The notes below the pieces were generated by a model. The model was given only the letters and a program-made list of their open reading frames with translations, did not search any database and had not been told where the DNA came from. Positions 1 through 64,000 of a DNA stretch of 64,000 nt are shown here, piece after piece. The position numbers were made by a program, and so were the translations under genes. The DNA is from Negaprion brevirostris (taxonomy: Eukaryota), in the NCBI GenBank assembly GCA_030324005.1, contig JARDVH010000124.1, positions 25,723,028 through 25,787,027 of the forward strand. The letters run 5' to 3'. How positions within the stretch are numbered: the stretch's first letter is position 1; every line of letters begins with the position of its first letter.

Positions 1-733
1 GGTCTTTATTGTGAGGCTAGCAGTGCAATTGCTATGAATTTATATATGCTTTTTTATATTTAAGGGGAATGTTTAAAATTCAACTTTATTCTACAGGCAG
101 TCAGAATACCAACATTTAGCTCAGATGTTTGAATAATTATCCTTTCAGCTAGGAATTTGATACAGCTAATGGACTTTAGTTACTCAAAAGATTATTTGGG
201 AAGTTGACTGAAAGGGTCATGTGATAATGTGGTTATTGGGCAGAGCTCGGTTTGTAGTAGAGAGGAGAAGCTTTTGCAGTTTCGCAGTTCTAGTTGGGAA
301 CTGTTTGAAGGCAGAAGCTTCTGCAATCTGTTCTGAAACTTATTTTTCTCTCTGGAGGCTTCAAGATGGTCCAACCCATTATAACAACAAGTATACTTAT
401 GGTTGCTAATTGTATTTAACATGGCATTTAAGTCTCTAAGAGGAAATTGCTTACTTGGAATAGGAACAGTCTAAGCTAAAAAGTAAAATTGCTTCCTCTC
501 ATTTTTAAATATTGTTCAACTGTCAATGCTTAAGCTGCTTTATTTGTTAGAGTTATATTTAAACTGTGTTATTAAATAGAGTTTATATTACTATAAAATG
601 TCCTAATCTGTCAGTGAAATTACTCCTGGAGCGAAGCATCCTGTCCTCACATTTATATTATACCAAAATAGAAAAATTGGGGTCTAGTCTGGCATCCAAA
701 TGTAACTTGGAGGTCTGATCCAGTACCTTAACA
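1..733 (+). mobile_element. Probable 3' part of a solo LTR
   Basis: LTR-like composition, ATTAAA signal near 571, ends ...TCCAGTACCTTAACA (terminal CA). Confidence 0.4.
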
Positions 734-1438
734 GAATGACTACTGGATCAACACACCATATTCTATAGCAGGAATCAGATCAGTACCTTAACATAAAGGT
801 TCATCTTCATTATTTCCATCAGCAATGTTCTTTCAATGCATGCAGGACTGATTCCACATTTTCTAATAATGCTGATTTAAAATGAACTGTTTGCAGATAT
901 CCAACGGGTTAACTGTAAAATTATTTAATTGCTCATGTATTTTGTCATGTAGACAAAGCTATTATTTTGTTTCTTCAAAGCATATTAAAGCTGGTCACAT
1001 AAAGGAGATTATCAAGGATACAACATGTGGCCAACAAGACTAAAAGATTCATATTTCAAATGCATAAATGAACTATGTTTATTACAGATTTGTTTTGATA
1101 ATTTATCTTGGCTTTACAAGGTAGATAAATAAATTTTCTTCCCAGATAGTTAATGTTACATGAAGACATGAGACAGGAATAAGTTTCCTTAAGTGAGATC
1201 AAAGAAAGGAGCAGAATAATAGGCTCTAAATTCAAGAAGGAGCAGACATGAGTGAAGTGAACACAAGTGGAGCCTTGAAGATCTGAAAAGGTTGGTCTGT
1301 CTGTGCTGTGGGCCATTGAGGCAAAGGTACCCCTTTGGAACTGTGCTGTCTTGCTTGGCATGGCCGAAAGTCAGGGGCTGTGCCTGGAAAATAAAGCTCT
1401 AGTATACTCAAGAGGTTCAGGAGAAATTTTGTCAAAGC

Positions 1439-1535
1439 GGCTCTGAAGAAGGGTTATCCTGACTCGAAACTTGGGGCTCTATTCCCTCTCCACAGATGCT
1501 GTCACACCTGTTGAGTTTTTTGAACATTTCCTTTC
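1439..1535 (+). mobile_element. Penelope-type terminal repeat fragment with degenerate minimal hammerhead motif
   Basis: CTGAAGA-AGGGT(tatcctg)ACTC-GAAAC followed by the ...CTCTCCACAGATGCTG..ACCTG.TGAG tail typical of this repeat class. Confidence 0.6.
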
Positions 1536-1618
1536 ATAATAAGGTAAACAGCCAACTGGATCGCTCCATAAGTTTAATTTAACTTTTTATGTACAGAAAT
1601 AAATGATTACAATACTAC

Positions 1619-1870
1619 GGAGTTTGCCCATTCTCCCCGTATCCACCTGGGTTTCCTCTGGGTGCTTATGTTTCCTCTCAGTCCAAAGATGTGTAGGTTA
1701 CACACACTGACCATGTTAAATTGCCCTTAGTGTCCCAAGATGTGTAAGTAATGAGGATTTGCAGAGTAAATAGAGGATAGTGTGTGGTAAGATGCTCTGT
1801 CAGAGAGTTGGTGCAGACTCAATGGACTGAATGGCCTCCTTTTGCACTGTAGGGGTTCCATGAGATTCTA
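1619..1870 (+). mobile_element. HE1/V-SINE-type shark SINE, 5'-truncated
   Basis: GGAGTTTGC..TTCTCCCCGT..GGGTTTCCTC..CCAAAGATGTG..TAAATTGCCC body and GAATGGCCTCCT..TGCACTGTAGGG tail. Confidence 0.85.
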
Positions 1871-2115
1871 ATATGATGATAGAAGATAAAATATTACAAA
1901 CTTTATGAAATCTTTAATTTTTATTACAGAAACACTTAACATTCTGCAAGTATATTAACTTTCCAGGGCCAAAGGGCATTTGCAGTCATTCAGAAGTTAG
2001 TACACCATTAAAAACCCAGTTACACCTCATTCAACACGATGAAACATTTTTAAGGATATTTGCATTGAGACAAATAATGCAAATTTGTCAATTCACTAAT
2101 TGCTAACGGAGTGTA

Positions 2116-3197
2116 AACTGGATTTTTGCAGAGTTGGCAAGACTCCATTGTCCTTTTAAAATGGCAGACAGAATCTGGATGCGGAACTCGCACACCATTT
2201 CCAACTGATATACTTTTACACAGCAGGGGGAGATAAACGGGCTGTGATTCCCAAAGGCAGGAAACCTGAACTCAGCGGTATTAAGATCAAACAGACCCCA
2301 TTTGGGTTCTTCCAAGGATGTTAACATAACAGTTGGGGTGTTATGAATTGATGGAATATGCTTGCATGCCCTTTTAGGGAGGTTAAGGCCTGTTTAAGTG
2401 TCATGTTCTTCAGTGTTTTTTATATTCCGTGCTCTTTCAACTTGGGAAAAAAAACACAGGCTTATGTTATCAGTGAGAATTTTAAAAAAAAGCTTTGACC
2501 TACAGGCCATTTTATGCAAATGAGAAAAAGTGACATTTTACAGTTTCACTAGAGATCTTTACCACCATTTTCCAAGGGTTGTTATTTTGCCATTATGAAT
2601 GCTTGGCTGAGTTTCAGAAGCCTCAACTGCATTATTTCAGCAGATGGTTCTGAATTCGAAGTTTGATTGAGCTTGAAAAGACTATTAAGGATTTGATGTG
2701 ATTAGGGAATAGAAGTGTATGTTTTTGAGGAGAGTTAAAAGCTTCGAGTGTGTTTCATAAATGTAAGTTTTCTTTATTCCCAATTTTGTATGAGTAAGAG
2801 CCGTATTAGATTGTTAGAAGCTTATTTTTCAATCTTCATGTGGTTGTCAAGTCTGCCTATGGTGGATGCTAAGTGACTGGCCATGGGGTGGCATGAGGAT
2901 ATCGGCAGCATAGGGTTGAGTGGGGGTTATGAGAGGATATGGGGAATTGATAAGGGGATGAGGGCTAACAGGCCTAACAGCTTCTAAGACAACTGAGACA
3001 AAGTCCCAGAATACCCATGTGCATAGCTAAACAGTCCATCTTGGCAATCTCCCTGGCTACCTACAATCTTCTTCTGGAGTTGGCTTGCCTGACTCCATCC
3101 TGCTCCTGCCTGGAGCAAAAATTGGTTATAACTGAGTCAGCCTGAATTGAAGAATTTCCTGACTTAAACTACCTGTTTTGGCAGCAAAATTCCAGCC
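2116..3197. mobile_element. Degenerate non-autonomous DNA transposon (TIR-bounded)
   Basis: CTGGATTTTTGC (2118-2129) and GCAAAATTCCAG (3184-3195) are 11/12 inverted repeats; a similar GGGCTGAATTT terminus occurs at 8601. Confidence 0.4.
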
Positions 3198-4209
3198 TTG
3201 CGCTCTGGGGTTACCTCAGCACTGCCCTCTGGGGAGCATGGGGATCACCAACAACAACAATCTGGATTCCTGCATTAATGTGCACACGCAGACTCTCAAA
3301 GTTGCTCTCAATTTCAATGGAGTAGAGACAGAAAACAGTAATAGTTTTGCAGTCATATTTGATGTCATATTTTATCTGCATGACAGAAAACAACCAACAA
3401 AATTGTTTGCAATGATAATGTAAAAAGTGGCAAAAGGCACACTGGACAAAATCCAGATACATTCTTCAATTAAGATTTAATTAGCCACACAAGTAACTAC
3501 TAAATCTAAGTTACATTTTTCTTTGTTAGCTAATAACTGACAGGGTGACAAACTGTAGTATTTAATCCCATCCTTTTGCTTTTTGAAAAAAAAAAACTGT
3601 GAATTTGAAGTCCCCGAAACAAATTTCACATGATGACAAAGCCATAATTTTGCTTAAGCTATCAGTCCTAACTAATTCACTGCATGACTATCAATGCGTT
3701 TTCGATTTTAAGCTCTCACTGACAGAATGGATGCTGTAGTATATGACAACATTTGCCTGAAACTTCTGAACCAAACAATATTTAATATTGTTCCAAGTAT
3801 TCCCAGTTAATAGTAAATTGATAAAATTAACTGTAAAGACTTTTAAAAATAAAGTTGTTACATGGAAGAGCTACATAATGCAAAATTTATTATCAGGGCC
3901 ATTGATTTATCATTTTCAAATGTTCCATTCTAATTGAAAAATATTTTCAGAATTTTGCTGGTGGTTCTGGAATAGAACCAATCTAAGAGTGTAAATATTA
4001 AATTCAATTACCAGATAAATGAGTTGTTTTGGTAACAATGAGCCAAAGTTTGATGGAGTGGGACATCTTGCAATATGCCAGAGCAGACCTGTTTATGCAT
4101 GCCTGGATCAAATATTTTTCTTACAGTTACTGCAAGTTGATAATGGTGTGGTGAGAGCAACAATGCACTGGATCCTTCATGAATAGTGGCACAAACAGTC
4201 TGCTTTGTG

Positions 4210-4325
4210 CGTGTCAGCTGTGGATCAGTTGATCATACTCGTGTCTCTGAACCACAAGGTTCCAGGTCCAAAGCCCACTCCAGGTCTTCAGCGCAAAAAA
4301 ATTTAAGAACGACACTCCAGAGCTG
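4210..4325 (+). mobile_element. Deu-domain SINE (SacSINE1-like) head
   Basis: CAGCTGTGG.TCAGTTG...CTCTGA...AAGGTT...GGT.CAA.GCCCACTCCAG tRNA-like head. Confidence 0.6.
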
Positions 4326-5189
4326 TACAGCTATACCAAGCTTTAGTTTTAAACAGTAATTCCATTATCTAGAGGTTAAAAAATTACTTCCTATTTATTT
4401 TTAAATACTAACTGCTCCATGAGAAAGCAGTTTGGAATTAGGTACAAGTGTGTTTTTTCGTGACTGTCCACACAGATAACAGCTAGGTAAATTAAATGCA
4501 AGGGTTGTTTCCCCATTCCCAGGAGGTTTTGGTTTACACTTGGGTCTCTCTTCACCCACCACTGTGAAGCATGCTGTCTCTCACCACCTAACCTAAGCAG
4601 CTTGGCACATTCTCCTAACAACAGCCAAGCATATGGTCTTCTTAATCCGTGCTGAGAGCTCTTATGTATTCTATGGAAGCAGTGCTTGTGGAGTAGTCCA
4701 TAGCTACTTAAATTCCCAATCGCTGAGCAGTGTCCCCACCACCTGGAGAGCAGTGACTGGCTCCACAGGAAGAAGGGGGTTGAGGTTGAGAAGCTGTTCG
4801 TTAATGGGACAAGCATCCTCGTCCAGGAACAAAGTTAGCACAAGCAATATCATTTTAAAAGATGAAACAACTTAACATGAATGAGCATAGGGGAAATTGA
4901 CCTAGCAAAAATAACTTTGGGATGTATTTTGCAGCTGTATTTTTGAGTCGTCAGGAACAACAAAACCTGTTCTCCTGGGCTCTTTGCCACATGACTGGAA
5001 ATGTAGATTTATTTACATTGTGTTTTGTTTATTTCACGTTTACGATATGTATTAAGACTGAAGATCTTGAGTTGGGAATGCATCTCCTGATAATATATAC
5101 ACTTAAATAGAAAACTTGCTTCAATAGTAGTTTTAGATAATGGTATCAAGGAATTTAAATATTATTTGAAATAGAATACTCCTGTACCA

Positions 5190-5296
5190 AGAGAAGATTA
5201 CACTGTTGGAGATGCCATCTTTTAGATGAAACATTAAACCAAGGCCCCACCTTCCAGCTTAAGTGGATGTAAAAGATCCCACGGCACTACTTTGAA
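5190..5296 (+). mobile_element. Deu-domain SINE core
   Basis: GGAGATGCCATCTTTTAGATGAAACATTAAACCAAGGCCCC...GGATGTAAAAGATCCCACGGCACTA, recognisable as the Deu domain. Confidence 0.7.
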
Positions 5297-5298
5297 AT

Positions 5299-5430
5299 CA
5301 TGATGTGGAGATGCCGACGTTGACTGGGGTAAACAAAGTAAGAAGTCTCACAACACCAGTTAAAGTCCAACAGGTTTATTTGATAGTAAATGCCACAAGC
5401 TTTCAGAACACAGTTCCTTCGTTAGGTGAG
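5299..5430 (-). mobile_element. Penelope-type repeat arm with hammerhead motif (core mutated)
   Basis: TGATGTGGAGATGCC...AAGAAGTCTCACAACACC..TTAAAGTCCAACAGGTTTATT. Minus strand 5428-5394 reads CAC-CTAACGA-AGGAAC-TGT-GTTCT-GAAAGCTT-GTG. Confidence 0.75.
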
Positions 5431-7199
5431 CAGAGAGTGAGAGAAAACGGTTAGGGAGAAGTCAGATAATGCAGGGGAGATCAGAGGTTAGATATCAGGA
5501 AGTTTTAATTGTTCATTGCCTATCAGTTGGGTGGTGGTGTTTGTGGGCTGATTATTGTGGGAAGGAGCACTGCCAATAATTGCAGGGACAGATTGTCATT
5601 ATGAGCATGTTGGATCCAAGGGATGTTGTGGAAGCGCATCACTTAGAATGTGGAGATATAATCTAAATATTTCCAGAATTTACCCTGAGAAATAGGATTT
5701 AGGATAAAAAGAATTATTCTTCGGATCAATGNNNNNNNNNNNNNNNNNNNNNNNNNNNNNNNNNNNNNNNNNNNNNNNNNNNNNNNNNNNNNNNNNNNNN
5801 NNNNNNNNNNNNNNNNNNNNNNNNNNNNNNNATTATTCTTCGGATCAATGAGTGGCAACTTTGTGGACTAATTTTTTTAAAAAACTGGATTGCTGTTTTC
5901 TGCCTCCCTTTATGACAGTCTAACTCTTCCATCCACTCACCATACCTTTTGGCTGTTTAGGTGGTTGAATTATAATTAAGTGCACAATAGTAAAATAAGG
6001 TATGGCCGTAAATGAAAGGGCTACATACTTGAATACCAGTAAGATATTAACTATCATGAGTCAGGAGAATCTTAAATGTTTTTAACATGTTACTTGTTTG
6101 TAATTAATGGCTCAGAGCTTCTGCTTGATTGAGCTGTGTGTTCCATCGTAATTTCCTTGACACCAGTCTAAATGGCATCAAAGGGAAACCATGAGAAATC
6201 TCAGTTCTAATTGTAGTTTGCACTTCTCCAGTTTCCATGAACTTTTGTGCATTTTTAAATGATCATGCTAGAAGTAGGCTCCACCTACTTGGCCATTCTT
6301 CCACATTGAAATAATCACTACAGAGCTTCTGCTGCATTGATTCATTCACAGGTCTTTAAGGAGGCAAAAACTAGACTGCACCTTTAAGACACAAGGACAC
6401 TAACAGGTATGTTGTGAAAGATGTTGGATCGTCTTATTAAATATACCAAGGAACCAACTATTGTATTTCAATTTAACTAGAAAATACTTTTGTAAAGTTT
6501 ATAAAAAAGTTATTTTTAGTCATTTAAAATCAGATTTCTCACACGTGGTGTGTTGACACTGACCAAAAATGCTTTTTTTTTTTAAAAGTGATAAACTCAT
6601 TTCAGATCTATTATTTGAATTCTACCAAGTTACCATTCATATATGTCAAAATGATGTTTAAAATTACTTCTTGAATTCTGCCCGATTATGCTGGTGCATG
6701 GCAGATTTTTGAATTTGGTGAGATTTGGTGATTTGAGGGAAAACCATGGCAGTGTTGGAGCGAGGGAGAAGAGGTATGGGAAAAAACGTTTCACAAACGA
6801 GCACAATTTTGGGTGCAATTTGCGCTGGAATCAATGATCGCGTCCAAGTGGCCTTCTCATAATTGCTCTAAGGTGCATTTAAGTTTTGGACATCCCAATA
6901 GCTAAAAATCACACCAGTCTGAAGCAGCTGTACTTTAACAAGCGTGGCTGATTCTGTGAACTACGGATGTGCACATTAGAACCCACTCCAATTCCCCACA
7001 CTCCTGCGAAAATGGTAGGTGCCATGTTCCTGATTGGAGCTTCTGCTACCATTTTTGCACAGACAGCTTCTGTCTTTACAGAAATTAAGGCCTCAGTTTT
7101 GATGGTGCTGACTAAGGCACCAATGGAGCTCCTGAATTGGCTCAGGGTTAAAGGAAAAGAAACCCATACAAAGAGATTCACTGATCCTGCTGTATTACA

Positions 7200-7420
7200 T
7201 AGAAAGAGTTACATAGAAATCCCACAGTGCAGAAAGACGCCCTTAGGCCCATCGAGTTTGCACTGACCACGAACCCACCTAGGCCCTACCCCAAACCGTA
7301 CATATTTTACCCGCTAATCCTCACTAACCTATGCATCTACGGTCAGTTTAGCATGGCCAATCAACCTAACCCGCACATCTTTGGACTGTGGGAGGAAACC
7401 CACGGAGACACAAGGAGAAT
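7200..7420 (-). mobile_element. HE1/V-SINE-type SINE (truncated)
   Basis: CATAGAAATCCCACAGTGCAGAA...TTTAGCATGGCCAATCAACCTAACCCGCACATCTTTGGACTGTGGGAGGAAACC. Confidence 0.85.
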
Positions 7421-8459
7421 TTAATCTCTGTGAGACCACTGGCTATATTTAATCCCTCTGTGTGATTATTGACTGTATTTAATCTCTCTTTGTGATCACT
7501 GATTGTATTTAATCTGTGTGCGATATCTGACTGTACTTAATCTGTGTGTGATCACTAACTATATTTAATTGCTCTGTATGATCGTTGACTATATTTATTC
7601 CCTGTGATCACTGACTGTCTTTAATCTTGTACGTGTGATCATTGACAGTATTTAGTATCTCTGTGTGATCACTGAGTTTATTTGATCTCTGTCTGATCAC
7701 TGATTGTATTTAATCTCATTGTGTGTGATACCTGTATTTAAACGCTGCGTGATATCTGACTGTATTTAATGTCTGTGTGATCACTGATTGTATTTAATCT
7801 GCATGTGAGATCATTGACAGTATTTAATGTGTCTGCCTGATCACTGACTTATCTAATCTCTCTATGTGATCATTGACTGTACTTAATCTCTCTGTGCATG
7901 ATCATTGACGGTATTTACACTCTGTGATCACTGACTGTATTTCGTTTCTCTGCGGAATCACTCACTGTATTTAATCTGTGTGATCACTGACTGTATTTAA
8001 TCTAAGTGATCACTGAATGTATTTAGTTAATCTTTATGTGATCATTGTCTGAATTTAGTTCTGTGATCACCGACTGTATTTACTCTCTCTATGACTCACT
8101 GTATTTAATCTCTCCCTTTGAGATCATTGAGTTCATTTAACATCTGTGGAATAACTGACTGTATTTAATTTGTGTGTGATCGCTGACTGTACTTAATCTT
8201 TGTGTGATCATTGACTTTTTAATCTCCCTGTGATCACTGAATGTTTAATCTCCCTCTGTGAGCACTGACCGTTTTTAATCTCTGTGTGATCACTGACTGC
8301 ATTTAATCTCCGTAATTAATCTCTCTACATGGTCATTGACTGTATTTATTCCCTCTGTGGGATCACTGACTGTATTTGATAACTATGTGATCAATGACTG
8401 TATCTCAACTCCCACTGTTCCAAGACTGACTGTCTTTAATCTATGTGATCACTGACTAT

Positions 8460-8517
<58 letters not shown>

Positions 8518-8600
8518 TGTGTGAGAGACAGAGTGAGAGAAAAAAAGAGATATCGCTGACTTTATTTAATCTCTCTGTGTGAGATCACGGATTGTATTTA
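7420..8600. repeat. Degenerate ~29-bp minisatellite, consensus TGTGTGATCACTGACTGTATTTAATCTCTC (roughly 35-40 units); resumes at 9193-9270
   Basis: Directly visible tandem repetition of TGATCACTGACTGTATTTAATC. Confidence 0.95.
8462..8515. repeat. (TG)n microsatellite inside the minisatellite
   Basis: Perfect TG run. Confidence 0.98.
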
Positions 8601-8876
8601 GGGCTGAATTTACCATCACTTTGCACACATTTTTGGGTGCATAAAATTGGTAAAGTCAGGCGTGAGGCGAGTAGCACGATCTGGCCCCACCTCCACGCCA
8701 GTCCCCCGTTTACCAAGGCCTCAAAATCGCCGTGGTCTGGACTGTGCCCAAAATAGGAGTGACAGCCATTTAAATNNNNNNNNNNNNNNNNNNNNNNNNN
8801 NNNNNNNNNNNNNNNNNNNNNNNNNNNNNNNNNNNNNNNNNNNNNNNNNNNNNNNNNNNNNNNNNNNNNNNNNNNG

Positions 8877-8931
<55 letters not shown>

Positions 8932-9185
8932 AGAGGGAGGAGGCGGGAAGAGAGGTCCACTGTCACTCTGCCTGAGATGGAAGGGGGAGAGGAGTCCATG
9001 ATCGGTCTAGGTGGTAGGGGTATGGGGGGGTGGGTCAGTAATGTTGTGGGAGTGAGGCAACGTCTGTGGGGCCAGGTAGCGGCATTATCCAGCCCAGGAG
9101 AGATATGGCAGGGGAGCAGCATTCCATCATTTTCTTTCCCCTGTGCATGTGCAGTTGGAGGCACGAAACAGAGCAGCAGGGTTAT
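8601..9185. mobile_element. GC-rich insertion interrupting the minisatellite (probable DNA-transposon remnant; contains a gap and (GA)n at about 8877-8926)
   Basis: Abrupt start GGGCTGAATTTACC; satellite units flank both sides. Confidence 0.5.
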
Positions 9186-10715
9186 AATATCTTTGTGATC
9201 ACTGACTGTATTTAATCTCTCTGTGTGATCACTGTCTATAATCTGTGTCTATGACATCTGACTGTAGTTAGTATTGTTATTTTAGTTTTAAATGATAAAT
9301 TTATGGTGCACAACTAATAAACAGGGCTGTCTAAATCAAATGGGGGTAGCACTTTACATTTGATTTGAAAACCCATTCCCTTCTAAACTTAGGGAAAAAT
9401 ATTTGACAAAAGCCAAACAGGCTGAATTAAAGCTGCTCACAATACAACTTTTTTCTCTTTTCCTCCACATCAGTCACTGTGTTATTTCATCCACTGAACA
9501 CCATTTAGGCTAGCACTAGATTATATAAACAACAGCTTGAATAAATTTAAAAATCATGACCACTTGTGGTTATTCGCCTTCAAAGTTTTTTGTTTCTCCA
9601 ATCTATTCATTTTCATTCCCTTCCAACACCACTGCTCAGATATTTCAGGTCAGGCTGTCAGATATCAACTAACATGAGCCATGGGTTCTGTCAGCAAGTG
9701 ACAACACTGAATCGAAGGCATCAGCAACTTTTTGAGTCCTTAAGTCATCAGTCATTTTGAAATCCAGTACCAGCAGAGAACAAAACATGACTTGAGTGGT
9801 ACTGAATTTCAAAACAACTGATACTTCCAGATTATCATCCAGGACCAAAAAAAACAGCGCCCTGCCAATTTAGCAATTTCTCGCTGACAGTGCCTGTGGC
9901 TAAAGTAAACTAAGCAAGTCTTCAGCAATTTTCCAATCTCAAATATCAGAGGTTCAAGAGGCCAAATGGAAGAAATTAAAAGGTTTTTCATAAACTAGGT
10001 AGGAAAGTTGCTGTTTTTGTTGATGTACTGCTTAAAAAAATTAGAGGGCAATTTAAAAATTCCCCTCTAGTAGGATTATGGACAAAGGAGATTTCAAAAA
10101 ACACAAAAATGACTCTAAATTCCATCATGAACCTCTTCATAATTTACCAAATTATAATAGTTCATCTGAAGTATTTAAAATCAAAGCAAGCAAAAACTGG
10201 AAGGGCGACTTCCCCAATACCCCAATTGCATTCCACAAACCATCTTTCAATAGAAGTCTTTTTTACTGTCAAAAGACACCTAATTAAAACTGGCATCTTG
10301 GATTAGAATGAACTCCTCCACATGCATCCTGGAACCAAATCTGCTGGATCCTGGAGCATACTTTATTCCTCCTTTAGCTGCTGTGTCATTCCTCAATTCC
10401 TCAAACTTCCAACAGTTCTGGAGTCAAGCACCAGGGTCCCTCATGTCAATTAAGATGTCACATTTCTTTTCAATTGGTCTTTAGGCAACTCTTATCTTGT
10501 GAGCTGATCACCACAAGAATATTTGCCAGGTTTTGGATCACCATTTCTTAATGTACTTCCTAGTTAGTTGAGCACCAGGCAATGACTCTAAGTGAACAGC
10601 TACACCTTTACCGTTATTGTCTCCAAGCTTGGCCTATTTAGATTGAACTGGTAGAGTTATCTTCTGTGGTAACTAACTGATTCAGCTATCACACACGTTA
10701 TAATGGATGTAATAT

Positions 10716-12070
10716 GAACATACAACAGGATAAGCCAGTCAGCCATTCGAACCTGCTATTTAGTATCATGGCTGATCTGATAATAACCTTAAATCTGCAT
10801 CCTGCCTGTCCCTAATAACCTGTCATCCTCTTGCTTACCAAGAATCAATCCACATCTGCCTCAAAAATGTTTAAAGACTCTGCTTCCAACGACTTTTCAG
10901 GAAGTGAGTGCCAGGACAGGAATGGTTGTTGCAAGTTCCGGGGTTCANNNNNNNNNNNNNNNNNNNNNNNNNNNNNNNNNNNNNNNNNNNNNNNNNNNNN
11001 NNNNNNNNNNNNNNNNNNNNNNNNNNNNNNNNNNNNNNNNNNNNNNNTCCGTGGATAGGTTTATGGATGGAAAGGGATTGGTTTAGGTTAGAGGGTCATT
11101 GCTTTTTAATTGGTCGGTGCAACAACGTGGGCCGAAGGGCCTGTTCTGCGCTGTAATGTTCTCTGTTCTAAAAACTCTTGCTCCTCCACGTAAGGTTTCA
11201 CCTCACCTCTGTTTTAAGTGGACGACCCCTTTTTTAAACAGTGACCCAAATTTCTAAATTCTTCTGCAAGAGGAAACATGCTCTCCACACTCACCCTGTC
11301 AAGATCCCCAAAGAGCTCATATGTAATGGGCAACCTCAATATGGATAAGTAAGAGTTCACACATTTTGGTAGGAAGAATAAGGCAGCCTCATTCTCCTTG
11401 AAAATAAACATCCAAATTGGGTGGAGCAGCAGAAGGATCTGGAGATAGATATATGAATCACTAAATGCAATCATGTTAAAAAAAAACAGAAAAAAGTCAA
11501 AATGCACTGGGATCCATCTCTAGAATGTGGAACTGAAAAATCAGGCAAATGTAGTGAAACTTGTACAGAACCTTGGTTAACCCAAACAGAGAACTGCGAA
11601 CCCCATCCCCGTAGTATAAAAAGGCACCCAAGAAGATGCAATAACGATTACTATTATACTAACAAAATGAAGGGATTATATCTACAAGGAAAGATTGAAA
11701 AGATTAGGGAATTTTTCTTCAAAAAGAGAGAGAAAATTGAGGGATGACTTGATAGAGATTTTCAAAATTATAAATGGTTTACTGGGGTAGGTGAACAGAT
11801 GCTGCTTCTACTTGCGAGAGAGAATAGAACTAGAGAGCTATAAATCACCAATAAATCTAATAGGGAATTCAGGAGAAACTTCTTTACCCAGGGAGTGGTT
11901 AGAATGTAGTTGAGGTGACTAGCATGTATGCACTTAAGGTTAAGCAAAATAAACACATCAGGGAGAACGGAACAAAAGGGTGATGTTGATGAGGTTAGAT
12001 GAATTAGGGAGGATATTAGAGTGGAGAACAAACACAGACATGTTGGGCCAAATAGCTGGATTCTGTGCAC
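10716..12070. mobile_element. Cluster of CR1 (HER1-type) LINE 3' fragments in both orientations
   Basis: CR1 RT C-terminal and 3' UTR motifs (GAGAAACTTCTTTACCCAGGGAGTGGT; GGGCCGAAGGGCCTGTTCTG). Confidence 0.75.
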
Positions 12071-12417
12071 TAATTACAATGCAGTAGTTCCCATGTAAAT
12101 CTTAAGTATTGTTTAACACCTTTTATATCCCACAACCATACATGGAACCTTCTAAAAGGATCACTGGTTTTAAGCAATCTTTGGTTCATTTCATGATCCA
12201 GGAGCACATCATGTGGCGTGGTCTTTCTATGTTGGTGAACATATTTGTTGCAAATATTTTGTGCTCTTCAGTGGTAATATTCAATGGTGCCAAAACTTTC
12301 CATGATCAGGTTGATGTACAACTCCACCTTCTTCCAATTGATGCCAAATTTCTTACACTTCTTTCAAGAAATGATCCATGATGACTTGGTAGGTTCTCTT
12401 CTTTGGGCGCAATAAGA

Positions 12418-13200
12418 GTTTGATTTGATTTATTATTGTCAAATGTATTAACATACAGTGAAAAATATTATTTCTTACATGCTATACAGACAAAACATAC
12501 TGTTCATAGAGAAGGAAATGAGTGTGCAGAATGTAGTGTTACAGTGATAGCTAGGGTGCAGAGAAAGATCAGCTTAATGCAAGGTAAGTCCATTCAAAAG
12601 TCTGACAGCAGCAGGGAAAAAGCTGTTCTTGAATCGGTTGGTACGTGACCTCAGACTTTTGAATCTTTTTCCCGACGGAAGAGGGTGGAAGAGAGCNNNN
12701 NNNNNNNNNNNNNNNNNNNNNNNNNNNNNNNNNNNNNNNNNNNNNNNNNNNNNNNNNNNNNNNNNNNNNNNNNNNNNNNGACATTCATGACACGTAGTTC
12801 CTTGCAGTCTTGGGCACAGCAGAAGCCATACCAAGCTGTGATACCGAAAGGATACTCTCTATGCTGATCTGTGAAAGTTGGAGAGTCAGAGCTGACATGC
12901 CAAATTTCCTTCGTCATTTGAGAAAGTAGAGGCATTGGTGGACTTTCTTGATTATAGTGTCAGCATGGGGGGACCAGGACAGGTTGATGATCTGCACATT
13001 TAAAACTTGAAGCTCTCAACCCTTTCTATTTTGTCCCCATTGATGTGGATAGGGGCATGTTCCCCTTGACGCTTCCTGAAGTTGATGACAATCTCCTTTT
13101 GTTTTGTTGACATTTAGGGAGAGATTATTGTTGCCACGCTAGTGAACTAGATTTTATATCTCATTTCTGTACTCTGTCATTGTCTGAGATCCGACCCACT
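12418..13200 (-). mobile_element. Rex1/Babar non-LTR retrotransposon 3' fragment
   Basis: Minus-strand translations ITAWYG and LPSGKRFKSLRSRTNRFKNSFFPAAVRLLN; AATAAATCAAATCAAA tail. Confidence 0.88.
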
Positions 13201-14345
13201 AAGACTGGTGGCAAGGTGGTCACATCAGTGCACGAGTATTCCAGCAGCCTGGGCTACTGATTTGTAGCAGCAAGTTCAAATGCCACCATAGCAACTCAGT
13301 AATTTAAATTTGATTGACTAAATAAGTCTGGAATTAAAAAGCTAGTAGGTGATCAAAATCTGCAGTGAAAGTAACACTGCAGGGTTGAAGCAAACGAGAT
13401 CCAGTCTGGAAAGGAATTGCGCTCAGGACTCCACTACATCATCATCAGTTCTTGAGCAATTAGCTAGAAGGACTCCATTGTCAGTTAGAAACTTCACTCC
13501 TCCTGCTTCAAGTTCCAAGACAGCGTTGGCGATCATGGAGTTCCACTGGATTGGTCCAAGATTATGCTTGGCAAAGTGCTGCAGTAGTTTACCTTTGCTT
13601 TGTGCAGAATGGTCGACCAGTAAACTCTCTGGTTTTTTTGTCTATCATTAGGTGTGTTGGAAGGATTTACAGGCTGACAATCAATCCCTTTGGCAATGTT
13701 ATGAACACACCTTCCATGGCGCATCAATTCTCGAAGTCGGACTTGAACCTCTGGCCCTGGTAGCTGTGCTCCTACTGTGCAATAAGACCTCCCTGGAAAC
13801 TTCATTACTTGCTATTACGGACTCATGTTTCGAATAGGTAAAATTTTTGCGACAGGCAATTTTTGCTGATAGTTTCCGTACGCTACTTTCTACCCAGTAC
13901 CAAACGTCCTTGTGAAATCAAAGTCATACATGTTACTCAAACCATTTGTCACAAAGGTGTGCAAGAATTAACATAAAAAAGAATGTTCAGTAAAAAGTTA
14001 TTCAGCAGTCTTGCATTTCTATACTGTTCTACCATAACTACTGGACCATAATCCTAATGCAGAAATATTTAGACTACTTTATGCTATTATTTGGATAAAA
14101 GTACTCAAGAGACTTTCCACACTGCCTGACAATCTTTTACAACTTTATTTAGGTCCTAGCACGACCGGCTGATAAATTGTAGACACTGACTTTTTTGAAT
14201 TGCATCAATACAATAGGGGGNNNNNNNNNNNNNNNNNNATGCAGAGTCAGGACTAAACTGGGAATTCTCACTTCATGGTGTTAATGTACATCACAGATGT
14301 GTGGAACCAATTCTGCACCTTTAATACTAAAGTCTTGAAATACAG

Positions 14346-14793
14346 CAGTGGTTCCTAAACTGGGTTTTGCGGAACGCAGCCTCCCAGGGATCCTGCAGCA
14401 GACAAATTTATATAATTTGAGTGTCATGCTGAGGGAGGAGAGATCATGTATGTCTGAAGGAGAAGTGAAAAATCTGTGTGCCCACTGAGACCCCAGCATT
14501 CCAGCAGAGCTCTTCCCATTTTAAGTAAAAGAGCAGCAACACTCCTTCCATTAAAAATGACAAAAAGGTAAGCTTTAGTATGTTTTCTTTATAAGAAAAC
14601 TTTTTAAATTATAGTAAATATGTACATGTAAGAAATAGAAAAGACTTCTCTAAGTTTGGTTTTTGTATGTTTATACCTATTGCACAAAAACAATTTTTGT
14701 GGTTTGGCCCTTTGACATGATCACAATATTTCTCAGGGGTTTCTTCAAGACTCTTGGGAGTTCAAAGGGGTTGGATAAGTTCAGGAAACCCTG
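14346..14793. mobile_element. hAT (Charlie-like) MITE
   Basis: TIRs CAGTGGTTCCTAAACT / AGTTCAGGAAACCCTG (13/16) and an 8-bp TSD AAATACAG (14338-14345) / AAATGCAG (14794-14801). Confidence 0.8.
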
Positions 14794-17700
14794 AAATGCA
14801 GTCAGTGAAATTTTAGTCACTCAGCTCCTTGAATCTTTTATGATATTGAGATAGATCATGGCTGCTCTTTAACTAATTCAAATGCACTCACTTTGGGTCT
14901 ATAATTCCTGTATCCTTGGCTAGCGAAATCTATCAATTTAACATTGTTAAATTAGCATCCACTGCTTTTTGTGGGAGGGAGTTCCGTACTGAAAAAAATC
15001 TGCAAGCTTCATCTCTGACTGGCTCTGATTTTGTGTCCTCAGTGTCCTAGACTCCTAGTACAAAAGATTGTCACTACTTACCTTATCAATCATTTCAATC
15101 AAAGAAACCTTTCTATTGATATCAGGGAAAATTTGGAGAAGGTAGGGTCAGGTGATTCAAATGTGTGACATTTCTACTAAGAGTATATAGTCATATATTG
15201 CTTCAATAAAATCACTGCAACCATTATCGAGCTTAAATTGCAGAGCATATTTCTGTATTGATTAGAAGACTTTCTAAAAATCTTCAAATTAGAAGAACCA
15301 ATCTCAAGTCACATATACAAGGATGAGTACTTTAAACTGAAACTCATAACCTAAAAGTTATTTTCTTTCCAAAATGCTCAGTTTTGAAACTCAATATAAT
15401 CAAATAGAAAAATGCAATCAGATCTTTGTGGTAGAAGTTTAAATATTGAATGCCTAATACAACATAACAGCCTCTCTCCAAATTCAGATAACTTCAGAGT
15501 AACCAAGAAAGGAGTTAATACAAACTATTGCAAGCTGTCATAAAAATAATTAAGTGTCCGAAATCTGAGGGAGCTTCTCAGGATTTTTCAACCAAAGCTT
15601 CAATTATTCCAACAAGGGCACATCTGCTCCACCAAGTTGTGTCTTTCTACCATGAGCTGAAAACAAAAGATTGACACAAGGTAACTGTGGAACACTGGAA
15701 ATGAGCGGCACTTGCACAACTCCAGTCAAAATTTTGGCATTCCAAATCAAATCTCTCACATCAGGCATTAAAGCAGATTTTCAGTCAATCTTGGTTTTCA
15801 GCTAAAAACTGAGATCTGCTGGTTTTGTGGTCCATGATTTACAAAATAGCTTGCTTCCAAACCATGCCTGTCAATCATTATGCACTGGGAAGCTTTGTTT
15901 GCATTTGGTGTTATAAAGAATGGAGTTAATTCTATTTGAAATTAACACACAACTTCCCTCCAGACGACAAAATAGCTATATGCAATCTCCCCACCAAAAC
16001 AAATTCATTTCCACATAAGTGTGCATTGCTTCATTCTCTCCCCACCCTCAACAGACAAAATTAGAATGCACTTGAGTTTATTTTTATAGTTACCAAGCTA
16101 AATACATATAAAACTAATTGGCAATTTCACCATTCAAAACAAAACAGGGTTCTGCTTCCAGTACACATCTCTTCAAAAAAAATTGGCTTAAAATGAAAGT
16201 AGCTTTGTTTTTTGGCTTTGAATTTTAGTTCAATTTGCTCAACTGAATCACTTTGTTTATTCTGCCGTTCCCTAGCCTAAAACATTTTTCTCAATTAATT
16301 ACATTTTTCCCTTCTCCAGCGATTTTTAAATTCTTGTTTAAGTAATTATTTGATTAACACTGCACCCATGAGGATTTTCCCAGTAGTTTCATCTTCAATG
16401 TCCAACAACTCAAACAAGGGGTCATTGCCATTCTCTGGATTTGACAAACACACTGTGATCTAAACGTCTGAGTTCAAGAGTTAGTTCTCAAATATTCTGC
16501 TCTGTGGCAAGTGTAAATATTAGACTCCCTTAGCAACACAAAAGTGAACTCATTCCAAACAATGCCATTGCTCACAATTCTTATTTAAACTGAAAAGATG
16601 CTGAAAAAATTGTTACCTATATGATTGACAATCATTATTATTCATTTAGTGAACATCAGCCTCTCTTTCTAAATTAACTTTTGAGTCAATGAAGCAGGCA
16701 CAACATATGCATGCTAAATGTGAGTCTTTGTAACTCATTGGCATCCAACAAAGATAACATCATATCAACATACCATTTGTCAAGCAAGTACATTTTGAAA
16801 TCAAATTTTATACTTCTCATTTTTCTTTCAACTGTATAGCACAATATTTCAATAAATTCAAAAACTAGTCCTTACCCCTTGACGTAGCTAAACATCCCAT
16901 AATTAAGATGTCAAAATAACTTGATGCTTCACTTAAGATCAACATTGGTAATAATAGTTTAAGTTGATTTGGTTCCCACTTAATTTGGGGCCATTTAAGG
17001 AGTAGAATTACTAACACATTTGCCACTAAGGAACTCAGTTTGAATCTCAATCTAGACAAGTATTTCCACTCAAGGACACCACAATTGGTCACAGTCAAGA
17101 AAAGGAGTGAACACAAGCCAAGCCACACTTTGGCACCCCTACCAATAGGGAAAGGCTGAAAAAAATACATGGGAAGTGGAAATAACTACAAAATAATCTT
17201 GCACTACTGCACGTTTCATTTAAACTTCTGAATGCACACATATTTTGTGAAATACGTATATCTTACCTTAATTTTCACCTGCAGATAGTTGCAGGAAGTA
17301 TGAGGGAAAGAAATTAACATATTAACAGGAACTGAAAAGATGAAATTAAGATTCAGTATAGAAATCTTTTCCACAGCTCAATGAAAGAGGAATAATCTGA
17401 AGTGTTCATTAATAATGAGAACTACAAGAAATACGCACATCGAAGGAAAAAAGTTAAATATTTTTAAAGGCTCACGATTTGAAACTTGTCTTACATAACA
17501 TTGGTTATTAAAGGCATGTATACATGGTGCCACACAAAATTTGCTTCAGACTTACAAATGTCAATAAAAATTAGTTCTAAAAAAACTGTCCTGACATAAT
17601 CCCAGCTTGAATGCTTCCATGAACATTAAAAAACCCACACAGAATTAGGTAAATAATATAAACCTGCAGTTTTCCTTGATGAGGTGATAAAAGTCCATTC

Positions 17701-18805
17701 CCATAAATTATAATGAGCTCTATTATCCTTCAACATGCAGAAACCTAAAGATTCCATTTTACTGCACAAGGTAATAACTCTCCACAGATGTTTCCATTGA
17801 AATAAAGTACAATATCATGTTTCTAATTTTAATACTCAAATAATCAGCTCCATTGCTGCCTGATCTGCTGATTATTTTCAATACTTTGTTTTTACTTCAG
17901 GTTGTTCGTACCTGCAGAATTTTACTTTTCCATCACTCCATTTCAGCTAGCCATTATTATAAAAGTTTGCCATGAAAATTCTTGATAAATAGATACTGAA
18001 TTATTGGAAAAGGCCTGAGCCAGGAAGGTACCAATCCATTAAACAACATGCATTTGATCTGAATCAGTCTTCTATATGCATCATTAAAACCATTCATTAA
18101 AGAAACTAGCTATCAACAATATCCAACAAAACTTAAGTTCAATTCTTCATTGCCAGATTGCTTCATAAGTGAGTCCTCGCAACTTTATGGAATAAACCAT
18201 CAAGGACATTCAGAACGTGTAATGCAAAGCTAAGGTATTTTGGCTGAGTCATCAGAAATAAATCTCATATGGTTAAAAACTGTGGAGCGGTATTGCAGCT
18301 CAGGCAGTTTAAGAAGCAACTCTCATCAGTTTGGATAGCAGACATTGTTTAAAACTTCAACTTTTTTGTCCAAGTTCAACGTTTTGCCAGCAATTTGCTG
18401 CAAAATCAGATTTCTCTGTGGTATCTTTTGGGAAGGCCACTCATCCTGTATGTGACTTCAATAGTAATATATGCTGAATGATCACAAAGCAGCATTGATG
18501 ACCAAGGTGCTATGCTCACCTTGAAAAGGTACAAAATCTTGGAAGAGTGACAGGATCCAAAAAATGTCAATTGTAAAATCTTTGCTGTGATGAGAACCAC
18601 TTCATAAGTGAACCTCAAAATCTTGCTACTTTATAGTGATGTGCACTGGACTGGAAAAATCAGATTGGCAAAAGTAGCTTATCAGAGTTCGTAGGATATT
18701 TTTGGGATAGTCTCATGGTACAGCATGTGCTGGAGCCAATCAGAAAAGTGTCTATGCTAGATGTGGCATTGTGTGACGAGATAGGATTAATTGGTAACCT
18801 CAATA

Positions 18806-19040
18806 TCATAGAATCCCTACAGTGCAGAAGGAGGCCATTTGCCAGTGTAGTCTGCACAGGCTTTCTGACAGAGCATTTTATCCAGGCCATCTCCCTGCTG
18901 CCCCACATATTTACACTGCTAATCTCCCTAACTTACACATTTTTGGATAACAAGGGGCAATTTAGCATGGGCAATCTACCTAATCAGCACATTTTTGGAC
19001 TCTGGGATGAAACTGGAGCACCCAGAGAAAACCCATGTAG
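18806..19040 (-). mobile_element. HE1/V-SINE-type SINE
   Basis: CATAGAATCCCTACAGTGCAGAAGGAGGCCATT...GGGGCAATTTAGCATGG..AATCTACCTAA. Confidence 0.85.
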
Positions 19041-19049
19041 AGAGGCAGT

Positions 19050-21700
19050 GTGGTGTATGGTGTGAACTTCAGAGCTCAAGGTCCAAGCCACAGATGGCGC
19101 AGCAACCAAAAGTGGAGCAATTACAATTGAGGATGCTCAACAAGCCAAAATTAGGCAGGCCTATGGTGCTAGGAAGGGGCAAAGGCACAGAATGATCTGG
19201 AACCAGGATGTTCATTTTAAAGTCAAAGCATTGCATGAATAGTAGCCAAAATAGGTCAGGAGGCACAAGGGTGATAGGTGAACAAAGCTTTACATGGGTT
19301 AAGCACAAAGGCAGCAGAATTTCAGATGATTTCAAGATGATGGAGGGTAGAATTTGGGGGATCAGTCAAGAGTGTAGTGGAATGGTTAAGTCTAGGGGTA
19401 CCAAAGGCATGAATGAGGGTTTTGCAACTGTTGACCTGAGACAGGGGAAAAGTAGATTATGGAAATTGGCCATCTTAGTCTAAGGATGAATACACAATCA
19501 GTAGCTCATTTTAGAATCACGTATGACACCAAGCCAGGGAACAACCTGGTTTAATCTCAGACTTGCCAGGGAGAGGGATGGAGTCAGTAGCTGGGGAACA
19601 GAGATCGTAGCAGAGACCAAAAAGAATGGTTTCTCAATATTTGATTGAAGGAAACATCCACTTATCCAGTAGTAGATGCTGGATAAGCCACCTGATAATT
19701 TTGCAACAATGGAGGCATTGAGAGAGATGGCAGTGTAATAGTTGGGTGTCATTAACATAGATGTGAAAACTAATGCTGTTTCTTCAGATTATGTCACATG
19801 TGGTTGAGAAATAATTGGGGTGGCGGCGGCGGCGGGAGATAGATCCATAGGGGATACTAGAGATTGTGGCACTGCAGCAAGAAAATAAGCCACTGCAAAA
19901 GGATATTCTGGTTACGATTAGTTGGATTAGAACAGAACCATGGTGAGTGCAGTTCCACTCAACTGGGTGACAGTGGAGCGATGTTGGAGGAAGATGGTGT
20001 GGTCAACAGTGTCAAAGGCTGCAGAGAGATTAAGAGGATGAGGAAAGATTTAACTTTCTCACAATCACATAGGATGCCACTTGTGACTTAAGAACAGTTT
20101 TTGTTACTGNNNNNNNNNNNNNNNNNNNNNNNNNNNNNNNNNNNNNNNNNNNNNNNNNNNNNNNNNNNNNNNNNNNNNNNNNNNNNNNNNNNNNNNNNNN
20201 NNNNNNNNNNNNNNNNNNNNNNNNNNNNNNNNNNNNNNNNNNNNNNNNNNNNNNNNNNNNNNNNNNNNNNNNNNNNNNNNNNNNNNNNNNNNNNNNNNNN
20301 NNNNNNNNNNNNNNNNNNNNNNNNNNNNNNNNNNNNNNNNNNNNNNNNNNNNNNNNNNNNNNNNNNNNNNNNNNNNNNNNNNNNNNNNNNNNNNNNNNNN
20401 NNNNNNNNNNNNNNNNNNNNNNNNNNNNNNNNNNNNNNNNNNNNNNNNNNNNNNNNNNNNNNNNNNNNNNNNNNNNNNNNNNNNNNNNNNNNNNNNNNNN
20501 NNNNNNNNNNNNNNNNNNNNNNNNNNNNNNNNNNNNNNNNNNNNNNNNNNNNNNNNNNNNNNNNNNNNNNNNNNNNNNNNNNNNNNNNNNNNNNNNNNNN
20601 NNNNNNNNNNNNNNNNNNNNNNNNNNNNNNNNNNNNNNNNNNNNNNNNNNNNNNNNNNNNNNNNNNNNNNNNNNNNNNNNNNNNNNNNNNNNNNNNNNNN
20701 NNNNNNNNNNNNNNNNNNNNNNNNNNNNNNNNNNNNNNNNNNNNNNNNNNNNNNNNNNNNNNNNNNNNNNNNNNNNNNNNNNNNNNNNNNNNNNNNNNNN
20801 NNNNNNNNNNNNNNNNNNNNNNNNNNNNNNNNNNNNNNNNNNNNNNNNNNNNNNNNNNNNNNNNNNNNNNNNNNNNNNNNNNNNNNNNNNNNNNNNNNNN
20901 NNNNNNNNNNNNNNNNNNNNNNNNNNNNNNCGCAGGAATGAAAGGAGATTAGGGAGGAAATTCCAGAGCTGAGGAAAGACATGCCACCAATGGTGGAGTA
21001 AAGAAAGCAAGGAATGAACCAAGGCTGGAGTTTGAGGAATGCAGAGCTCTCATGGACTGTAAGGTTAGAGAAGATTACAGAGATGGGAGACAAGCGGCGA
21101 TGGAGGAATTTCATCCAAGATTAGAATTCAATGTCAAGGTTATGAGGCAATGTAGGTTAGCAAACACAAGCTGATGCATGAATGAAATTTAGTCCAAGTT
21201 AAGCTATGAGCAGAGTTTTGGATGATATTATTAAGGATGGAAGACAGGCAAGCCTGGAAGTAATTAAAGTATAGGTGAAGGTTTCAGCTCCAGAATGGAC
21301 TGAGGTAAAACAGGTGATAATGAAGGTTGAAAGAAGGTAGCCTTTGACACAGAGAAGATATGGGATCAGAAGCTCAACTCTGCCCAGCAAGATTGTGAAT
21401 AGTCTGGTTCAGACTTGGACAGTGGCAGATAAGTGATTTGATTGCTTGGGAATGGTATTTGTGGAGGAGGATGAAGACTGTGGTTTTGATTTTCCCAACT
21501 TTTAATTAAAGGAGACTCAATGTCAGACAAGCAATCCAAAATCAGAGGTAGTGATAGAGTTGTGCTGGGTAATGTTCGCAAATATGTGGAATTTGACACC
21601 GCTTACGAACAGCATGTAGATGAGAAATAGGAGGTGAACAAAACTAAATAACTGGGAACTCAAAAGATTACAGAGCAGTGGCAAAAAGAGAACCCATTAC
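19050..21700 (-). mobile_element. Two decayed L2-like LINE fragments (gapped)
   Basis: Minus-strand degenerate RT motif (H-I-Y-V-N-D-T near 19745); the same RT segment recurs at about 19490 and 21355. Confidence 0.6.
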
Positions 21701-21979
21701 AGNNNNNNNNNNNNNNNNNNNNNNNNNNNNNNNNNNNNNNNNNNNNNNNNNNNNNNNNNNNNNNNNNNNNNNNNNNNNNNNNNNNNNNNNNNNNNNNNNN
21801 NNACAGGGGATTTGCTGACTTCAAGTGGATAGGTTTAAAAAGCGTGTGAAAGTTAATGATGGCAACCACAAAATATTATGACCTTTTCATGGAAAAACGG
21901 GGGAAATTACCCAAAGGTATGATTTATAGTCAAACTGTTTTGGCAGAAAAGTGTTTTAAAGTGCCTCTGTCACCCTATT

Positions 21980-22497
21980 AAAATATATTCCCTGGCAGTA
22001 GAAATGAGCATATTGATACTGTAATTATGGAAGTGTGATGAGATCCTGCAGCAATAGTTTAGGGAATTAGGTAGAAAGTTAAAAAGCAGGACCTCTAGAA
22101 TTGTAATCTCAGGATTACTCCCTGTGCCACAGGCTAGTGAGGCTAGGAATAGGAAGATAGTGCAGCTCAACATATGGCTAAACAGCTAGTGCAGGAGGGA
22201 GGATTTCAGATATCTGGACCACTGGGGTCTCTTCCAGGTCAGGTGGGACCTGTACAAGGACAGGTTGCATCTAAACTGGAAGGGCATAAATACTCTGGCC
22301 AGGAGGTTTGCTAATGTCACACAGGAGGATTTAAACTAGTTTGGCAGGGAGGGGATGGGAACCAAAAAAGGTGAATTAGCTGAAGGGGAATCAGCAAGAA
22401 GGGACAGTAAGACTCAAATAGCAGGCAAGGACAGTGGAGGGAATCTATGCATGGAGCCAGAGGAAATGGGCAAGGTATGAAATGAGTATTTTGCATC
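21980..22497 (+). mobile_element. CR1 ORF1 (esterase-type) fragment plus ORF2 piece
   Basis: Translations ISGLLPVP, W...RWDLYK.LHLNWKG; GAAATGAGTATTTTGCATCAGT (NEYFASV). Confidence 0.8.
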
Positions 22498-23618
22498 AGT
22501 ATTGTTCTGCACACAGCACTGGTTTGATGCCTCCTGAAAATCTGTACAAATCCATCCTTTTTGATGACTAGTACTAATGGTGTAGCCCACTCACTAATGT
22601 TGTCAGATTCCAAGACTCCNNNNNNNNNNNNNNNNNNNNNNNNNNNNNNNNNNNNNNNNNNNNNNNNNNNNNNNNNNNNNNNNNNNNNNNNNNNNNNNNN
22701 NNNNNNNNNNNNNNNNNNNATGTTGACAGATTCCAAGACTCCTATCTTCACCAGTCATTCCAAGTCAGCCTCTACTTTTGGCCTGATAACGTTGTACCAA
22801 TCTTGCCTTCAAGCATTTCGCTCGGCTTCCTTCTTTAATTTTCAGCTTAACTGTGATGTCTTTCATACTGCCTAGCCCTTTATCAAACATAATAGCATTT
22901 TTTTAAGAATTTTTCCAATGTCTTCATTAGCCATTAGGTTGACTTGGGCCCAGTTCAGTTGAAACTTCTCGAACCACGTTCGACCCATCAATACTGGATA
23001 ATTGCCCTTTACTACATGTAAAGGCAAATCTGCTGTTCGCCCATTGCTACTTCAGTGGAACCATTACACGTGTGTATATCTTCAACACTACTTTTGAAAC
23101 TTTCAAGGAAATACGAGTTCTTGTTAACATACAATCTCTGGTACCATTGAGACTGCTGCCCCAGCACTGACAATCATCCTTTCTGTTTGTCCAACCAGCA
23201 ATGGAGCAACCCAGTATCTATTCATTGTGCTTGCCATTGTTCGCGCTTTCAGTGACAATTTGTCTTTAGACTGAGAGTCACCTCATTTTTCTAAACCCTT
23301 CCGCATAGTGCGAATACTTTTTTTGCTCTGTTTGCATGCTGGTTTTGATTTATTCTTATTTTTGCTTGTGGTTCATTTTTCCTTCCAACAGGCAGGCTCT
23401 GTGTGATCTTTTATTCCACAACTTCTGCATATTATGTTCTTGCAAGAGCGCTCCACAGTTGAATACCCTTGCTTTGCACACTGGTGACATGTATGAATTT
23501 CAAAACTCCTGGGTGTCGATTCAGCTGACGTTTTGTGTATGAGTAATCAAACTCATTTCTGAGCTTCTTCTGTAGACTGCTGTATCAAAACAGCAATTTC
23601 CATGGCCTTTTCCAGAGT
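22497..23618 (-). mobile_element. Gypsy LTR retrotransposon gag-pro-RT fragment, inverted
   Basis: Minus translations LTLEKAMEIAV, LMGRTWFEKFQLNW, GVLES..ISEWATPLVLVIKKDG. Confidence 0.85.
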
Positions 23619-24716
23619 AAGGCCAAAAGTGGAGGCTGACTTGGAATGACTGGTGAAGATAGGAGTCTTGGAATCTGTCAACATTAGTGAATGGGCTACA
23701 CCATTAGTGCTAGTCATCAAAAAGGACGGATTCGTACAGATTTACAGGAGGCTTCAATCCAGTGCTGTGTGCAGAACAATACCCACTAGCCCACACTGAT
23801 GACTTTTTTGGCAGGAGGCTAACATTTTAGCAAAATTGATCTGAGCCAGGTATGCTGACAGATGAATGCGGACCAGATGTCGCAGGAACCTCTGNNNNNN
23901 NNNNNNNNNNNNNNNNNNNNNNNNNNNNNNNNNNNNNNNNNNNNNNNNNNNNNNNNNNNNNNNNNNNNNNNNNNNNNNNNNNNNNNNNNNNNNNNNNNNN
24001 NNNNNNNNNNNNNNNNNNNNNNNNNNNNNNNNNNNNNNNNNNNNNNNNNNNNNNNNNNNNNNNNNNNNNNNNNNNNNNNNNNNNNNNNNNNNNNNNNNNN
24101 NNNNNNNNNNNNNNNNNNNNNNNNNNNNNNNNNNNNNNNNNNNNNNNNNNNNNNNNNNNNNNNNNNNNNNNNNNNNNNNNNNNNNNNNNNNNNNNNNNNN
24201 NNNNNNNNNNNNNNNNNNNNNNNNNNNNNNNNNNNNNNNNNNNNNNNNNNNNNNNNNNNNNNNNNNNNNNNNNNNNNNNNNNNNNNNNNNNNNNNNNNNN
24301 NNNNNNNNNNNNNNNNNNNNNNNNNNNNNNNNNNNNNNNNNNNNNNNNNNNNNNNNNNNNNNNNNNNNNNNNNNNNNNNNNNNNNNNNNNNNNNNNNNNN
24401 NNNNNNNNNNNNNNNNNNNNNNNNNNNNNNNNNNNNNNNNNNNNNNNNNNNNNNNNNNNNNNNNNNNNNNNNNNNNNNNNNNNNNNNNNNNNNNNNNNNN
24501 NNNNNNNNNNNNNNNNNNNNNNNNNNNNNNNNNNNNNNNNNNNNNNNNNNNNNNNNNNNNNNNNNNNNNNNNNNNNNNNNNNNNNNNNNNNNNNNNNNNN
24601 NNNNNNNNNNNNNNNNNNNNNNNNNNNNNNNNNNNNNNNNNNNNNNNNNNNNNNNNNNNNNNNNNNNNNNNNNNNNNNNNNNNNNNNNNNNNNNNNNNNN
24701 NAAAAAATTTTTTAAA

Positions 24717-24924
24717 GCGGCATCTTGGCCTTTTGGCTAAGATGCAAATGAGATCAAACCTTGGAGGAGGAACTATGCCTACTTCAATCAGCTTGGGTCA
24801 TATAGATCAAGCCCAAGACAGGAGGTGAGAGCCCTGTCTTGTCAGCTTGGATTGGGAATATCTCAACTTGTTGATTTGGACTTGATTTGATTGAACTCAA
24901 ATAAAAAAAGACAAAAAAAAAAAA
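24717..24924 (+). mobile_element. Short poly(A)-tailed retroposon with U2 snRNA-derived head
   Basis: 24720-24743 GCATCTTGGCCTTTTGGCTAAGAT matches U2 nt 4-27 at 22/24, then a non-U2 structured body, AATAAA and an A-tail; inserted in Gypsy pol. Confidence 0.7.
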
Positions 24925-25019
24925 TTTGGTCTGCACTGTTGTATCCTACTACAAATGGACAAGCAGAATGTTTCGTTCAAACCATGAAACACACATTGAA
25001 AGCAACCAGGCAACAAGGT

Positions 25020-25330
25020 TCATAGAAAGAAATAGAAACCCTACAGTGCAGAAGGGAGCCATTTGGCCCATCAAATCTACACCGACAATAATTCCTATCC
25101 ATTTAACTCCACATATTTACCTTGCTAATCCCTCTAACCTATGCATCCTGGGACACCAAAGGGCAATTTAACATGGTAAATCAACCTAACCTGCACACGT
25201 TTGGACTGTGGGAGGAAACCCACGCAAACATAGGGAGAATATGCAAATTCCACACAGACAGTGACCCAAGCCAGGAATTGAACCCAGGTCCCTGGAGCTG
25301 AGAGGCAGCAATGCCAATCATTGTGCCACT
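25020..25330 (-). mobile_element. HE1/V-SINE-type SINE, near full length, inside Gypsy integrase
   Basis: Full reverse body ending ...GGAATTGAACCCAGGTCCCTGGAGCTGAGAGGCAGCAATGC (tRNA-like head). Confidence 0.92.
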
Positions 25331-26545
25331 ATTTGAAACAACTTTATCAATCCCTACTGATGTATTGCTCATTAAACTACTAAGATCTCTCCTGCATTAT
25401 TAATGAAAAGACAACTACATTCAGCACTTGACTTGTTGAAACCTCTGAAAAGAAAATAAATTGTTCAACAGGAACAACAAAATACAGATAGAACAGTTGG
25501 AAGTAAAGTGAAACATTGTGTCTTCCACCAAGGACAAGTGTTGGTCAGGAATTACTCCACAGGAGAGAAATGGGTTCCTGCCATGATCCTTGTGCAGATT
25601 GGATCTGTCTTGTATACCATTCAAACCAGAGACAATGTCATCTGGAGGAAGCATGCGGACCAGCTGTTGGTGGGAAGAACTGACCTGCCTATAATACAGA
25701 ATTTTGCCGTCATACAACAAAATCATATCTCATATCTTTGAGAGATCAGACAAAGCTTTTGGAATTTTGAATCAGCCTTTACTCACACCATATCAAGGAA
25801 GTCTGCCTCTCACAAGGCTGTGTACAGATTTACTGCATGATACATGGCATGCACAATTATATGTTTGCTTATCTTACAAATAATTTGCATATACCAATCA
25901 CAAATAGACATTTTCTCTGAAGTATAGTTAACCAGTTATAGCCTCTATATGGTTGTCTAATTACAATGATTAATTACTAATCAAGTACACCAACATGGTT
26001 ACATTATTCAAATATCCACACCTGATGTTATGGCTTGTGGTTATTGGAGTTCTCACCCTCTGCTCCTTGGTCAGTCTCTTTGTGCTGCCCATCTGCAGGT
26101 ATGGGAAGTGCAATGAAAAATCTTCACAGCAACTTCCCAGGGAATTGTGCTGTACTCAATTCACAGGGGAACTCTACTGCACTCAAAAATGTTAACCTCT
26201 TCAGCTGGAAATTGAATCTGGAAATCCGGATTCAACTGTACAAAGTCCTCAACGGAACCTTCCTGAAATTCTAACAGCGACAGATACTGTTGAGGAAGTC
26301 AATACCTCACCTTCAGACCAAGCACAGATTCAAACTCCACTACAACATTGACAGTGATCAAAGCAATCACTGATGATGATTGTACAAAGACGAAAATGCC
26401 AGAGGTTACAACTAGTACAAGCAGACAACACCAGAGGTTCGATGTTTTGAGAACGATGACTTCCAAACCGTCTTGACTTATTGATTGTTGATCATGTTAC
26501 ACTGCTCGAAATTGTTGGGGACATTCAATTTAAAGGGGGAAGAAA

Positions 26546-26729
26546 TGTTATGTACTTATATTGGAGTCTTAGTAGCTTCAATAAGCACTGTGTATTATTA
26601 TATGCACATTATCACCTAGCATGGGAAATTGTCAGAGTGAGGAAGCTGCCTATAGTGAACACACCTTGTAAATAAAGCTCCGCTTTTAACCCTCTGTGCT
26701 TCCTGGCATCAATACCACGATACACAACA
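26546..26729 (+). mobile_element. 3' LTR of the Gypsy element
   Basis: Starts TGTTA right after the PPT, AATAAA at 26671-26676, ends ACAACA. Confidence 0.75.
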
Positions 26730-28879
26730 GTTCCAAGTTGCATTCAACATATGGTTTGAATGTGTCATTTGAAAGTAAGTGACACCATAATCAGATTTCT
26801 TCTCATTCAAATACATTTCTTGCAGATTTTCATCTCTCAAGACATAAACACTCATCAAAAGTGCTCTCTGTAAAACACTCAAACTTCCACTGTTGTTTAG
26901 GACGTCAGAGTAAACTCCAATTAGTTGAGAATATTAGTAAAACTATCTCCAATTCTCCATAAAATAACCATTTTTTTAAAACTCCGAGTTGCTTACCTAA
27001 TAGCGCATATTCCACATGGATTTAAACAGTTCAAGCAGAAGGCTCATCAGTTTCTCAAAGGCAATAATGTGGGGCAATAGATGCCAGTTTACCAATAATG
27101 CTCAGATGCCATGAATTAATTTTTAAAAAGATCATTCATTACAATTCTACAGAATCCCAAACAAATTTTGATTTTGAATTTTTAAGTCATTCTTCACATA
27201 CCTTTAAAAGTTACTTTTTTTTGCCTGTCAATGATTATGAGCAACTCACTTAATCTTTGCAACTGAATAAATCAAGGACTATTTTATTCCATGAATTACA
27301 GGACTCTCACTTGGGGAGGAGATGGTGGGAGGATGACACACGCGAGAATTGCTCATTCTGACAGCTAGTGCAGACATGAGGAGCAGAATGGCCTCCTTTT
27401 GCACTATAACAATTCTGTAATATCAGAAGTTGGGGAGGTGGTGTGGGTGAGGAGAGAAAATGATAACGGAAAGGGTGGTCTGAAAATGAAGCACAGAACT
27501 GCAAACAGAAAGTGAGAGAGGGACAAAACTGGGAAATAAATACATTGTTATAATGGAAAAGAGGGACCTCAAGTGCATCAAGATAAAGAAAAAGCCATTT
27601 ACTCTGCTTGAAAATAATATTGTACGGACACTAATGTTTATGGGCACTGGCAAAACTGTCCAGACACTGAAGATGTCAGTAATTTTAGATTAAACACAAT
27701 CTTTGTTAATTCAGGTTGTGTATCAAGAGATGCGTTGTTAAGGTCTAAGTCATTTAAAGTTATAACATAAACTGCTGTAAAAAGAGCTCAAAAAGGACAA
27801 ACCACAACCAAACCATCTGATACGCTTGTTTTTATGATTATTTTTGGCAGGGGGTGGGGAAGGTGTTCAAATTTGATACATCAATTAATGTATTCAAGTT
27901 TGTGCAGAATCATAATCAAATTCCATCCTAAAAATCAATGCACTTCCATAAAAGCAACAACTATATCAGGACTAAGTCAAAATTAATGAAACTCAAAATA
28001 TATAAGACAATTCAAATTCTGAACTTGAGACTGGGTGTTGGATTACATGCAATACCAACATTTCTCCAATGCAGTTAGAGCTATTAAAATTATAATTTTG
28101 ACTTTAATGCATTTTTGTCACAATCACTACGGCAAAAGGAAATAAATAGTTGAAGTTCGAATATTCACAAGTACCAATAATGATTTTTTACAATGATATT
28201 CAACTAGAATAATTTAGTAATTAAACCAAACCAAAGAATTAGAGAAGTGCAACTTGCGAGAGAGAAAATGGAGGTTAAAAGAGAATTAACAAAGAAAAAG
28301 AAAAAGGAAGATTAAGCAAAAGCGAAAGAAAGAGAAGCAAAGAAAAAGGCCACAAATTAGAGATATTTCAATTCTTAGAACTTGGACATGTCACCGGTCA
28401 TCCTCTTACATGTTCATGCTAACAGTGCTAAATGCCTATACGGTTGAGATATGTTCACACACTGCAGCATCATCAGGCTGCTGCGTTATTTTATTTCAGT
28501 CAAACCAAGGATATTAAAAAAAACAGAACAACTGGGATGATCCCAAAGAAACAGATGTGTATGCAGTTTCTGTAAGTTACACGTATCAAAAGGCATGATT
28601 TCACACACCTTCGGCAGTAATTCTGAAAGAACAGATGCAGTTTTGTTCATTGGCTCAAAATTGACAATTGTATTGCAATAATATCAAATTGACCTTTGTG
28701 GCTTTCCTTCCCTTCTGCTGACAATCCACAAGCCAATTTTGTTACCCAACCTGTGAGTCTGCTGTTTAAGACTTCATTCAGAAAATATTTTTACAACCTG
28801 AAACAGTATACTAAAATTGTATTTTTGATTGCCTAAAATAGTTTGACTTGATATTTTTGACTCTGGTCTTTATCTTTTT

Positions 28880-29225
28880 CTTATTCATTCGTGGGACAAG
28901 AATGTCACTGACTGGCCAGCATTTATTGCCCATCCCTAACTGCCTGAGGGCAGTTCAGAGTCAACCACATTGATATGGCTCTGGAGTTACGTGTAGGGCA
29001 GACCAGGTAAGGACAACAGATTACCTTCCCTGAAGGACATTAGTGAACCAGATGGGTTTTTCTGACAATGATTTCATGTCCACCAGTAGATTCTTAATTC
29101 CAGATTTCTTTTTATTGAATTCAAGTTCCACCATCTGCACTGGTAGGATTCGAACTCTGGTCCCCAACACATTAGCTGACTTTTGGGATTAATAGCCTAG
29201 CACTCATACCAGTAGGCCACTGCCT
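28880..29225 (-). mobile_element. SINE with LINE-derived tail, about 50 nt downstream of the exon 8 donor
   Basis: GCCAGCATTTATTGCCCATCCCTAA tail shared with 42745-44290 and 60810-60905; GGATTCGAACTC B-box-like sequence on the reverse strand. Confidence 0.75.
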
Positions 29226-29274
29226 TGTGTTCCAATAAAATATTCAATTCAAGTAAATGTAATGTCAGGCTTAC

Positions 29275-29307
29275 CTGGAGTGGGGACTGACAAAGGAATC
29301 GTGTGTA
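29275..29307 (-). CDS. ATE1: ATE1 exon 8 (33-nt exon)
   Basis: Minus strand reads ...gaatgcAG|TAC ACA CGA TTC CTT TGT CAG TCC CCA CTC CAG|GTaagc = YTRFLCQSPLQ, matching mammalian FTRFLCSSPLE, which directly follows exon 7. Phase 0, in frame with 62871-62999. Confidence 0.95.
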
Positions 29308-29837
29308 CTGCATTCACCAAATCGGCGTTAGAATGGGAAACAAAAGGGGAAAATAAATCAAGTTAATTTTTGTAGTGGTATAAAGTTATACTTTGTAATA
29401 ATGATTATACTAAATAATGGTCGCTCACTTAATAATCCAATCTTATAATTTCTTATATAAAACACATTATTACACAAGTCCAACTGTGTGTTATGTCCTG
29501 AATATTTTGTTAAAATTTCAAGAGTGTATATTTAACACTGTCTGTTAACAATTCATATTAATCATTCAATTAAGCACAACTCCCCACCCACTCCAGTAGT
29601 GGTGTGGTAAACATTTCTACGAAGAGGAAAATGTCAGGATAACTAGCTTGTCATGATGATATTATGTTCCATTTCAAGACAATTTACATCATTACATCAT
29701 GTTGTCAACCAAATTTGTTTTTTTAATGGTTTAGTGAACGGTTTTTCAGAAAGGCATGTGCTTTGAAAATGAATATCATAAACATGGATCCACAAGCACA
29801 CACACTAATTTAATGTGTTCTGACAACTAATGGAGTG

Positions 29838-30078
29838 TATAGACTCAGAATCCCTCCAGCGTGAGGGCCATTCGGTTCATCGAGTTTGCACCAACTCTCC
29901 GACGCAGCATCGTAACCACGCCCTATCCCTGTACCATGTTTTTACCCCGCTAATCCCCGTAACCTACACATCATGGGTCATTAAGAGGTAAAATGCCATA
30001 CAGACATTCATCCAAGGTCAGAATTGATCCTGGGTCCCTGGCGCTGAGAAGTTTCAGTGCTAACCACTGTGCTGCCCC
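29838..30078 (-). mobile_element. HE1/V-SINE-type SINE with internal deletion
   Basis: CAGAATCCCTCCAGCG...GAATTGATCCTGGGTCCCTGGCGCTG...CAGTGCTAACCACTGTGC. Confidence 0.85.
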
Positions 30079-31898
30079 AGATATAACCAGAAAGGGTTTA
30101 TTTTAAGAACACTACCAAGTTCTAACAAGTAAGCTTACTGAAAGACTTGGCAGATATTAAACCTGCACAGCAAAGCTGAAGTTTGCACTATTGAGATTTT
30201 CAATTTTACTTCAGGCCAATAACAGTCTGATATCTACAACAGTCTATATCTACAAGCGATCATGGACATGGAGAAAGTAACCCATTTTGGTGGGGTGTCT
30301 TCATTTGGTTCACTTTTGCTGTTAGCTGTTAAGGTCAATCCGACAAGTGCTGCACGTGAAACTGCCAAGTGACAAGGGTTTTATTTTTTGGCATTGGCCT
30401 CTGTTGCCAAGCTGCCATAGCCACTGGTCATTCACATCAACCCACAGATGTCATCATTTCCCTCTTCTGCCAGCTAGTGACTCTCAGGCGCATGTTCAGA
30501 GCCTCATGCCACGCTTGCAAGCAAAAATGAAGCAGAGCTTTAGGCACTGCACTTGTTATCTGGTCCCGATTACCTCATCGTACAGGAGGTCCTCGAGTAT
30601 GTGATTGTTCCAGTCTTCTGGCATGCCCAATTCATTGTAGCTGCCTCTGTTTGATTAGTGCAAACACACTTGCAAACTCTGCCTTTGGGAAGACTGCCAC
30701 ATTCATGATTTTGTCCAGCTATATATGACATACCCAGAATGCATATAATGCTCACAGCAGTAAATAAATGAGCATTCCATTATAGTAGAACAGGTTGGTG
30801 GAGAAAAAGTATGCTTCACTGCTGCAACATTTGACGTGCATCACTGATGTCAAAGGTGAAGTCAAATATCTTGCTCACTACATCAAGCTGGAACAATCAA
30901 ATATTTAAATAGTTCATCACTGGACAGACCTACACATTTCAAGGCAGAAACTGCAAGACTGATCCCAGTGCAGACGTCATGAAGTGTACGTAGGGGACAC
31001 AGAATCAAGGTTGCAACGTGTGGCCCTAAATCCAACCTTTACAAGTATTGATCATAGTATACAGCAATGGGAAAACATCATAATTGCTGCCCAATTATCC
31101 CAGTGCCTGAAAATATGATTTGGGTTGCAGAGCCAGTGGTAGTGTCTTTTTTGACGGATGCAAGGACAGGAATGGTTAATTAGCTTTAAAAATAAGTCCT
31201 CCATTGTCTAGAGACACATCATTTAGCTAGCATCTGTTAAACTATGGCCAACAATATACACATTCTCATTATCACCCTAAGTTTTCACAAAAAACTTTGG
31301 GCCCAGGTTTGGAGAACAGCAGTACACGACTTTGAATGACCCAGTGGCACATTGTTATATTTTTGGTTTCTGAAGCCTCTTGTTTTGTCAGAACTGAATC
31401 GATCAACTGCCATGACATTTAAAAAGTAACATGCAAAATATGAGACAGTGAGCAATCTAAATTTAATCTAACTAGAAAAATTTCCTGCAATGATTTGAGA
31501 GGCATTGGAAATTTGAATTCCCACTTATTCTAATGTTGGATCTGTCAACAGCTCACTGAAGAGTCTAATTTTATCTAAGGTATTTATGCAGCCAGAACAT
31601 TTTGTTTTATACTTTGCAGATTAAAAGTCAGTTAGAGTAAGGAACTCTCCTGAGTTTTATCGACAATGATATGTTATTGGTGTGTTACAATAAATTGGGC
31701 CAGTATCAAAAGAGAGTCAGGTCAAACTGCATTATGCAAACATAGAAGCAGATTACCCCCACATTGATTAAAAATAATTATTTGCAAATTAATTTGGTGT
31801 GACTCTCCATTATCTGCCGAGTTTACATTTTTAGCGTGAATATCTCCTTCTTTAGAATGAACGGTAGAAGTTTAATTGAAGGTTGTATTAGGAAATAA

Positions 31899-32095
31899 CG
31901 TGATGTGGAGATGTCAGCATTGGACTGGGGTGGGCACAGTAAGAAGTCTCACAACAGTAGGTTAAAGTCCAACAGGTTTATTGGTATCACAAGCTTTGAG
32001 CGCTGCTCCTTCATCAGGTAAGTCACCTGGTGAAGGGACAGCGCTGCAAAAGCTTGTGAAACCAAATAAACCTCATGTTGTGAGGCTTCTTACTC
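31899..32095. mobile_element. Palindromic Penelope-type element with two back-to-back hammerhead remnants
   Basis: Inverted arms; GGAAATAA flanks both sides (31891-31898, 32096-32103). Confidence 0.8.
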
Positions 32096-33499
32096 GGAAA
32101 TAATATGAAACACTATGATCAAAGAAGTCTCTCTTTACTCCAGTGAATTGATGAGGTTAGAAAACAGTTACAAATGTAAACTGTTTGTATTTTACAAGGA
32201 CATCAAATCACAATATCTGTATGAAATTGATTGGGGCCCTGTAGTTCTTTTGCATTCGTGATTAGAACTAAAGTGGATTGATTAAATGATAAAGCCAATA
32301 AAGTTCTTGTGGTACATAAGTTTGTGTGTGCTGTATATTTTACATCTCAGATCTATGCTGAGATGACAACAGTGTGTTTGTGCAGGAACTTTATTTACAA
32401 GAGTTTTATATATAAAAGCTTTGAAATGTTTACTTCATGCTTCCAGTTCTAACTGCAAGCTTTTTTTGCAGTTTGTTTACTTTTCTGAACATGCAGGCAT
32501 AAGTAATCAAGCACAAATGAGCATCAATTGTAATTAGGTTAACAAAGAACAATTTATAATAGAACAATTATTGTATAATAGTGTGGCCCAAAGCTAGGAC
32601 CCCTTTGTGACCTGAATTGGATGCTATGTTCTTTGCACAAAACCAATGCACATTATGCTCAGACAAGGTCAGTGCAAAAATGAAGAAATTGGTCTATTTT
32701 TGCACAATACACGACTGAACAGGATGGTTCTTTCAGATTTTAACATTTTCTATAACACTATCTGTATCTCAAATGTGGAGTACAATGCTCACTTTGATTT
32801 TCTTTCCCTATTGCACAGTCACTAGATGTTACAATAAGCTACCCATATCTTAATTTCTAGTGCAGGTTTACTTCTTGGCCTCTCAGAATGGACTGATCAC
32901 AAGTTATGCTTTTTTGTTACTTGTTGAGCATAGAAAGTGGGGCTGAGCTCTTGATCCTTTCTGTCCAATACATCTGCCAATTAAGCTTATCAGATCCTCT
33001 GAAAAGCAGCTTCTCATCAAACTAGGCTTGCAAATGACCACTGTTAACTGAATTAAATAGGGCCATCAAGCAATAATAGGTGAGCATGTTGATCTGTAGA
33101 TCTGAAAATATAGACCTCCCCCACTGCCCCAGATTGTGAGCTGGCAGTTTCAATGATTTTGACAGATTTCTCATTTTCAAAAAGTAGCTGCATGCTTAAC
33201 TTTCACTGTTTAGATTTAAGCTGAATTTAAATACAATCACTTCAACATAACTCATTTACAGATCTGGGAGAATAGTAAGAAAAAGAAAATCCCAAATATA
33301 ATTATGGGCAAGGGCACAGGAATTTACTGGAACATGTAATTATGGTCAAATTGTCTTACTTTGGAAAGAATTTCAAGACTTATGCAACCTTGATTTCAAA
33401 AACCCTCAGGCCAGGCACTGAAAAAAAGCTTTAGAAATTATCTAAAAACACAATTCACTGAAACATCTATTTAAATTTGGACTGCCACAACATTTATTT

Positions 33500-36140
33500 C
33501 CACAATTATGTGCATGTCACTCAGCTATTTAAGAAAGGTGAGAAAGGGAAACTAAGGAATTTTAGACCAGCAGGCCTAACATCTGGTGTCAGGAAATTAC
33601 TAAAATTTAAGGAAAGTGTGACTGAACACCTTGAAATTTTTCAGTTGATCAGGGAGAGCCAGCACGGATTTGTGCATAGGATAAGCCTGAAAAAGCTGAC
33701 TGAATTTTGGAAGAGATGACTAAAGTAGTACACTGCAAAATACATACAGGTCTAACTTACACAGATTTCCAGAAAGCATTTGATGAAGTCCCTCATTCAA
33801 ATCTACTGAAATTGAAGTTAATAAGCTGGTCCACAGCAATCAGAGTAGGGATAATAATGAGTTGGTACTCCAATTGGTAGGATGCGACAGGTGGTGTTGG
33901 GGCCTCAACTATTCACCATATTTATTAACAACTTAGATGGCACTGAAGCACAACAGAAGAAATCAGACAATTAAAGGAAGAATAGTTTTAGGAAATAAAA
34001 ATTGCTCTTGTAAGTTATATCTGCTTTGTGTGTGTTAGAAAAACAGCAGAAAGTTAAGCTAAATTTGCATTTCTGTATTTGCGTACTCAGTGTTAAAACT
34101 TTAGTTTAGCTTCACATTAAACACAGGTGCCTGCAAGTCTATGCTTTAGTTTCACTTGCATTGTAATTAAGCGTTTATAACATAAAAACAATTACAGATG
34201 TTAAAACAAAGCTGTTGTTTAGCAACCAGAGGTTCACACTGAAAGGCAGAAGTCTGGAACCAGGTAATCCAAAAGCAAGACATTTTTCACAGAAGCTGCC
34301 AGCAAAGGCAGGACAATAAAGAAAGGGGAAAAAGAAAATCTGAGAGACTAAAGAACAGAAAGTTCCAGAAACCAGGGAATAAAAGAAGTCATCCCTGAAA
34401 ATCTGAAGTCAAAGGGACAAAGAAACAGAATCTGAAAAGGGCATTGTTCATAAAAGTTAAAGAAAGGGCAGAGAGAGGCTCCCAATTAAAGACAGAGCTG
34501 CAAGGTACAGACCTGGAGATATTGGCTAGCTAGAAGTCAGACATCTGCAGTAATCCTAAGATTGGAGCCACCTTAATACAGCCTGTGAAGGAGAAGTGTT
34601 CTGTTGGTGTAGCTGGGTACCTGAGAGATTGTGTGGAATCTTGAATGCATGCAGAAATCTGTTAGAATTCAGATCAGAACTCAAAGTGTTTTATGAAGTC
34701 AGCCTGGAAAGCCAGGAACCTTAGAGAGCGAGGGAGAGACGTCCACCCCCTTCTAAACTAAAATTGAAAATGAATCCTTAGTTTTTTTCCCCTGGAGACG
34801 AACCACCTGACTTTGACTTGTCAATCAATCTTTCCCATCACAATGCAGTATCATAAAGGATCCCAGAGTAAAAATAAACAAATCCCCATTTATGCCATTG
34901 AAGTAGTAGCAAAACGACTTCTCGCAGATGGCCTGCCGACAATGAGAAAAACCTGGACAGAGAACATGATTCAGAAAAAAAAAATTCTTAAATGTACAGT
35001 AACATCACACAATCCAGGGCAGAGGAATATTGAAATGATAGGGTGAAACCTGGGTGTGGATCCTTGGTGAAGGCATTTGAGAGAAAATCTTGAGTGGGAG
35101 AAGATTCTAAAGTGTATCCTTAGAGAGTGGTGAAAAGAAACCCTCATGGATGCCAGTGTGCCAGTAAGACCAGTTGGCTTACAATATCATAAGCATCTAG
35201 GAGATGTGATGAGAAATGCACAAGTTGTATTGGGTAGCTACATTCCCACACTTTGCCTATTAGTTTACATGGACTGTGTACCTTCTGGAAACAGAGTACA
35301 AGATATATTTTGTAACTTGTGTTATCCTTACAAACCTGAACATATCTGGAAAGATACAACTGGGATAAAGTAGTAGTGTATCATAGTTTATCTTTTCTTG
35401 TTTAATGAGTGATTTGTTTAGTTAATTTTTAAACTAGCAATCCTGTGATTCTGTTCATCCAAGCCTCTAAACAAAAAAAAAGCCAGGTTCCACTCTGGAA
35501 CCCGAATGTCCGGTAGTACCAGCTGGGATAATAAAAATAGATTAAGCAATTAGCAAAACCATGGTAAAGTGATTTCAATGCAAGAAAATATGAAGTCTAA
35601 AAAGACTCGAGATTCCTCATGGACAGGTACAGTCAAAAGGGATATTGGAATATTGGCCTTTATATCTAGAGGAATGAAATGTAATGGGATAGAAGCCATG
35701 GCTCCAGCTATATAAAGCACTGATTAGACCACCGTTCTGGGCAGCACCTTTTTGGACAGATGTATCAGCCTTGGAGAGTGCAGAATAAATTTACTAGAAT
35801 TGTACTTGTACCCTGTGGAACCTAAAAAGCTAAGTATTGAGTTGATCAGTTACAAATATATTAAGGGGAACAGACATGGTAGAATGAGAAAAATTATTTC
35901 CATTAATCAAAGTTAGAGCCAGATTTTTTAAGAAGTGAAATTAGGCAAAACTTCTGTACACAAAGGATAGTTTAAAATTTGGAAACCTCTTCTACTTAAA
36001 AACATTGATTGATAGATTTTTGCTATCCAAAGGAGATGGAGCAAAGGCAAACGTTATGGAGTTAAGTCACAGAGCAGCCATGTTCTCACTAAATGGAGGA
36101 GCATGCTCTGGAAGTTAAATGATTTATTCCTGTTCCTAAG
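33500..36140 (+). mobile_element. CR1 LINE RT fragment interrupted by a solo LTR
   Basis: LFKKGEK..NFRP..LTS, SQHGF, DFQKAFD, LFTIFINNL; the RT resumes after 35535 and ends in a CR1 3' UTR. Confidence 0.85.
34009..35533 (+). mobile_element. Probable solo LTR nested in CR1
   Basis: Starts TGTAA and splits the CR1 RT; its 3' end CAGCTGGGAT is the reverse complement of the start of 45141-46272. Confidence 0.6.
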
Positions 36141-36244
36141 AACAGAATGCTTTTTCCCCAAATGCAACTTAGAAGAACTGCATGGAGTTGATAGAAAGGT
36201 GTGTTTGTGATTGCTCTCAGTCATAGAATCCTTGCATTTTGAGT

Positions 36245-37110
36245 CAACCGGGGCCTCAACTTTTACAATCTAAATTAATGATGTGATGATTAATAACTTG
36301 TCTATTGTAGCCAAATTTCTAGAAGTAGGAAAGCAATCTTTGAGGAGGACACAAAGTCTGCAAAGTGATTGGGATAGGTTGAGAGCATGGGCAAAAAATT
36401 GACAGAGTATAATGTGTAAAAACGTGAGGCTGCCCGCTCTGTCAGGAATAATACAAAAGCAGGACATTATTTAAACGGAGAGAGTACAGACTGCTATCGC
36501 AGAGAGATATAGATGGCCTGGTACTCAAATCACAAAAAATTAGCTGCAAGTATAGTAATGCAAGTAATTAGGAAGCCAAATATAACATGTTTTTATTGCA
36601 AGAGGCATAGAGTATAAAAGTAGGGATGTCTTGGTGACTTAGTACAATTTTAGCCTCTTTATTTAAGCAGCAATACACTTGCATTCAAGACAATTCAGAT
36701 AAGGTTCATCAGGTTGGTTCCTGGGATGAAGGTGTTGTCTGTTGAGGAAAGTTTAAGCAAGCTGAGCATGTACTTACTGGTGTTCAGAATAATGAGAGGT
36801 GATCTTTTGAAACAAAGTTCAGAGAGGTCTTGGCAGGGTAGATGCGAGACGTTGTTACCCTCATGGGAGGATCTAGAACAAGCATTTCAGAATAAGGGGT
36901 CTGATAGGATGGAGATGAAGAGGAATTTCTTCTCAATGGGTTGTTAAACTTTGAAATTCACGACCCCAGGTAGCAGTGGAGACTGGGTCATTGAATATAT
37001 TCAAGGCTGAGTTAGACAAATTTTTGCTCGATAAGGTTTTGGATGATAGGTAGAAAGTGAGTTACGGCCAAAATCTGATCAAAAGAATGGTGCAACCCAA
37101 TCCTCCTTCT
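36245..37110 (+). mobile_element. CR1 LINE 3' fragment
   Basis: GGGCCTCAACTTTTACAATC..ATTAATGA, LQSDWDRL..WA, MKRNFFS motifs. Confidence 0.85.
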
Positions 37111-40100
37111 ATTTCTTAATTGATCTGATTATCTTTCAGTCTTTTTAGGTTGATGTTTTATTGCAGTTTTGACTTTCTATATGATTAACTTTCACAGACA
37201 ACTATGATATTTTGCACCAAAAATATTAAGCTTTACAAGATTTTGAGTATACAAAAATGAAATAGTTGATTGGGGGTAACTTTTCAAACTGTAGTTCCTG
37301 AGTTTCCTGGAACATCAGTGTTATTTGGGCTTTTCAGATTCCCATTCAAATGAATCTATATTTACACATGATGTGTTGGGACATAGTTGCATCCATCATC
37401 CACACGTTAAGATTAATGATAAATTCGGGACTATGGGGCCAAAACAACAAATGGTTTACCCAGCAAACCAACAAGACTACAGTGGAAATAAGTGGCAACA
37501 GATGGTATAACTCAAGTTGATGTGCAACTTTTAAAATCAAATTAAATCAACTTTTTAAAAATGTAAAAAACTTTGAACAATTAAAATAAATTTCAAAAGT
37601 TTTAAAAGATGATCGCTTGTCTGTATACCTCCTTTTCCACAAAATGTACAAGGGCCATTCATCCAAAGGTCTGTTTGAATTCTGTTTTCCAATGGGAGTT
37701 TACAGCTTCTTATTTTCATCTGCATATTCACTGATCTTTATTGTCTTATTTTAATTTTGTATGTACGAAAAGATTAATTGTTTGCTTAAATTATGCTTGT
37801 CCATCTTTTTTCTCATCAGTGTGAAGGATTCTGCAGAAATGTCTCTCCACATTCCTGATGCACCTCTGTTCCACTGCTGATACTTTGGCTTGTAGTGGTG
37901 GGGGGGTGGGGATGGTCCAAGTGCAAATTCAGGTACAAAGCATCAGAACCAAGGTCAATGACCTTACATCATCGACACAATGCTTCACTCCAGGAAGCCA
38001 CCATTGTTTGACCATGAACATTTGGGATGGAATTAAGCAGATGTGCTTAATCAAAACCCTTCCCATAAGTTGTATATTATGCAGTGGGACACCACAATTC
38101 TTGCCACTTTATTAGTGGCATGCTTTAGGACACTCTCCAATTGAAACAGACACTGAAAGTGTGCTTTAAGCACTGAGATTGCCCTCATGAATTATCACGC
38201 AAGCACGCACGTACAATTCCTGTGCTAGATTCTGATGATGAAAAATGACGCCATTGTCCATGGCTTCACTCAGTAGGACTGGCCCCTCAGTACTCACTGA
38301 CCTCCTTAACCCCCCCCCTTGCAAATCCTCAGTTGTGCCACTTGTTTTTCAGTCTAACTGGCTACAGTAGGAATAATGACATGAATGCAGTACATTTCTG
38401 ATGGTCAAAGACAATAAAGAAGTGGGCGCAACAACAGTCTTTCAACACTGTGGTGAGGCTAATAGTGACAAATGTGCCAAGGAGATATTACATAACACAA
38501 CTTATGGTGTAAATAATTAATTCCATTTTTGCCTGGAACATTTACTGACAGAGTCTGATGCTGATAATGCACAATTATTATGGCGCAAGCTCAGATTTAA
38601 GAATTTGACCAAATTCGACTTACACTGGAACCCAGTTAGAATATTTAGCTTGAAGATTTTTGAGGGTGTCTCTTCTAACTACCTAATGTAAAGCCTCTAT
38701 CAAAGTTGTCAAGAAAAATGGATATTCAACAAAGTTGGACACAAGATGAAGAGGGGACTGGTTAAATGCCAGATTTTAATATAAATGCTGCTGAAATTAG
38801 AAAGACTCCACTTTTTAAAAATAATAAAGTATCAATGGTTGCAATCTTTCACAGGTTAGTGACTTAAACCTTTAAACAAGTTACCTTTATCTCATATAAG
38901 CAAAGGAACATTATACTGTATATTAACTCTAAACACTGTCACATTTAAGATCTTGGAATCCATCATTTGGCCAATAATCTAGTTAAGCAAATCCTGGCGC
39001 CTGTGGAGTTCAAGTCTGTCATTAAATCTGACGTCAGCATACACCCAGGAGTTTACAATCTGTACTCCTTAGTTGGCAGTCAGTGTACATAACCTTTCAA
39101 GTCACTGACTGTGCCAAAGATACTTCTAAAAAAAATTTCCCATGGTTGTCTGATATCATTGCTCTAAATTCTGGTTGTGTCTGCATAAAGAAAAGCCTGC
39201 TTTCTTTAAAAAAGGCGCAGCAGTTACAAACACATTCCATCAAAGATGAGAGTATAACTGAACATCTGTTGCAAATAATTGCACTAATGACACAGAGGTT
39301 ACTGACCCATATACTGTAGAGGGACAGAAAGATTACAGCATCAACATAAAATATGTCCTAGTTCACATTTCACGAATAATTTATTGTACCTTTTACACTT
39401 TAGTTTCGCACAATAATTCCAAAAGAATCTTTGTATAGGTAGTTTTAGTAAGGCATCATTATCGGAGTGTGATGCATGACTTAGCATATTGCTTGCCAAG
39501 TGGCTGCTGGACTTTGGAAAGTCTTGCAAAGCCAGACCTAGCAGTAATACATTTATGAGTCAGTGGCTAATGTGGTTTGGACTCTGTGCCTTTACATTAT
39601 TGTAGGTATGCTTGCGGATAGCCCACCCGGGACTTGGCTCGCTGCTTTTTGGCTTGTCTATTTCCCCAATTGTTACTCATTTACAATAGGTTTTTATACA
39701 ATGTATCAAATGTGTCAGGTACCATATATTTAAGAGTAGATTGGCGCAACTCCAGCAGCTAACTATAGCAAATAGATACAGTTGGGACATTTTTCTGTAG
39801 TTCACCACATTATTAAAGCAGTGTGTTACATTAGTCCATAATAACTGACTTTCTTGAGTTAGTTGTCTTTCTATTCAAAGCCGAGAGTCAGAACTATGTT
39901 GGGGTCATCACGTTGGTTTGGACTCCAACTTGCAATATGCAGAGTCTACTATTTCAGTGGGATATATCATCACTGAGCTGCAATTAACACACAAGAGAAT
40001 TGAGAGAGAAATGGACTATTGCTTGGATGTTCCAAATTTATTCTAACGTGCTGAGAATACAAGGCTAACGGGAAGGGAAAAACTGGCAAGACTACATTAC

Positions 40101-40160
40101 TCTCAATGAATAATCAATAAAAAGAAATATATTCACGAAACAGCAGTCTCAACCTTAAAC

Positions 40161-40815
40161 ATGATGTGGGCGTGCCGGCATTGGTCTGGGGTAGACACAG
40201 TAAGTAGTCTCACAACACCAGGTTAAAGTCCGACAAGTTTATTTGCTATCACAAGCTTTTGGAGCACTGCTCCTTAATCAGGTGATTGGAGAGTTGTGTT
40301 TACAAACAGCGCATATATAGGCACAGAATTCAAGACAAAAATTGATAGATTCTTATTAATAAGGGGATCAGGGATTATGGGGAAAAGGCAAGAGAATGGG
40401 GATGAGAAGTTGATGCGTTTAGAGTGGCTAAAAGTAGTGGGCGAGTAGAAGATTGGGAGAGGTTTAAAAATCAACAAAGATTGACGAAGAAGATGATAAA
40501 GAAAGGAAGGATAGACTATGNNNNNNNNNNNNNNNNNNNNNNNNNNNNNNNNNNNNNNNNNNNNNNNNNNNNNNNNNNNNNNNNNNNNNNNNNNNNNNNN
40601 NNNNNNNNNNNNNNNNNNNNTGAATGGCAGAGCAGACTCTGAGCTGAGTGGCTTAATTCTGCTCCTAAGCCTTACGGACTCAAGTGGAAGATATATATGC
40701 CCGATTTGTGAACCCAACTCTCCACTCACCTGATGGAGCAGCAGCACTCCGAAAGCTTGTGATACCAAATAAATCTGTTGGATTTCAACCTGGAGTTGAG
40801 ACATTTTAACTGTGT
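40161..40815. mobile_element. Inverted-arm Penelope-type element with hammerhead remnants, CR1 pieces and a gap inside
   Basis: Arms at about 40161-40330 and 40690-40815; flanks TCAACCTTAAACA (40149-40161) and TCAATCTTAAACA (40815-40827). Confidence 0.75.
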
Positions 40816-41219
40816 CAATCTTAAACAAATTAAAGACTAAAAATGTAGATCTCCTGTCAACACAAGTAGGCCTGCAGATTCCAGTACTGCACCTTTCCAA
40901 ATTTTTGAAATAGCTATTCAATTAATCCCACACTGCCTATTCCTTCATCTACAAATTATTCCTTTCAAAATACAAACATATGCAATTTCCTTTTGCAAGT
41001 TACAACCGAATCGCTTCCACCACTGTTTCAGACAGTACATTCTAGTTGATTGCCATTCCGAGAAAGTTACTGTCCGTGGTGACTTCATAGTGACTTTTTG
41101 CCTTCCTGACTTAGGCTGGGTGAGACTTAACAAGCGAAGTGTTTTCCAGCTCCAGCTGCAAAATGCAAAAGGAACAGAGGAGGACTCAACCCTTTATTAA
41201 GCACTAGCTGACATAATAC

Positions 41220-41383
41220 AGGTGGGCACAGCAAGAAGTCTCACAACACCAGGTTAAAATCCCTGAGGAAGGAGCAATGCTCTGAAAGCTTGTGATTCCA
41301 AATAAACCTGTTGGACTTTAATCTGGTATTGTAAGACTTCTTACTGTGCCCATCTCAGTCCAATTCTGGCATCTCCACATCAT
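41220..41383. mobile_element. Inverted-arm Penelope-type element with the best-preserved hammerhead core
   Basis: CTGAGGA-AGGAGC-AAT-GCTCT-GAAAGCTT-GTG at 41263-41294; flanks CATAATACAGGT / CATAAAACAGGT. Confidence 0.78.
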
Positions 41384-41443
41384 AAAACAGGTCCCATTGA
41401 AAGGGAGATGGCAAGTTTCAAATGTAAGTGAATGGGGGTGTGG

Positions 41444-41445
<2 letters not shown>

Positions 41446-41507
<62 letters not shown>
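41446..41507. repeat. (TG)n microsatellite
   Basis: Perfect TG run. Confidence 0.98.
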
Positions 41508-41509
<2 letters not shown>

Positions 41510-42744
41510 ACACACGCATGCCTATAGTACTGGTGGTGTTGGGGAGGCTCCCAGCCCAGCTCAATTGTCCAGGGAAGGTTAGCACTTTTAGATAATTGCC
41601 AGGTAAATCCTTGCAGGGGAGCTTCCAAAAGAGATTCTCCAGCATTCTTTGGGATACTCCCCCAGAGCGGGGGGGGCCAGGATGTTATGGCGCCTCATTT
41701 CTCTCTGATCCTTTATCAATTGCTTTAATCTGCGTCTGCTGGTTACTGACCATTCTGCCTGTGGAAAGATTCTTCTTATCGACTTTGAAAAGAACAAACA
41801 AAACTTTGAGTCTCCATTTAATTTAGTTCCTAATTCCTGGTAAAATTCTATCAAATCCTCTCCACTTTTGTACTCTAATTGTCTCTATTAATAAAGACTA
41901 TATGCTTTTTGAAAGCTTTATCAAATTGCCCTACATCCTGAAAGATTGAAGTATTTGAAACCATATCTGTTTCTGCAATGAAATTTCTCAATGAAATTGT
42001 TTAACTTAGGATATTACTTCTCCTTATTTTTTCCCATTGCTCTGCATTATGTTTCTTCTGCTACGTGTCTGCCCATTTCACCAACCTATGTCCTCCTGAG
42101 CCACTATTCTCCTCACTGTTTACTACATTTCCAATTTATTAGATCTGCAGATGACACAAGATGTCCTGTGTAACCAAGTCATTAATATACATCAATAAAG
42201 CAGTGATCCTAAACACTGAAATTTGAGGGAGCATCACTATATTTCTTAGGTGGTATGATACTATTGCAAATATGTAAATATATGCGGATAACTGGATCTA
42301 CACCTATTTTATCTTGATACCTTATAAACTTCATGCCACTATAAACACTTGCCCAATTCAACAGCATTCATGTGGTAACTACTTCCGAACTGCTTGTGGC
42401 ATTGTAAGATTCACATCTGACAGCACGTGAATTCCAAAGGATAACATATTTTGCAGCACCGCCAAGAAATCATTCGACCCATCGTGCCTGCGCTGGATCT
42501 TTGTAAAGGAGAGATCAAATAATCCCACTCTCCTGCCTTTTACCATAACTTTGAATTCCTTCCAACATGAAGGAAAGGCATTTTAAATGGACAAAGATAA
42601 GAAAAATTGTAAAGAAATGTTTCTCTCTTCTCTTAATAGTTGTACACTTGTTTAGTTTGAATTTCACAAACAAATTTATTTCACCAGCCACCATGCCAAA
42701 TGTTCACATAATTAGGCTACATAAGGTTCATAAGGCTAGCTTTT

Positions 42745-44290
42745 TATTTTGAATTTATTCATGATATGTGGGCATCCTTGGCTCAACCAGCATCAATTGC
42801 CCATCTCTAATTATCCTCAAGAAGGTGGTGGTGTGCTGCCATCTTGAATCACTGCAGTCCATGCATTGAAGGAACAGTCAACACTATTAGGAAGGGAGTT
42901 TCAGGATAATTACTCTGTGACAGTGAAGGAACAGTACTATTATTCCAAATCAGGATGGTTAGTAGCTTGGAAGTGAACTTGGATATGGTGGTGTTCCCAT
43001 GTACCTTCTGCCCTTGCTCTTTTAATTGAAAAGGAAGTTTGGTTTGGAAGGTGATTTAAAAGCCTTGGTACATTTCTACAGGTAATCTTGTAGCTGGTAC
43101 GCACTGCTGCCACTGTGCATTGGGGAAGGAGGGAGCAGATTTTTAAGGTGGGTGGTGAGCTGACAATCAAGTGGGCTGCTTTGTTCTGGATGGTGTTGAC
43201 CTCAGCATTGTTAAGGTTGCACTCATCCAGTCAAGTGAAGGATGTTCCATTACAATCCTGAGTTTTGTCTTGTAGATGATGGATGCTCTTTGTGGAGTCA
43301 GGAGTTGAATTATTCTCCAGAGAATTCCCAGCCTCTGATCTGCTCTTGTAGCCACAGCATTTATAAAGCTGGTCCAATTCAGTTTCTGGGCAATGTTAAC
43401 CACCAGGATGTTGACAGTGGGGATAACACCATTGAATGTTAAGGGAGATGGTTAGATTCTCTCTTGTTGGACCTGGTCACTGTCAGGCACAAATGTTACT
43501 TGGCACTTATCAGTCCAAGCCCAAATGTTGTCCAGCTCTTGCTGCCTATGGACACAACTGCTTCAGTATTTGAGGAATCATGAATGATGCTGAATATTGT
43601 GCTACTAGCAGAAAATACCTTCTGATCTTATGATAGAGGGAAAGTCATTGATGAAGTAGCTGAAGATGACTGGGCCTAGGTCACTGCCCTAAGAAATTCT
43701 TGCACCAATGTCCCAGGATTGAGATGATTGACCACTAACAAGCACAACCAGCTTCCTTTGTGCTTGGTATGACTCCAACTAGTGTTTGCCCCCTGGGTTC
43801 CTTGATGCTACACTCAGTCAAATGCTGCCTGGGTGACAAGAGCATTCACTCTTGCATCATGTTTTGAGCTCAGTTCTTTCACCCACATGTGGATCAAGAC
43901 TGTGATAAGGTCAGGAGTTAAGTGGGGCTGGTAGAACCCAAACTAAATAGTGAATTTATTGCTAAGTACCACTGTTGACGGGAGCTTCCATCACTTTGCA
44001 GATGATCAAGATTAGGCTGATGGGATGGTAATTGGCTGGGCTGGATCAGTCATGCTTTTTCTTGGTTGGATGCCAGTGTTGCAGCTGCACTGGAACAACT
44101 TAACTAGGAGCATAGCTAGTTTATGAAGAGTGAGTCTTCAGTACTATTGCCAAAATGTTGTCAAGGCCCATAACCTTTGCTGTATTCAGTGCCTTCAGTC
44201 ATTTCTTGATACCGCTGGAGTGAATCAAATTGGCTGAAGGCTGGCATCTGTGATGCTGGGGACCTCAATTGGAGGCTATGATGAATTGTT
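42745..44290 (-). mobile_element. CR1-group LINE 3' portion
   Basis: Minus translations QRLGIL..IYKTKLRIVMEH..W; GSDLGPVIFSYFINDF-like RT motif near 43650-43690. Confidence 0.85.
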
Positions 44291-44644
44291 GCAGGTAATG
44301 CATAAACAGGACTCATGCATTGTTACTTTCGCACTGCATGTTAAATTATAAGCATAACAGGACCGCAGCTGGCCAGTCACCAACTGTTAATAATGGAACT
44401 CTCTTAGAATGCAATCTTGTTTGCCGCAAGAAAATGTCAGTCAGGAGCAGGTTCCTTGAACATAAATGACAGTTTGATAAAAGAGAACATCAAGGTCAGC
44501 TTTAGCAGTACTTTACAACTTAATTTGAAAAGCTTGCATTCACATGATTCAAGGAGGAATGCCAAGTGATTCGAAGGCTCTCAAGCCAAAACAAAGAACA
44601 GCATTACAGGTTCTCTTTAGTTTGAGAGCTTGAAACAAAAGCAA

Positions 44645-45005
44645 AAGTTGCATTTATACAATGCTTAATCACATTTTTCAATAATGTTTCAAACGGCTGC
44701 AAAACAAGTGCCTTTAAACAGTTTTAAACACGGTGGCCATTTTTCATGTAGAAAAACTCTACGAATAGCAATGAAAAGATTTATTTTCGTATTGACTGAA
44801 GAGAGATTTTTATCCAAGAATTCTCCAATCTTTAAGTGAAAGTAGCATTACAACAGTCAGACAGGGCTTTAGTTTAACATCTCTTCCAAAAGACAGTGCT
44901 TTCCTCAATACTGCAGTGGAATACAAGACCGGAGAGACGGGCCAAGTATTCAACCTATAATTCTTTGACTCAGGCAAAAATGGCTGCAAGTAACTGAGCA
45001 GAGCT
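44645..45005 (-). mobile_element. Degenerate Deu-domain SINE
   Basis: TTGCATTTATA tail; GGGCTTTAGTTTAACATCTCTTCCAAAAGACAG (reverse Deu core). Confidence 0.6.
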
Positions 45006-45140
45006 CAGCATGAAATTGACAATTCTATTTCTAGGTACAGCCCACTAGATTCAGGCTCCTTTGTCTGACAAACAGAGAAGTTCTTTGAGACATTCGTTTG
45101 ATTATCATCTCGAGTTCCACATGACATAGGTCTAGAGAAC

Positions 45141-46272
45141 TGTGACAATCCCAGCTGTTCCTACTGGATGGATCATGACATTTAATTTTGTCTAGAGATG
45201 TGGAAGGACAGAGTCACATTTATTAAACACGAAAATATTGACTATAATAGTCCTCATTAACCCATCTATATCTTCACAGATGTACGCAAACTTTAAGATA
45301 ACAAATTACCGATTATATCTTATACTATATTGTTAACAGTAAGCACAAAGTCTCTGTGAACCAATAGGCCAACTGTGGCCAGAAACACCACATTCTGAAA
45401 CCAAATGGCAGACATTACCTAGTACAACGTCTGTGGATTTCTCACAAATTTCTCCAAATGGTCATCACACCGTGAGGCAACAGGTCTCACTGAAATTCCG
45501 ATTTTTAGACAATGTTTCCCAATTCCACTCTTGAAAAATATGTCTCATCATCTTAACGCTTTCTTTCAGATGTCACTACCAAGAATCCTATTCCTGGATT
45601 TCAATCTTTTTTCAGTACTCCTCTGCCTTGAATTGCTACATGCAACTAAGCTTTTGCATAATCTCTCAGGTACTCAGCCAGGTCAACAGAACACCACTGC
45701 TTCACAGGCTGCAGAAAGATACCACCAAACTTTTGATTTACCTCTGATGTTTGGTTTCCCACTTTAAATCTGTAGCTGTCAAGTGCTCTCAGAGTACTTT
45801 CTCTGGTTTTTATTTTAACTTCAGGGCCTTGTTTAATTTTTGGTTCTTTGGTCCTTTAACAGTCCATCTGAGACATTCTTTTTCCCCCCAATTCCTTGGT
45901 TCCTGGAATTTCTGGTGTTCTTTTGGGAAGTCTACTTTGTGCAGCTCCCTGGTCCTGTCCAGCAGCTTCTGGGTCCAGCTTAAAACAAAACTCAAATTCT
46001 TTCCAACCCAAGGTGGTCCCTAGTTGCTGAACAGCAGCCTCGTCTTTTTAACCCTGTTTACTTTCATGTTGTAAACTCTTTAATCACAATGCAGACACAG
46101 TTTGAAATGAAATCAAAAACCATAGACATGCAAGCACCTTTCCTTAACCTGAGCTAACTCAAGTTTTAACCCTTATACAGAAACTCAAAATTAAACTCAC
46201 TTGAAGTTGTACCCTATTTCTAACACACAGGTGTACAAATATAGATTCCTTAAAGATATCTGTTTCCTGACA
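45141..46272 (-). mobile_element. Probable solo LTR
   Basis: TG...CA termini (TGTGACA...CCTGACA), flanks GAAC/AAAC; related to 34009-35533. Confidence 0.6.
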
Positions 46273-46552
46273 AAACAAAGCTGTCTCATGTGGGACAATT
46301 AACAATTTCACTCAAAGGCTACCAGATTGCTAGCATGACACTTGTGCACTCAGGAGTGCTCTTCTGGAACTAGGACTGAGCTACATTGTTTAGAACTGAG
46401 AAGATGCAGCAGAACTATGTGCACATTTCACTCATACCTAATCAGTCATATTTTATGCTAACAGTATCTAACTGATGTCATTTCACATCACGAGGAAAAT
46501 TCATTCTGTCATATATTAAAAATTCAACAGTACTTGCTGCTAGCATTATGAA

Positions 46553-47318
46553 TGTGAGGTTTAGGTGATGTTTTGGACTATACCATTAATTCAAAGTAAA
46601 ATAGAGGAAGGTGATCTATGAGTTCTACCTGATAACAAGCCTATGTAGCATGGTTACCAGAGGGACAAGAGAGGCCCAAGGTCAGAGGCTATTGAAATGT
46701 ATATACCATAATTTCACACCTGAAAACAAAGGCAAGATGCAGCTGGGCTAACTGCGGACAAACCTTTGATCTGAGTTTTTGAAGAGAGGAAGGGAGAGGA
46801 AGAGAAAAAAAAAAGAGGTGAACAGAGAGGATGTCCTCTGGTCAAACAGATGCATGCAATGACAATCTAAAAAACCTCTGGAAGGTTTACTCTAGTGAAG
46901 CTGGGAGGAGAAATCACCAGAGTGGGCTTAATAACTTGTTTGAATTGGAATACTCTGAAACTGAGGGAGGAGTTTTTCAATGGGTCATTTAAAGTTACTA
47001 CTTAGCAAACCAGGGAGATGTGAACCTATTGAAAGCCTGGAGTGACAACGAATGATTTCCTATAAGGACTGCAATCCAATGAAGAACATGCTGTAATGTA
47101 TATGTATGTGGCATGGGGTTCTTGGTTGTGAGAAAACATTAATAAGGATTAACTTTTTTTATTGTTTCGACTATTGTTTGCCAACTAAGCAATGTTTGGC
47201 TGATTGTTGCTTTTAGTTTGTAACAGCAAAAGTTTGAAAACTTGAAATCCTGTACAATTCTTGGTCACAGGAATTTAAATCTGTTTAAAGTTAACAGGTC
47301 TCTGCAGGGACTGCAACA
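46553..47318 (+). mobile_element. Possible old solo LTR
   Basis: TGTGA...GCAACA termini; 3' part resembles 50350-50470. Confidence 0.35.
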
Positions 47319-50300
47319 CAATCCTCAAAGCACAGTGAAAGCTATAACAAGAATATGGCTTGAACTTTTATTAACAACTACTTTCTTAGGCAATCAGAAA
47401 GTTTTAATCTTTTTCAATTATACATATTATTAATTTAAAGCAAAGCATTTGATATCTTCAAGCAGACTATTAAAATAACCAAATTTAATACAAGTAAATT
47501 ATATGCACTCTGGAGAAACTAATAATTTTCATATACAAATGTACAGCGTTTTCAGCAGCTTCTGATGATTGCCTAGTATGATTTCTACAAATCTAAGTGA
47601 CATTGCAACTATTCATCACTGTTCCATTTCTTCAACACATCCTCCTCTAATTTAAACCAGTTGAATTGCTGATCGTATAGTCACCAAAAAATCCCAAACG
47701 ATTTGATAATAAGTAGTTTTAAAAAGTGTAATTGCCTATTTGTGTGGTTAATTTGTAGTTTTTCTGCTTGTCTATAAATATGATAGTTGAATGTTGTCAG
47801 AGCACTTTGACACAACTCAACCATTAGAAACATATTTCTAATTAGCCCTCCCTAAAACAGTAGGTTCCATAACCAAAAACCTGGTCTGCTCTTAATTATT
47901 AGAATATACAAACCAATTGTTTATCAAATATTATCATGAGAGGCACTCAAAGTGAATCAGTTATGTGCTTCAAGACAATGATTCACAGCCAAATAGTTAC
48001 ATAACCTTTATTCAGCAGGGAATGCAAGTTATATCTGGAAAATGTATTCNNNNNNATAAATCTTTTGGACTTGGAACAGTTGAACCAGCTCAGACTTGTG
48101 CCATTTTCAAATTTCTGTATGGATCATCTAAAAACTTTATTCAAGTATAAAATCTTCAAAAACAAAAGATGAACCAAACACGCACAGTCCTTTTGAGAGA
48201 GGTATGAATGGCTGTGACCTAACTCATTGACACAAGGGAGGAAGCAAATGCAGATTCTGGGTGCTGCTGATCAGACATGTCATACATGGTGTATTTATAA
48301 TTTACTAAATTTATTTCAGTTTTCATACTTTAATGATTTTACAATTGTACATAAATCTGTTGCATGCAATCGTACTATAATTGATCCTTCTGCTTACACG
48401 CCAAATTAATTTTGAAGGAAAGACTGAAACTGCTAGAAATCAAACACAGGAAATGCACAGATCAGTCAACGTTTGCAAAAAAGATAGGTGAGTTACTATT
48501 TTGAATAACTGAAGTCATCAGAGTGGAAAACTGAAAGATAAGTAAGTACTTTAGTAATTTGGAAAAAAAAGAGAAGGGTGAATAAGGATTGGAAAAACAG
48601 ATACTCCAAGAAGGTCATGAATAGGTTGAATAATCCAAAGCTTGTTCAAAAGGAAAGCAGGAAATTATATAATACAAAAGATTATTTCAGTAAGGAAATA
48701 AAAAGGAAATTAAACAAAGTTAAGATGGTGAGAGATTAATCAAAGCAAAAGACAACAAAATGAAAAATTCTAAAAAATAAAAGAAACCAGCCGATACAGG
48801 AGGACTGAAATGAGAATGTTGGGAATACAGTGCCAAGAAAGTCAGTCAATCTCTAAACAAGAGAAAATAGCCAACAAAGGCACGTATCTCACCCAGCCAG
48901 AGCAGTGTTCTGATGAAGTGTCTGCATCCAAAATATAATTATACCTTCCCTTGATACCAGAGTAACCCCACATCACCAGTTTACCTTGTTAAAAAAAAGA
49001 ACATATGGCTATGGTTTTAAGTGACTGAAGTTAATGCTCAGATTTGGGAAGTGGGGCTAGAGAAAACCAGACCATTAAAGTGTCAAGCTAGAGGGAAGTT
49101 GGGGTTACACTTGGAGATAGAACAGAGTGGTAAGCAAAGCAAATACATGACTGCCTGACACATCACTCTTCAAAAGGAGGCATATGATACCAAATGGAAG
49201 ATAACTGACAGTATGATTTTAAATTAAAGCAGGACCATCAGTCATAGATACAAGCTGGTAAATTCTAAACCCAAGTCTAACATTAGGAAACACTTATTCA
49301 AGCAAGAAGTGATTAATACTTGGAATGGGAAAGATAAAGGATAAAAATGAACTGGAGTCCATAACAGGCATTAAGATGAATGATATTGGATTCGTTGAGG
49401 ACGACAGGAAACGGGCTTGATGGAGTAAATTATTTCTTAACTCTATTGATCTATGTGAAAGGAATGCAGCTTTTGTCAAAACTCTACTTGCCTCAGTTCA
49501 ACCTGTGACTCCTTCCCTGACAATTTCAAAGGCACCTGTGCCTAACAGTGATAATAATGGGTTTGTGCAAGTCTGGTTGGGCTAGTGCTGAGTAAAAATA
49601 GCAGCTATCATTACACAGTTAGCAAGTATCATTTTATTAAAATATTCCTTGAAGAGCTCAATCAACCAATAATCTGATGACTACAATTACTGGTGTTAAT
49701 GGCACAGCTCCAAAGCAAGCATCAAGCCCAGATGGAACTCAATGTCAGCATGGGCCAAATGCATCTGTTATTTGTCATTCAACAGGAAATGAGAGGTTGA
49801 ATCTGTAGGGAGGGCCAATTTCTAATCAATAACAGAAAGAGTTGCAAAAGACCCAGAGATCCAAGGCCTTCTACAAAATAAAAATACATTTTAGGAGATG
49901 GGCTTGAACACATTCCTTTTCAATAATCAATCCCCAATAGAATCTTGACATTGGGAACAGAGATAGATGGCCATTCTTTGTAGTCAGCAGATAGAAAAGG
50001 CTGTTTGGCTTTCAGAGCTAGTACAGCTAAATGTGGGAGGGAGTCAGTCTCTAGTTGCGGATACAGATGCTATCTAAGGATTCCAGGGGAAGTAGAATCA
50101 TTGGAATAGGCTTTATTACTGCTGGCAATTTTAAGAAACCCTCTGAAAACTGAGGAAAGCATTAGGAGACAGTCAATTTAAAGCTGTTACTCAGCAAAAT
50201 GGGAATGCAGGAATCTACAAGAAGCATGAAATAATTATGGGCTGTTAGCAAGAAGGACAGTAATTTTTTGGAAACTAAGTATGAAAGGTGCACATTACTC

Positions 50301-51834
50301 TCTGCAGTTTTAAGTATATGTAGCTTACAAAGAAGTGTTTAGTCAATAGTGTTTTCAGTCATTTGTTACAATAAAAATTTTAAAACATGGACCATTGTTG
50401 TGTCATTCTTCCAGCTTGCAACTGGAAGTTCAAGTCACTTTTAAAGGTTATCAGTCTCAATAGAGATCAGGCTTCATACCAAAAGGAGATCCAAGAACAG
50501 ATGGAAAACTATGGAGACGTACTGTAAAATTAAAAATAATGTAATAGACAAACAGTTCAAAGAGCTAACTTCCTTGAACAAATCCAGATACAGATCTAGA
50601 TTGGCTCAGAGTTTTAGGCTGCTTTACCTTGCTCTAAAACTTTGTGGTGTTCCTTAGTTACAGAAAGGGTTATTAATGAACAAAACTTTCTAGGAAATAG
50701 TATTCAAGGGATCGGGGAAGAAAATTGTACGGCTGTGCTGGGTATATCCTTGTAAGGAGCTTTTCCAAGCAGCTGAACCAAAAATTCTCAATCGCCTTAT
50801 CAGTTCATGGTGGGAAATATTCAAGGCAATGTTTAAATTTCAAAGTCAAGAACTTGTAACAAATGCCAACTTGGTAACAGTTTATATGAGTTAGGCCTTG
50901 GCAGGTTCTATGTCAAGAAGTTTCTCATGAAAAAGCAACAAAAATGTAAAAGTTAGGAATACCAGCAGAAAACCTACTTTCTGGGCTTGCAAAAAATTGG
51001 AGACTTTTTTAAAAATAGTGCAGGAGGCCATGTGGCCCATCAAGTCTGCACCAACCACAATCCCACCCAGGCATTTTCAATCTTGTGTCTACTACAATTT
51101 CCTTAACAGAGCACCCTGCAGAAAAAAGCAAGAAAGAAGGAACACAGCAGAATGGAAATCGCTTTAGTGAAAAATTTTCAAAACCCATTTAAAAAAAAAA
51201 TCAACTGGAGGAATGACAAAGTTTAAACAAGTAGGTGACCATCTCAAGTCAGCAGCAGCAATAAAACTTGCAAATAGGCAAGTTGGAGAAAGATGAACGT
51301 ACAAGGCAAGTGAACTATCATAGAAGTCTGAATATAAAAATATTACCAACTTCAAAGAATGAAGAGCCAAATAGGAACAAAACAATTGCAAACTGGAGGC
51401 TTCAGCACAATAAAGGAATAGGACTTAGTTCAATATCTGTTAAAATATGGGCAAAAGCTCTGGAAAAAACCAAAGGCATTATCATTAGAAAGAACAGGGG
51501 ATCCAATGATTCAGATGCAAGCAATGGCAAGGCCCCATCTATGTGGAAAATAAAAAAGCTAGAAGGGCTAGAGTAGGGGGCAACAGAGATGGCAAATTTG
51601 AACAGGAGGTCAGAAGCCCCAGATGTGGGACAAATAAAATGACACAGAAGTTGCTGAGTAGTGTGGAATAATGATGGAGCCTTGGTCCACTGTAGTGAAG
51701 GTGTCTAGGTTGAATGTATCAAGGGAGTATGCACACATGTATGCATGTCGAGTACAGAAGGTTATCCATGAAAGAGAAAGCAAAGACAACGTGGAATTAG
51801 AATCGGAAAATGCCAGTTTATTATTTATTTTTTT

Positions 51835-52146
51835 GGGGGTGGCACAGTGACAAGCCTCACAGCGCCAAGGATTTGGGTTTAATTCTGGCCTTGGGTCACT
51901 GTCTGTGGAGTCTGCACATTCTCTGTGTTTGTGCGGGTTTCCTCGGGGTACTCTGGTTTCCTCACACGCTCCGAAAGATGTGTGGGTTAGGTGGATTGGC
52001 CCATCTAAATTGACCCTACTGTCAGGGGATTGGACAGGGTAAATATGTGGGGTTACAGGAATAGGGCCTGGGTGGGATTGTGGTTGGTGCAGACTCGATG
52101 GTCCAAAGGGCCTCCTTCTGTACTGTAGGGATTCTATGGTTCTATA
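51835..52146 (+). mobile_element. HE1/V-SINE-type SINE, near full length
   Basis: GGTGGCACAGTG..GCCTCACAGCGCCAAGG...GTACTGTAGGGATTCTATGGTTCTA. Confidence 0.92.
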
Positions 52147-52239
52147 AAATTAAGGAACCCTGGAAATAAAAAAAAGTGGGTGGAGGCACAAAGTGGTAAT
52201 CATATATAGAACGGTCGGTGTCACCAGATGTAACAGTTA

Positions 52240-52615
52240 AGAAAGGTGCATTTTTATAGCACCTTTCAAAACTTCAACACATCGAAAAACACTTCAAAGC
52301 ACTTGAGTATGGTCTCTGTTGTAATCCAAGAAACATAGCAACCAATTGCACATAGAAAGATCCCACAAACAACAACATGATAATGGTTAGTGAATCTTTT
52401 TTTAAATGGTGCCAATTGAGGAACAAAGATTGGTTAGGAAGCCAAGAAGAATTCCCTTTGCTCTTGTTTAAAAAAAAAAGCACTCTTTGAACATTCACCT
52501 TGGAGGGGAGATTTTTTCTTAGTACTATTCTGGTTTAGATTTTGTGCTCATGTATCTGAAATGGGACTTAGGCCCACAACCTTCTAACTCAGAGGCAAGA
52601 GTGTAACTGAGTTAA
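52240..52615 (-). mobile_element. Deu-domain SINE (SacSINE1/AmnSINE-like)
   Basis: TGCATTTTTATAGCACCTTT...AAGATCCCACAAACA...CCCACAACCTTCTAACTCAGAGGCAAGAGTG. Confidence 0.75.
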
Positions 52616-54659
52616 AGCTAACAAGGAAATGTCGAGAAGGATTGTTTACAGGGGATAAGACCTGTCCATTCAAATAATACAGGTGCTATAAATTTAAAAA
52701 TCAAATTCAATGTTGCTTTAACACTCCAACTTAATACCCAGCACGATATTCAGCTATGTAGTCCAGGAAGATTCTAAACTCAATTTCGTCTACATTCAGT
52801 TAGTTAATTTGAGCACACAAACTAAACGAACAACTGTGGTTCAGAAAGAAAAGGGAAGAATTAGGCTCAGCTGTCCACGGATACTTCAAGGCTACTTGGG
52901 CAAGATGAAACCACAGCTGTATGCATCAGGAATAAGAACAGAAGAAAATTGTAGGAGAAGGTGGCCTGCAAGAAGTAGTTTCTTACTGAAAACAGACAGG
53001 GAAGCATGTTTGCAAAGTTCCTTTCCAATATCATTGGGAATTATTTTAAGACCATGTTGAAGGCAAATTGAGTGACCAGATTAGCTTCACTGCCATCTTA
53101 AAGTGGCATTATGATGATATTTCATCGCCAGTTCAATCCTCATCCAGATATTGTATAACAATACAACACCATTACAGTTGTGCATTGAAGGAAAAACATA
53201 TTAGGAAGTTCATCATGTGGACAGTTTTGTGTTCAATCATTGCTTGGGGAGTATCGCATTACTGTTAAAAGGTCACTGACAGCTTGGACTCAAATGTTCT
53301 CATTTACAGCCACATGTCCAATATTCCCAATTAAACTGGTGTGCCTGACCACATTTCAAAACATTCATACATTTCTCAATGCTACTATTTATTACTATAT
53401 TAACATGCATTTCTATTTTAACTTCATAACCAAATGATCTGTTTTCCTCCTGGATTAATAAGTGCCAAAGCCAATATTTAGTCAGGCACAGGTCAGAAGG
53501 TTGTATAGCTACCTTTACATTAGAAGCTGTGGGAGACATTTATGTTTGATGGAGCTGTCAACGTGAATATAAAGCCAGTCAAAAAAACTTTCCATTCATT
53601 CTGTTAAACCAAAGCATAGTTGCAGCTGTTAATTTTAGTTCCTGTTAATCTTTATGCATTTTCTATTAAGTTCTTTTGTTTCAAATATAAATATTCCTCC
53701 ACTCTAAGAGTGGATCAGGACAAAAAATACATTTGTGGAACTGATAATTTTACATGGCCTTATGGCCAAATGTTTAGAACTGACTTCAAGATACTCTGCC
53801 ATAATACAAATCATTTACTTCATTCCCTTTTAGATATGCATTCAAAGAACATTTTAATACATACAGTATGGGCACTAAGGAAGTGAATAGTACTCTCTAA
53901 AATCACCGATTAAAATAATAAATCAGAAATCTAGACTTCATTACCTTAACAACAAATTGAGTTGCTCTTTTTATATTTAATCCAGTTATTCACAATTGCA
54001 CAAATGTCAAAAGCCAACAGGTTATCACAACTTGCAGGTCAAGAATGTTGGACAAAAAGCAGATATTGACCCATTACTTCAAATGCATTACAGAGCTATG
54101 GTTCTTTCCAGGAAGTTGTTTGATTAAACTACAACGTTTGGCAGTGGAAATAATTTTCCAGATCTCCAACTACCTGAATATAAAAGGATTACATACATGA
54201 TCCAAATTACCACTGACTGAATTTGTTCACATATCAATCAATATCAAAAAAGGTTCTTACAGTTTAGTCTCTTTCAGTTCCAGCTTTATCAATTTGAATT
54301 CAACTACGACTCAGTGCTTCACAGTGACTCATACTAGTTTATTATTTAATAATGCTTTGTTTAAAGTAGAAGAGAGATTCAATTTATTGCATGAATTGAA
54401 TGCTCAGACAATGGCAATTTATACAACTATCCTCTAGCATCAATCTTATGAATCAGCACATCCTATCATCCCAAAAAAATCTGCATATCCCTACTTTGTT
54501 TTCCGTTAACCGATCTTCAATGCTTAATCCATGTTAATGTTACCCCACGCCCCTCCCCCACCATCCATTTCATAAACTCTAATCTTGCACAACTTCCATT
54601 ACTGAATGCCTTCTGAAAATCCAAATATATTTACTTCACCTCTCCCCAAATCTCTCTTT

Positions 54660-56011
54660 ACAGCAATCTGAGGTCCCTACCTGCTTCAAGATGACGAGCA
54701 TCATCCTGGTACCAAAGAAAAGCCTGGCAGCATGCCTAAATGATAATTGTCTGGTGGTTCTGACATCCATCATTATGAAATGCTTTGAAAGGTTAGTCAT
54801 GGCACAAATCAATTCCTCCTCCTCAGACTGCCCGGATCCACTACAGTTTGCCTATCGCCACAACGGGTCCTCAGCAGCTGCCATCTCCCTTGTCCTACAC
54901 ACAACCCTGGAATGCCTAGATAACAAAGACACCCATGTCAGACTCCTATTCATAGGCTACAGCTCTGCCTTCAACTGTGTTATTCTTAAGAGAATAATCT
55001 CCAAACTTCGTGGTCTGGAGTTCAGCTCCTCGCTCTGCAATTGGATCCTAACCCACAGGCCACAGTCAGTAAGGATAGGCAACAACACCTCCTCCACAAT
55101 CATCCTCAACACCGGTGCTCCACAAGACTGTATCCTCGGCCCCTTACTAAGCTCTTTATACATCATTGATTGTATGGCCAAACTTCCCCTCCAACTTGAT
55201 TTCCAAGTTTGCTGATGACACCACTGTTGTCAAACAATGACGAGACAATACAGGAAAGAGAGTGAGAAACTGGTGAACTGATGTGATGACAGTAATCTCT
55301 CCCTCAATGTCAACAAAACAAAAGGAGATTGCCATGGATTTCTGGAAGCGTAAATGGAGAATATGCCCCTGTCTATATCAATGGGGACTAATTAGAAATG
55401 GTTGAGAACTTCAAGTTTTTAGGTGTCCAGATCACCAACAATCTGTCCTGATTGCCACCATGCGGCAAGTTAAGAAAGCACACCAACATCTCTGGGAATC
55501 TGGCATATCCACTACAACTCTCACTAACTTCTACAGATGCACTCTAGAAAGCATAATTTCTGGTTGTATCACAGCTTGGTATGGCTCCTGCTGTGTCCAA
55601 GACTGCAATAAACCACAAAGGGCCGTGAACAAAGCCCAGTCCATCATTCAAACCAGCCTCCCATTCAGTGACACTGTCTACACTTTGCGCTGCCATGGAA
55701 AAGTTGCCAGCATAATCAAGGACTCCACACAACCCAGACGTACTCTGTTCCACTTCTTCCATGGGGGAAGAGGATATAAAAGTCTGAGGTCACGTATCAA
55801 CTGACTCAAGAACAGCTTCTTCCCTGCTGCCATCAGACTTTTGAATAGACATACCTCACATTAAGTTGATCTTTTACACCCTAGCTATGATTGTAACACT
55901 ACATTCTGCATTCCCTTTTTCTCTCAATATACAGTATGCTTTGTTAGATAAATTATGCATGCAACATATTTTTTTCACTGTATACTAGTACAAATGACAA
56001 TAATAAATCAA
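54660..56011 (+). mobile_element. Rex1/Babar non-LTR retrotransposon RT and 3' end (decayed)
   Basis: ORFs 54691-55215 (PLQFAYR, RLLFIGYSSAFN, GAPQDCILGPLL) and 55460-55804 (NFYRCTLESI..CITAWYG); FADD at about 55208; AATAAATCAAA tail. Confidence 0.93.
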
Positions 56012-57859
56012 AAGATATTTAAATTAAACATGATTCTAGAAGTAATGTCTTATTGACACACTTTATCCAACAGTAAGGAATATGCCAAAGTGAACAATTT
56101 CAAACTGAACATAAATATCTACCATTGTTGCTCAACAAGACATCTGATACAAAAGGTGGAGACCAACAATTTTTAGAACAGAGTAGACTGCCAACAATCT
56201 CCTCCTCCCAGCTTTATGTATTTGCACAAACTCTCAACACATGTGCCTCTAGAGCACACATATTATCCCCAGAACAGAAGCTTGTAAATGTTTAAAAACT
56301 GGCACTGATCTTACAAATTTCTAATTAATTCCTTCATGTAGTAAATGCTCACGTCTTGAAAATAAATGTTCTACTCGTTTGGACACCACTCTAGCTAGTG
56401 GTTGCAACATTGCAATAGTTGCTCCACCAAACTGCAAGCAAGAGGTAAAGTTTACTGTTTCATTTACATGCATAGATCTCAACTGAACTAGAAATGGAAA
56501 ACAATTTCAAATTACTTTAGCTTAAGGGAGGAACAGTTTCAATCAAGTTTATTAAACTAGAACACATATGAAACGAAGGGGGTGAAAATTCAATTTTAAA
56601 AGTACTATCACTGGCAATATCAACAAATTATCCAGACACAACTTCCATTCAACAATGAATTTTCCCTCCTTATATAAATCACCTCTAGACAGGCTCATAT
56701 ACTGTTACACAAAACGTTTGGGTCACATTCAATGCTTGATTTGCCAGTGTTTGTACAGATGTCTCCTGTGACCTTAAACTCTAACCTAAAACATTGATCT
56801 CAAGACCAATAAAACATTCCAGACTAAGTAATATGCATCCCTAAATTTTCAATTGTACATATTTAATTATATTCCCGATTAGGGAAGGGAAGTTGCAATT
56901 TTTAAAAACACAACTAAAGCAACACTATTATTGGGGGGGGGTTCAGAATGAAAAGACCATGAATGTAGCATTTACCAAATCAACTATAAACACCAGAATA
57001 AAATACATGCAGGATTGCTGCCAGTAAGTAATCCAATATTGAAGTGATTTTCTAAGAAAACATGGAACAAAAAAAAAAGGTCATTCAGTCCATTAAGCCT
57101 GCACCTTCCTCAGACAAGTGCAATCTACTCAATATGCAGTTTATAAGAAGCCATAATATCACAATGTCACACAAGGAACTTATTTTGGGGTAGGGAGATT
57201 TGTAGGTGTGCCAGTATGAAATGTTTTTAAATAATTACTATTCACTGACAGCAGCCTACCTAAAAGTAATTAAAGATAATAGAAAATAAAAGGATTGCCA
57301 AATCATATCATTCTAGATATCTATGAACCAAGAATAAAGCCCTGCAGCAGATAATATTTAAGCCCACCTAGATAGTCACTAATGCTTTCATCACTAATGC
57401 ATTTCATCAACTGTCCTCCTTTCAGGTATATTAAGCTTAAACAAAAGAAAATGTATAGATACCCTTCCATGGTTTAGTTTTATCAGGGTGATTTCTACAA
57501 TGAGGGAGAGGAACTTCAGCAATCAGTAACTATGCTTTTGTTGACCAATGAAAATCTGATCAAAAAGCGGATATGCCAAAAGTGAATCCATTTGAAAAAA
57601 ATGCACCATAAAGATTACTCAAATAAGAAAATAGATGAATGAGGACATATGTTGTGCTTCAGAAATCCAAGTTTGACAAATTTCCATCAACACACCTGTG
57701 GAGCCAACCATGATGCAGCATCTGACAGCACAAACAGCATCCACCCAATTGCTGTATGCCTCAGTGGAAGCCAAGCTACTACCGTGCACCATTCCTCACC
57801 ATGGAAGCTCAGACTGCTGCCACTGTGGCTCTGGATAGGGCCCCACAGCACAATCGAAG

Positions 57860-59035
57860 CAGCTACAAAGATCGTGGACCCACTGGTTGAAATTTTTTGT
57901 AACTTGCTAAATTCTGGGAGGGTACCAGAAGATTGCAAACAGCCAATGTGTCACCCTTGTTCAAAAAGAGAAAAGGGCAGAAAGCAGGGAACTATAGACC
58001 AGTTAGTTTAACATCTATTATTGGGAAATAGCTAATCACTTAGGAAAGCTGAATATAATCAAATCCGGTCAACATGGTTTTTTGAAAAGTAAATAATGTT
58101 TGACAAATTTGTTCAAATCCTTTGAGAACGTAACAGGGAGGGTATATGGACAGGAATCTGTAAATGTACATATTTAAATTTCAAAAAGGTGTTTGACAAG
58201 GTGCATGAAGTAAAAGCCCATGGAACTGGAAGAATTGTTAGCATGGATTGAAAACTGGCTGTTACATAGAAAACAGATAGTTTGAATAAATGGGTCCTTT
58301 TCAGAAAGATGTAACTAGTGGAGTACTGCAGGGATTGGTTCTTGCGCAGCAATTGTAACCATTTACATTAACGACTGGAAGAAGGAACAGAAGGCAAGGT
58401 TTCCAAATTGGCTGATGATAGCAAAGATAGGTGGGAGGGCATGTTGTGATGAGGATATTGCACTTCTGTAATGGGATATAGATGAATTGTATGAAAATCT
58501 GTTAGATGGAGTTTAATATGGGCAAGAGTGAGGTCATGAACTTCATTAACAGGAATCAAAAGGCAGATTATCTAAATAGAGAAAGAAACTGCAGGGGACT
58601 GAAGTGCAGATGGATCTAGGTGTTCTAGTGCATGAATTATAAAAAGCAGTCAGGCAGGTCCAACAAGCAGTCAAGATGATTAAGACCAGAAGATTTAAGT
58701 TTAAAGAATAGAGGGCTTTGAGAAAATGGTACAGAAAAGGAGTTGAGGCCGATATAAATCAGCCATAATCGTATTCAATCATGGGACAGGCTTGAAGGGC
58801 TTGCTGGCCTACTCATGCTTCTATTTTCTGGGTTGTGTTTCATAATGGGTTGAGATGAAAGTCAATTCTACATTAATCCAAATGTTTTAAAGGAAATCAG
58901 AAAGATTCTGTCCTCCCACAAGAGAGCAAGGTCATATATTCATTCTTGTTGATCAAAGTTGTTAACTTGCCAATGAGTGGAGAAAACCCGATGGGCCAAA
59001 TGGCCTACTTCTGCTCCTACGACGTATGATCTATT
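57860..59035 (+). mobile_element. CR1 LINE RT/3' fragments
   Basis: SGRVPED, GNYRPVSLTS, FKKVFDKV, LADD-like motif, GGGCCAAATGGCCTACTTCTGCTCC tail. Confidence 0.85.
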
Positions 59036-62000
59036 ATGGACACAAGGCACCCAACAGTAAATGTAAGCTTGCTAACTGTACAATAATTATGGATCAAGTT
59101 GTTTTAAGCCAACACAGCTAATTTTGAGGTTTTAAGATATTCTTAGCAGACATATATATCTCTAGTTAAGTACTTCAATAATTACCCTTTCAAAAGGTGT
59201 TAATCGTGTAATGGATGAAGTAATAATGCAGTTTATGGGTTTCTGTACCTAACTCATTTTTAAATGCCCTGGTAAGGAGAAGTTAACAAATTTGCTCAAT
59301 AGTGTTCTGCGACCCTGGTGTGATTGGTCTCGTTTTGATTACGCATCTGCCAATCAATTTTTAAATTGGAAAACTGAAAACTGTTCAGGTGTGAGCAGAA
59401 TTTTCAACACCTCACTAACCTTAGCTGGGGATGGTAATTTTCCAGCTAATTTTGTGATGTAAAAACACTTCAACATTTATCAGATCTCATTGGACTAACT
59501 CTCCTTCATGGAGTACAGATTTACCTTGTCAGTTTTTTACACTTCAAGTGCATTAAAATGACAACTGTTCATTTTTATCATGCCCTCCTATATGTTTGAG
59601 ATTCAACCTCCAGCACTGAAAATTAGTGTGATATTAAAGGACAAAAACTTTTACCAACAAATACCTCAAGTTTGTAGCTGGTTAATCTATTAGATAGCAC
59701 AGAAGTTTGGAATGTCACAACAGAATAGTACATTATCAAATTTAAAATGTATTTCAACTTTCTCTGCAGTGAGGACACTTCAGGACATGCAAACATGTAT
59801 CATTTTCTTCTCCCCATTAACAGTGGTATATTATCTATTGTGTTCTAATTTTTAAAAATAAAAATCCTGCATCTAAATTACAGGCACAATTTTATTTTAA
59901 AATTTGTAGTGTATTCTCTGATAACAATCTCCCATGTCTTTCCTGCCTTTAAAGCCTTTTCTCCTCCTTCATTGACAGACAGTTTCCTTTTCTCAAATCT
60001 CTTCTGCCAACGGAAATTAGATAGTTGTTTGCCAGATAGGATTATTGTAGGGTATATGGTGCAAGCAGTACAAAGGAACTGCATGGTTCGGATAGTAGTG
60101 CAAAACAGAAATACAGTTTTGAAGAGCCAAATGGCCAGACTATGTTCTACAACTATAGGCTGAATGCATGTGGATTTCTGCTATGTTTGCATGTTTTCAG
60201 GTGTTTAATAACAAAAGGTTAATCTTACCAATTGTAACATTGAAAGATTAATATTACTGTTGATTTAATCAAGAAAATTTGCAACTTGAGAGGTTGAGAA
60301 CACAGTATGTTCATTGTACCACACTATTCACTACGTAACATTCTATGAGAGGTTAGGCACTCAAGAATGTCTGAACCATATTAATCTTAATGAAGGAGTT
60401 CACAACGTAAAAAGAAATTAGAAGTCATCCATTATTTTACTGTATTGAAACCATTCCAAAACATTAGTAAGCATAAACGTTCATTCAGGTCCTGGGAGGA
60501 GTTGTTAACGTAGACGCTAAAACACTACGCATCAATGATTTGTGATGATGTTTGGGAATGGGGACCAGCTTCAGTAACTTTAACAATAAAGGTGGGACAA
60601 GAGAAAAAAAACCTCCTTTCAGGCTTGAGGGATTATACTTAGAGAACAAGAGATAAATAGAAGTGAATTTACAAGACAGCAACCTCAAAAACTATGACAT
60701 AAAAATTAATTAGATTAACTGACTAATCAGTAACTAGGGAGCAAATAATTAAAATCATAAGCAAAAGAAAAAAGGGAAAAACAAAAATCAACTGCTAGGA
60801 GATGGAGTTTTTTTTTTATTCGTTCATGGGTTTTGCTGGTCAAGCCAGCATTTATTGTCCATCCCTAATTGCCCATGGGAAGCTTTCTTGAACTGCTGCA
60901 GACTATGTGAACTGCCAGGTATACAACCAGAAAAATTGCTGAAACAGAACTGATAATAGCTTTAAAAAGGAAAATAAATTAATATTTGCAAAATAAAATC
61001 TTAAAAGAACACCATGAAAGTATAACAAGCATCATGAACGGGATGGGCAAGCATGAGTAAACATCCCTTCGCTCTGACCCAAACTCAAAGGGCAAGGTAT
61101 TGCTCTTGTGAAGTTTTAATATCCCGTTTCATTTTTATGGCACAAGTGATCAAGAATATCAAAGCGTTCTTAATGGTCAAGTGTACTCTTAACCCTGCAA
61201 GCAATTGGCTTGAATGTGAAAGTTGTGCAGCTTCAGATGCTTGCAGGCAACAAAGATAGAAGATTTTAATCTGATAAGTTCATGACAGTTTGTAAACTTG
61301 CCACATTCATCAACCCTCCAAACTCAATGACTATCTTATGAACTTTGCAGAAAAGAGAGCCCTGAGATCAGCCTTTTTAATGAGTTTATATACGTTGCAT
61401 TAACAATGGCTGTTTTCTTCCTTTAGGGGCTTTCTTTGCTGGTAGAAGGCATCGCATACACCAACAACCAATACATACTTGCATGGCGACTGCACATTAG
61501 CTATACTGGAACGTTAAATGGCCAAGAGCTGTTTAATTGGAAATAATAGTATGTAAAAGAACTTTCATTAGTTTTATGAACAAAAATGAGATTCTTTAAA
61601 AATGTTACATAATCAGTAAAAGCAGTAGTACTAAACATCAGTTTTAAAGGTGAAAGTCAAAGCACTTGAATATAGAAAGCAGCAAGCTGGTTAACTAAAG
61701 GCCAAATAATGAGACCACTGTAATAGTCAATAGTAGAAGTTCCCACTGGACAGTTATGAACAGCAGAGTAACTCAAGGATCAGTTCTGAATCCAGTTATT
61801 CACTTAGCAACTAGGCAAAATACATGAGAACTTATGAGAAAATACAAATTGATATGAAAATAGAACATGAGATTCTGGAACTTGAAGGCTGTACCACTGA
61901 GTTAGGTTAAGAATATCAAGGACTTGACAGAACACTGAAATCAACAAAAACTACAAAGTCGAATACAGACTAGTCCAACTTATATCCATGAACTAAACAT

Positions 62001-62870
62001 TAATATTTCAATGAGCACTGTGGCATTAATCTTGCACAATTGTGTAAAAATCCAAATATGCAAGTTAAACTGTTGGTGCATAGAAGAAGTGAGTGTATAA
62101 TCTGTTCAAAATAAATATAAATGGCACTCAATAGCATTATACAGACATACACAGCAAATTAAATTCCATGCTTACTGTCCTCTCAGATAGGAGACTGTAC
62201 TGGCAGTGCCTTTTGCAAAGTTACTGCTTTAACCCGAGAAAATATGTTGAATGCTGAAAATGCATCCTGATTCACATTTTTACAGATAGCACTGGACCTA
62301 TGGATTATTATTAGTCCAGTGACATTATCATCATGCCACCATCCCAGCACATAAGAACAAATTCCAAGTAAATCAAACATTCCACAGCATCAAAACATTG
62401 TTGAAGTGGCAAATAATAGAGGAAAGCACTCGTCGCCATGGTTGTAAGAGTTCCACAGGTGTCCTTGCCGAATAATGCAACTTATCATCAATGTTTTAGA
62501 AGAGTGCAATTTGATAAATATTTCCCTATTTACAGAGATTTCATAGGTAAAGATAAAAATATGGCCACAATAGATATGACAATATAGATATGACCAAATT
62601 TTCTCTTCCTTCATTTTTCTTTCCTTCACAGAACCATTGCGCTTGTCATAATGTTCTGATTACCAAAGATTTTAGTAAAGACCAGTACATACTTCATTTC
62701 TAGTTAAATAGATATTTGAACATTATAGTGCATTAAATGCTTTTAAATAGTAATTTGAAACAAATTATTTGGCTTTGTAACTAAACATTAGTTTTTTTTC
62801 CAAATCATGCCACTTAAATGAATACATTTTAAGAAAGAACCAATAAGTTAACAAATGTGAAGAATTTTAC

Positions 62871-62999
62871 CTCTGATTCACTACATTCATCAGGTGAATC
62901 CTGGTGCACTGCCATCTGATACTTGGCATACAAAGCTGCTGATTGGTTAAAGGATTCAGTGAAATCTGGGTCATCGGAGGAAACCGGCACTAGTTTCAC
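62871..62999 (-). CDS. ATE1: ATE1 (arginyl-tRNA--protein transferase 1) mutually exclusive exon 7, 'VRLVP' type; apparently the downstream alternative (7b by genomic order)
   Basis: Minus strand reads ...ctgaAG|GTG AAA CTA GTG CCG...TCA GAG|GTaaaa. It is exactly 129 nt, phase 0/0, and translates VKLVPVSSDDPDFTESFNQSAALYAKYQMAVHQDSPDECSESE, matching the mammalian ATE1 129-nt alternative exon (VRLVPVSFEDPEFKSSFSQSFSLYVKYQVAIHQDPPDECGKTE, recalled). No second exon-7 copy was seen between it and exon 8. Confidence 0.96.
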
Positions 63000-63101
63000 C
63001 TTCAGCGTAGGAGATCCACGTAAATTTGCAAAGTAAGCAAATAATTGAAAACATTTTCAAAATAGAAAATAAACTTCAAGATTTACCAGATGGTTTTACC
63101 A

Positions 63102-63140
63102 CTGAAGGTAAGAATAGTGCTGGTTCTCCTCCATATCCAG
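63102..63140 (-). promoter_or_regulatory. Intronic splicing-regulatory element complementary to the exon 7 acceptor/5' end (R3-like element)
   Basis: Plus 63102-63125 CTGAAGGTAAGAATAGTGCTGGTT vs transcript acceptor 63005-62982 CTGAAGGTGAAACTAGTGCCGGTT gives 20 Watson-Crick + 1 G-U pairs out of 24, extendable through TCCTCC...CCAG. Confidence 0.8.
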
Positions 63141-63539
63141 TTCAAAAACCCACTCAAATTTATCCTATTCCTATCACCATCAAATAATCTGAACGAATTT
63201 GTATGAGCTAATACATGTGTTTTTCTTCCCACACCCGCTTTGGCAAGAACCAATCTTTTAATTTGTACCCAATGTTACACCAAATCGAGATGATTTCACA
63301 TCGGCCAAGTTTCTAAGCTACTAACAAACCCACACGTTTGCACTTTTCAAATTGACGCCAAATCAGGTTGCTAGGTGGGGCACTCTAATCTGCCTGGCTT
63401 TTCCCTTGTGTGCAACTCACTGCTTGTTGACAAAGTAGCAAAACAAAATTGAGCAAAAGATCATAATGAGACATTTTGCTTCAAATTTTAAAAACATCCA
63501 TTAGTTCCAATGAGTATTTTAGGGCATATTTAAAGCACA

Positions 63540-63835
63540 AGTTTAGCATTACCAATGATTTTTAGACGGGCTTTGGGAGAAAGCTATTCGAGACTTCTTT
63601 CATGGAAGTTTTAGATTAATCATACCTTACTAACAACTCCCTGACAAGGAAGCAATCTTTCCCTATTTACCCTATCAATTACCTTCACAATTTAAAAAAA
63701 CTCCATGAATCTCCTCTTAGCCTTTTCTGTGCCAGTGGAAATATTTACAGTACTGTACAATGTACACAGTTTAAATGCCCTTTCTATAATCGGAGTTCTA
63801 GAAACTAGACATCGTCTTCAAAGTTCAGCTTATAT
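63540..63835 (-). mobile_element. Old CR1 3' remnant in the intron upstream of exon 7
   Basis: CCCTATTTACCCTATCAATTACCTTCACAATTT and TTCTATAATCGGAGTTCTAGAAACT resemble the reversed CR1 RT end. Confidence 0.45.
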
Positions 63836-64000
63836 ATCTTGCCAGGATGATATCCCGCTGCAGTGTCAATCCAGCTGCTCAGTGGGACTTAATTTTAGCA
63901 TTGCTTGGACGAGACCACAAAAATCTTTTATTTTTAAGTATAAATTAAAATGCACATAGCTACGAAAGATTTTTAGTTTTGTGTATTTCTAAACTGGAGA

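Follow-up and report, generated by a model that had tools for sequence, protein, structure and literature searches.

Exons 7a and 7b of human ATE1 are a well-dissected case of mutually exclusive splicing through competing RNA helices. Two elements that overlap splice sites (i.e. R1 and R4) compete for a single element, R3, and R2–R5 pairing sets the ratio of the two exons, a mechanism established by mutagenesis and antisense data (PMC7797038). R1 and R4 are described as conserved across vertebrates, and the authors state in their Discussion that it is impossible to trace where R1, R3 and R4 came from (PMC7797038). The word 'shark' is absent from the main text of Kalinina et al. (PMC7797038) and from the available portion of its preprint version. 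The locus described here raises the question of whether a cartilaginous fish carries the same module, in what form and of what age.

The window is the whole stretch of DNA analysed, i.e. 64,000 nt of Negaprion brevirostris (GCA_030324005.1, contig JARDVH010000124.1, positions 25,723,028–25,787,027). Positions above 64,000 carry the window numbering on into the adjoining assembly sequence (G000:C124), and a slash in a motif marks an exon boundary.

Two exons 7 in the shark ATE1 gene

The gene lies on the minus strand with the following parts.

73913, minus strand: end of exon 6, beyond the window end; the 6–7a intron is 9,471 nt long
64313–64441 (G000:C124:25787340-25787468), minus strand: exon 7a, 129 nt, outside the window, 1,313 nt upstream of 7b
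63000–64000, minus strand: in-window part of the 7a–7b intron, which is 1,313 nt long as a whole
62871–62999, minus strand: ATE1 exon 7b, 129 nt, acceptor AAG/GTG, donor GAG/GTAAAA; contigs from all four shark runs examined join it to exons 6 and 8
29275–29307, minus strand: ATE1 exon 8, 33 nt, matching loose ends of spliced contigs

The peptide encoded by the in-window 129-nt exon has human isoform ATE1-2 as its sole PDB match (residues 273–315, E = 1e-13) and matches ATE1 database entries of several sharks at 100% identity. Since ATE1-2 is the 7b isoform (PMC7797038), this exon is shark ATE1 exon 7b; a Pfam search with the lone exon gave ATE_C at E = 0.14 only. The switch proposed for this locus calls for a second exon 7 upstream, and exon 7a is indeed found there at a distance of 1,313 nt. 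Both exons have 129 nt and GT-AG sites and lie 1.3 kb apart, with 55% nucleotide and 39.5% amino-acid identity between them. The pyrimidine tract of 7b is weak (59% pyrimidine at −20..−4 versus 88% in 7a). The 7b–8 intron extends over 33,563 nt.

Other parts of the gene show features of their own. In the intron after exon 8, GC content is very low at 20001–22000 (22%) and 24001–26000 (26%), and these stretches are probably simple repeats. Two ATE1 models of Scyliorhinus torazame (P0007 and P0020) run from exon 8 into a sequence with what we take to be a reverse transcriptase motif; this tail is probably an exonised retroelement or a model error.

Steric hindrance, frameshift with nonsense-mediated decay and spliceosome incompatibility have been named as alternative routes to exclusivity (PMC7797038). 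All three were rejected for the shark gene: the 7a–7b intron is 1,313 nt long (steric hindrance), exons 7a and 7b both have 129 nt (frameshift) and the sites are all GT-AG (U2/U12 incompatibility).

Exon usage was inspected in spliced contigs of other sharks. None of the 24 runs listed for the stretch is recorded as RNA and five were guessed to be so; the four that were used come from four organisms and four studies, all sharks other than the window's own organism. The contigs cover the two exons only, and their loose ends, compared by eye, correspond to the 3′ end of exon 6 and the 5′ end of exon 8. Exon 6 is joined to 7a in 4/4 runs and to 7b in 4/4, exon 7b is joined to exon 8 in 4/4, and 7a to exon 8 in three of the four. 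A 7a–7b joint appears in 0/4 runs at the contig level, where rare forms are dropped, so that rare double-inclusion forms are invisible here. The exclusive exon-7 use expected in shark RNA thus takes the form of a contig-level two-path bubble in all four runs, with the 7a–exon 8 side absent from one. Contig depths of 7a and 7b look similar and are given here as depths, not as expression values.

Gene models in databases count against strict exclusivity. Models that contain both 7a and 7b make up 14 of the 27 exon-7b matches and come from cartilaginous fish (sharks, rays and chimaera). Beyond sharks, both motifs occur in 141 of 274 vertebrate proteins longer than 300 aa, a set biased by the double-exon query. 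Such models are therefore not shark-specific.

One intronic element complementary to two acceptors

The sequence-only reading proposed that plus-strand 63102–63125 pairs without gaps with the transcript at 63005–62982 across a 96-nt loop. Recomputation returns this 24-nt duplex (20 Watson–Crick pairs, one G–U pair and three mismatches) and a loop of 96 nt. For the reverse complement of 62950–63160 (211 nt) the folding energy is −70.9 kcal/mol (z = −6.95), a value reached by none of 200 shuffles. Burial of the 7b acceptor is borne out by the predicted structure. The claimed exon depth (~30 nt) is not, as the predicted helix is longer and runs from −8 to exon +48 with 45 pairs and an energy of −56.7 kcal/mol. 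The opposite strand of this region folds equally well (z = −6.92), so that folding alone identifies an inverted repeat rather than the strand that uses it. The elements are as follows.

63099–63155, minus strand: R3-like docking element, 57 nt, located between 7a and 7b; it complements the acceptor and the beginning of each exon 7
64393–64451, minus strand: selector a (R1-like), from −10 at the 7a acceptor to +49 in the exon; predicted to form 46 pairs with R3 (38 exonic)
62952–63007, minus strand: selector b (R4-like), from −8 at the 7b acceptor to +48 in the exon; predicted to form 39 Watson–Crick and 6 G–U pairs with R3 (45 in all, 37 exonic)
63006–63101, minus strand: 96-nt loop of the R3–7b hairpin, containing the weak 7b pyrimidine tract

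Both the pairing of R3 with the 7a acceptor (the R1R3 counterpart) and the depth of exon pairing had been missed in the first reading. The R3–7a helix has a predicted energy of −54.7 kcal/mol. To find partners, acceptor probes (−10..+45) were run against all 4,398 N-free 60-nt segments from exon 6 to exon 8. Segment 63152–63093 ranks first for the 7a probe (−52.9; runner-up −43.8; mean −19.6 over the 4,398 segments) and again first for the 7b probe (−50.3; runner-up −41.1, same 4,398), and the best partners of five other ATE1 acceptors within 1.5 kb reach only −22.6 to −36.1. In genome DNA the R3 element has a single match, and Rfam has no family for it at gathering level (one chance match, E = 0.19).

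The two helices draw on the same bases. As many as 37 R3 bases are common to the 7a and 7b pair maps, so the full R3–7a and R3–7b helices cannot coexist. Pairing is ~80% exonic, reaches +49 and leaves the pyrimidine tracts free. For the distal 33 nt of R3, pairing is matched by 4/1,000 shuffles with 7a and 0/1,000 with 7b, and by 0/902 natural intron 33-mers for either exon. The selectors are alike (both CTGAAG/GTGA..CTAGTG), with the likeness mostly exonic, and both overlap 3′ splice sites; at +16..+48, exons 7a and 7b have just 14/33 bases in common.

Partition-function snapshots predict a handover between the two acceptors. Before 7b is made, the R3 core is with 7a at p of about 1; in the transcript including 7b, the 3′ two-thirds of R3 pairs with 7b (p of about 1) and 7a retains the 5′ part (0.94–0.99). 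These are equilibrium predictions on 1.4–1.6 kb, unreliable at such length and only suggestive.

Our results suggest the following working model. At any one time R3 would pair with one of the two exons, over its acceptor and first ~48 bases, and hide it, and the other exon would be spliced in. Transcribed 1.3 kb after 7a, R3 is predicted to pair first with the 7a acceptor; about 100 nt later 7b would emerge, and the 3′ two-thirds of R3 could switch to the local 7b hairpin. The 5′ end of R3 would remain on 7a +33..+42, forming a branch-migration junction. Transcripts that stay in the R3:7a state would use exon 7b, and those that switch would use exon 7a. The 7a/7b ratio would then depend on folding kinetics and on the helix energies, which are nearly equal (−54.7 and −56.7 kcal/mol). 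Because one docking site can hide one acceptor only, double skipping and double inclusion would both be disfavoured.

Conservation, age and competing explanations

We examined conservation at two distances. Among sharks, it could be followed in four DNA runs of other sharks, out of the 24 listed. In one of them (X16), R3 has 3 changes in 57 nt versus 99 in 1,751 overall among the rows listed (40 of 171), with the differences taken as complete up to L001:1809 as inferred from row order. This indicates no excess conservation of R3 among sharks, at low power. Among the same rows, the three R3 changes are one at an unpaired base, one that turns a 7b G–U pair into G–C and one that breaks a terminal pair. 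At 7b −7 and +15 (window positions 63006 and 62985; L001:1657 and 1636), 4/4 other shark runs share letters that break predicted R3–7b pairs. The window genome's own letters at +15 (synonymous) and −7 each add a predicted pair, and the 7a/7b balance may therefore vary among sharks.

At the larger distance, a metagenome scan for the orthologous locus confirmed 1 of 104 pattern matches (L013); 0/12 pattern matches in a viral scan and 0/15 in a prokaryote-genome scan were confirmed. L013 contains a teleost-type exon 7b, with 37 of 43 residues identical to teleost proteins. The best partner of its 7b probe is an upstream element at ~687–706, some 340 nt before the exon (−46.3 versus −36.5 for the next of 780 segments). 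In the ungapped −7..+13 register, 18/20 pairs are kept in the shark and 19/20 in L013. Between the two core duplexes, positions −7 and −6 are changed on both sides, and +1 and +3 switch between G–C and G–U by a change on one side. Exchanging the elements gives unequal results: L013 R3 keeps only 16/20 pairs on shark 7b, and shark R3 still keeps 18/20 on the L013 exon. L013 R3 also forms 18/20 pairs on shark 7a (L013's own 7a lies off the record). The basis for covariation is thus one distant locus and two pairs.

Direct comparisons of the elements themselves give no signal. An R3–R3 alignment between shark and L013 matches 14/18 bases and is not significant (177/1,000 shuffles), a global MAFFT alignment of the two introns does not pair the two R3 elements, and the distal extension of R3 is not above chance in L013 (589/1,000). 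Since R3–R3 similarity is insignificant, the two elements may conceivably have arisen by convergence.

The first codons of the exons show a further pattern. In codons 1–5 the same codon is used wherever the residue is the same, both between shark and L013 7b (4/4) and between 7a and 7b (3/3); in codons 17–43, for comparison, this holds at 8/18 and 7/11, respectively. These small numbers hint at constraint by pairing or by the splice site.

On the plus strand of R3, positions 63105–63113 read AAG/GTAAGA, which resembles the splice-donor consensus in antisense orientation. L013 lacks this word, which probably results from complementarity to AAG/GTGA.

Taken together, the layout, pairing of both acceptors through the same bases and the core duplex in L013 support the earlier reading of this stem as an R3–R4 module in a cartilaginous fish. 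We regard the shark element as a putative functional orthologue of the human R1/R3/R4 switch, with a probability of about 0.85 as judged from sequence and predicted structure. Its orthology to the human module would follow from position and target. The suggestion that the mechanism is at least as old as jawed vertebrates also gains support, because the shark and the teleost-type locus have the same core duplex, with compensatory changes; this would place the module at the jawed-vertebrate ancestor, before sharks and bony fish split. What is new here is the proposed age of the module and its unusually long, exon-deep form.

A different explanation would have R3 act mainly in a local hairpin that represses the 7b acceptor, or as an element that biases exon choice, with exclusivity provided by proteins (e.g. 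of DZF type) or by splice-site strength, and with the match to 7a due only to homology between 7a and 7b. The weak pyrimidine tract of 7b and the capture of the R3 core by the local 7b hairpin at equilibrium (p of about 1) would fit a repressor, and depletion of ZFR and ILF3 alters ATE1 double inclusion in human cells according to the available portion of 10.1101/2022.06.15.495552. Homology is a poor account of the 7a match, however: with only those 14 of 33 bases in common at +16..+48, R3 pairs beyond chance with both exons, it aligns with each of them at a score of 42 when the exons align with each other at 30, and at +5 it fits 7a only. Moreover, splicing is altered in the human R1 mutant (PMC7797038). 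We consider this explanation improbable.

Even less credible, in our view, is a neutral R3 that plays no part in ATE1 splicing, a relic such as a splice donor of the antisense strand or a decayed inverted copy of an exon start. Equal folding of both strands, the lack of excess R3 conservation among sharks (among the rows listed) and the consensus-like donor at 63105–63113 are all compatible with such a relic. Against it, L013 retains the core duplex with two-sided changes where other intron similarity is undetected, and the same layout is functional in human. As for an antisense donor, the donor-like word is missing from L013 and none of the spliced contigs used covers R3. A competing-helix switch with R3 as its docking site thus remains the preferred reading.

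Origin of the docking site and comparison with known systems

The long, exon-deep shark form offers a handle on whether a docking site originates as an inverted copy of an exon or by duplication of a hairpin arm, and it predicts RNA-pairing constraint on coding positions in both exons. The plus strand of R3 can be aligned with either exon between acceptor −6 and about +42; each alignment scores 42 (0/1,000 shuffles), above that of 7a with 7b, and the translation of this strand gives VRIV...QFK, where 7a has VRLV...QFK. As its pairing is mostly exonic, reaches +49 and exceeds chance, R3 resembles an inverted copy of an exon start. The same alignment pattern would be expected if selection had favoured pairing with both exons. 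No similarity is seen between R3 and the exons beyond about +48, or between R3 and the single exon 7 of the paralogue described below (87/1,000).

We tentatively propose, as a possibility that we hold to be somewhat doubtful, that R3 arose when the exon-7 acceptor and first ~16 codons were duplicated in inverted orientation, and that what survives is a remnant of this copy. The exon would then be the source of its own docking site, which would have originated during or close to the event that gave rise to 7a and 7b and would have imposed exclusivity ever since. The ancestral form would be the long one that persists in sharks, a branch-migration switch that operates on coding sequence with ~46 pairs and no R2–R5 helix, and bony vertebrates would have shortened it.

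A second ATE1-like gene, ~69% identical in the catalytic exon, lies on the plus strand at G000:C160:~7567500-7594700 (L006–L012), and its relatives among the 15 best matches are all from sharks, rays and chimaera. Its single exon 7 is nearer to 7a (44–49%) than to 7b (35–37%) and has a plain pyrimidine-rich acceptor. For this acceptor we found no specific partner and no ancestral hairpin, the best partners being distant G/U-rich repeat-like stretches in a region with 1,937 N. This ties the docking site to the duplicated exon state and makes the paralogue usable as an internal outgroup. The gene is possibly an ohnologue lost in bony vertebrates; nothing on it stood out among the papers listed.

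The literature search found no shark ATE1 structure, with subscription papers and fish alignments possibly held in the Kalinina supplement (Figs S1 and S11) outside its scope. Nor did it find an inverted-duplication origin of a docking site at mutually exclusive exons, again with subscription papers outside its scope. Its scope included parts of PMC10790352, PMC11802352, PMC12519161 (reference list) and PMC4174434 (supplement).

No R2–R5-like helix rises above the null in the shark by blastn-short, ungapped helices or bulged duplexes near exon 8. The best ungapped helix is −22.5 versus null bests of −19.9 to −34.9 (seven intron-6 pieces), and bulged duplexes to the last 4.2 kb reach −26.7 at best versus a null minimum of −28.7, a search that a weak helix would escape without conservation data. 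Two minus-strand stretches within 1 kb of exon 8, at 29575–29601 (−26.7 kcal/mol) and 30263–30283 (−24.9 kcal/mol), pair with parts of R3 at chance level. Among 129 segments, the pairing of the R3 3′ part with 29601–29575 falls near the 1st percentile of the null, and we treated it as chance.

Compared with human ATE1, the shark has the same gene, the same two 129-nt exons and a docking element within the 7a–7b intron, near 7b and ~1 kb from 7a, complementary to both 3′ splice sites. Table 1 of PMC8052449 gives 17 nt with a spread of 51 nt for human R3R4 and 13 nt with a spread of 952 nt for R1R3; the shark spreads are 96 and about 1,340 nt, and the layouts match at this level. The helices differ in form. 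Those of human (13 and 17 nt) lie immediately upstream of the exons and contact the polypyrimidine tracts (PMC7797038; PMC8052449, Table 1), whereas the shark duplexes have ~46 pairs, 37–38 of them exonic, and leave the tracts untouched. The human helices could themselves extend into the exons, because the catalogue of Kalmykova et al., in its available portion, stretched introns just 10 nt into exons (PMC8052449).

Docking site/selector systems in insects (i.e. Dscam1, 14-3-3zeta, Mhc and srp), for which duplication of one hairpin arm is the proposed origin in the accessible text of PMC6071210, resemble the shark locus in having a single docking site and several competing selectors copied from one another. 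In the Dscam model, as far as that text goes, pairing works in favour of the selected exon and loops out competitors, whereas the paired exon is predicted to be hidden in shark ATE1. Because the shark selectors are mostly coding, an inverted exon copy fits them as well as an intronic hairpin does. Pairing of ISRE1 with ISRE2 at SCN-alpha exons 5a/5b provides an RNA structure at mutually exclusive exons that reaches from human to elephant shark (PMC12772994, preprint, available portion). As described there, the structure consists of one helix within the intron; it alters the ratio and, unlike the ATE1 helices, neither competes nor enforces exclusivity. With this precedent, the age of the shark ATE1 switch is less surprising.

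Follow-up and report, generated by a model that had tools for sequence, protein, structure and literature searches.

An element in the intron between the tandem exons 7a and 7b of ATE1 in the shark Negaprion brevirostris is predicted to pair with the acceptor regions of both exons, and is likely, from the predicted pairing and by analogy with human ATE1, to enforce an exclusive choice between them. The position and spacing of the element fit those of human R3, so its function is probably already known, and as regards function alone we hold with high confidence that it is the shark counterpart of R3. The joint claim, that the element has this function and also originated after the exon duplication, is made with moderate confidence. 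The window, that is, the whole 64,000-nt stretch of DNA analysed (G000:C124:25723028-25787027), carries part of ATE1 on the minus strand; it was extended with eight neighbouring stretches, with the numbering continued beyond 64000. The features are given below.

Continued 64441-64313 (L002:2313-2441), past the window end, minus strand: ATE1 exon 7a, 129 nt
Continued 64390-64454 (L002:2390-2454), outside the window, minus strand: R1-like acceptor region of 7a, predicted duplex partner
63000..64000, minus strand: window part of intron 7a-7b, which runs on past the window end to exon 7a
63096..63155, minus strand: R3-like docking element, reverse complement of the acceptor and first ~42 nt of 7a and 7b
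63077..63095, minus strand: continuation of the element at its 3' end, for which the intron before 7b is the only predicted partner; possible toehold
63045..63060, unstranded: palindrome with 7-bp arms and a 2-nt loop, at most 1 nt from the symmetry axis of the element/7b hairpin
62952..63028, minus strand: R4-like partner (intron end, acceptor and first 48 nt of 7b), predicted duplex partner
62871..62999, minus strand: ATE1 exon 7b, 129 nt, 43 codons
29275..29307, minus strand: ATE1 exon 8, 33 nt

The original prediction placed a second copy of the exon upstream, beyond the end of the window. Exon 7a was found there, 313-441 nt past the window end, with a start that encodes VRLVRSSPPNSQFK, as had been anticipated, and a peptide with 98% identity to several shark proteins; the mammalian exon 7 peptide start given in that prediction also matches mammal proteins. 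Both ends of exon 7b are matched by contigs joining exon 6, 7b and exon 8 (two runs, presumed RNA), and many of the ATE1 models in the database contain both 7a and 7b, which counts against taking exclusivity in sharks as strict. Some database models (e.g. P0078, P0083, P0057) lack the 33-nt exon 8. Intron 7b-8 (29308-62870, ~33.6 kb) is as long as the human one, contrary to the reported decrease in its length with distance from human (PMC7797038). The R1-like and R4-like regions, which overlap the 3' splice sites of 7a and 7b, are identical at 16/18 nt from -6 to +12, and the 6-nt acceptor is the same in 7a, in 7b and in the plus strand of the element. Identity between the exons is high only in codons 1-4 (10/12) and is not raised across the paired region as a whole (22/42 in codons 1-14 vs 49/87 beyond). 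Elsewhere in intron 7a-7b, 63648-63751 is matched by short pieces of many unrelated contigs and is probably a fragment of a dispersed repeat.

The plus-strand reading of the element that had first drawn attention to it agrees letter for letter over 63102-63146. Against the first 45 nt of 7a the element scores 38.0 (dinucleotide-shuffle mean 18.4), and against those of 7b 37.5 (mean 15.0), values that 0/2000 shuffles reach in either case. When both strands of 142 kb were scanned as 3491 tiles (mean 25.0, sd 5.3), the best four non-self tiles were the starts of 7b and 7a (59.5, 57.5, 52.5, 51.0; next 44.0), and no second copy of the element was found upstream of 7a or downstream of 7b. The element had been described as intermediate between the two exon variants; its resemblance to both is borne out, although it is better called a mosaic of 7a and 7b matches. 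At the seven sites in codons 1-6 that differ between the exons it follows 7b at five, 7a at one and neither at one, and its distal 10 nt match 7a perfectly (codons 11-14). In a search of the shark genome the element came back as a single copy, a count that is a lower bound, and an origin from a repeat was set aside. In Rfam there were five matches, all with E 0.74-4.2 and far under the gathering score, and no family was assigned.

The expectation that the element would also pair with the upstream exon over about 45 nt agrees with the predicted duplex of 49 pairs, 38 of them exonic, between the element and the R1-like region of 7a (-60.1 kcal/mol; 0/1000 shuffles). With the R4-like region of 7b the predicted duplex has 58 pairs, 37 exonic (-62.9 kcal/mol; 0/1000 shuffles), and the comparison of the two energies proposed at the outset thus shows them to be about equal; the net cofold gains are -25.8 (7a) and -29.5 (7b). 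The span common to both predicted duplexes is 63096-63151, with 63152-63155 pairing with 7a only. In a reverse scan, both acceptors choose the element tile as the best of 337 within 7 kb (z -4.7, -5.3). In the forward energy scan of 2643 tiles, one unrelated tile has a pairing energy with the element (-55.7) on a par with those of the 7a tiles (-55.2, -54.9), the latter being cut across the pairing site. The local hairpin has a fold z of -4.36 (0/200 shuffles); the loop between the element and the 7b acceptor is ~48 nt, and the spacing from the element to 7a is 1.2-1.3 kb. By identity alone, the extension at 63077..63095 does not rise above shuffles (282/2000 equally good). Mismatches of the transition type, counted by eye, are G-U compatible in five cases and not in five, which is uninformative on selection.

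Of the element bases, 38 are paired in both predicted duplexes, 11 with 7a only and 20 with the 7b side only. Both pairings use the 38 common positions and so would compete. In the proposed switch the element would mask one acceptor at a time, with the result that only 7a or 7b is spliced in; as in human ATE1, the paired acceptor would be hidden and the unpaired acceptor used, each predicted duplex covering the AG and ~40 exon bases. The 11 bases private to 7a and the 20 private to the 7b side may serve as toeholds. Exon 7a, transcribed first, would pair first, and the 7b acceptor, emerging ~50 nt after the element, could then invade and displace 7a through strand exchange. When a 1641-nt region is folded, the acceptor-facing half of the element lies on 7b and its distal part on the 7a body, a predicted structure that is a possible exchange intermediate. 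The exon-like look of the element is likely to be maintained by selection for pairing with the present-day exons.

The switch itself has already been published for human. The human R3 element is situated between 7a and 7b, where it enforces exclusivity by pairing with R1 and R4 at the two acceptors; its disruption leads to double inclusion, and compensatory mutants restore exclusivity (PMC7797038). R1 and R4 are located directly before the exons and extend over the splice sites (PMC7797038), and the spacings catalogued for the human helices are 952 and 51 nt (PMC8052449 Table 1). The shark system resembles the human one in the gene concerned, in having two 129-nt exons with, between them, an element that is complementary to the acceptor region of each, in its spacings, and in the intron of ~30 kb that follows 7b. 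The catalogued human helices measure 13 and 17 nt (PMC8052449 Table 1) and come from a search that extended no further than 10 nt into exons; for the shark duplexes, 49 and 58 bp are predicted, with 37-38 exonic. The exonic extension of the pairing is new only relative to the available text of PMC7797038. If pairing does reach ~40 nt into each coding exon, as predicted, and leaves a private toehold at either end, this would alter how the switch could flip and where antisense oligos should aim. For the long-range R2/R5 module (intron 7a-7b with intron 7b-8) no complementary pair was found (best E 0.36), in a search by which a short helix would be missed.

In Dscam, the docking site flanks the exon cluster and pairing promotes the selected exon (PMC6071210). 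As in Dscam, a single site in shark ATE1 has several competing partners and would impose an exclusive choice among tandem duplicate exons. The shark site differs in lying between the two exons, and the predicted pairing covers the acceptor and coding sequence, and so, unlike in Dscam, would repress the exon concerned.

The original prediction regarded the element as an inverted fossil of the ancestral exon boundary. Looking like an inverted exon copy and being complementary to the exon are one fact, and a true fossil should show more. Similarity to the exons stops at about +42, where the duplex stops: beyond +45 (+46..+129 of the exons), equally good scores come from 1567 and 782 of 2000 shuffles, and for the intron at -46..-7 from 445 and 282 of 2000. 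A neutral fossil is ruled out, with similarity ending together with the duplex. Moreover, the matched codons are derived in jawed vertebrates in both exons. Residues were counted in 88 distinct first-copy and 88 second-copy peptides from 238 jawed-vertebrate proteins, with 2+2 cyclostome and 21+20 invertebrate peptides as outgroups (row meta408_B excluded), all of these being peptides that are not phylogenetically independent. The distal match of the element encodes Q12-F13-K14 of 7a, and the same bases pair with P11 of 7b. Q12 of 7a is present in 87/88 jawed-vertebrate, 0/2 cyclostome and 1/21 invertebrate first copies (E in 17), and P11 of 7b in 88/88, 0/2 and 1/20 second copies, respectively; P5 of 7b, which the middle of the element follows, is found in 82/88 jawed-vertebrate, 2/2 cyclostome and 0/20 invertebrate second copies. 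The element thus matches Q12/K14 of 7a and P5/P11 of 7b, where the outgroups mostly have E12 and R5. With jawed-vertebrate residue states matched in this way, the element is not a frozen ancestral boundary, and the description as a fossil is not supported. From these sequence comparisons the element appears to be either young or co-evolved with the exons. The tracking of derived codons does not date it, because an old element could co-evolve.

The exon starts themselves also bear on this point. The first residue is V in 176/176 jawed-vertebrate peptides and in 14/41 from invertebrates, where exon starts vary freely; in lamprey 7b it is L. Q12 also occurs in 49/88 jawed-vertebrate second copies. 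These patterns hint that pairing constrains the coding sequence at exon starts, and that coding sequence under such constraint may have converged between 7a and 7b; protein-level selection or conversion between the exons could equally account for the convergence at V1 and Q12.

The prediction also proposed counting exon 7 copies in lamprey, hagfish and amphioxus. Amphioxus shows one variant only; lamprey and hagfish have two copies, with both 7a and 7b present in each and with the same 43-residue bounds as in shark, so that they cannot serve as single-exon outgroups. The one variant in amphioxus (five proteins) and Ciona (one protein) (P0435, P0450, P0457, P0458, P0460, P0136) may reflect loss or missing annotation. 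A 43-residue pair in the vertebrate order is also found in hemichordates, sea urchins, a starfish, a crinoid and stony corals, the coral proteins being P0391, P0392, P0394, P0395, P0485 and P0486; the other proteins of this comparison across phyla are P0413, P0461 and P0398, P0378 and P0132, P0474 and P0451, and P0472. The second copies of corals resemble vertebrate 7b. As the same 43-residue unit exists outside vertebrates, the sequences suggest that the exon duplication is probably far older than vertebrates. In molluscs and arthropods the pair has ~54 residues and includes part of exon 8, possibly the product of a second, separate duplication.

In a tree of 64 rows and 43 columns, one row of which (meta408_B) was mis-cut, the copies cluster by type, with the labels needing 4 changes vs 21 when shuffled. 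Placing every second copy in a single clade costs 2.6 log units (p-AU 0.446), and restricting the duplication to vertebrates costs 20.6 log units (p-AU 0.113), neither of which is rejected; in the whole-protein tree of 104 rows the invertebrates are not resolved. Kalinina et al. considered 7b to be without an invertebrate homolog and dated the duplication to a time when chordates had already radiated (PMC7797038), and the pair in corals, hemichordates and echinoderms runs counter to that remark. Equivalent ATE1 exons outside chordates have been reported in octopus, with annotated events in fly and nematode (PMC8373072, PMC9741552); a bilaterian age of the duplication is already published (PMC8373072), and PMC9741552 treats such cases as convergence. 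For corals no mention was found in the main texts of PMC8373072 and PMC9741552, where 'Cnidaria' has 0 occurrences. With the pair present from corals through hemichordates and echinoderms to cyclostomes, the introns between the two copies form a dated series in which the origin of the element could be read.

Two further loci provide DNA for comparison. One, whose best matches are mollusc proteins, is a non-vertebrate ATE1 with tandem exon copies of 162 and 165 nt (L010:5586-5747 and 5791-5955) separated by a 43-nt intron. The other (L011:1575-1694) is an ATE1 locus with one exon only, just upstream of which the acceptor and exon start recur, by eye, as degenerate direct repeats; these appear to be an incomplete tandem copy that has kept the orientation of the exon. 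In the search of both loci for a docking-like partner, the best tiles reached z of only about -3.1 to -3.3; at L010 the best tiles differ for the two acceptors and the region folds no better than shuffles (76/100). Exclusion at L010 may be steric rather than via RNA structure. A search of metagenomes for vertebrate introns yielded six loci among 239 pattern matches, 50-61% identical; the four examined are non-vertebrate-like and the other two share match statistics with one of them.

The best explanation is that the element probably arose after the exon duplication. Its seed, in the vertebrate stem, would have been either a copy of one acceptor made by fold-back template switching or a short chance complement, the two being about equally plausible, and would then have been tuned into a compromise between 7a and 7b. 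The origin step is the weakest part of this explanation, and one that we infer from sequence. An inverted-copy origin is possible, and the data do not separate it from long selection for pairing; the codon-position pattern does not discriminate between them, since either model leaves third positions unconstrained. Stems can be both made and repaired by template switching (10.1101/2021.04.15.439925, Monttinen and Loytynoja), and the hairpins formed in this way carry a reverse-complement copy near its source, as is conceivable here. That work concerns rRNA and miRNA, and in its available text 'splicing' and 'intron' have 0 occurrences. In inverted triplication (ODIRA), described for copy-number variants, a direct-inverted-direct order is produced with fold-back junctions (PMC10766186). 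At ATE1, no event signature of template switching or ODIRA was found beyond geometry. According to Kalinina et al. it is not possible to trace where R1, R3 and R4 came from (PMC7797038); no proposal of an inverted-copy origin for a docking site was found among the papers listed in literature searches, 'inverted duplication' has 0 occurrences in the eight papers checked for it, and 'inverted' has 0 occurrences in the available text of PMC12772994.

It is conceivable, though doubtful, that 7a, the element and 7b all stem from one inverted triplication of the ancestral exon in direct-inverted-direct order, that the inverted copy has mostly decayed, and that the pairing part has co-evolved with both exons since. 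This reading supplies a mechanism for the inverted duplication proposed in the original prediction. The order 7a, inverted piece, 7b is the geometry of such an event, although geometry alone is not diagnostic. Triplication would directly explain why the docking site sits between the exons, which duplication of one arm of a hairpin does not, and is in keeping with the finding of no second element copy on either side. The loop of ~48 nt (51 nt in human) falls within the 40-80 nt spacers of template-switch triplications (PMC10766186), yet a loop of ~50 nt is ordinary for a local hairpin. The palindrome on the hairpin axis, noticed post hoc, might also be taken as favouring triplication; palindromes of this kind occur at 0.8% of 3083 AT-rich background positions, but this one is not conserved, being altered in X17 and partly deleted in X19. 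Against triplication, there is no residual similarity past +45, the codon states that the element carries are those of jawed vertebrates, and exon starts in invertebrates vary freely. If the coral pair is orthologous, the element would, moreover, have to be older than bilaterians, and at L010, the one invertebrate two-copy locus with DNA, the 43 nt between the copies leave too little room for an element, with the caveat that the 54-residue pair may be a separate duplication. The stronger version, in which a triplication in an early animal made the complete switch and pairing has since pulled the exon starts of jawed vertebrates together, we consider unlikely; the codons on which both starts would have been drawn together are V-x-L-V at 1-4 and S/P-Q-F at 11-13. 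If corals proved to carry the element, inverted triplication would be a way of arriving at mutually exclusive splicing in a single step.

It is improbable that the element is older than the duplication, i.e. that it formed one arm of a hairpin over a single acceptor, the other arm being duplicated and a second element lost. This is the published general model of Ivanov and Pervouchine (PMC6071210), was invoked for ATE1 by Kalinina (PMC7797038) and accords with the 16/18 nt shared by the acceptors around the splice site. It nevertheless needs an extra loss to arrive at a central docking site, of which no remnant was found, and leaves the first hairpin itself unexplained; moreover, to cover the sole acceptor of a needed exon with a strong hairpin would presumably be harmful. 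Finally, it is very improbable that the complementarity is incidental and the stretch an antisense donor or a sense decoy acceptor: both motifs are visible and the element core pairs weakly with the 7a donor, but the motifs are automatic for the complement of an AG/GT acceptor, the 42-nt exon match to two exons would go unexplained, and contigs from eight runs, which can show presence only, have no joint here. The donor-like motif reads as a consensus splice donor on the plus strand at 63105-63113, and the acceptor-like motif on the sense strand at 63102-63120 is a pyrimidine run with CAG at its end; both arise because the element is the complement of such an acceptor. The pairing predicted between the element core and the 7a donor is -19.1 (9/500 shuffles).

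Under the preferred reading, that of an element tuned to both exons, variation among relatives is pertinent. The element is covered by contigs in at least five related organisms, and the changes listed are those away from contig ends. Among the variable sites in 63075-63155, 4/6 fall on the 12/81 positions unpaired in both duplexes (p 0.004) and 0/6 on the 38 doubly paired positions (p 0.02), counts that are not independent trials because the organisms are related. No two-sided compensatory changes are present among the listed changes, and 4/13 of these break a predicted pair between the element and 7b (62985, 63006 and two at the terminal 63077). At two sites this genome differs from every relative covering the site: at 62985 it gains a G-C pair with the element, and at 63121, as judged by eye, it would lose a pair with 7a. 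Both differences would tilt the balance towards masking of 7b.
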